A DNA stretch of 34,330 nucleotides, taken from positions 1-34,330 of IMG/VR virus record IMGVR_UViG_3300006118_000024; one strand, given 5' to 3'. Source of the DNA: a virus (Duplodnaviria > Caudoviricetes). Below, piece after piece: positions 1-34,330 of the stretch (position 1 is its first letter; each line of letters begins with the position of its first letter). The translations under genes were made by a program, and so were the position numbers. The notes under the pieces were generated by a model. That model saw nothing but the letters and a program-made list of their open reading frames with translations. It did no database searches and was not told where the DNA came from.

Positions 1-17
1 AGGAATTGAAGCTAGAG
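1..17. repeat. 17-bp terminal direct repeat (circular assembly overlap), copy 1
   Basis: aggaattgaagctagag at 1-17 is identical to 34314-34330; an ORF reads in frame across the join. Confidence 0.95.
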
Positions 18-280
18 GCGGTGTTGGCGCGGCTCAATACCAAGCGCAAATTGAAGGATTACGTCAACAATTGCTTAATCAACAATATCAATTGGGTCTT
101 CAAATTTCTAACATTGGAGATTCTATTGCTACTGGCGCAATTAAAACAGGTATGCAAGCCGACCAATACGTTAATCAGCTCACAAGTAACTACTTTACTA
201 ACATTGCTAGAACAGCAATGGGTTCAGCTCCGCAAGTGGCTCAATCAACTATTCCTTCTAATTATGGAGTATCTGCATAA
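1..280 (+). CDS. C-terminal part of the junction-spanning internal virion/ejection protein (starts at 33502; 363 aa in total)
   Basis: The frame of 33502 continues through the overlap (EARGGVGAAQYQAQIEGLRQQLLNQQ...) into listed ORF 71..280; stop TAA overlaps the next ATG. Confidence 0.85.
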   Translation, partial: GIEARGGVGAAQYQAQIEGLRQQLLNQQYQLGLQISNIGDSIATGAIKTGMQADQYVNQLTSNYFTNIARTAMGSAPQVAQSTIPSNYGVSA

Positions 281-1926
281 TGGCTTTAGACCTTGGGACA
301 AGTTCATCTAACATTGGTGACATGACTCCTGCCGTTTTACAAGGCAAGGATAATGTTGGCGCACAGTATCTACAAGCAATGCAACCAGCAAAAGCTGAAG
401 AACGCCGCTTGGCTGCTGAAAGCGGTAAGTTTGAAGGTCAACAAGCGCAATTTAAAGCTCAAAATGAAGCTGAGTTAGCCCAAGCTACAGCATTGGCTTC
501 ACAAAAAGAAGCACAGCAAATAAAAGATAGTCCCGTTAGAGCGCAGCTTCAAGAAGTTGATAAAGAGTTAATGACTAAAGAGTTCATTCCGACTAAAGAA
601 AACGCGAAAGATTTAGCGACTTTATTTAGTTTGATTAATGTCATTGGATTTGCGATTGGTGCTGGCGGTAAGGGTCATGCACAAGCAGCCATGTCAGCTA
701 TGAACGGTATGCTTGAAGGTCATCAAAAAGGTCGTGATGATTTATACAAAAAAGAGAAAGATGCTTTTGAAACAAGCATGAAGACTCTTAAAACAAAATC
801 AGAGTTATTGCACAACCGATTAAAAGAAGATATGGAAATTTATGCAAAAGACCGTGAAGCTGGAATTAACAATGCTCGCGCTCACATTGCTGAAGCTGGA
901 GCGACTTTTATCGGTCAAAATCTTGAAAAATATGGATTGCCAACGGCGTTTAAATTGGCTGGGGAAAATGTAGCAGATGTAGGAAAAGCCTTTGAATTGG
1001 TGCAAAAAGATAAAGATGAAGTTGCTAAACGAAAAATGGAATATGCAAGACTTAATGAGCAAGCTACTGATTTCTATACTGCTTCTGATGGCAAAGTATA
1101 TTCAATCAACAAATTAGTTGACCTTAAAAAGCAATTGCCAGAAGGCGTTTCTATTGTGTCTAAAGTTGGCACTCCTGGACGTACTGGCGTTGGTGGCGTT
1201 GGCGCTGTTCAGTTCCGTTACAATGCGGCTGAAACATTAGCGGCTAACTCACTTGGTATGGAATTAGAAAACTTAACTCAATCTCCATTACTTGCTTCTC
1301 CTCCAGTGTTTCAATCAGCTATTTCAAATCCTGGGCATGGCATTAATAAAGACGTTGTTAGTGCGGCAACATCTGGACTTACGGATGCTGAAAACAGAGC
1401 TTTCCAACAGGTTAAAGCTGGCGTTACCCGTGCTGAAACAACATTGTATGCTGGTGGTCGTCCAGGTGGCGCGACACAACAAGCCTATGAAGAAATGGAC
1501 AAGCAAGCTCCTCAAGCTGGTGATTCTCGTATTAACTTCTACTTATGGCTTGGTTTAGTAAAACAAACCGTAACTCTTGCAGAAAAAGATTTAAGAGCTG
1601 CTGGGGGTTCTCCAGAGCAAATGGCTCAAGTAGCAGCAGTAAAAGAAAAAGTAGAAAAAATAATTCCGTATTCAGTGCAAGACGTTAATAGAATATTGGT
1701 TGGTGTTGGTGGAAAAACATTAGTTGACGATAAGGTCACTAAACTGTTACAAACATCAAAAAATGTAAATCAATTTGAAACTGACGTTCAAAAATATGGT
1801 GGATTAGCTCAATTTAAAGATGAAGCCGCAGCATTAAAAGCGCTGAAAGACGGAAAGATTGAGCGAGGACAAAACATTATTGTTGGCGGTAAGCCAGCGA
1901 GTTTCCCATTAGCTGAAGGACAATAA
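280..1926 (+). CDS. Probable internal virion (DNA ejection) protein, 548 aa
   Basis: Ala/Gln/Lys-rich helical protein with one hydrophobic Gly-rich segment (LATLFSLINVIGFAIGAGG); lies in the ejection-gene cluster after the tail genes. Confidence 0.65.
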   Translation: MALDLGTSSSNIGDMTPAVLQGKDNVGAQYLQAMQPAKAEERRLAAESGKFEGQQAQFKAQNEAELAQATALASQKEAQQIKDSPVRAQLQEVDKELMTKEFIPTKENAKDLATLFSLINVIGFAIGAGGKGHAQAAMSAMNGMLEGHQKGRDDLYKKEKDAFETSMKTLKTKSELLHNRLKEDMEIYAKDREAGINNARAHIAEAGATFIGQNLEKYGLPTAFKLAGENVADVGKAFELVQKDKDEVAKRKMEYARLNEQATDFYTASDGKVYSINKLVDLKKQLPEGVSIVSKVGTPGRTGVGGVGAVQFRYNAAETLAANSLGMELENLTQSPLLASPPVFQSAISNPGHGINKDVVSAATSGLTDAENRAFQQVKAGVTRAETTLYAGGRPGGATQQAYEEMDKQAPQAGDSRINFYLWLGLVKQTVTLAEKDLRAAGGSPEQMAQVAAVKEKVEKIIPYSVQDVNRILVGVGGKTLVDDKVTKLLQTSKNVNQFETDVQKYGGLAQFKDEAAALKALKDGKIERGQNIIVGGKPASFPLAEGQ

Positions 1927-1927
1927 A

Positions 1928-4348
1928 ATGGCAGAGCCACAACTTGTTTATCACGATACTAAAAGCGATAGTTCATCTGGTCTTCAATACCATGATGCAA
2001 ATACGCCTGTAGCTACATCAAGTGGTAAAGAGTCTGGTTATGACATTGCAAAAGATACAGCCGTAAGCACTGGATTAGGTGCTGGGATTGGCGCTCTCAC
2101 TCCAGAGCTTTTAACTGGCGCTGGTATGGCTTTAGAAGCTGGTGCGCCGCTTGCTGGTCCATTTGCTCCTGCTGCTGAATTTTTAGGCATGGGGCTAACT
2201 GCTGGTGGTCAAGCCGCCCGTGGCGCTAGAGGTGCTGAAGCCTTAACTACTGGATTAATTTCTGGTGCATCTACATTAGGTGGCAAAGTAACTCCTCGTC
2301 CAGAAACGCCTGTATCTATTCCTGGCACTCCTTTTGCTGTTCCTAGAGGTTCATTAGTTGAAAACACTATTGGGTTTGGCGCTCCTCTTGTTGGTGCTGG
2401 GGCAAAATCATTAATTACTCACGCTCCTGTCATTAAAGATGCGGTAGATTTTTTTAAAAAACAAGGAAGTAAAAGTGATTATGCTGAAGCCGCTACACGC
2501 GAATTGGCTAACTTTAGAAATACAGACAAGTTCAATAATCTTTTTCAGTTCAATAGACCAAGCGTTCGTTTATCTGAGCAGGAAACTCAATCTTATCGTG
2601 ACTTGTTTTCTACGTTGCAAAAGAAAGATGAAGCTACTCAAAGCGCAGTGCTAGGTAGCATTTCTACTGCTCAAAAAAATGCTGATGCAATTAGGCAAGA
2701 TGCAGCATTACGCGCTCAAAAAGTATTGCAAACAAACAAGTTACAAGCCCAAGTCATTATGGATGAAGGCGATAGAAAAGCTAAAGAGATTATTGATAAA
2801 GCGGTAACTGACGCATCTAAAAAGTTAGGCATTGCTCGGAGAGCTGAGTCTGCTGGTAGAAAAGCATCTGGCGCATCTGGCATTACTTACAGCGCTATTG
2901 GTGACGCTAATGTTACTCAAGCGCAAAGCGGTCAAAGATTGCAGGGACTTGTTGTGGATAACTTGTCCAAAGAGGAAGCGGCTATTTCTGGCGAATACAG
3001 ACGCGCTAGAGAATTAATCAATCAAAAAGTAAAAGCCAAAGAAGCTCAAGGCATTAGTATTTACTCTACTAAAGCATACAAAGACCTTGAAGACTATCTG
3101 AACAAACAGTTAATCAAAGGCAAATATAAAGAAACTACTCAATTTGCTCCTGTTACTGAACCTGGACTTCGCGGCGTTTACGAAAAAATTGAAAAAGCTA
3201 TTAAAGAGCAAAAAATATTTGATGGCATAGATGCTCAAGGCAATCCTGTATTCCGTGACGTTCCAACATCTTTTGACGCGATTGACCATGTAAGACGTAA
3301 AGTTGGTGAAGTATTTAATGGAAAAGAAGTTGAAGGCTATGACGGGCTATTGCATGAACAAGCTAGAGATTTGTATGGCGCACTTCGTAGGATTCAAACT
3401 GAATACACGGACGGTGAATACGCAAAAGTTTTAGAAAACTATGCCGAAGGTAAAGGTGCTGTTAATCAGTACGGTATTCCTGTTGGTAAAAAGATTACTA
3501 AGACCGATACGCTTAATCCAGAATATTTGACGTATGACCCATCTAGTCTTCCAGGTGAGTTTTTTTCTACTCGTAAAAAAGTTCAAGATTTACTTAACTT
3601 AGTTAAAGACCCTGCTTTAGTTGAGCAAGAGGCTGGTAACTTTGTGGCTAGACAGTTAAAAGATAAAGATGCAAAGGCGGTTGAAAAATATGCTTATGAC
3701 AATAAAGAATGGTTGGATTTATTCCCAACGCTTCAAGCCAAGATTAAAACTCATTCTGACGCATTAACACGGGCTGGTAGTGTTGTGCCTAAGACAACAA
3801 GCCTAGCTGAGTCACTACGCACTGACGTTAAAGCATTGCCTGGGGTGTCTGAAAAAGAAGCAGCAAAAGCTAGAACAGATGCAGCAAAAGCCGCTAAAGA
3901 GTCTGAAGACAAAGCTAGAAAAGAAGCTAAAGACATTATTAAAGAAGGTGAAGCAAAAGCAAAACAATTGTCAGCTTCAGCCGCTAAAGCTAAATCATTA
4001 CTTGGCACTGGCGACCCAGTAAAAGAAATTGAAAGATTGATTACTGGCGGTCAGACACAGCGATTAGAACAACTTGCACCATTGATTAAAGAAGACCCAG
4101 AATCAATGCGTCAATTTAATGAAGCGCTACGCATTACACTATCAAGAGAAAATCCTGCTGGTATTTATGACAAGTGGGAAAGAACAATCAAGCCAGCACT
4201 ATTAAACACTGGTTTAATTGAACGTAGTGAAGCGGAGAGCATTTCAAAACGGATTGGAATGGTTCAGTATATGCTTGCACCAAATGAAGCGGTACAGACG
4301 ATGATTTCAATGATTAGGCAGGGGATGACGGCAGCAGCAGTTAGATAA
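1928..4348 (+). CDS. Probable large internal virion (DNA ejection) protein, 806 aa
   Basis: Gly/Ala-rich membrane-like N-terminal region followed by long coiled-coil segments; last and largest gene of the cluster, as in podoviruses. Confidence 0.65.
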   Translation: MAEPQLVYHDTKSDSSSGLQYHDANTPVATSSGKESGYDIAKDTAVSTGLGAGIGALTPELLTGAGMALEAGAPLAGPFAPAAEFLGMGLTAGGQAARGARGAEALTTGLISGASTLGGKVTPRPETPVSIPGTPFAVPRGSLVENTIGFGAPLVGAGAKSLITHAPVIKDAVDFFKKQGSKSDYAEAATRELANFRNTDKFNNLFQFNRPSVRLSEQETQSYRDLFSTLQKKDEATQSAVLGSISTAQKNADAIRQDAALRAQKVLQTNKLQAQVIMDEGDRKAKEIIDKAVTDASKKLGIARRAESAGRKASGASGITYSAIGDANVTQAQSGQRLQGLVVDNLSKEEAAISGEYRRARELINQKVKAKEAQGISIYSTKAYKDLEDYLNKQLIKGKYKETTQFAPVTEPGLRGVYEKIEKAIKEQKIFDGIDAQGNPVFRDVPTSFDAIDHVRRKVGEVFNGKEVEGYDGLLHEQARDLYGALRRIQTEYTDGEYAKVLENYAEGKGAVNQYGIPVGKKITKTDTLNPEYLTYDPSSLPGEFFSTRKKVQDLLNLVKDPALVEQEAGNFVARQLKDKDAKAVEKYAYDNKEWLDLFPTLQAKIKTHSDALTRAGSVVPKTTSLAESLRTDVKALPGVSEKEAAKARTDAAKAAKESEDKARKEAKDIIKEGEAKAKQLSASAAKAKSLLGTGDPVKEIERLITGGQTQRLEQLAPLIKEDPESMRQFNEALRITLSRENPAGIYDKWERTIKPALLNTGLIERSEAESISKRIGMVQYMLAPNEAVQTMISMIRQGMTAAAVR

Positions 4349-4358
4349 GGAGAGCAAC

Positions 4359-4508
4359 ATGGCAGAATCAAAAGAAGCAAGAGGCGAAAGAGAAGGCGGA
4401 GAAAACGAAGCAATGGGTTCTAAAGAAGCTCAAAGCTATCTATATCCTCGTCACGGAAAAAAACCTCAAAGAGAAGCAAAAAAATCTGGTCGTAAGGCAA
4501 AACGCTAA
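4359..4508 (+). CDS. 49-aa protein with acidic N-half and basic C-tail (not in ORF track)
   Basis: AAGGAG RBS; MAESKEARGEREGGENEAMGSKEAQSYLYPRHGKKPQREAKKSGRKAKR; TAATG coupling to the next gene. Confidence 0.8.
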   Translation: MAESKEARGEREGGENEAMGSKEAQSYLYPRHGKKPQREAKKSGRKAKR

Positions 4509-4705
4509 TGGCTAAGAAGGATAAGGGGATAAATCCAGCGCTTGAAGAAGCGATTGGTAAGTTATTAAAAGAAGTTATGTCAGACCCAATGGCAAGTATT
4601 ACGGACAAATCTAAAGTGATAGACCGTGCTTTAAAGTTAGAAGCTATTAAGATGAAGATGCAGGATGACGAATGGGGCAGTGGCTTTACAGATGACGAGG
4701 AATAA
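4508..4705 (+). CDS. Hypothetical protein, 65 aa
   Basis: Translationally coupled ORF; helical, with acidic C-terminus. Confidence 0.75.
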   Translation: MAKKDKGINPALEEAIGKLLKEVMSDPMASITDKSKVIDRALKLEAIKMKMQDDEWGSGFTDDEE

Positions 4706-4742
4706 AGGTAGTATATGATTGTCATTAATTTAGGGGATAATC

Positions 4743-4964
4743 ATGGACACAACTTTATTGAAAGTAGTGCGTATCGCACTAGAAATTATATCAGACCGCT
4801 TGTTGACTATATTGATGTTGATAATGTCCTTTGCTCTGGCTTGGTACACAATAGTGCAGCCAGACTTAATAAGGTTCGGGACAATGGCATTTTTCTCAAC
4901 TTTCGGTTATTTTGTCGTAACCATTAAAGAAAAACGTAGCGTAACTCAAGATACAGGAGATTGA
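4743..4964 (+). CDS. Small membrane protein (2 TM), possibly holin-like
   Basis: AGGGGA RBS; two hydrophobic segments and a charged C-tail. Confidence 0.6.
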   Translation: MDTTLLKVVRIALEIISDRLLTILMLIMSFALAWYTIVQPDLIRFGTMAFFSTFGYFVVTIKEKRSVTQDTGD

Positions 4965-4965
4965 A

Positions 4966-7551
4966 ATGCCAGATACCATGCAGATTATACCTAAAGAGGA
5001 GCAATTAGACGCGGTAGCTAAAATCCGTGTTTCATCTCCACAATCATTAATTGATACCGACTTTGAGTATGGTTTGCAGCCAACAAAGTGGGAGTTCATC
5101 AATATGACGAACAACCGCCCAACGGCATTTTACAATCCAACCACACCATTAACTAACGTCAATGCGATTACAACAACTGGTCAAGTTGTTACTATTGGTA
5201 CTTCATCAACTCCTACGGTTTCTGTCGGTCAGCCTATTTATGTGCAAGGTGCAACTAACTCTAACATTAATGGTTGGTTCTTAGTAGCAACTACGGCATC
5301 TAACTTAATCACATACAATTTAAATCCAGGTATTTCAGTCACGCCAGGTTCTTATTACGACACCACTAAGACTTATATATATGGCGGAACATTTTATACG
5401 GGTGCTGGTATTCCTGTATCTACTACTGCTGGTGCAGCCTTTACTAACTCTGGAACAACAGTGACAGGCACAACAACTTACAATCATGGCTTATCTGTAG
5501 GTAACGTTATTTATGTTGTAGGGACAACTGCTACAACCAACGCTCCTAACGGGACATGGATTGTATCTGCCATTCCAACAGCAAATACATTTCAATTTAC
5601 AGTTAATACTGCGCCTACGGGGACAATTACTGCGGCTGGTGCAACTACATCACTTTATAATACGCCAAACGGATTTACTGTTCATCGTCCTTATGATGGT
5701 GGTGTGCAATTCTCTGCTGGTTCTGGTTCGCCTAATGCACAAATTATTCGTCAGACAAGACGTTACTTCCGTTACCAATCTGGTAAAGCGTTGCAAATGT
5801 CCACTGGCTCAATTATGTGTAATGCAATGTATGTAGATACTATTACCTCATCTGGAATTGTTGGAACATTATCAACTAAATTTCCTCACAACATGACCGT
5901 TGGTTCATTCATCAAAATTACTGGATGTGACCAAGCGCAATACAATGGTGTTTTTCAAGTTCAAAGTATTCCATCAATTACAAGTTTAACTTTTAATACT
6001 AATGGTGTGCCAACAGCAACGACAGCAACAGGCTTCCCTATTTTTGCAAGTTCATACACTTGGTATGGAATGTCACACCGCGTAGGTATTTTTGATACGC
6101 AAAACGGGTTGTTTTTTGAATATGATGGTCAAACATTGTATGCAGTGCGCCGTCAAAGTACCCAGCAAATTTCTGGTACGCTTGCTGTAACAAGTGGCTC
6201 TAACGTAGTCACTGGAACAGGTACTTTCTTTGCAAATCAACTATCGCCAAACAGTTATATCGTTATTCGTGGACAAACTTATCGAGTAACATCTATTTCA
6301 AGCCAAACATCACTTACTATTGCACCAGAATATCGCGCGGCAACTGCATCAAGTCTTGTTGGAAGTTTGACAATTGAAACTAGATTTCCTCAGTCAAAAT
6401 GGAATATTGACCCATGTGACGGTACTGGTCCTTCTGGTTACAAACTTGATATCACTAAAAACCAGATGTGGTATATCGATTACTCTTGGTATGGCGCTGG
6501 TTTCATTCGCTATGGTGTAAGAACAACTAATGGCACTGTGACTTATTGCCATAAAGTTCCAAACAACAACGTATATACTGAAGCATGGATGCGTTCTGGT
6601 AACTTGCCAGCGCACTATGAATCTTTTGCTATACAGCCAATAACAACAATCACTGCCAGTGTTGGCGCTGCGGATACAACAATCAACGTAGCAAGCACAT
6701 TTAACTTCCCGCCAAGCGGATACATTAAAGTAACTGCACCAGGCAATACGGGTGCTGTGGAATACATCACCTACACAGGGATTACTTCCACTTCATTTAC
6801 AGGCTGTGGTCGTGCAACTGGGTATGGTACAAACGGCAGTGCGTTTACTTTCTCTGCAACTGCGCCAGTATCAGTAGAATTAGCTGCGGCTTTAAACGGA
6901 ACGCCTAATACAACATTCGGTCAAGGTTGTCCTGCTGGTTCTATGTCACACTGGGGGACTTCAGTGGTGATGGACGGTGGTTTCAACAATGACTTGTTAT
7001 TCAGCTTTACTGGCGGTCTTTCTACTGCTCTAGCTGTAGCTGGTGGTGCAACCAACGCCATTATTAGCTTACGACTCGGACCGTCTGTTGATACTGGTTT
7101 GACTGGTGTTTTAGGTGCGCGTGAAATTATTAATCGTATGCAATTAAAACTTCAAACACTGCGTATTTTATCAACTGGTGTCTTCCAAATCAGTGTGTAT
7201 TTAAATGGTCAACCTGCATCTGGTACATTTGCTCCAGTGGGCGGTTCTAGTTTGTCGCAAATTGCTTACCATGCTTCGGCAACAACATTCTCTGGTGGTG
7301 AGTCAATTTACTCTTTCTACACTAACAACGCTGGTGGTACGGCTAACTCAACATTGACTGAGGAAGACTTAACTAACGTGCGTGATTTAGGTAATGCAAT
7401 TTTAGGTGGTGGTATCAATAATACTGTGCCAACAACTCCAAATGGCGTTTACCCAGATGGTCCAGATATTGTAACAATCGTGGCAACTAACTTAACAGGT
7501 ACATCAGCTAATATCACTGCTCTAGTAGCGTGGACTGAAGCACAAGCATAA
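4966..7551 (+). CDS. Large Thr/Gly-rich beta-structured virion protein (fibre/appendage-like), 861 aa
   Basis: AGGAG RBS; repeated T..HGL.VG..I.V.G....NG.W.V beta modules; RVSSPQSLIDTDFEYG, RQTRRYFRYQSGK and WYGAG motifs recalled from aquatic phage structural proteins. Confidence 0.6.
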   Translation: MPDTMQIIPKEEQLDAVAKIRVSSPQSLIDTDFEYGLQPTKWEFINMTNNRPTAFYNPTTPLTNVNAITTTGQVVTIGTSSTPTVSVGQPIYVQGATNSNINGWFLVATTASNLITYNLNPGISVTPGSYYDTTKTYIYGGTFYTGAGIPVSTTAGAAFTNSGTTVTGTTTYNHGLSVGNVIYVVGTTATTNAPNGTWIVSAIPTANTFQFTVNTAPTGTITAAGATTSLYNTPNGFTVHRPYDGGVQFSAGSGSPNAQIIRQTRRYFRYQSGKALQMSTGSIMCNAMYVDTITSSGIVGTLSTKFPHNMTVGSFIKITGCDQAQYNGVFQVQSIPSITSLTFNTNGVPTATTATGFPIFASSYTWYGMSHRVGIFDTQNGLFFEYDGQTLYAVRRQSTQQISGTLAVTSGSNVVTGTGTFFANQLSPNSYIVIRGQTYRVTSISSQTSLTIAPEYRAATASSLVGSLTIETRFPQSKWNIDPCDGTGPSGYKLDITKNQMWYIDYSWYGAGFIRYGVRTTNGTVTYCHKVPNNNVYTEAWMRSGNLPAHYESFAIQPITTITASVGAADTTINVASTFNFPPSGYIKVTAPGNTGAVEYITYTGITSTSFTGCGRATGYGTNGSAFTFSATAPVSVELAAALNGTPNTTFGQGCPAGSMSHWGTSVVMDGGFNNDLLFSFTGGLSTALAVAGGATNAIISLRLGPSVDTGLTGVLGAREIINRMQLKLQTLRILSTGVFQISVYLNGQPASGTFAPVGGSSLSQIAYHASATTFSGGESIYSFYTNNAGGTANSTLTEEDLTNVRDLGNAILGGGINNTVPTTPNGVYPDGPDIVTIVATNLTGTSANITALVAWTEAQA

Positions 7552-7561
7552 GGAGATTAAA

Positions 7562-7759
7562 ATGTTAGAAAAAGTTAAAAAGATTGAACCAAGCGAAATT
7601 AACTCAATCCGTCCAGAAACAGTGCAAGATACTTATGGCAAGGGTGAGCGTTACAAAACTGGCACTATGCCAAAAGGCGGATTTCAATCTGTGTGGAGTT
7701 GGGGTGATACTGACATTCATAACTCACCGACTCAAAAGCCTGGTAAGAAAGTTTATTAA
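7562..7759 (+). CDS. Hypothetical protein, 65 aa
   Basis: AAGGAG RBS; in operon. Confidence 0.75.
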   Translation: MLEKVKKIEPSEINSIRPETVQDTYGKGERYKTGTMPKGGFQSVWSWGDTDIHNSPTQKPGKKVY

Positions 7760-7774
7760 ACATAAGGAGTAATT

Positions 7775-8089
7775 ATGAATAAAATATTTGCTGCTTTTCA
7801 AGTGTTCAAAAAAGGTCAATGTGTCGCTAACCCTACAGCATGGAAGGACGGTCAAATCACTGTTGCTGTGCTGTCTGGGTTGTTTGGCGCATTGGTTGGC
7901 TTGGCTAAGGCTTTCAACATTGACATTCCTCTTACTGACGACCAATTGGCTACTATTGCTGGTGCTGTGCTTGCTGTTACAGGCTTGTTCATTCATCCAG
8001 CCGTCACCATTGCAAGCTCAGACAAAATTGGATTGCCAGCCAGCGATGCAACTAATGACGAAGGAAACTCGCCAATCCCAGGTCACTGA
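7775..8089 (+). CDS. Putative holin / lysis membrane protein
   Basis: AAGGAG RBS; two TM segments; upstream of the endolysin. Confidence 0.6.
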   Translation: MNKIFAAFQVFKKGQCVANPTAWKDGQITVAVLSGLFGALVGLAKAFNIDIPLTDDQLATIAGAVLAVTGLFIHPAVTIASSDKIGLPASDATNDEGNSPIPGH

Positions 8090-8144
8090 GGGTTGGTTGG
8101 GTCGAATTGACGGCGTATTTTTTAAAATAACTTGTAGGAACTAA
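7920..8144 (+). CDS. Candidate nested lipoprotein (o-spanin-like); start codon uncertain
   Basis: +1 frame inside 7775..8089 has a hydrophobic stretch ending in lipobox LQAC; its stop lies 1 nt before the 8146 start. Confidence 0.4.
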   Translation: MTFLLLTTNWLLLLVLCLLLQACSFIQPSPLQAQTKLDCQPAMQLMTKETRQSQVTEGWLGRIDGVFFKITCRN

Positions 8145-8145
8145 A

Positions 8146-8427
8146 ATGATTAATTCTTTTATATTGGCAATTCTTTCTCATGCTGTTCAAGCGATTATCG
8201 GTTCTGGCGTGTTTGCTGAAATTGAAAATCTTGTTCAAATTGAATTATCTAACGACAAGCCTGGTGCAGAGAAAGCGGCTTCAGTAAAAGCTAGTCTTAA
8301 TGCTATCAAAGGTGATGTAGGTGATGCGGCTCGTAATACTGCTGGTTGGGCTATAAACCTTGGTATTGAAACTGCTGTAGCGCAAGTAAATACTAAATTA
8401 GGTATTCCAGTTAAAACGGGCGCTTAA
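8146..8427 (+). CDS. Hypothetical lysis-cassette protein, 93 aa
   Basis: AGGA RBS; hydrophobic N-terminus; TAATG-coupled to the endolysin. Confidence 0.65.
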   Translation: MINSFILAILSHAVQAIIGSGVFAEIENLVQIELSNDKPGAEKAASVKASLNAIKGDVGDAARNTAGWAINLGIETAVAQVNTKLGIPVKTGA

Positions 8428-8861
8428 TGCAACTTAGCGAGCATTTTACTTTAGAGGAGCTGACATTTTCTGAAATGGCTATCCGTCATGGATTTAATAA
8501 TACGCCATCCCCAGAAGTGTTAGATAACCTTAAAGTATTGGCTAGTCATTTAGAGGACGTAAGAAATGTTCTTGGCAATCCTATTCGTGTTAGTAGTGGG
8601 TATCGCTCTCCCGTGGTCAATAGTCTTGTGGGCAGCAAACCTTCCAGCGCCCATGTTAAAGGTTTGGCGGCGGACTTTACTTGTCCAGATTTCGGTAGTG
8701 TTCGTGATATTGTCCATGCCATTATTGGGTCTGATATACAATACGACCAGGTTATTTATGAATTTAATAGTTGGTGTCACATCGGCTTCGCTGAAACTGG
8801 CAAAACGCCTCGCTTGCAAAGATTAATTATTGACCATGACGGAACAAGGAATTTTTCTTAA
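8427..8861 (+). CDS. Endolysin, Zn peptidase M15A family
   Basis: LSEHFTLEE N-terminus; SGYR.P.VN..VG...SSAH..GLAAD and WCH zinc-ligand motifs. Confidence 0.9.
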   Translation: MQLSEHFTLEELTFSEMAIRHGFNNTPSPEVLDNLKVLASHLEDVRNVLGNPIRVSSGYRSPVVNSLVGSKPSSAHVKGLAADFTCPDFGSVRDIVHAIIGSDIQYDQVIYEFNSWCHIGFAETGKTPRLQRLIIDHDGTRNFS

Positions 8862-9097
8862 TGACTACAAAGAGAAAAGTAAAACTGTCTGTAGGTAGGG
8901 GAGAGAAGTTACCAGCATCTAAAGGCGCTGGATTAACTGCTAAAGGTAGAGCAAAGCACAATCGCGCTACTGGCTCTAAATTGAAAGCCCCAACGAAAGA
9001 TACTAAGAACCCTCGTCATAAATCTTTCTGTGCTAGAAGTAAAAGCTGGAAAGGTGAACGTGGTAAAGCAGCTAGAAGAAGATGGGGTTGTAGATGA
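8861..9097 (+). CDS. Very basic small protein, 78 aa
   Basis: Lys/Arg-rich; GLTAKGRAK..RATGSKLKAP and SFCAR motifs; coupled to the endolysin stop. Confidence 0.8.
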   Translation: MTTKRKVKLSVGRGEKLPASKGAGLTAKGRAKHNRATGSKLKAPTKDTKNPRHKSFCARSKSWKGERGKAARRRWGCR

Positions 9098-9252
9098 AAA
9101 AGAAAAAAGGTTTATACGCTAATATTCACGCAAAACGTGAACGTATTAGAAAAGGAAGCGGAGAAAAAATGAGAACGCCAGGAAGTAAAGGCGCTCCCAC
9201 TGCTTCAGCATTTCGTAAGTCTAAAAAGACAGCTAGAAAAACTAGACGTTAG
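9094..9252 (+). CDS. Very basic 52-aa protein (not in ORF track)
   Basis: ATGA overlap with the previous gene; MKKKKGLYANIHAKRERIRKGSGEKMRTPGSKGAPTASAFRKSKKTARKTRR. Confidence 0.8.
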   Translation: MKKKKGLYANIHAKRERIRKGSGEKMRTPGSKGAPTASAFRKSKKTARKTRR

Positions 9253-9821
9253 AGTTTTCTGATACCGTATTGATAGCCAATTAATACGGTTTCAAGCTGT
9301 TCTGAAAAGATATTCACAAAAGCATCAATCGCTATTTTAGGCTGGTGTAGTACCCCTGGCATATCTTTCCATAGGTAGTCATCAAAAACCATAATTCCAC
9401 CAGGCTTTAGCATACGGAATGTTAAGCAAGCGTCCATTAGAACGTCTGGTGCTTGGTGGCTTCCGTCAATGTAAACAAAGTCAAACTCCATCTGCTGTCT
9501 GCGAATAGTATGAACGGACTTACCCATAAAAGAATAAACGCTTTGAGTAGGCTTCTTTGCAAGCTCAGTGTTGTGATTAAATTTTTGATACAAGTCGCGT
9601 GACTGCTCTGCGCTGTGTTCCTCGCTACCTTCCCATGTGTCATAGCAAAAGATAGCGCCATCGTCAGCCAAACCATTCTGTAAGAACCAACAAGTAGAGC
9701 GACCCTCGTAACTACCGACTTCAAGGAATAACTTGTTATCTGGCAAAAGACGCATCATCATCTTTAAGCCTTCAATGTTGTGGCTAAACCAGTCTTGTGA
9801 ATATTGATATTGTTTACTCAT
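9249..9821 (-). CDS. Class I SAM-dependent methyltransferase (Methyltransf_24-like)
   Basis: LEVGSYEGRST motif I, DTW, FDFVYIDGSH, LKPGGIMVFDDY; ATG at 9821 follows GGAG. Confidence 0.9.
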   Translation of the reverse strand: MSKQYQYSQDWFSHNIEGLKMMMRLLPDNKLFLEVGSYEGRSTCWFLQNGLADDGAIFCYDTWEGSEEHSAEQSRDLYQKFNHNTELAKKPTQSVYSFMGKSVHTIRRQQMEFDFVYIDGSHQAPDVLMDACLTFRMLKPGGIMVFDDYLWKDMPGVLHQPKIAIDAFVNIFSEQLETVLIGYQYGIRKL

Positions 9822-9918
9822 TACTATCTCCAAAAGGGTGGGGCTACTAACACTGTCTTGTCGAAGGACAATTTTTGTTATTTGTTAGTAAAAAAATTGT
9901 GTGCTTTCGCCCCATAAA

Positions 9919-10662
9919 CTATGCTGTTTGCAATAACTTGCCGTCAAACGCGTATGTTCCAATATGGCTTAATTCCACCCACGGAGCTGCATAAACTTTA
10001 CCGCCATGCTTGCGCCATTCTTGGCAGAAGTGATAATCCTCGGAAAGAAGTCTATTAGTGCCTTCCTCAATGCTAGTCGCAAAGTATTCATCAATCACGT
10101 TAGCCTTTAAGAAGCCGCCTAAATCCGTCATGTCGTTGGTGTAGGTTGGGACTTTGCCTTTTAATTGCTCAAATACTTCACGTTTAATCAGCATGAAGCC
10201 TGTGCCGCCATTCCAGATTTCTACTGGCTCATTAATTGGAATAGTGACTGAACCTTCGTATTCAACTAAATTGACTACAAACGCACCAGTATGGTTTTTA
10301 AGTTCCTCATTACTAACTCCGCGACCAATAGCGTCACGAACAGACTGCCAATTAATTTCCTTTTTGGGGTAAATACCACAGATAATGTCCTTATCAGCTT
10401 CAATCATTGGAAAAATTTGTTCTGGTTGAAATTTAATGTCAGCATCAATAAACATTAAATGCGTAGCCTTAGTGCTTAAGAAGCCGTGAACCAAAGAATT
10501 ACGCGCCCTAGTGATTAAGCTCTCATTAAACATAAAACTAAAGCTCAATGTAATGCCAGCGTCTTGCGCTTGCTTTTGTAGTGTTAGCATGGCTTGAGTA
10601 TAGTAGCCAGCACACATACCGCCATACATCGGCGTTGCAACAAATAAGTGTGTATTTTTCAT
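9919..10662 (-). CDS. GT-A fold glycosyltransferase-like protein
   Basis: VATPMYGG, ESLITRARN, FIDAD (DxD), GTGFMLIKREVF, SEDYHFC, H.G motifs. Confidence 0.85.
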   Translation of the reverse strand: MKNTHLFVATPMYGGMCAGYYTQAMLTLQKQAQDAGITLSFSFMFNESLITRARNSLVHGFLSTKATHLMFIDADIKFQPEQIFPMIEADKDIICGIYPKKEINWQSVRDAIGRGVSNEELKNHTGAFVVNLVEYEGSVTIPINEPVEIWNGGTGFMLIKREVFEQLKGKVPTYTNDMTDLGGFLKANVIDEYFATSIEEGTNRLLSEDYHFCQEWRKHGGKVYAAPWVELSHIGTYAFDGKLLQTA

Positions 10663-10663
10663 T

Positions 10664-10882
10664 TTAATCCCCGATTAGTTTATAAAATGCTACTTGGCAA
10701 TCATCCCCGTAGCGATTGGTTACTGTGCGTCTTTCAGCAATAATGTTGTGACCTTTGCACTTCAACTCAAAAATAATTGCGGCAAGCCTAGTCACTCCAT
10801 AAGCGTCAATTGCTTCTTTAGAGCTTATTTCACCTTGCGTCTTTAAGTGATTTAAAATTCTTTCTATCAATGTCGTTTTCAT
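10664..10882 (-). CDS. Winged helix-turn-helix protein (HTH_39-like)
   Basis: ILNHLK..GEISSKEA...YGVTRLAAIIFELK..GHNI pattern. Confidence 0.8.
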   Translation of the reverse strand: MKTTLIERILNHLKTQGEISSKEAIDAYGVTRLAAIIFELKCKGHNIIAERRTVTNRYGDDCQVAFYKLIGD

Positions 10883-11151
10883 TTTGTCACCTTCACAAAT
10901 GTATTAGCTGGATAGGTTCTTACGTCCCCGTCACTCCAAATTACCATTGCAAAACCTTCAGAATAAAACCAACATCCAAACAATGTTTGAGCATTACTAG
11001 ACTGCGTAAATGCTACCCATTGATTAACTTTGCCTGTGCATGGCGTTTCAGTTAAAACTATTCTCCCGCCATTTTGATTTGTTGTTTGCCAACTGTCTGC
11101 ATTGGCATTTAAAGACGCAACAGTCATTAATAGCGCAATAATCTTTTTCAT
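10879..11151 (-). CDS. Small secreted/periplasmic protein
   Basis: Sec signal MKKIIALLMTVASLNANA/; beta-rich mature region with two Cys. Confidence 0.75.
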   Translation of the reverse strand: MKKIIALLMTVASLNANADSWQTTNQNGGRIVLTETPCTGKVNQWVAFTQSSNAQTLFGCWFYSEGFAMVIWSDGDVRTYPANTFVKVTK

Positions 11152-11312
11152 TGCAATAACTCCTTTTTAATTAAGCCATCTACAAGTGATAGAACTTCAA
11201 TAAAAGATACCCGTCCCATTTCGTCACACTCCAGCTCAACAATCTTGTCATGGATTGCTTCTACTGCTTGGATATAACCTTGTTCGTAAGCGTGATAGAT
11301 TTCTTTCATCAT
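11148..11312 (-). CDS. Hypothetical 54-aa protein (not in ORF track)
   Basis: GAGGA RBS; MMKEIYHAYEQGYIQAVE...KKELLQ; ATGA overlap with the next gene. Confidence 0.65.
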   Translation of the reverse strand: MMKEIYHAYEQGYIQAVEAIHDKIVELECDEMGRVSFIEVLSLVDGLIKKELLQ

Positions 11313-11359
11313 GTCCTCGTATTAGTGGGGCTACCCGAAACGTATGCCCCGTTACGTTC

Positions 11360-11749
11360 TTAACGATTAAGCACGGGGCTTAATTCACCTTCGGGCTGGT
11401 GGGCTTCTATGTAAACTAAACATCTGCCGCCTTTAACTGCTTCCCCACGATGAACCTGTAAATAAAATACTTGGCTATCATCGTCATACACACCAGCGTC
11501 TTGTAAGCTATCTAGCACTGCTTTAATGCGATTATCTATGTCCGTCTTACGTCTATCCCTTGGCTGTAAAATAATCACGACTTTAAGCGGCGCATCTCCG
11601 AGTTTAGGAACTTTCTCGTCAATAACATACTTAGCAACATCCTCTTTGAACTTCCGACCTTCAGCCGATATAAAGCGGCGATGACCATTAGCTCTCCAAT
11701 AAGCGTTGATGCTGGGTGGATAAGGTAGCATTAAGGCTAAGTTTACCAA
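11360..11749 (-). CDS. rusA: RusA family Holliday junction resolvase
   Basis: LPYPPSINAYWR, RDRRKTDIDNRIKAVLDSL..AGVYDDDSQV catalytic motifs. Confidence 0.92.
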   Translation of the reverse strand: MVNLALMLPYPPSINAYWRANGHRRFISAEGRKFKEDVAKYVIDEKVPKLGDAPLKVVIILQPRDRRKTDIDNRIKAVLDSLQDAGVYDDDSQVFYLQVHRGEAVKGGRCLVYIEAHQPEGELSPVLNR

Positions 11750-12024
11750 GGCACTTCGTCCTCATTAACGCCGCTATTTACTTCTACTGGATACTCTTTC
11801 GCTGGTGCTTGACCGCTAGGTTTCCAAGTATCTTGTTTAAGGCTAAATAGCGTCCCTTTATTGGTATCACGTTGCCATGCACCAATTTTAATAATGTCAC
11901 CAGCTTTAGCGTCCTCTGCTAACATGATTTGACCCGTGAAGTCTGGCGACTTAGGATTTGTTTTCTTATGGTTGGTAAATAAAACGCCGATACCAAAATC
12001 AGCTTTGTGTTGGTTTTCTGCCAT
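11743..12024 (-). CDS. Putative single-stranded DNA-binding protein
   Basis: G.LF.N.KK.NPKSPDFTG...GAW OB-like motifs; acidic-aromatic C-tail EDEVPW; adjacent to the recombinase. Confidence 0.7.
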   Translation of the reverse strand: MAENQHKADFGIGVLFTNHKKTNPKSPDFTGQIMLAEDAKAGDIIKIGAWQRDTNKGTLFSLKQDTWKPSGQAPAKEYPVEVNSGVNEDEVPW

Positions 12025-12026
12025 AA

Positions 12027-12821
12027 CTAACCTTTCATGTGTCCTCTAGCAATGTTGATAATCCCGACAAGTTTAATCTTGTCTTTCGGGTCTAGGTTGC
12101 TAACAAAGGTTTCATTAGCATCGCGTAGCTCTTGGATTTTAGCTTCTTTATCCTCTACAGAGTATTTTGGGCTTTTCTCAATTCTATCTACAAGCGCACC
12201 AAAAGCACCTATCCAGCTATCTACATTCGCATGATAACTATAAGGCTCATTACCAGCAGGAAGCCAAAGAGCAATGCCCGTAGGATTTGGATTATTATTC
12301 TCGCGTAGTATCTCAACTTCGCCCATGTCTTTGATTGTCGGTTTATTATCAAAATCTTGCACTTCCTCTACTGAATAATGACCTAAAATGCAAGCAGGAT
12401 AGATACTACGAACCGCACGGCTAATTACACGAGCGCGTAGCATATCCTCTGGATATTTCTCCCACCCACTGCCAGCACGATATAGCCCTGCTTGTTTAGC
12501 CATATCTATTGTCCATTCAACTGTGATAGAACCGCCAGCCTCATGCGTAAATGTCCCCACGCACTTAGTCCTAGTGTTTTCTACCCACTGCACCTTGCCG
12601 CCAGCTAATTGAAACCTAGCTAAGATAGCTTGCGTCTTTAACGCTGGTCTTCCTTGAATAATGTCATACTCTTGCACTACTGTCGCTGGATGTTTATTCT
12701 CAGCTTGAGCAACTAGCATCACTGCCATGACTTGCTCTTTAGTTTTAAATCCATAAAAGCCAGAAGCAACAATACTTTCAGCCATTACAGTCATATCATT
12801 TACAGGAATAATTGCACTCAT
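12027..12821 (-). CDS. RecT/Red-beta-like single-strand annealing protein
   Basis: IIQGRPAL, WTIDMAKQAGL, WEKYPEDMLRARVISRAVR...P..ILG.YS.EE motifs; next to the YqaJ exonuclease. Confidence 0.85.
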   Translation of the reverse strand: MSAIIPVNDMTVMAESIVASGFYGFKTKEQVMAVMLVAQAENKHPATVVQEYDIIQGRPALKTQAILARFQLAGGKVQWVENTRTKCVGTFTHEAGGSITVEWTIDMAKQAGLYRAGSGWEKYPEDMLRARVISRAVRSIYPACILGHYSVEEVQDFDNKPTIKDMGEVEILRENNNPNPTGIALWLPAGNEPYSYHANVDSWIGAFGALVDRIEKSPKYSVEDKEAKIQELRDANETFVSNLDPKDKIKLVGIINIARGHMKG

Positions 12822-12997
12822 CGTTTACTCCTTTCAGCAATCATTTGTTCAGCAATATCAAAAGCCGCACTAGGCATCCTCTGACCCACTTCAGCGCTTT
12901 CAATCATTGGAATTAATGCCATCATAGCCAGACCAGCATAAAAGTCGCGTAAAACGTCTGTATATTCCTCGTCTGTATGAACAAAGTCGGTAGCCAT
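12818..12997 (-). CDS. Phage hypothetical 59-aa protein (not in ORF track)
   Basis: AAGGA RBS; LRDFYAGLAM...AFDIAEQMIAER matches a common small phage protein pattern. Confidence 0.75.
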   Translation of the reverse strand: MATDFVHTDEEYTDVLRDFYAGLAMMALIPMIESAEVGQRMPSAAFDIAEQMIAERSKR

Positions 12998-13000
12998 GTT

Positions 13001-13906
13001 TTATCCTTTCACCAAAAAGCGGCGTGAGCCTGGTTGTTCAATAACAAATTGTTCGTAAATGTCGGGCATGGCTTGTTTGAATAAATCAGCATTAAAGCGC
13101 TTGCTTGGCTTGCTAGTTTTCCATGAAACGAGGGTTTTACCTTCAAATGTCACAATTTCACTATGCTCGCCCATAATCGCACGAACTTTTGCTTCTAGCT
13201 CGTCAGCTTTATCCTCGTATTGCTTGATTAAATCTTTAATCTCACGCAATGCGTAGCATCCCTGCTCTAGTGACTGTGTAGCAACTAACCTACTACCATT
13301 GTCAATTGGATAAAGTAGCTTGGTTTGCTCTATTGTTTCGGGTTCGGGCAAGGTATCTGTATGAACGTGACCCCAAAAGACCGCCATTTGTTTAATAACG
13401 TCTTCTTTCATTTGCTCGGTAACGTCTAGCTCAATCGTTACGAACTCTTGACCACCGAAAAGCACGGCTAGAACTGCTTTATCTACTTGGTGAACTGCGG
13501 CTTCATGCACTAGCTGGACATAATCAGCAATAGGCATCCTGTTACTGTCAGCATCAAACTTGTTCCTAGCGCCAGCATTGTAGTTTTTGGCTTCCACCAG
13601 CACTCGCCCATCGCTACTAATGAAGTCAAAATGAGAGCGTAGCCAGCTATGATTAGGGTGAGTGAGCATATAGTCAGCATCTTTTAACTCCATTTGTAAT
13701 TTTGATTGTGCTAATTGACCAATAATAGGTTGCATAACATGACCCATCTGCACGGCTTCAATACCGCTTAAGTCTGGTCTTTCCATCTTGCCTTGCTTCT
13801 GCATGATGACTTCAATTGCTTTGCCGTTGACTGCTTGGCGGCTATCACTAGCCCACCATGCGGAATTGCGTATCTCTGGCTCAAAATCGCTTCTATCGTT
13901 TGCCAT
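13001..13906 (-). CDS. YqaJ/lambda-exonuclease-like recombination nuclease
   Basis: HP...WLRSHFD, LVEAK (PD-(D/E)xK), Y.QL.H, AVLFGG, FW motifs; SRRFLVK C-terminus. Confidence 0.88.
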   Translation of the reverse strand: MANDRSDFEPEIRNSAWWASDSRQAVNGKAIEVIMQKQGKMERPDLSGIEAVQMGHVMQPIIGQLAQSKLQMELKDADYMLTHPNHSWLRSHFDFISSDGRVLVEAKNYNAGARNKFDADSNRMPIADYVQLVHEAAVHQVDKAVLAVLFGGQEFVTIELDVTEQMKEDVIKQMAVFWGHVHTDTLPEPETIEQTKLLYPIDNGSRLVATQSLEQGCYALREIKDLIKQYEDKADELEAKVRAIMGEHSEIVTFEGKTLVSWKTSKPSKRFNADLFKQAMPDIYEQFVIEQPGSRRFLVKG

Positions 13907-13927
13907 AATAAGTTTCTCCGTTAAGAA

Positions 13928-14122
13928 TTAAAAAGGTTGTGAAGGTATTTCACTAGGAATTACAGGCTCAAACAATCTAGCCTCTTTACCGCATACGCTA
14001 ATACCTCGCAAGGTTTCAGCACGATAAAACTTTAGCGTCCCGTCAATCGGGCTTTCGTCTGCTGTTTTTGGGTTGCGGCAAGTGTTACCGCGTAGGTGAA
14101 CGCAATCAATACAATATTTCAT
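13928..14122 (-). CDS. Small Cys-rich (Zn-binding-like) protein, 64 aa
   Basis: CIDC.H....C...CG.EARLFEP; first gene after the predicted promoter. Confidence 0.7.
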   Translation of the reverse strand: MKYCIDCVHLRGNTCRNPKTADESPIDGTLKFYRAETLRGISVCGKEARLFEPVIPSEIPSQPF

Positions 14123-14156
14123 TTGGTTTGTCCCGTTAAGAATGATAGGAAAGCGT

Positions 14157-14185
14157 AGGTTAGGTGATTAGTATTGTATTGTCAA
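14157..14185 (-). promoter_or_regulatory. Sigma70-type promoter for the recombination operon
   Basis: Minus strand TTGACA (14185-14180), 17 nt, TAACCT (14162-14157). Confidence 0.7.
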
Positions 14186-14199
14186 CTACTATTTTATGT

Positions 14200-14272
14200 G
14201 TCACTGTGGGCGCGTATCGTCCTCCATGATACAGGGTGTCATTTTAAAGCCTCTTAATCGGGGCTTTTTTTT
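14200..14272 (+). ncRNA. Candidate small RNA (hairpin with CCUCC loop plus terminator)
   Basis: GGCGC-GTATCGT-CCTCC-ATGATAC-agg-GTGTC stem whose G-U pairs form only on the + strand, followed by an intrinsic terminator. Confidence 0.35.
14246..14272 (+). terminator. Intrinsic terminator
   Basis: AAAGCCTC-ttaatc-GGGGCTTT within a T8 run. Confidence 0.7.
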
Positions 14273-14305
14273 CGTCTATTACACGCGTATAAGAAAACCA
14301 CTACT

Positions 14306-14460
14306 TGTGGATAATTCTGTGGATAACTTGTGGATAACTCATGTGCCATACTATTACATATATATAAATATATATTAACCAATACATATTGGTTAAATAC
14401 CTATATTTATTATTTCTATTATCTAGTATCTATATAGGGTTGATTAAAAAATAAGCAATG
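14306..14460. other. Putative DnaA-dependent replication origin
   Basis: TGTGGATAA (reverse complement of TTATCCACA) at 14306, 14318 and 14329, followed by about 120 bp of very AT-rich DNA containing inverted repeat TTAACCAAT/ATTGGTTAA. Confidence 0.75.
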
Positions 14461-14520
14461 CAAAATAAAGCGATTAAACGAACGATTAATTAAAGACCTA
14501 TGTAATGAGATTAAAGACAA

Positions 14521-14543
14521 TAAAAAACCGCCCTAAGGCGGCT
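14521..14543 (-). terminator. Intrinsic terminator ending the early operon
   Basis: Minus strand AGCCGCC-ttag-GGCGGTT TTTT, just after the stop of 14561..14731. Confidence 0.85.
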
Positions 14544-14560
14544 TAAAATTAAAACTAGGG

Positions 14561-14731
14561 CTATTGTCTAGGATATTTACCTGTCAACACAATGTGTTTT
14601 TTGCTTTGGTATAAGTAAAACGATTGTTTTACCCATTGACGGCGTAAATGCCAGTCCTCAAATAAATCATAAGAACGGGCGATTAATTCACGTAGCGTGG
14701 GCGTGTGCATTTTATATTGTTCAGTTTTCAT
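14561..14731 (-). CDS. Hypothetical 56-aa early protein (not in ORF track)
   Basis: AGGGGG RBS; MKTEQYKMHTPTLRELIARSYDLFEDWHLRRQWVKQ...KYPRQ; ends just before the terminator. Confidence 0.65.
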   Translation of the reverse strand: MKTEQYKMHTPTLRELIARSYDLFEDWHLRRQWVKQSFYLYQSKKHIVLTGKYPRQ

Positions 14732-14954
14732 AGTTACCCCCTAAAATTGTATCAATAGCGTTTTCAACTACAAGCCAATTTATACCTTCGTTTGCATCAA
14801 ACGTATAAGCCAATAACTCTATAACCTTTTTGCATTGTTCATCATTAAGCAAAGGTTCATCCCTGCTACTTTGCACACTTTGAATATCGTCACACCCCCA
14901 AACGTCATGCAATTCTATAGCGCCGTTTTCATTAGTAAAAATATGAGCCATCAT
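14721..14954 (-). CDS. Hypothetical acidic early protein
   Basis: Coupled operon member; W..DDI...L.DEQC..V.....DAN.GINW pattern. Confidence 0.75.
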   Translation of the reverse strand: MMAHIFTNENGAIELHDVWGCDDIQSVQSSRDEPLLNDEQCKKVIELLAYTFDANEGINWLVVENAIDTILGGNYEN

Positions 14955-15145
14955 TTCACCTCTACAATTTTGGTTAGTAAAACTTTATCATCGCTAACAA
15001 TTTCATAATCGCACCAATTAGCGCAAGTAGGCGTATCAATAAAATTTACTATGGATTTTGCTTCTGTTTCGCTTTCCGCCTCTATTACATACCACACGTT
15101 TACAGTGCATTGCACTAGCTGGTTTACTCTAAATTTAGCCATCAT
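14951..15145 (-). CDS. Hypothetical early protein
   Basis: GAGG RBS; IEAESETEA motif common in small phage early proteins. Confidence 0.75.
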   Translation of the reverse strand: MMAKFRVNQLVQCTVNVWYVIEAESETEAKSIVNFIDTPTCANWCDYEIVSDDKVLLTKIVEVK

Positions 15146-15342
15146 TGCACCTCGCTATTGATTGCGTTATTAATTGCGTCCTCAATTAAGTAATACAGCT
15201 CTTGTCCGCGTATCGTGTTTTCGGTTGAGCCATCAATTAGCATATTAATGCACTCATCATTCATGTCTAATTCATCAATAACCGAAAAATAAACGCTTTC
15301 GGCGATTTCACTAATACTGTGCAAATCGGTATTTAATGACAT
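15142..15342 (-). CDS. Highly acidic early protein, 66 aa
   Basis: AGGGG RBS; many Asp/Glu, a single Arg and no Lys. Confidence 0.75.
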   Translation of the reverse strand: MSLNTDLHSISEIAESVYFSVIDELDMNDECINMLIDGSTENTIRGQELYYLIEDAINNAINSEVQ

Positions 15343-15352
15343 GATTAAGCCC

Positions 15353-15445
15353 CTATAAAATGATTAAAGAGATAATAAGCGCTGGCACAATGTAGCAAGC
15401 CAGCATAAGAATAAAAGCGCCGTTAGTGAAGTATCGGTTTTTCAT
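15353..15445 (-). CDS. 30-aa single-TM peptide (not in ORF track)
   Basis: MKNRYFTNGAFILMLACYIVPALIISLIIL; ATGA coupling with the upstream micro-ORF. Confidence 0.5.
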   Translation of the reverse strand: MKNRYFTNGAFILMLACYIVPALIISLIIL

Positions 15446-15528
15446 TGCTTACCGCCTTTCAATGTAAAGTTAAACTCTTTTTGTAGCGTTAGCGCATGGC
15501 GCATTATTTGAAATATTGCGTAATTCAT
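15442..15528 (-). CDS. 28-aa micro-ORF (not in ORF track)
   Basis: TAGGGGCTTAA leader shared with neighbouring genes; MNYAIFQIMRHALTLQKEFNFTLKGGKQ. Confidence 0.5.
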   Translation of the reverse strand: MNYAIFQIMRHALTLQKEFNFTLKGGKQ

Positions 15529-15619
15529 TTTAAGCCCCTATAACATTAAGAAAATGATTGATTAATATCAATCCATAAGCGCCCTAGATTAAATCGGTCT
15601 AAGGCGTTTAAAAGTGATA

Positions 15620-16477
15620 TTAAGCCGCTAAACTTTCATCAATTGATAAAGCGCCCTCGTTTTTGATAAAATCCGCCGCTTTTTGTGCTAACGCCGCCGC
15701 TTTAAAAATCGCCTTGTTATCGTCGCGACAAGCCTTAAGCCAGCTTTCAATATAGCCAGCATGGCGTAAATCGCCTTGAATTTTATAATCCGCACATAGG
15801 AAAGCCGCGCTAATTTCCGCAACCAATTCTTCAAAGGCGTAAGCTGGATTGCCGTATCGCCCTTTATCTAGCTGGCGGTCTAAGCGGTGTTTAGCGCCCG
15901 TCCAATGTGCTAATTCATGAAAGGCTGTAGCGTAATAGTGAGAGTCACTGTCAAAGGCGCTTGGGTTCGGTAACTGGATAGAGTCACTACTTGGCATATA
16001 AAAAGCAGCATCGCCGCCGTGATTGATAATAGCGCCAGTCTCTTTTATTTTGCTTTCAATCGCTGGAATTGGATTAAAAGGTTCGCTAGGTTCGACGCTT
16101 GGCATAATCTTAATATCGGTTTGCTCCGCATTGAATACAAAATACGTTTTTAATACAGCAAATCGGTTTGACTCGGTATCGCCGCTATCGTTTACGCTCT
16201 CTTTTGTTACTTGCTTAAAGAATACAATTTCAGTGGCTTTTTCACCTTTTTTAACTTGCACGCCTTTTTCTTGCCACTGTTTATATGTAGCCCAAGCTGG
16301 AGAAGTAAATCCTGCCATACCTAAGATTAAAGTATTAATACCTTGATAAGGCTTTTGACTGATAAAATTCTTATCGGCCGTGCTATCGGCGCGCCATGGC
16401 TTAACCCAAGGTATCGCGCCCTTTTCCAATTGTGCAATTATGCTATCAGTTACTTTTTGATATACAGCGTTTGACAT
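15620..16477 (-). CDS. ardC: ArdC-family antirestriction protein (ssDNA-binding N-domain plus zincin domain)
   Basis: YQKVTDSII.QLE.G.IPW.KPW, Y.GIN, W.TYKQW...G.QVKKGEK, VFNAEQ, AFY.PSSD.I.LP, HELAHWTG, YAFEELVAE, HAGYI.SW. Confidence 0.93.
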   Translation of the reverse strand: MSNAVYQKVTDSIIAQLEKGAIPWVKPWRADSTADKNFISQKPYQGINTLILGMAGFTSPAWATYKQWQEKGVQVKKGEKATEIVFFKQVTKESVNDSGDTESNRFAVLKTYFVFNAEQTDIKIMPSVEPSEPFNPIPAIESKIKETGAIINHGGDAAFYMPSSDSIQLPNPSAFDSDSHYYATAFHELAHWTGAKHRLDRQLDKGRYGNPAYAFEELVAEISAAFLCADYKIQGDLRHAGYIESWLKACRDDNKAIFKAAALAQKAADFIKNEGALSIDESLAA

Positions 16478-16520
16478 GATTAAAGCCCTTTATATACGTT
16501 AAGAATTTATTACAGGTATA

Positions 16521-16550
16521 ACAGTATCATATTATTAATAGTAGTGTAAA
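16521..16550 (-). promoter_or_regulatory. Probable early promoter for the ardC operon
   Basis: Minus strand TTTACA, 18 nt, TACTGT with an extended-10 TG (or 16 nt, GATACT); AT-rich upstream. Confidence 0.5.
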
Positions 16551-16695
16551 CATATTATTTAAATATATTTATATACTACCAATATAGCTATATATATATA
16601 TAAGGTATAAATACCAATATATAGGTAACTATATATAAATCATATTAGCCAGCTATGAGAATGAGCGATAAGAACGGGGGGTATATACACTCCCC

Positions 16696-16824
16696 GCGTT
16701 ATATAAAACAATATAATCGCCCTAGTCTCGCTTTAATATGGGCGGCGATACATTCATATTAATTAATATTAAATATTGCGTTATACGCGCTTATATAGCG
16801 TTATATGGCTATTGTGGCGTTATA
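16696..16824. repeat. Short GCGTTATA repeats in the divergent non-coding region
   Basis: Exact copies at 16696, 16778, 16798 and 16817, plus GCGCTTATA at 16787. Confidence 0.7.
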
Positions 16825-16952
16825 TCTAATCATATAACCAGTATCCCGCGCCCATTTCAATTGGGCATGACCCCTGTGTGAGCGAGAGCCCCAACTGACT
16901 ACCCCCCAAAAAAAAATACACATTTTGGTTTATATGAATTATTATTCTTCAC

Positions 16953-17660
16953 ATGGCAGATAAAGATTTGATAAATGCGTTAAAGACGCAATTGGGTGTT
17001 AATGTTGCTGGAAGTGCTTATCCTTATGATGGAAGCATGGCAGCAGACATATTTTCGCCTACTGGAAGGTATAAAGATACTTCTGGTGTCAAACAAATCA
17101 ATTACGATAAAGGTGATGGAGAATACGGTTCTTATTCAAATAAAAAGCCTGGTGAAGTAAATTTAAGTCCAGAAATGTTGGAATGGGCTAAAGGTCAAAA
17201 ACTTGGTTATACACCAGCAGAAACATTTGTTCACGAGCATCAACACTTATTAGATAATGAAAGAAAAGAACAAGACCCAAGATTTAGGGGAACTCCTTTA
17301 GGAGAATTATCTATAGATGATTTAAACAAAGGAAGTAAAGCTATTGGAGATTCTTATGATAAATATAAAGACAAATATAATTTATCAGACGATTTTACAG
17401 GTCGTGGATTTTATCCAGAGTTAGCGCGTATTCAATCTAAACTTCCTGCTGGTAAAAACATATTTGACACAGATATTGGTAAAGATTTATTAAAAGCAAT
17501 ACCTCAATTAAAGACATTATTTTATCAAGTAACAACACCAATCAAAGGAACAGAGATGCACGCTCCTGGTCATGCTGGAGAAACAAATGTTCCAATCAAT
17601 CAAGACAAGTCAATTCTTGAATTAATACAAAACTACATAAGAAACAAAACTGCATACTGA
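16953..17660 (+). CDS. Stand-alone HExxH (zincin-like) protein, 235 aa
   Basis: G.Y.......V.L beta strands followed by ETFVHEHQHLLD; has its own terminator. Confidence 0.65.
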   Translation: MADKDLINALKTQLGVNVAGSAYPYDGSMAADIFSPTGRYKDTSGVKQINYDKGDGEYGSYSNKKPGEVNLSPEMLEWAKGQKLGYTPAETFVHEHQHLLDNERKEQDPRFRGTPLGELSIDDLNKGSKAIGDSYDKYKDKYNLSDDFTGRGFYPELARIQSKLPAGKNIFDTDIGKDLLKAIPQLKTLFYQVTTPIKGTEMHAPGHAGETNVPINQDKSILELIQNYIRNKTAY

Positions 17661-17680
17661 ACCCCGAAAGGGGTTTTTTT
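17660..17680 (+). terminator. Intrinsic terminator
   Basis: AACCCC-GAAA-GGGGTT TTTTT immediately after the stop codon. Confidence 0.9.
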
Positions 17681-17691
17681 ACGACTATTGT

Positions 17692-17720
17692 TTTACTTTT
17701 AAATAAATATAATTTATTAT
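17692..17720 (+). promoter_or_regulatory. Sigma70-type promoter for the packaging operon
   Basis: TTTACT, 17 nt, TATTAT upstream of the AGGAG RBS of 17746. Confidence 0.55.
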
Positions 17721-17745
17721 GTTAGTCGTGTATTAGGAGATTACG

Positions 17746-17958
17746 ATGATAGAGATTACTAAGAAAGTACCATTACCAGATATGAAAAGTAAGAACGTAT
17801 ATCCATACGATGATATGGAAGTTGAGGATAGCTTCTATGTGGAAGGCGTGAGTTCGCAGAATATCTGCAATTGTAATTACAAGCGTAACAAGCTGGGTGA
17901 TAAGAAGTTCACCGTTAGGAAAGAAGGCAATGGATTTAGGGTGTGGAGAATTAAGTAA
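17746..17958 (+). CDS. Small putative DNA-binding protein
   Basis: YPY..MEV.DSF.V ... F.VRK...GFRVWR pattern; AGGAG RBS. Confidence 0.75.
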   Translation: MIEITKKVPLPDMKSKNVYPYDDMEVEDSFYVEGVSSQNICNCNYKRNKLGDKKFTVRKEGNGFRVWRIK

Positions 17959-18103
17959 TAAGACTAATGCTTCTAACGACTATGTGGTTGTTGGAAATGT
18001 TATCTATTTGCTCCACAAAGATGTAAAGCCTGGTCTTCCAGACCATTCAATGTTCGAAGAAACGACACTACGGGGGATGTATGTCATTAGAGACGAAGAC
18101 TAA
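17930..18103 (+). CDS. Hypothetical protein (start uncertain)
   Basis: Only frame filling the 17958-18081 gap; ATG at 17930. Confidence 0.4.
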   Translation: MDLGCGELSNKTNASNDYVVVGNVIYLLHKDVKPGLPDHSMFEETTLRGMYVIRDED

Positions 18104-18353
18104 AGACGAAGCATTAAAATTAGCAATTGAAGCAATGGAATATCCAATAAAAGAAAGAGAAGTTTTATTTGATGCAGATAAATCAGAATTATTATTAGTT
18201 AGAGCAATAAATACCTGTAAAGAAGCATTAAATCATCAATGGCAAGAATTAACGGATGATGATGTCCAAGCAATGTGGAAATTTTATGAAGGCAAATATT
18301 ATGATTTTTATACTGCTATTGAACAAGCATTAAAGGAAAAGAATGGACTTTAG
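18081..18353 (+). CDS. Hypothetical phage protein
   Basis: KDEALKLAIEA and WQELTDDD...AIEQALKEKN motifs recalled from small phage proteins. Confidence 0.75.
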   Translation: MSLETKTKDEALKLAIEAMEYPIKEREVLFDADKSELLLVRAINTCKEALNHQWQELTDDDVQAMWKFYEGKYYDFYTAIEQALKEKNGL

Positions 18354-18513
18354 ACCCGCTACGGTTGATGAAGCCGTAGAATCAATTATGCGGTGTTTGC
18401 GTAAAGAGTCACGCAAAGAACAACTGTCTTTCTTTAAAGACCATAACGGCGAAGCCTTTGCAGAAGAAGTAAAGCGCCTTGTAGAAGCCAAATTTAAAAA
18501 GAAAACTAAATGA
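18343..18513 (+). CDS. Hypothetical 56-aa protein directly upstream of TerL (not in ORF track)
   Basis: AAGGA RBS; MDFRPATVDEAVESIMRCLRKESRKEQL...KKKTK; ATGA overlap with TerL. Confidence 0.7.
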   Translation: MDFRPATVDEAVESIMRCLRKESRKEQLSFFKDHNGEAFAEEVKRLVEAKFKKKTK

Positions 18514-20279
18514 AATTCAATCTCCAAGAGTTCTACAAGTTTTGTTCTGAGTTAAAGATTGAAACCAAGGAAAAAGGCTTGGTTAAGATGGGCAACCTAC
18601 TCGGCACACAAACCTATGTGATGGATGAAATATCCAAGGGGTTAGCCGAAGACATACATTTCTTTGTTATCTTAAAGGGACGGCAGCTCGGTATCACGAC
18701 TATCAGCTTGGCGCTTGACTTGTATTGGCATTTCAAAAATGCTGGTCTGAATGGGACGCTCACTACAGACACAGAGGAGAATAGAGATATGTTTCGCTCT
18801 ACGCTCGCAATGTATATGGAGGGCTTGCCAAAAGAATACCGTATTCCTATCCTGGTTCATAATCGTAATCAATTGGGCTTGCGTAATAGAAGCCGTCTAT
18901 TCTACCAAGTCGCTGGCTTACGCGCTAAAGGCTCGCTAGGGCGAGGCAAAGGGATAACCTTTCTACACGGGACAGAAACAAGCTCATGGGGAGATGAAGA
19001 AGGCTTGGCATCATTATTGGCTTCTCTTGCTGAAACCAATCCTAATCGTCTGTATATCTTTGAGTCCACTGCCCGTGGCTTCAATATGTTCCATGATATG
19101 TATGTCACTGCTAAACGCGCCCGTACACAACGGGCTATCTTCTGCGGATGGTGGCGCAATGAGTTTTATTCTGCTGACCCCGACAGTGATATTTACAAAG
19201 TGTATTGGGATGGCAAGCTCACTGGCGAGGAGAAGGAGTGGGTTAAAGACATTAAGAAACTTTACAACATAGATATTAACTCAAGACAGATGGCGTGGTG
19301 GCGGTGGAAAATGATAGAGGGTATCAAGGATGATGCCTTGATGTATCAAGAGTTTCCTCCGACAGAAGACTACGCCTTCGTGATGACAGGGACTTCTTAC
19401 TTCTCAAATGCGAAAAATACAGATGCGTATAAGATTGCAAAAAAGATTAACTATGATTGTTATAGATACAGCATGGGGGCAAACTTCCAGGACACGACAG
19501 TTCTACAGTCAACTGAGAGGCTCGCCACGCTTAAGGTCTGGGAAGAACCAATTGATACTGCCTATTACGTTATTGGCGCTGACCCTGCCTATGGGTCTTC
19601 TGATTGGGCTGATAGGTTTTGTATCCAGGTCTTCCGATGCTATGCTGATGGCTTGGAGCAAGTGGCTGAGTTCGCAACTTCTGAAATGAATACTTACCAG
19701 TTTGCTTGGGTGATTGCTCACTTGGCTGGTGCTTACAAAAACTCTACACTTAACCTTGAAGTCAATGGTCCAGGGCAAGCCGTCATCAATGAGCTAAAGA
19801 ATTTGAAACGCCAAGCGGTTTCAATGGGCGGCGCAATGGGTAAAGACTTGATGGACGTTTACGGACACATGCAAAATTATATCTGGCGCAGAAACGATAC
19901 GATGGGCGGTATGTCCAATTCAATTGGATGGCTGACCACACATCAAAGTAAAGAGCGTATGCTTTCATACATGAAAGATTATTTTGAGCGTGACATGATG
20001 GGTATTTATTCTTTAGACACACTGGAGGAAATGAAAACCATTGTGCGTGACGGCGGTTCTATTGAAGCGTCTGGTCGCAATAAAGATGACAGAGTAATTG
20101 CAGCAGCTTTAGCTTGTGCTGCGTTTGCAGAACAACTACAGCCGCGTTTGATTGCTCAAAAAATAACTAAACACGTTTCACGCTCTCAAGATGAACAGCC
20201 AACAGACCAGATTGCAATTGGTCGAAATGTTGCTAACTACTTGAAAAATATAGGTGTTTATGGGCAAAACAATTCTTAA
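18510..20279 (+). CDS. terL: Terminase large subunit
   Basis: Walker A LKGRQLGITT, Walker B FLHGTE, coupling motif ESTARG, nuclease motifs IGADPA, EVNGPG, DDRV. Confidence 0.93.
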   Translation: MKFNLQEFYKFCSELKIETKEKGLVKMGNLLGTQTYVMDEISKGLAEDIHFFVILKGRQLGITTISLALDLYWHFKNAGLNGTLTTDTEENRDMFRSTLAMYMEGLPKEYRIPILVHNRNQLGLRNRSRLFYQVAGLRAKGSLGRGKGITFLHGTETSSWGDEEGLASLLASLAETNPNRLYIFESTARGFNMFHDMYVTAKRARTQRAIFCGWWRNEFYSADPDSDIYKVYWDGKLTGEEKEWVKDIKKLYNIDINSRQMAWWRWKMIEGIKDDALMYQEFPPTEDYAFVMTGTSYFSNAKNTDAYKIAKKINYDCYRYSMGANFQDTTVLQSTERLATLKVWEEPIDTAYYVIGADPAYGSSDWADRFCIQVFRCYADGLEQVAEFATSEMNTYQFAWVIAHLAGAYKNSTLNLEVNGPGQAVINELKNLKRQAVSMGGAMGKDLMDVYGHMQNYIWRRNDTMGGMSNSIGWLTTHQSKERMLSYMKDYFERDMMGIYSLDTLEEMKTIVRDGGSIEASGRNKDDRVIAAALACAAFAEQLQPRLIAQKITKHVSRSQDEQPTDQIAIGRNVANYLKNIGVYGQNNS

Positions 20280-20652
20280 ACGAGATTTGATGCGGATAAT
20301 GAAGCGGTTTATTGAAGACAAGAACCGTGGCATTAGTCTTAACCTTTTTGCTGAACTGTGTGGAATACACAAGGATAGTTTGCAAAAAATATTCATAGAC
20401 GAGGAATATCCGCTTACTGAATATATGCAGATTAGAATTTCAAAGGGTTATGAGGCGTGGCGGCGTGGTAGCGTAGCCATCATGCAGAACAGAGATACGT
20501 CCAAATTTGTAGAGTATCGCAAAGAGGACAAACCGCGATTAACTCGCGGGTATGGTATCCAGTTTGTCAACGGAAAGCCTACTCTAAACATTGGGGTTCG
20601 TAACCGTAATGATTATTCTGGTTTAGATATAGACGAACAATTGAGGGGATAA
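20260..20652 (+). CDS. Putative HTH DNA-binding protein
   Basis: GISLNLFAELCGIHKDSLQKIF resembles a helix-turn-helix. Confidence 0.55.
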   Translation: MGKTILKRDLMRIMKRFIEDKNRGISLNLFAELCGIHKDSLQKIFIDEEYPLTEYMQIRISKGYEAWRRGSVAIMQNRDTSKFVEYRKEDKPRLTRGYGIQFVNGKPTLNIGVRNRNDYSGLDIDEQLRG

Positions 20653-20653
20653 C

Positions 20654-21157
20654 ATGGCAGCACTACACGATTTTAAATGCGCGAAACACGGTTACTTTGA
20701 AAGCAGAGTAGCTAAATGCCCGATGAAGGGATGCGAGGAGGAAGTATTGAAGGTTTACTTGCAAGCGCCAGGAATTAAGACTGACCGCACTAAAAAAGCG
20801 GATGCAACGCTAAAAGGTTTAGCGCAAGACTTCAATATGACAAACATCAAGTCAACGCGCGAAGGCGAGCATCAAGCTGGATACTTCCAGCAAAATAAAA
20901 TCCTAACGCCAGAACAACGTGAGGAACTTGAAAGATACGAAGCACAACAACCGCAAGAAGCAAAACCAAGAGATGCTGCAATTTGGGGTGGCGGATTTAA
21001 AGGAGTTGATTTAAACTCTGTCATAGCAGGACGATATGCTATGCCTGTTGCTGATGAACCAGTGGGGATTAAACCGCAGGATGCAGGAAACTTGACAGGA
21101 CCAAAAGCCGCAAGTTATATTGCAGACCATGAAAACTTGAGTATAAAATCAGAATGA
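20654..21157 (+). CDS. Zinc-ribbon (FmdB-like N-terminus) protein
   Basis: HDFKCAKHGYFE....KCP..GC....KVY..AP motif. Confidence 0.65.
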   Translation: MAALHDFKCAKHGYFESRVAKCPMKGCEEEVLKVYLQAPGIKTDRTKKADATLKGLAQDFNMTNIKSTREGEHQAGYFQQNKILTPEQREELERYEAQQPQEAKPRDAAIWGGGFKGVDLNSVIAGRYAMPVADEPVGIKPQDAGNLTGPKAASYIADHENLSIKSE

Positions 21158-22779
21158 GAATACCTACCAAGCCAGAGGAAAGAGAATTTTTCTATAAGGA
21201 GCTAATTCAGAAATGTTTAGTTTCGGCACAGACGCGTAGGGCTGATTACTCTACTCTACGTTCTTGGTATTTGTTTGGTGCTGGTGTGGATGAACCGCCA
21301 GCAATCTTTAATAAAATTTATCCACATACAGACCAGTTATCTAGTTTTCTTTATAGCGCTGAAACTACGCGCTTTTCAATTAATCTTGGTGCTTCAGTTA
21401 ATCCAATGGAGCATCAAAAAACTCCATCACTTACTCACGCACTTAATGATGAATGGCTTAACTCTAATGCTGACCAAGTATTCTCTACAGCATTAAACTG
21501 GGCTTTAACATACAACAGCACGTTCATTAAACTTGTTGTAAACAATGGCATCCATCCATACATGGTTGACCCAGGCTCAATGGGCGTACTAAGAGAAGAC
21601 GCGCCATACACTGACAGACAAGAAGCAATTGTTCAAACGTATTACATCACTAAGTCAGAATTATATTCACGTTTATATTCACATCCTAAACGCGAAGAAA
21701 TCATTAAACGCATTACTACTAGCGGATATAAAGAATCTACAGACCAGCCTAATGGGGTTGACCGTATTCTTATGTCGCAATCAAATCCAACAATTTACGG
21801 TAACGTAAACTTAGATTTAGGAGGAACTAACCGTTATAAGGCTGAAGTAGCCGAAGAAACAGTAGAAATGCGCGAATTATGGGTATGGAATGACGAAACA
21901 ATGGATTATCAGTGCGTAACCATCGCAAATCCTAGTGTAGTCATTTATGACCGTGAAGGTGGCTCATTATTCCTAAAAGGAGAGCTTCCTTTCATTCAAA
22001 TCTGTCCAAATCCACAATATGACTATTATTGGGGACAATCTGAGGTTCAACGCTTAGTTTTACTTCAAGAATTACGCAATAAGCGTATGGGTGAGATTTT
22101 AGAGTTACTTGCTAAACAAGTTAATCCTCCAACAGCCTTAACTGGCTTCAGTGGTATCTTAGATGAAAAGAATTTTGCGCTTAATCGTCCTGGTGGTTTG
22201 CTTTCAACTGATATGCCAAACGCAAAAGCTGACAGACTTGCTCCAGAAATGCCAGCAGACTTATACGAAACAATCCATGAGATTGACGCTATGTTTGCGG
22301 AAATGTCTGGCATAAGTAATGTGCTTTCTGGTCGTGGTGAAGCAGGGGTACGTTCACAAGGACACGCATCACAACTTGCTCGTCTAGGTTCTAGCCGTGC
22401 TAAAAAACGTGCGCTTGTTGTTGAAGACGCTTTAGAGAAAGTAGCAACGCTTTACTTGAAGCTGATGCAAGCCTATGATGATACTCACTTTAAAGATGTT
22501 GAAGGTCGCCCGTTTATTGCGGAACAATTTACAAAAGATTTTGTTGTGAAAGTGGATGCACACTCTAACAGCCCAATCTTTACAGAAGACTTAAGACAAC
22601 TTGCATTTAATCTATTTAAAGCGCAAGCTATCGACAAAGAATCATTGCTTGACTTGCTTGAACCGCCAATGAAACAATTGTTGAAAGACAAGCTAAAGAT
22701 AGCGGAAGCTAAAGCAGCTCAACAGCCGCAGCAGCAAAAGCCACAAGGCAAAGAAGCAAAATTAGAAGGAGCTGAATAA
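21154..22779 (+). CDS. Portal protein
   Basis: 541 aa downstream of TerL; LPF....P...YYWGQS.VQ.L..LQ..RN, NPP, SG.S....G and Gln-rich tail typical of podovirus portals. Confidence 0.85.
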   Translation: MRIPTKPEEREFFYKELIQKCLVSAQTRRADYSTLRSWYLFGAGVDEPPAIFNKIYPHTDQLSSFLYSAETTRFSINLGASVNPMEHQKTPSLTHALNDEWLNSNADQVFSTALNWALTYNSTFIKLVVNNGIHPYMVDPGSMGVLREDAPYTDRQEAIVQTYYITKSELYSRLYSHPKREEIIKRITTSGYKESTDQPNGVDRILMSQSNPTIYGNVNLDLGGTNRYKAEVAEETVEMRELWVWNDETMDYQCVTIANPSVVIYDREGGSLFLKGELPFIQICPNPQYDYYWGQSEVQRLVLLQELRNKRMGEILELLAKQVNPPTALTGFSGILDEKNFALNRPGGLLSTDMPNAKADRLAPEMPADLYETIHEIDAMFAEMSGISNVLSGRGEAGVRSQGHASQLARLGSSRAKKRALVVEDALEKVATLYLKLMQAYDDTHFKDVEGRPFIAEQFTKDFVVKVDAHSNSPIFTEDLRQLAFNLFKAQAIDKESLLDLLEPPMKQLLKDKLKIAEAKAAQQPQQQKPQGKEAKLEGAE

Positions 22780-22931
22780 TGCAAGGAACAATCGCACCAA
22801 AAGCAGACCAACCAAAAGTTTCCGCTAGGGACTTGAAAGCATTGGACGCTCCTGCTAATCTGCAATACAGAGCATCGGGGATTAAAACATTTAATCAGCG
22901 CAGCCCTTCAGCAAGGCAAGCAAGGAGGTAG
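22779..22931 (+). CDS. 50-aa basic protein (not in ORF track)
   Basis: AAGGAG RBS and TAATG coupling to portal; MQGTIAPKADQPKVSARDLK...SPSARQARR. Confidence 0.75.
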   Translation: MQGTIAPKADQPKVSARDLKALDAPANLQYRASGIKTFNQRSPSARQARR

Positions 22932-22932
22932 T

Positions 22933-22980
22933 ATGTCTGGTCGCAAATACGGTAAGAAAAGTCGCAAAGCTCGTAGATAA
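22933..22980 (+). CDS. 15-aa Arg/Lys-rich micropeptide MSGRKYGKKSRKARR
   Basis: AAGGAGGT RBS; starts 1 nt after the upstream stop; similar to 23056..23100. Confidence 0.65.
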   Translation: MSGRKYGKKSRKARR

Positions 22981-23055
22981 GTTTTTGTCGCAAGGCAAAA
23001 AAGGGGTGTGTGGCTCTCCCATAAAATGAGTTACATAACTTGCTAGGAGATAATC

Positions 23056-23100
23056 ATGGCTCGTGGTCGTAAACATAAAGGTCGTAAAGCACGTAAGTAA
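23056..23100 (+). CDS. 14-aa Arg/Lys-rich micropeptide MARGRKHKGRKARK
   Basis: AGGAG RBS 6 nt upstream; highly expressed-type codons (CGT, GGT, AAA). Confidence 0.7.
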   Translation: MARGRKHKGRKARK

Positions 23101-23180
23101 TTGAGGGAGGAAACTCCTAAAATTACTTCAGCTCAGACTGAAACCTCCCTTGGGGGTGGGAAGCAAAATATTACCCCTAC

Positions 23181-23209
23181 TTGACACTTATTTTTAATTG
23201 GTGTATTTA
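23181..23209 (+). promoter_or_regulatory. Possible promoter for the capsid genes
   Basis: TTGACA, 17 nt, TATTTA. Confidence 0.45.
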
Positions 23210-23231
23210 TTACACAAAATTATTTTAGGAT

Positions 23232-23720
23232 TTGGATATGAGCGTACCTTCAGACAAATTAATGGAACTAATGAAAGGCGGAGCGCCTGGCGCTGATGCT
23301 GGTGATACTCCTGCTTCTGCTGGTATGTCAGATAACGCATCTCCTCCAATGTCTTCTCCAATGTCCACACCAGAACCAAAAATGGGCAGCAAAGAAGCTG
23401 CAATGGTTAATCTATCAATGGCGATGGATTTAATTGAACAAACACTTCCTGCTCTTGGCAGTGAGTCAGACGAAGGTCAAAAAGCGTTGCAAGCACTCAA
23501 GAGCTTGACAGGCATTATTGGTCAGAAAAAAGGCAAGACAAATGAATTGCAGCAATCTGAGATTTTACAGATGCTACAAAGTTTACCCCAAGCTGGTGGC
23601 GCTACTCCAGAGGGTAAAGCAATTGCTCAAGCGCCAGTAATTCCAGGAATGACTCCTGGCGGCGGTGGTACTCCTCCAGGCGTTCCACCAAGCGCACCAC
23701 CTTCACCCCCACAAATGTAA
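23232..23720 (+). CDS. Head-module protein with Pro/Gly-rich disordered ends (start 23232 or 23238)
   Basis: Between portal and capsid; helical core. Confidence 0.7.
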   Translation: MDMSVPSDKLMELMKGGAPGADAGDTPASAGMSDNASPPMSSPMSTPEPKMGSKEAAMVNLSMAMDLIEQTLPALGSESDEGQKALQALKSLTGIIGQKKGKTNELQQSEILQMLQSLPQAGGATPEGKAIAQAPVIPGMTPGGGGTPPGVPPSAPPSPPQM

Positions 23721-23732
23721 AAGGAAATAATC

Positions 23733-23918
23733 ATGGACTTATTCAAACCACGCGGTTCAGCAGCAATCAGAAATCCATTAACTGATAACCAACAAAACGG
23801 TCAAATCACTAACCCACCACGTTATGCACATCTTGGCGGTTTAGATAGCGCTCGTAAAGGTGCTAACCAAAACAAAATGACTATCGTTCCACCAGGTAAC
23901 GGTAAACGAGTTATTTAA
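23733..23918 (+). CDS. Small head-module protein, 61 aa
   Basis: AAGGA RBS; in operon. Confidence 0.75.
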   Translation: MDLFKPRGSAAIRNPLTDNQQNGQITNPPRYAHLGGLDSARKGANQNKMTIVPPGNGKRVI

Positions 23919-23935
23919 TAACTTAGGGGATAAAA

Positions 23936-24466
23936 ATGTCTTTAGAAGATTTAAGTTTTGAAGCAAGAGATGAACTTGCTGCTTTAGCTAAACAACTCGC
24001 TGAGAATCCTGCTACTCGCAAGGATTTTTTGCGTATGACAAAGCAAGTGAAGCCAGAAATGCCAATTCCAGAATTGGACATTGAAGACTACACACGAAAA
24101 GAAGTAGGCAAATCTAATGAACGTGTCGAACATTTAGAAGCCAAGTTACGTGAGAGAGATGCTTTAGACAAACTTAAAGAACGTCGTCAAAGTCTTTTGC
24201 GTGATGGTTTAGTAGCCAACGAAGAAGAAATTGATGAAGTAGAAAAAGTAATGTTGGAAAAAAATATTGCTGACCATAAAACGGCGGCTGAATATTTTGC
24301 GTGGATGAAACAATCTGCTGTTCCAACACCAACTGGTTACAATCCAAGCGCTATGAGCAAGTTTAACTTGAATGATTATTGGAAAAATCCAGTACAAGGC
24401 GCTCGGAATGAGGCAGCAAAAGCACTGAATGACTTGCGTAAACCACGCAAACCTATCGGTCTTTAA
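23936..24466 (+). CDS. Probable capsid scaffolding protein
   Basis: Charged coiled-coil protein immediately upstream of the major capsid gene. Confidence 0.7.
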   Translation: MSLEDLSFEARDELAALAKQLAENPATRKDFLRMTKQVKPEMPIPELDIEDYTRKEVGKSNERVEHLEAKLRERDALDKLKERRQSLLRDGLVANEEEIDEVEKVMLEKNIADHKTAAEYFAWMKQSAVPTPTGYNPSAMSKFNLNDYWKNPVQGARNEAAKALNDLRKPRKPIGL

Positions 24467-24507
24467 AGTAGTAAATAGGGGATATTTTTTGGTAAATCGG
24501 AGATAAT

Positions 24508-25518
24508 ATGGCTATTGGTGGCGGTATTCTTCCAGCTTCAGGTACATCGCAATATAACGAACTGACCTACGTCACCCGTAGGGCTTTTATCCCAAAGCTG
24601 GTCGTACAACTTTATAACAGCACTCCTTTGTTAGCAGCGTTGATTGCAAACAGTCAATCTGCAACGGGCGGTGTTTCTCAAGTAACTGTTCCTGTTCAAG
24701 GTTCACAATTCGTAAATGCTCAGTGGTCTGACTACTCTGGTTCATTCAACCAGCCAGCAGTTCAACAAGGCGCTTACAATGCTGAATTTAACTTGAAGCT
24801 AATGATTGCACCTGTACCATTCCTCGGTATGGAAGGTGTAGTGCAACAAGACCACGCTGTCATTCCATTGATTGAAGCTCGTATGAACGATGCTACAAAC
24901 GTGATGATGGACGGTATGGCTACTGCGTTGTATAACAATACAACTAACACGCAACAATTCATCGGCTTGCCTGGTGCGATTGATGACGGCACAACATTAG
25001 CAACATACGGTAACATTAACCGTTCAACATACGGCTGGTGGAAGTCTAAAGTATATGCGGCTGGTTCAACTAACCCAACTCGTCAAAACGTATTGCAATA
25101 CATTTCTGGTACTGTTAAAAACGGTGCTGAAGTGCCTTCATTCGGTGTTTGCGGTTTTGGTACTTGGACATTGTTAGCACAAGACTTTGTTGGTCAAGAG
25201 CAATACGTTATCACTCCTGGTAGTGGTTTCAGTGGCGATGCAAACGGTCCTCAAGCTGCGTTCCGCGCATTGATGGTTGCTGGTGTGCCAATCTATCCAG
25301 ACCCATATTGCCCAGAAGGTACTCTATACTTCATTAACACAAACTACTTGTCATTGTATATCCATGACCAAGGTTCATTTGTGTTTACAGGTTTTGAGTC
25401 AACACTTCCTAACTGGCAAATTGGTTATGTAGGTGCTGTATTGATGATTGCTGAGTTAGTAAATACTAAACCAAAAGCAATGACCAAAGTCACTGGCTAT
25501 AATTCATTAACTATTTAA
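24508..25518 (+). CDS. Major capsid protein (HK97 fold)
   Basis: 336 aa; strongest codon bias; G....YGNINRSTY.WW, GVPIY.D..CP.G.LYFINT.YL motifs; position in the head module. Confidence 0.88.
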   Translation: MAIGGGILPASGTSQYNELTYVTRRAFIPKLVVQLYNSTPLLAALIANSQSATGGVSQVTVPVQGSQFVNAQWSDYSGSFNQPAVQQGAYNAEFNLKLMIAPVPFLGMEGVVQQDHAVIPLIEARMNDATNVMMDGMATALYNNTTNTQQFIGLPGAIDDGTTLATYGNINRSTYGWWKSKVYAAGSTNPTRQNVLQYISGTVKNGAEVPSFGVCGFGTWTLLAQDFVGQEQYVITPGSGFSGDANGPQAAFRALMVAGVPIYPDPYCPEGTLYFINTNYLSLYIHDQGSFVFTGFESTLPNWQIGYVGAVLMIAELVNTKPKAMTKVTGYNSLTI

Positions 25519-25530
25519 GGAGAATAAGTC

Positions 25531-25875
25531 ATGGCATTAGGTTTAAATAAAATCATCATTTCTGGTACTACTTCCAACACGCCAGGCGCGTATTGGCAGC
25601 TAACTACTTTATCAGCAAACAACACAACTGTTCTTGTTCCTGCTGGTACATACTTAGTGTTCCCAACTGCAAACGTAACTATTGAGGCTGTATCTGCATA
25701 CAACGCTTCAAATAGCACTGCAACTTGGTCAACATTGTTAGCTAACAATACTGGCGGTGTGTTAATTTCAGACGGTACTAACGTCCGTGCTAACGTAACT
25801 GTTGCTACAAACACAACAATTACACTAGCTACTGTTGACGGTGGTCAAGCTGTAACTGGCACATACAACTCATAA
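25531..25875 (+). CDS. Putative capsid decoration / minor structural protein
   Basis: Thr/Ala/Val-rich beta protein directly after the capsid gene; strong RBS. Confidence 0.6.
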   Translation: MALGLNKIIISGTTSNTPGAYWQLTTLSANNTTVLVPAGTYLVFPTANVTIEAVSAYNASNSTATWSTLLANNTGGVLISDGTNVRANVTVATNTTITLATVDGGQAVTGTYNS

Positions 25876-25887
25876 TAGGAGAGTAAC

Positions 25888-26346
25888 ATGGCAAATCCAG
25901 ATTCAGTCAGTCAACTTTATGGAAGTAGTTTTGGTAGCTTTGCGGTTGCTAATGCTGTAACTGTATCTGTTGGCTCAACTGGTAATGCTGTAGTCGCTCT
26001 CCCCATTTTAAGCGGCGGTGTAACCGTAGGTTCTACTGCTGCTTCATCTGGTGGTGTAATTATTCGCCGTGTAACTGTTCAGAACCCAAGTGGCAATATT
26101 GGTACTGCTAATATTGCTATTTTGACTTCAAATGATGGTAACGCGAGTAATGCTGTTGTATCAAACGTAGTTTTGTCTAACTTAACTGCGGCTGGTACAT
26201 ACCAAGATTTGACTGTAGCCTCACCTTATAGCACTACAACTGTTTTAACGGGAAATGTATCTCAAGCATTGTATGTGAAAGTAAATACTGCTGTTTCTGG
26301 CGGTACTTTAGATATTCGCGTATATGGCGATGTGGTAACATTCTAA
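25888..26346 (+). CDS. Putative cement / minor structural protein
   Basis: Beta-sandwich-like; LYV.V....GGT.DIRVYG C-terminus. Confidence 0.6.
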   Translation: MANPDSVSQLYGSSFGSFAVANAVTVSVGSTGNAVVALPILSGGVTVGSTAASSGGVIIRRVTVQNPSGNIGTANIAILTSNDGNASNAVVSNVVLSNLTAAGTYQDLTVASPYSTTTVLTGNVSQALYVKVNTAVSGGTLDIRVYGDVVTF

Positions 26347-26348
26347 TT

Positions 26349-26681
26349 ATGGATACAATATTCGTAACTAATCATTCTGACATTGAACTGGTTGACGGTT
26401 GGAACGGGGTTAAATATGACTTTAAACCTGGCGCAACTGTTGAATTACCAATTTCAATTGCTACTCATATTTTTGGTTATGGTGTTGAAGACAAAGAACC
26501 GTATTTGGCTAGGCTTGGTTGGGCTAAATCCCGTAACGAGTTAAAAGATGGCTTGGCTATCTTAAACAAGTGGGAATTTACCAATGAAGCTCCAAAAAAA
26601 GACCGCGTTTTATCCCCCGTGGTGGAGAAAGTACCCTTGCCCTTTAAAAAGGCAGGGGGAAAAATCCCTTCGGCTGCTTAA
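26349..26681 (+). CDS. Hypothetical head-tail region protein
   Basis: In-operon ORF, 110 aa. Confidence 0.7.
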   Translation: MDTIFVTNHSDIELVDGWNGVKYDFKPGATVELPISIATHIFGYGVEDKEPYLARLGWAKSRNELKDGLAILNKWEFTNEAPKKDRVLSPVVEKVPLPFKKAGGKIPSAA

Positions 26682-26696
26682 TCAAATGAGAACTGA

Positions 26697-27539
26697 ATGG
26701 CTACACTATCTTCTTACATTACGGAAGTCCGTAGGCTTTTGCATGATGCAAACGCGAACTTCTATACCGACTCTCAGCTAACTGATTATATCAATGAAGC
26801 TAGGAATCGTGTCGTAAGAGATACGGGATGCCTAAGAACAATTCAAGTAACACAAACCCCTGCTCCAGTTAGCTCTGGTGCATCTAATCCTTATATCTGG
26901 GCTGCCAGCACTGCTGTTTCATTAAATGATTATGTATTTTCTAACATTTACATTTATCAAGTAACAACGGCTGGAACATTGGGGACAACTGCGCCTCCAT
27001 ACCCACAAGGAAACTCAGCATTACCACCAAGCACACCGTTTTTAAACGGAACAGCTTACTTACAATATGTAGGAAACGCAGAAAACATTAATTACGCTGC
27101 GCTTCCACAAGGGATTAACACTTTAGACGTTTTAAATATAAACCTCTACTGGGGTAACTCTCGTATTCCATTGCGCTATATGCCTTGGACTCAATTCAAT
27201 GCTCAATTGCGTTATTGGCAAAATTACGTTGGAAGACCAATTGCTTTCAGCGTTTACGGACAAGGACAAATTTATGTTTCTCCTGTTCCAGACCAGGTAT
27301 ATCCAATTGAAGTTGATACTGTGTTGCTTCCAATTGCTTTAGTAAATACAGCAACAGTAGATACTATTGTTGACCCGTACACCAGCCCTGTGAAATTTTA
27401 TTCTGCTTACCTTGCTAAATATTATGAGCAGTCTTATGGTGAAGCTGAAATTTACAAACAAGAGTATTTGAAACACGTTCAATCTGTGCTTGCTACTACT
27501 TTCACTAGACGTATTCCCGACCCTTATGATGGGAGTTAA
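26697..27539 (+). CDS. Head-tail adaptor (tail tubular protein A-like)
   Basis: TL..YI.EVRRLL.D....YTDSQL.DYINEA N-terminus; IYV.PVPD..Y; C-terminal helices. Confidence 0.75.
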   Translation: MATLSSYITEVRRLLHDANANFYTDSQLTDYINEARNRVVRDTGCLRTIQVTQTPAPVSSGASNPYIWAASTAVSLNDYVFSNIYIYQVTTAGTLGTTAPPYPQGNSALPPSTPFLNGTAYLQYVGNAENINYAALPQGINTLDVLNINLYWGNSRIPLRYMPWTQFNAQLRYWQNYVGRPIAFSVYGQGQIYVSPVPDQVYPIEVDTVLLPIALVNTATVDTIVDPYTSPVKFYSAYLAKYYEQSYGEAEIYKQEYLKHVQSVLATTFTRRIPDPYDGS

Positions 27540-27541
27540 TA

Positions 27542-29515
27542 GTGGCACAATCTCCAGAGCAAAAAAAATCTTACCAGATAGTAAAGCAGTTTAAAGGCTT
27601 AAATACTAAGGCTAACAGAACTGCTATTGGTGAAGACGAATTTTCATGGCTAGAAAATGCCATGCCTATTGGGTATGCCAACCTTAAAATCACACCAGCT
27701 CAGAATAGTTTAGGAATTACTTTTGCAAATACCGTAACAGGATGGTTTTCCGTTAATATTAATCTTATTGATTATATTTTAGCGTTCCAATCAGATGGTA
27801 GTTGCGAATATGTAAATTTACAGACTAACACCAAAGGAACTGTAGCTACTGCTGGTAAGTTTTCTGGTTCTGGTATTAGCGTTAGCCAATGGAAAAACAC
27901 ACAAGCGCTAATTTTAGACCCGACTAATGGGTATTTCTATTGGGATGGCACTTATTTAGTGTCTGTAGGCTCTGTAGGCGCGATTTATATTACAAATGGT
28001 GGCACAGGGTACACTTCAGCACCAACTATCACTATAAGCGCTCCAAACGATGCTAACGGCATACAAGCAACTGCGACTGCTACTGTTACTGCTAACGTAG
28101 TAACAAGTATTTCATTAACTAACGCTGGTTCTGGTTATACAACTGCGCCAACGGTTACTTTTGCAGGGGTTGGAACAAATGCTGCGGCGATTGCTAGTGT
28201 TGTCACGTTTAAAACTGGTACGGTATCGGCGGTGGTTACGAACGGTGGTTCTGGCTATACTAATGCTGCCAATACTGTTGTCACTATTGCTGGTGGTGGC
28301 GGCACTAATGCTGCTGGTACTGCCATATTATCTGGCGGTCAAGTTGTTGGAATAGCAATTACCAATCCTGGTTCTGGATATACCAATTCATCAAATATCA
28401 CTGTGACCATCACGGGTGGTGGTGGCACTAATGCAAAAGCAACTGGCGTTATTAACTTAAGTAATAATGTTGGTATTGCGACTTTTTCTGGACGGGTTTG
28501 GATAGCTTATGGACGTACTGTTGCGTATAGCTCTGCTGCTTCTTTCACTGATTTTGTTACTGTGTCTGCTGGAACAGTTACCTTAACTGACAGCACATTA
28601 CACGGAAACATTATTTCTCTGTTATCAGCCAACAACTTTTTATACATTTTTGGTGATGACAGTATTAACGTATTTTCGGACGTTCGCGTCACCACAACTG
28701 GTTCAACTTTATTTACAAACACTAACGTATCGGCTTCTGTTGGAACTAAACGTGCTTATGCAATATTCCCATACTTCCGTTCAGTATTATTTATGAATGA
28801 TTACGGGGTGTATGCACTTGTTGGTTCAACCACCAGCAAATTGTCAGACCCGTTAGATGGCGTGTTTCCTAACATTGATTTTACAAATCCAATTTATGCT
28901 GGACAAGTATTGTTGAATAACATCTTGTGCGCTGTATTCAATTTTAGATATTACGATGCAACATTTACTCAAAGCTATCGTTACATTCAAGCGGTGTTTT
29001 TTGAGAAAAAATGGTTTATCACTAGCCAGGGCAATAGCCTTAAATACATTACGTCTGCTCCAGTAGGCGGTAAAATTACATTGTATGGCACTGACGGTAC
29101 TAACTTATATCAACTTTACGCTAATACTACATCAACAATATCTAGTATTGTTCAGACAGCATTGCTTCCTATGGGCGATAACATTCGCACTAAACAATCA
29201 TTAAAATTTGCTATTGAAGCTACATTAGGTACTGGTGGCTCATCGCTTACAGCAAGTATTGATTCAGAAACAGGGTCAAGCACTCAATACAGTTTAGGAA
29301 ACATAACTTCATGGTCTAATAGCCTTGGAAGCGTTATTCCTTGGTCAAATAACAGTTCAGCTTTAATTCCTTGGTCTGGCGGTAACGGTTATACGCTTTA
29401 CAAAACAGACTCACAAATGTTTGGTAAGTATTTAGGAATTACATCGCAATCTACAAGTCCTAATTTTGTTTATAATGGCTTTGAATTTGAACATGAACTA
29501 AGAGTAAGATTTTAA
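27542..29515 (+). CDS. Tail nozzle / DNA stabilisation protein (tubular protein B-like)
   Basis: F.GLNT N-terminus, GRVW..., VG...AI, GVY.L.G...SKLSDP propeller motifs; follows the adaptor. Confidence 0.75.
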   Translation: MAQSPEQKKSYQIVKQFKGLNTKANRTAIGEDEFSWLENAMPIGYANLKITPAQNSLGITFANTVTGWFSVNINLIDYILAFQSDGSCEYVNLQTNTKGTVATAGKFSGSGISVSQWKNTQALILDPTNGYFYWDGTYLVSVGSVGAIYITNGGTGYTSAPTITISAPNDANGIQATATATVTANVVTSISLTNAGSGYTTAPTVTFAGVGTNAAAIASVVTFKTGTVSAVVTNGGSGYTNAANTVVTIAGGGGTNAAGTAILSGGQVVGIAITNPGSGYTNSSNITVTITGGGGTNAKATGVINLSNNVGIATFSGRVWIAYGRTVAYSSAASFTDFVTVSAGTVTLTDSTLHGNIISLLSANNFLYIFGDDSINVFSDVRVTTTGSTLFTNTNVSASVGTKRAYAIFPYFRSVLFMNDYGVYALVGSTTSKLSDPLDGVFPNIDFTNPIYAGQVLLNNILCAVFNFRYYDATFTQSYRYIQAVFFEKKWFITSQGNSLKYITSAPVGGKITLYGTDGTNLYQLYANTTSTISSIVQTALLPMGDNIRTKQSLKFAIEATLGTGGSSLTASIDSETGSSTQYSLGNITSWSNSLGSVIPWSNNSSALIPWSGGNGYTLYKTDSQMFGKYLGITSQSTSPNFVYNGFEFEHELRVRF

Positions 29516-29526
29516 TAGGAATTGAC

Positions 29527-30462
29527 ATGACTAAACCAGTAACCATACCAAATACCTTTGCTAATGCGACTACTACTATTCCGTTATCGCAATTAGACTC
29601 TGATTTTTCTGTTCTTGCTTCAGCAATTAACGACCCTGCTACATATTCTAGTTATGCTGCTGATACTGGAACGGCTAATACTTATGTTGTGACGCTTAAT
29701 CCAGCGCCATCAAGTTTGTCATCTATTGTTGGTTTGATTATTACATTTAAAACGTCAAACGCTAATACTGGAGCATCCACATTAAATCTTAATGCTTTAG
29801 GAGCTTTAAGCATTGTTAGTAGCACAGGAAGTGCTTTAACGGCTGGTCAAATTTCATCAAATTCTATTGTTGCAGTATCTTATAACGGTACTAATTTTAC
29901 TTTAATTGGAGCAAGTGCAAGTGCCACTCCTAGTGCAACAGGTGGTTTGCTTAACATCCAATATTTCACCACACCAGGAACAGCAACATATACTCCTACA
30001 GCAAACACAAGCTCTGTCATTGTTGAAGTTGTTGGCGGTGGCGGTGGTTCTACTGGGGGATTGGGAGCTGGTGCTGGGACTGGTGGCACATCATCTTTTG
30101 GAGCTTTAGTTAGTGCAACTGGAGGAGGTGCTTATAACTCGCCTGGGGCAGGAGCAAGCGGTGATTTAAACCTTACAGGTGGTCAAGGTGGTAGAGTTGC
30201 TGCTAGTACTACTGTTGTTACTAGTAATCAAGTAGGCGGTGTTGCTGGTCTTTGCTATGGAAACTATGGATTTGGAGCAAGCCAATCAGGTGCTAATTCT
30301 GGTTCAATTGCCATTATCGCTGGTGCAGGTGGTGGTGCTGCTCGTAAAAAAATCACATCTTCATTTAGTGGGGTTACTGTAACTGTGGGAGCTGCTGGTA
30401 CTGCTGGTACTAGCGGCAATGCTGGCAATGCTGGCATCGTCATTGTTTACGAATACGCATAA
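29527..30462 (+). CDS. Tail fibre protein with Gly-rich C-terminal domain
   Basis: LSQLD.DF attachment region, GTANTY/NTGASTLN.N.LGA domain, VEVVGGGGG...GG.SSFG...GIVIVYEY domain. Confidence 0.8.
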   Translation: MTKPVTIPNTFANATTTIPLSQLDSDFSVLASAINDPATYSSYAADTGTANTYVVTLNPAPSSLSSIVGLIITFKTSNANTGASTLNLNALGALSIVSSTGSALTAGQISSNSIVAVSYNGTNFTLIGASASATPSATGGLLNIQYFTTPGTATYTPTANTSSVIVEVVGGGGGSTGGLGAGAGTGGTSSFGALVSATGGGAYNSPGAGASGDLNLTGGQGGRVAASTTVVTSNQVGGVAGLCYGNYGFGASQSGANSGSIAIIAGAGGGAARKKITSSFSGVTVTVGAAGTAGTSGNAGNAGIVIVYEYA

Positions 30463-30471
30463 GGATAAATT

Positions 30472-30858
30472 ATGTTAGCTTTAATATCACCAAATGAAAA
30501 CAATAGAATTTGCCAAGTAGAACAGACAGATTTTCCTGTAGCTCCTCCATTAGAGTGGGTGAGTTGTCCAGATAATTGCACAACAGAGTGGACTTATAAC
30601 AACGGTACTTTTGAACCGCCAAATCCTCCTGCTCCTCCAACAGCAGAGGAAAATGCAGCAACAGCCGCATCATTATTATCGGCTACAGACTGGACTACCA
30701 TTGCTGACGTTGGCAATCCTGCTATGAGCAATCCTTATCTTGCTAATCAAGCCGATTTTATTGCATACCGTAATTCTGTAAGACAATACGCAGTTTATCC
30801 CGTAGCTGGAAATATTACATGGGCTACTTTACCAACGGAAGTTTGGACTAAGGTTTAA
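30472..30858 (+). CDS. Tail fibre assembly chaperone
   Basis: FPVAPPL.WV.CPD....WTY..GTF plus LLSATDWT..ADV...FIAYR..VR; follows the fibre. Confidence 0.75.
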   Translation: MLALISPNENNRICQVEQTDFPVAPPLEWVSCPDNCTTEWTYNNGTFEPPNPPAPPTAEENAATAASLLSATDWTTIADVGNPAMSNPYLANQADFIAYRNSVRQYAVYPVAGNITWATLPTEVWTKV

Positions 30859-30864
30859 AAATAG

Positions 30865-31098
30865 ATGAATCCACAAACAATTATCAATATTGCTTTTGCC
30901 ATTACTGGATTTTTGGGTGGATGGATATTGAAAATTATTTGGGATGAAATTAAATTACTTCAAAAAAATCAGCAGGGAATTGAACATGATATTTCATCAA
31001 ATTATGTTCGCAAAGATGATTACCGAGTAGATATTGCTGAAGTAAAAGGGATGCTTGCTAGAATATTTGACAAATTAGACGGAAAAGCAGATAAATAA
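30865..31098 (+). CDS. Single-TM coiled-coil protein (holin-like)
   Basis: N-terminal TM, YVRKDDY and IFDKLDGKADK motifs. Confidence 0.65.
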   Translation: MNPQTIINIAFAITGFLGGWILKIIWDEIKLLQKNQQGIEHDISSNYVRKDDYRVDIAEVKGMLARIFDKLDGKADK

Positions 31099-31436
31099 TG
31101 AACATGGACACATTAAGCATCGTTAAATTTGGTGACGTTGAATCACTTAACGAGTTTTTGTTTGAAAACGGTGTCCAACATAAATTATTTCAAGAAACAT
31201 TTATGGATGCAGGAATTACTGTTCCTGTGTTTCCACTGATAGATGCAGACGTTAATAACCTTGATGATTGGTTGTTAGCACATGACGTTGAGCATGAAAC
31301 ATTCGCGTCATTATTAGGGCTTAATAACCCTTTTAATATGTTAGATACTAACTGGAACGTAGAAGACGATTTTTACGATTGGATAGCTTCTCATTTGTAT
31401 ATACATGAACAAATAGTTGCGTCATTGGGGCTTTAA
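31098..31436 (+). CDS. Acidic His-repeat protein, 112 aa
   Basis: Internal repeat DW...H...HE (DWLLAHDVEHE / DWIASHLYIHE). Confidence 0.75.
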   Translation: MNMDTLSIVKFGDVESLNEFLFENGVQHKLFQETFMDAGITVPVFPLIDADVNNLDDWLLAHDVEHETFASLLGLNNPFNMLDTNWNVEDDFYDWIASHLYIHEQIVASLGL

Positions 31437-31438
31437 TT

Positions 31439-31837
31439 ATGAATTCTTTAGAAATTGTTAAACAAGCTGCTCACACACAAATGGGAGCTAATGCTGACAT
31501 GGATACATTTCTTAAAAAATTAGTCGGTTGGACAAAAAAAGCTAACAATAAATTAATCCAGATTGGAAACACTGTTTTCCTAGTGACTTTAATTAATCCA
31601 CAAACGTGTCAAGTAAGTATTTTAAATGCGGATAGCGAGCCTAATTTAATTAACAATATCAAAGGCATAGCAAAAACATTAAAAAGCCAAGGCATTAAAA
31701 AAATGACTGGGTATGCAAATGATAAAAAATATTTAGATTTGGCTAAAAAGACGCAACTGCCGTTTAAAATAAAACAAGGTCAAGGCATGGCGCAAGATAG
31801 CGCAGTTCCAGCGTATGTTTTTGAATTGGACTTGTAA
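31439..31837 (+). CDS. Hypothetical protein, possibly a degenerate GNAT fold
   Basis: K..GIKKM.G......LAKK..L pattern; sits where T7-like phages have gp13. Confidence 0.45.
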   Translation: MNSLEIVKQAAHTQMGANADMDTFLKKLVGWTKKANNKLIQIGNTVFLVTLINPQTCQVSILNADSEPNLINNIKGIAKTLKSQGIKKMTGYANDKKYLDLAKKTQLPFKIKQGQGMAQDSAVPAYVFELDL

Positions 31838-32293
31838 TTGATAATCATCAAACAAATAGATTATCGGGATTTAAACAATATTTCAGAATTTAAGAATATT
31901 GTTGAGGAATACACGGCTGAAAGCGCCGTAGAAGAAATGTTGCCAATAAAAACAGACGTTGATTTGTATATTAAGCTAAATGAATTAAAAAAAATGATTA
32001 CATTGGCTGCGTATGATGATGACGTTCTTATTGGTTATGCGAATTTTTTGCTTTCACCTAATTTGCATTACAGTAAATTAACTGCGGTAACAGAATCTTT
32101 TTTTATAAAAGAGGATTATCGTAAGACTGGTGCTGGGATGGCTTTATTAAAAGAGATGGAAAAGTTAGCTAAAGAAAATGGTGCTGTAGCGTTTATGGTA
32201 ACAGCGCCAAGTGATAGCAAATTATCTGTTGTCATGGAAAAAAATAAAGCATATAAAGAAACTAACAAAGTATTTTTTAAAAGCCTTTTATAA
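31838..32293 (+). CDS. GNAT family acyltransferase
   Basis: LIGY, FFIKEDYRKTGAGMALLKEMEKLAKENGA (acyl-CoA binding motif A), Y..T...F.K.L. Confidence 0.88.
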   Translation: MIIIKQIDYRDLNNISEFKNIVEEYTAESAVEEMLPIKTDVDLYIKLNELKKMITLAAYDDDVLIGYANFLLSPNLHYSKLTAVTESFFIKEDYRKTGAGMALLKEMEKLAKENGAVAFMVTAPSDSKLSVVMEKNKAYKETNKVFFKSLL

Positions 32294-32757
32294 TGCAATT
32301 AGCTCAAAAAAATATTGAAATATCACGCATGGATGAAGACGCAATTAACAATGTGCGTAAGTTAGAAAATGTTTTGTTGCAGTTTCCACAAGTTAAATTA
32401 AAGACTGACCATGTTTTGCATGGTGGAATGTATGCTAGGACTTTGACAATACCAAAAGGAACAGTAGTTTCTGGAGCGTTTGTTAAAATACCTACTACCC
32501 TTATAGTTCAAGGGCATTGCAAAATATACATAGGGGACAGCGTATCGGAATTGACTGGTTACAATGTAATTCCTGCAAGCGCTAATAGGAAACAAGCCGT
32601 ATATACTTATGATGAAACAATGGTGACGATGATTTTTGCGACAAATGCAAATAGCATAGAAGAAGCAGAAATGGAATTTACAGACGATGTTTCATCTTTA
32701 ATGTCTAATAATGGTTTGGCTGATAACAAATATATTACGACTAAGGAAATAAAATGA
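32293..32757 (+). CDS. Cupin-fold protein
   Basis: H....GMYARTLTIPKGTVVSG...K.PT.LIVQG...G...PA...RKQAVY double-stranded beta-helix pattern. Confidence 0.75.
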   Translation: MQLAQKNIEISRMDEDAINNVRKLENVLLQFPQVKLKTDHVLHGGMYARTLTIPKGTVVSGAFVKIPTTLIVQGHCKIYIGDSVSELTGYNVIPASANRKQAVYTYDETMVTMIFATNANSIEEAEMEFTDDVSSLMSNNGLADNKYITTKEIK

Positions 32758-33509
32758 GTGGAGCTGTCACTGCTGTTGCCGTAACTGTTGCTGTTACCGA
32801 TGTAGTTGCGGCTACTGTTGGTGCTGAAATTTTAGGTTCTACAATCCTAGCTGACGTAGCGACTGGCGCAATTGCTAGTGGTATTGGTGGTGGTGCAGGA
32901 GCTTTGGTATCTGGCGGTGATGTTGGACAAGGTATTTTATTTGGCAGTTTATCTGGCGGTCTTGGCGCTGGTGTGTCTGACGCTTTAAAAGCAACTGAGT
33001 TTGGTGCTGGACTTACTGATAAATTGGTTGGGTATGGGTTATCTCCAGAATCAGCAAAAATATTAACTAATGCTGGAACAAAATTTGCAACAGGAACAGC
33101 AACGGGATTAGCGCTTGGTCAAGACCTTGGTGCTGCTGCAAAAGGTGGTTTAATAGGCGCTGCTGGTAGTGCGCTTGGAAATTATTTGATTGGCGACCCA
33201 AGTTCAAGTTCTGCTACTGATAAAGCGATTAATGCGTTTGAAAAAGGTTTGATTAATACTGGAATTAACACTGCATTTAATAGCCCTGGGTCATCTGGAG
33301 CATCAACAAGTTATGGTAGCCCTGCATCTACGGTTGCTACTACTGGACAGGCTGGTAGCACGGCTGGTTCACAAGCATTAGCTAGTGCATTAAATGTTGG
33401 CGACCCAACATCAACATTATCTGGTGAAACTGGCGGTAAGTATAAAAACGTATGGAATACTGCATCATTGAAAAACCCAAATGAAGACTTAGGGACACAA
33501 AATGGCTAA
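32754..33509 (+). CDS. Probable internal virion/ejection protein (Gly/Ala-rich, hydrophobic N-terminus)
   Basis: ATGA overlap with the cupin gene; glycine-zipper segments. Confidence 0.65.
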   Translation: MSGAVTAVAVTVAVTDVVAATVGAEILGSTILADVATGAIASGIGGGAGALVSGGDVGQGILFGSLSGGLGAGVSDALKATEFGAGLTDKLVGYGLSPESAKILTNAGTKFATGTATGLALGQDLGAAAKGGLIGAAGSALGNYLIGDPSSSSATDKAINAFEKGLINTGINTAFNSPGSSGASTSYGSPASTVATTGQAGSTAGSQALASALNVGDPTSTLSGETGGKYKNVWNTASLKNPNEDLGTQNG

Positions 33510-34330
33510 ACAAATTGCACGACTATTGAAAACAGACATTATGGCTGACATGGACTTGAAAGCCCTAGCTCAGATATTGCAAAAGCAAGGTCGTGGAAAC
33601 GATACTGTTTTGGCTCACATTACTAAAAAAGAAGCTGAACGTCTTAAGAAACAAGGCGGTTCTGGCACTATCAATCCTAACACTGGGTTGCCAGAATTTG
33701 ATGATACTGGCGCTATTGATACATCGTCTTACACTCCTATTGATACTTCTGGCGGTGGAATTACTACTGCTGCTGGTCAAGGCACTCCTACAAGTGATTA
33801 TCAATACCAACCTCAAGCAACGCCTTCAGCGCCAATAGATATTACACAACCTACCCCTTCTGCTGGTGGAGAGGCTTCTGGCGGTATTTCACCACCAATT
33901 CAATTTGGTCAGCCATCTAATCAACCAGGAATAAACGCAAATACCCCAATTAGTTTTGGTGCAGGGGTTCAATTGCCTGGTGCTGGAACACCATCACCTA
34001 CATTCCAAGACGTAGCAACTAAAGATATAAATGCTGCAATTGGCGGTGGAACAACGCAAGACAATACATTGCTTAATAAATTATTGTCGCCAGAAAACAT
34101 TGGTAAATATGGTTTGGCTGGTATTCAAGGTTTAATTGGTGCGTATCAAACTAATAAGGCTCAAAAACAGGGACAACAAGCAAAAACAGAGCAAATGAAA
34201 ATTGCTCAACCTTATCAACAACAAGGTAAACAATTAATTGACCAAGCTCAACGTGGTGAATTAAGCACTGCGTCACAACAACAATTAGAAGCAGCACAAG
34301 CACAAGCGGCTCAAGGAATTGAAGCTAGAG
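33502..34330 (+). CDS. Internal virion/ejection protein, N-terminal part; continues to position 280 (missing from ORF track)
   Basis: MAKQIARLLK...GRGNDTVLAHITKKEAERLKKQGGSGTINPNTGLPEF; frame open to the end of the window. Confidence 0.85.
   Translation, partial: MAKQIARLLKTDIMADMDLKALAQILQKQGRGNDTVLAHITKKEAERLKKQGGSGTINPNTGLPEFDDTGAIDTSSYTPIDTSGGGITTAAGQGTPTSDYQYQPQATPSAPIDITQPTPSAGGEASGGISPPIQFGQPSNQPGINANTPISFGAGVQLPGAGTPSPTFQDVATKDINAAIGGGTTQDNTLLNKLLSPENIGKYGLAGIQGLIGAYQTNKAQKQGQQAKTEQMKIAQPYQQQGKQLIDQAQRGELSTASQQQLEAAQAQAAQGIEAR
34314..34330. repeat. 17-bp terminal direct repeat, copy 2
   Basis: Identical to positions 1-17. Confidence 0.95.

Follow-up and report, generated by a model that had tools for sequence, protein, structure and literature searches.

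Two tiny, strongly basic genes behind the portal gene of a podophage may encode a packaged counter-ion

The standard view holds that tailed phages pack naked DNA, with host ions and polyamines providing the screening (PMC6755088; papers given by PMC number are cited from extracts of their text), and the extract of PMC7096446 has arginine-rich capsid arms absent from motor-packaged phages. What, then, is encoded by two open reading frames (ORFs) of 15 and 14 codons that lie between the portal and head genes of a tailed phage? The initial annotation of the 34,330-nt virus record that carries them (the window, meaning this whole stretch of DNA) took their products for capsid-packaged, DNA-condensing peptides, each with eight Arg/Lys residues and no Asp or Glu, and knew of no description of them in podoviruses. 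Translation agrees with the composition, and we found no description of such peptides in any tailed phage in the open full-text literature, with few subscription papers covered. Both ORFs, both Shine-Dalgarno (SD) sites and both GNRA hairpins that had been reported are in place (Table 1).

The window is probably a whole, circularly permuted genome, because its ends overlap by 17 nt within one reading frame. It encodes a terminase, an SU10-type portal and adaptor, a major head protein and a tail protein with a nozzle fold. SU10_portal and SU10_adaptor both exceed their Pfam cut-offs, and the top Foldseek matches of the predicted nozzle model are the tail complexes of Kp7, A4, PhiM1, SU10, T7 and P22; sequence searches of the PDB with the portal and the nozzle gave no match. 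The modelled nozzle fold and the SU10-like portal and adaptor support podovirus morphology, bearing out the earlier assignment. All ten sequencing runs with at least 0.27 of the head module's words carry the label freshwater metagenome. One run, X1, contains 22600-23400 with no difference and may be the source; no RNA run was listed for the module, which says nothing about expression. Contigs were binned with two betaproteobacterial MAGs and also with Balneolaceae and Terrimicrobiaceae MAGs, and a host search among 396 genomes in the family of one genome (G001) matched only that genome itself. PHROG matches on the minus strand of the window include an anti-restriction protein, a RecE/RecT-like pair and a DNA methyltransferase-like gene (15620-16477, 12027-13906, 9249-9833).

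The gene order is portal, 50-aa gene, ORF1, hairpin, pseudoknot, ORF2, hairpins, TTGACA, 162-aa gene, 61-aa gene, 176-aa scaffold-like gene and capsid; the initial annotation did not include the TTGACA at 23181 or the inter-ORF pseudoknot. Both micro-genes do lie between portal and scaffold, as first described, but the 50-codon gene separates the portal from ORF1, and the 162-aa and 61-aa genes separate ORF2 from the scaffold-like gene. The latter has no Pfam or PHROG profile match, and a weak lead (0.86) connects it to a cluster with PF09306 on 22% of members. The 50-codon gene is missing from the slot downstream of the portal in the distant lineages L565, L577, L578, L582 and L584.

Table 1. 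Micro-gene cassette and surrounding genes, by window position
Feature	Position	Strand	Basis and remarks
Portal gene, 541 aa	21154..22779	+	Pfam SU10_portal, E 3.9e-11; PHROG portal
50-codon gene, basic C-terminal tail	22779..22931	+	Homologues at the same place in relatives; ORF1's SD inside its 3' end
ORF1 SD, AAGGAGGT	22922..22929	+	Sequence; within end of 50-codon gene
Micro-gene ORF1, 15 aa, MSGRKYGKKSRKARR, net +8, 1.8 kDa	22933..22980	+	Translation, comparison with relatives
GCAA-loop hairpin after ORF1	22982..23001	+	z = -4.2; stem common in relatives, loop variable
Predicted H-type pseudoknot	23003..23034	+	Covariation; stem 1 23003-06 with 23017-20, stem 2 23010-16 with 23028-34
ORF2 SD, AGGAG	23045..23049	+	Sequence
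Micro-gene ORF2, 14 aa, MARGRKHKGRKARK, net +8, 1.7 kDa	23056..23100	+	Translation, comparison with relatives
GAAA-loop hairpin after ORF2	23105..23118	+	RNA folding
G/C hairpin closing the cassette	23151..23179	+	Poor U-tract here, U-tract in some relatives; not called a terminator by consensus scan
Promoter-like site, perfect TTGACA and imperfect -10 TATTTA	23181..23209	+	Upstream of head genes; absent from consensus-scan list
162-aa Pro/Gly-rich gene	23232..23720	+	Gene list
61-aa basic gene	23733..23918	+	Net charge median +7 in all three groups
176-aa scaffold-like gene	23936..24466	+	Label inferred from position
Major capsid protein, 336 aa	24508..25518	+	phrog_9953, E 4.7e-38
Short-tail nozzle protein	27542..29515	+	Predicted structure, pLDDT 75; Foldseek

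A filter for an SD site, an ATG start, 9-30 codons, at least 40% Lys/Arg and no acidic residue matched only ORF1 and ORF2 on either strand of the whole window; in controls it matched 0/68 reverse strands, 0/1,562 other tiles and 4/3,400 shuffles. Retrieval by portal gave 80 loci, 68 of them with sufficient downstream DNA, and all 68 of these close loci carry an SD-led, Lys/Arg-rich ORF in the gap (two in 56, one in 11 and three in one, after dropping two false matches, L075 and L077, which lie out of frame in the 162-aa gene). A second locus set has a micro-gene in the slot in all 69 assessable loci, the remaining nine of 78 being too short, and a DNA pattern for the ORF2 peptide retrieved 120 loci, 117 with portal, 162-aa or capsid homology and three that are short. 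SD/ATG filters overlook weak-SD or GTG starts, as in L084, L118, L139, L285 and L130.

When ORF2 was defined by its position behind the pseudoknot, with no composition filter, 37 distinct 8-codon ends gave a pS of 0.557 and a pN of 0.132 (pN/pS 0.24), with differences of 0.44 at third codon positions and of 0.14 and 0.13 at the others. The same peptide is encoded by up to seven codon strings, serine codons swap between AGC and TCT, stop codons swap among TAA, TAG and TGA, and the SD and stop are retained across 39-100% portal identity. Contigs of four DNA runs, one of which did not cover the ORFs, contain no variant within either ORF. The comparison indicates that both ORFs are genuine genes under selection; the synteny check proposed with the initial annotation thus found conservation of the ORF with its ribosome-binding site and the synonymous variation expected of a gene (68/68 loci against 0/1,562 tiles). 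That gene callers skip such ORFs is likewise apparent in GenBank MW202825 and MW202753, which carry the pair and in which reverse-strand hypotheticals are called instead.

Across 581 loci we collected 370 distinct ORFs encoding 189 distinct peptides of 9-23 aa, a set in which the filter itself imposes at least 40% Lys/Arg, the loci partly overlap and about five peptides are probably off-slot. Net charge is +7 or +8 in 160 of the 189. Arg (31%) and Lys (30%) dominate, with almost no Leu, Phe, Trp or Glu (Phe about 0%, no Trp); nearly all the peptides end in Lys/Arg, and they share no leader. Arg and Lys interchange freely with net charge held, and at depth the sequences have diverged completely, yet length and net charge keep to a narrow range, a pattern indicating that selection is mainly on charge. 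Within the main clade, ORF2 has a three-residue RK-x repeat without Arg runs and ORF1 is a separate type; this repeat and the two paralogue types are held more tightly than bare charge requires. The described use of preferred codons holds in general (CGT/CGC make up 554/625 Arg codons in micro-genes versus 133/228 in 16 window genes), but the last Arg of ORF1 is a non-preferred AGA.

Because both the ORF1 type and the ORF2 type span the portal tree of the whole clade, the pair is old. The proposed duplication for dosage therefore applies only loosely: genomes do carry zero to three copies, but the two types are distinct, old paralogues clade-wide. Two basic micro-ORFs also lie right after the portal in the distant L565 (56% portal identity), L578-L581 and L582-L583 (51%), L584 (49%) and L577 (39%); their peptide sequences are unrelated and their charge is similar, and all five lineages assessed keep the slot. 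In L577 (4785-4882) the two micro-ORFs, of 9 and 22 aa, overlap stop to start and are thereby coupled. Three micro-genes are present in a sub-lineage made up of L498, L501, L508, L521, L572 and L059.

Among 80 loci retrieved with a 65%-identical portal, 46 of the 74 assessable have neither micro-gene nor pseudoknot, a count that follows the reassignment of two matches (L262, L265) to internal starts of the 50-aa gene and includes 17 gaps read directly; their capsid protein is 81-87% identical. In a midpoint-rooted portal tree these loci nest among peptide-bearing lineages and, since peptides also occur at more distant portals, loss in one sister lineage is the simpler reading. The micro-genes therefore appear, from this comparison, to be dispensable. 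We saw no charge compensation in the peptide-less lineage (medians of -7 versus -8 for the capsid, -2 versus -1 for the scaffold and +7 in both for the 61-aa protein). Its sister group has one longer, Met/Pro/Lys-rich peptide; L085 (5637-5699) and L212-L225 carry a single variant of this composition, 18-25 aa long and without a pseudoknot. The 50-aa gene of the peptide-less lineage has a tail ending in Tyr-Gly-Arg/Lys-rich strings that resemble ORF1-type starts, and it is a speculative possibility that ORF1 derives from this basic tail.

The lack of a hydrophobic core, the narrow charge, the drifting sequence, the strong translation signals and the slot in the head module would be explained most simply by a bulk polyanion binder. 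More specifically, we give even chances to the peptides being a bulk, packaged, polyamine-like counter-ion that neutralises the DNA partly and is not a full condenser. The ORFs would yield unstructured +8 peptides, made in bulk late in infection; high output is suggested by the strong SD sites, the preferred codons, the one to three gene copies and the RNA structures that flank them. Since no targeting leader exists, the peptides would be carried into the head with the DNA or enter through procapsid openings, and would be trapped upon maturation. About 1,000 copies would screen about a tenth of the phosphates, and the effect might be easier filling, or particle stability in dilute water, where small ions can exit the capsid. 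"Condensing", the word first used, overstates this: neutralising 69,000 phosphates would take about 8,600 copies, far beyond what fits. With polyvalent cations, the pressure in the capsid falls and ejection can be inhibited in part (PMC2771126). On both counts, screening of part of the charge is more plausible than condensation. DNA exit is also slower under stronger screening (PMC10450192), so the benefit of the peptides is not obvious.

A counter-ion inside the head would occupy capsid space, and genome size offers a confounded hint of this. Among contigs of at least 33 kb, median size is 38.0 kb with no peptide (n=8), 37.0 kb with one (n=8) and 34.8 kb with two (n=31), in a comparison of contigs that we picked ourselves, with mostly unproven completeness, overlapping ranges, a zero class that is one lineage and P values that take no account of relatedness; records called complete have medians of 38.0, 37.3 and 35.5 kb (n=7, 3 and 9). 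Capsid (333-336 aa) and scaffold (176 aa) lengths are equal across all groups, and three distant two-peptide contigs of 37.4-39.5 kb are counter-cases. By arithmetic, the 3.5-kb difference corresponds roughly to the volume of 1,000 peptides and to a tenth of the 69,000 phosphates. A more detailed picture, which we regard as doubtful though worth stating, is that a freshwater podophage family loads about 1,000 fixed-valence +8 peptides per head from a pseudoknot-capped mini-message, trading about a tenth of its genome capacity for tuned pressure. Some contigs are over-long: L297 has 42,500 nt, and L258/L259 have 41,734 nt with the portal present twice, 38.1 kb apart.

The peptides would work most like microvirus J, adenovirus VII/Mu or polyamines, by analogy, yet they are not members of the classes of J, the T4 internal proteins or N/boxB. 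J of phiX174 (Microviridae) is an interior DNA-packaging protein, very small and basic (PMC11945456). The likeness to J and to gokushovirus VP8 is that of very small, strongly basic, phage-encoded peptides, with no homology claimed; J is present as 60 ordered copies in a T=1 ssDNA capsid, whereas the micro-gene peptides are shorter and belong to a motor-filled dsDNA podophage with zero to three gene copies. Nor is this phage an ssDNA microvirus with an F/VP1 capsid, as it has a terminase, a portal, a tailed-phage head protein and a nozzle. J of phiX174 also has an aromatic C-terminal capsid anchor, which is absent here, the C-termini being basic. Adenovirus VII and Mu are cut from precursors and baculovirus P6.9 is phospho-regulated; the phage peptides, in contrast to these polycations of eukaryotic viruses, are directly translated, with Lys equal to Arg and no long Arg runs. 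They share with them the character of virus-encoded polycations. Adenovirus VII screens DNA-DNA repulsion. Encapsidation can proceed without it, and such viruses have a lower packing density (PMC6755088), a parallel to the shorter genomes in this family.

Host polyamines are our proposed working model for the peptides. Packaged phage DNA is screened by polyamines and cations (PMC6755088), among them polyvalent cations of the spermidine/spermine type (PMC2771126, PMC7096446). Polyamines are metabolites that diffuse through the shell, whereas a +8 peptide of 1.7 kDa comes from a gene and might stay trapped. There is also a precedent for the position: genes for tiny virion proteins come straight after the portal in mycobacteriophage Patience, and one of them, gp111 (37 codons), went without annotation until its product was detected in particles (PMC4324244). 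The likeness of Patience gp111 and gp9-gp18 lies in tiny genes directly after the portal, compared by description only, and the difference in Patience being a siphovirus; the words "basic" and "arginine" do not occur in the main text on Patience, which thus states no polycation role (PMC4324244).

In favour of a packaged counter-ion is the slot, fixed between the portal and the head genes even where portal identity is as low as 39%; dispensability in one lineage and the probable separation of the cassette from the capsid transcript count against it. The cassette lies upstream of a conserved TTGACA that precedes the capsid genes (TTGAC followed by A, T or C is present in the interval before the head genes in 196/201 loci, a few first matches sitting in hairpins), so the micro-genes are probably on the portal's transcript and not the capsid's, co-transcribed with terminase and portal. 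In most relatives the loop of the G/C hairpin at 23151-23179, just before the TTGACA, is A-rich; only some have a U-tract, and the hairpin may be more than a terminator. Elsewhere the arrangement varies. In L565 a near-consensus promoter precedes the pair and a terminator-like site follows it; in L578 a promoter-like site comes immediately ahead of the pseudoknot; a promoter scan of L577 and L582 found none. L565 (3048-3330) forms a self-contained unit of promoter (TTGACA-16-TATATT), a different structured leader, two peptides and a terminator-like hairpin; judged by eye, this leader could form another pseudoknot.

Co-transcription with terminase and portal would suit a cytoplasmic polycation that, late in infection, coats the phage DNA as it replicates or else the nucleoid of the host (for compaction, shut-off or nuclease shielding) and is stripped off at the portal. 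We allow this a modest chance: the same charge, codon and copy-number evidence fits, the peptides have no capsid-targeting leader and the genes are dispensable, but the genome-length gradient, though weak, and the fixed head-gene slot are left unexplained.

RNA structure around the ORFs raises a second alternative. The GNRA loops that the initial annotation reported are not conserved: only 21/85 and 32/76 distinct hairpins in relatives have one, with 15 more of the 85 readable as C+GNRA five-base loops; a contig variant at 22991 still gives a GNRA loop in the hairpin after ORF1. In 111 aligned pseudoknot sequences, 88.7% of cells pair versus 79.5% in shuffled alignments, with slid controls lower, and both-side changes in the stems number 132 cells versus 32 shuffled; these are related sequences, so that the figures imply no probability, and some rows, including the window's, are mis-registered. 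A structure-guided parse, which leans toward the structure, gave 102 distinct cores in 143/150 segments, with stem-1 pairs kept in 96-102 of the 102, a 2x2 element that is a tandem wobble or pyrimidine mismatch, and 17-26 nt from pseudoknot end to ATG. The window's copy is a diverged member and ends about 21 nt before ORF2. A metagenome search by pseudoknot pattern only returned 120 matches, with an ORF 19-24 nt downstream in all 119 assessable. We excluded from the counts the labels of a loose detector used with the portal tree, which gave false calls.

A search with model R1 found its best match in the window at the pseudoknot copy (E 0.013), which had belonged to the training set. R1 matched 12/93 sources, ten with an ORF2-type gene and two ending too soon, and also L578, L582 and L584; it had no match in L565, L577, L498, L572 or L059. 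No Rfam family matches: 2 kb of the window gave two chance-level hits with an E limit of 5, and 12 loci gave one unrelated hit with an E limit of 1, none of them scoring at or near a gathering threshold. The open full-text literature covered does not describe the pseudoknot, which the 224 RNA motifs of PMC5737381 might include. We consider it a new-looking structured RNA, as set apart from Rfam only. H-type pseudoknots occur at the ribosome-binding sites of the T4 gene 32 operator and the preQ1 and SAM-II riboswitches. The predicted element resembles these in its topology and its position 5' of the SD, but its 3' end lies before the SD, with which it forms no pairs. Ending just beyond the expected ribosome footprint, it probably protects or primes the ORF2 message.

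The peptides might instead be arginine-rich-motif ligands of these hairpins or the pseudoknot that feed back on the translation of their own genes or govern read-through into the head genes, or they might bind ribosomes. The tie of pseudoknot to ORF in 119/119 assessable pattern matches, its persistence to 49% portal identity and the kept non-canonical 2x2 element, which could bind a ligand, all fit. Peptides occur without the pseudoknot in L059, L075-L077, the L085 group, the L272 group and L577, however, the pseudoknot persists through complete turnover of the peptide sequence, the GNRA loops lack conservation and the head genes have their own promoter-like site, leaving regulation as the main role a small chance. 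Lambda N, the obvious comparison, joins its Arg-rich motif to a larger polymerase-binding domain, whereas the ORFs here end after 14-15 codons with no fixed frame to the downstream ORF; the conserved GNRA-like boxB hairpin also has no match in loops of the frequencies given above. Feedback binding to the pseudoknot would be compatible with a packaged counter-ion.

A slim chance remains for a helper of entry or lysis, either ejected with the DNA to shield it or block host defence, or acting as free peptides that weaken the outer membrane via LPS. Patchy presence suits a host-dependent accessory role, and cationic cell-penetrating peptides have a similar composition. The peptides offer no hydrophobic face for membrane insertion, the endolysin gene is distant (8427-8861, PHROG), and they are too short, and at depth too variable, for a specific protein target. 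The T4 internal proteins are a precedent for ejection: IPI, IPII and IPIII are non-essential small proteins of the head interior, present in hundreds of copies (about 360), and IPI is injected and inhibits GmrSD (PMC9958956). The micro-genes share with them non-essentiality, here by comparison only (46/74 loci without the genes). IPII and IPIII differ in having a capsid-targeting sequence of about 10 aa, and the internal proteins are clipped by gp21; the micro-gene peptides are about the size of that leader alone, and scans of 33 and 26 proteins (PHROG, Pfam) gave no prohead protease.

It is very unlikely that the act of translation matters and the peptide does not, as in leader attenuation, an Arg/Lys-tRNA sensor or a cassette for ORF1-ORF2 read-through or frameshifting. 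Short ORFs dominated by two amino acids and interleaved with RNA structure would be expected of such a device, but their codons are common and not rare, Arg and Lys swap freely with net charge held, and the downstream genes have their own promoter-like site. Spacing from the ORF1 stop to the ORF2 ATG is even over the three frames (35, 32 and 36 of 103), on which ground ORF1-ORF2 fusion by read-through or frameshift was rejected. Chance ORFs in a structured non-coding region have a negligible probability, given the filter controls, the excess of third-position differences and the SD and stop kept across 39-100% portal identity.

If the peptides are indeed packaged counter-ions, a dedicated polycation gene in a podophage head module would be an exception to the naked-DNA view. 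On the more detailed and doubtful picture of tuned pressure given above, naked packing would not hold for all tailed phages, and the number of gene copies would serve as an evolvable dial of that pressure. The natural series of zero, one, two and three copies on the same capsid makes a link between counter-ion load, genome length and ejection testable, and the family supplies a structured RNA, the pseudoknot, without an Rfam entry. Similar genes may be widely missed, because they are invisible to gene callers and probably to tryptic proteomics.

The interval around the micro-genes also receives other genes. Extra charged small ORFs of about 50-70 codons lie between portal and micro-genes in L007 (3616-3771), L071, L018 and L496, which suggests that this interval is an insertion hot spot; in L578 (4987 onward), L582 and L584, one or two extra genes of about 170-210 aa lie between micro-genes and head genes. 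We found no equivalent micro-gene near the head genes of five phage records with a 24-29% identical capsid (Mx8, BUCT555, Mwe-JY13, ppBjS10J-1 and ct52p938). The 61-aa basic protein (23733-23918) is kept in all groups examined, including the peptide-less lineage and loci with portals at 39-51%, and is a candidate inner-capsid or cement peptide. Stenotrophomonas phage BUCT555 (L207, 2930-3088) has an annotated 52-aa, Lys-rich hypothetical protein encoded directly after a portal-sized gene, a possible testable analogue in a cultured phage.
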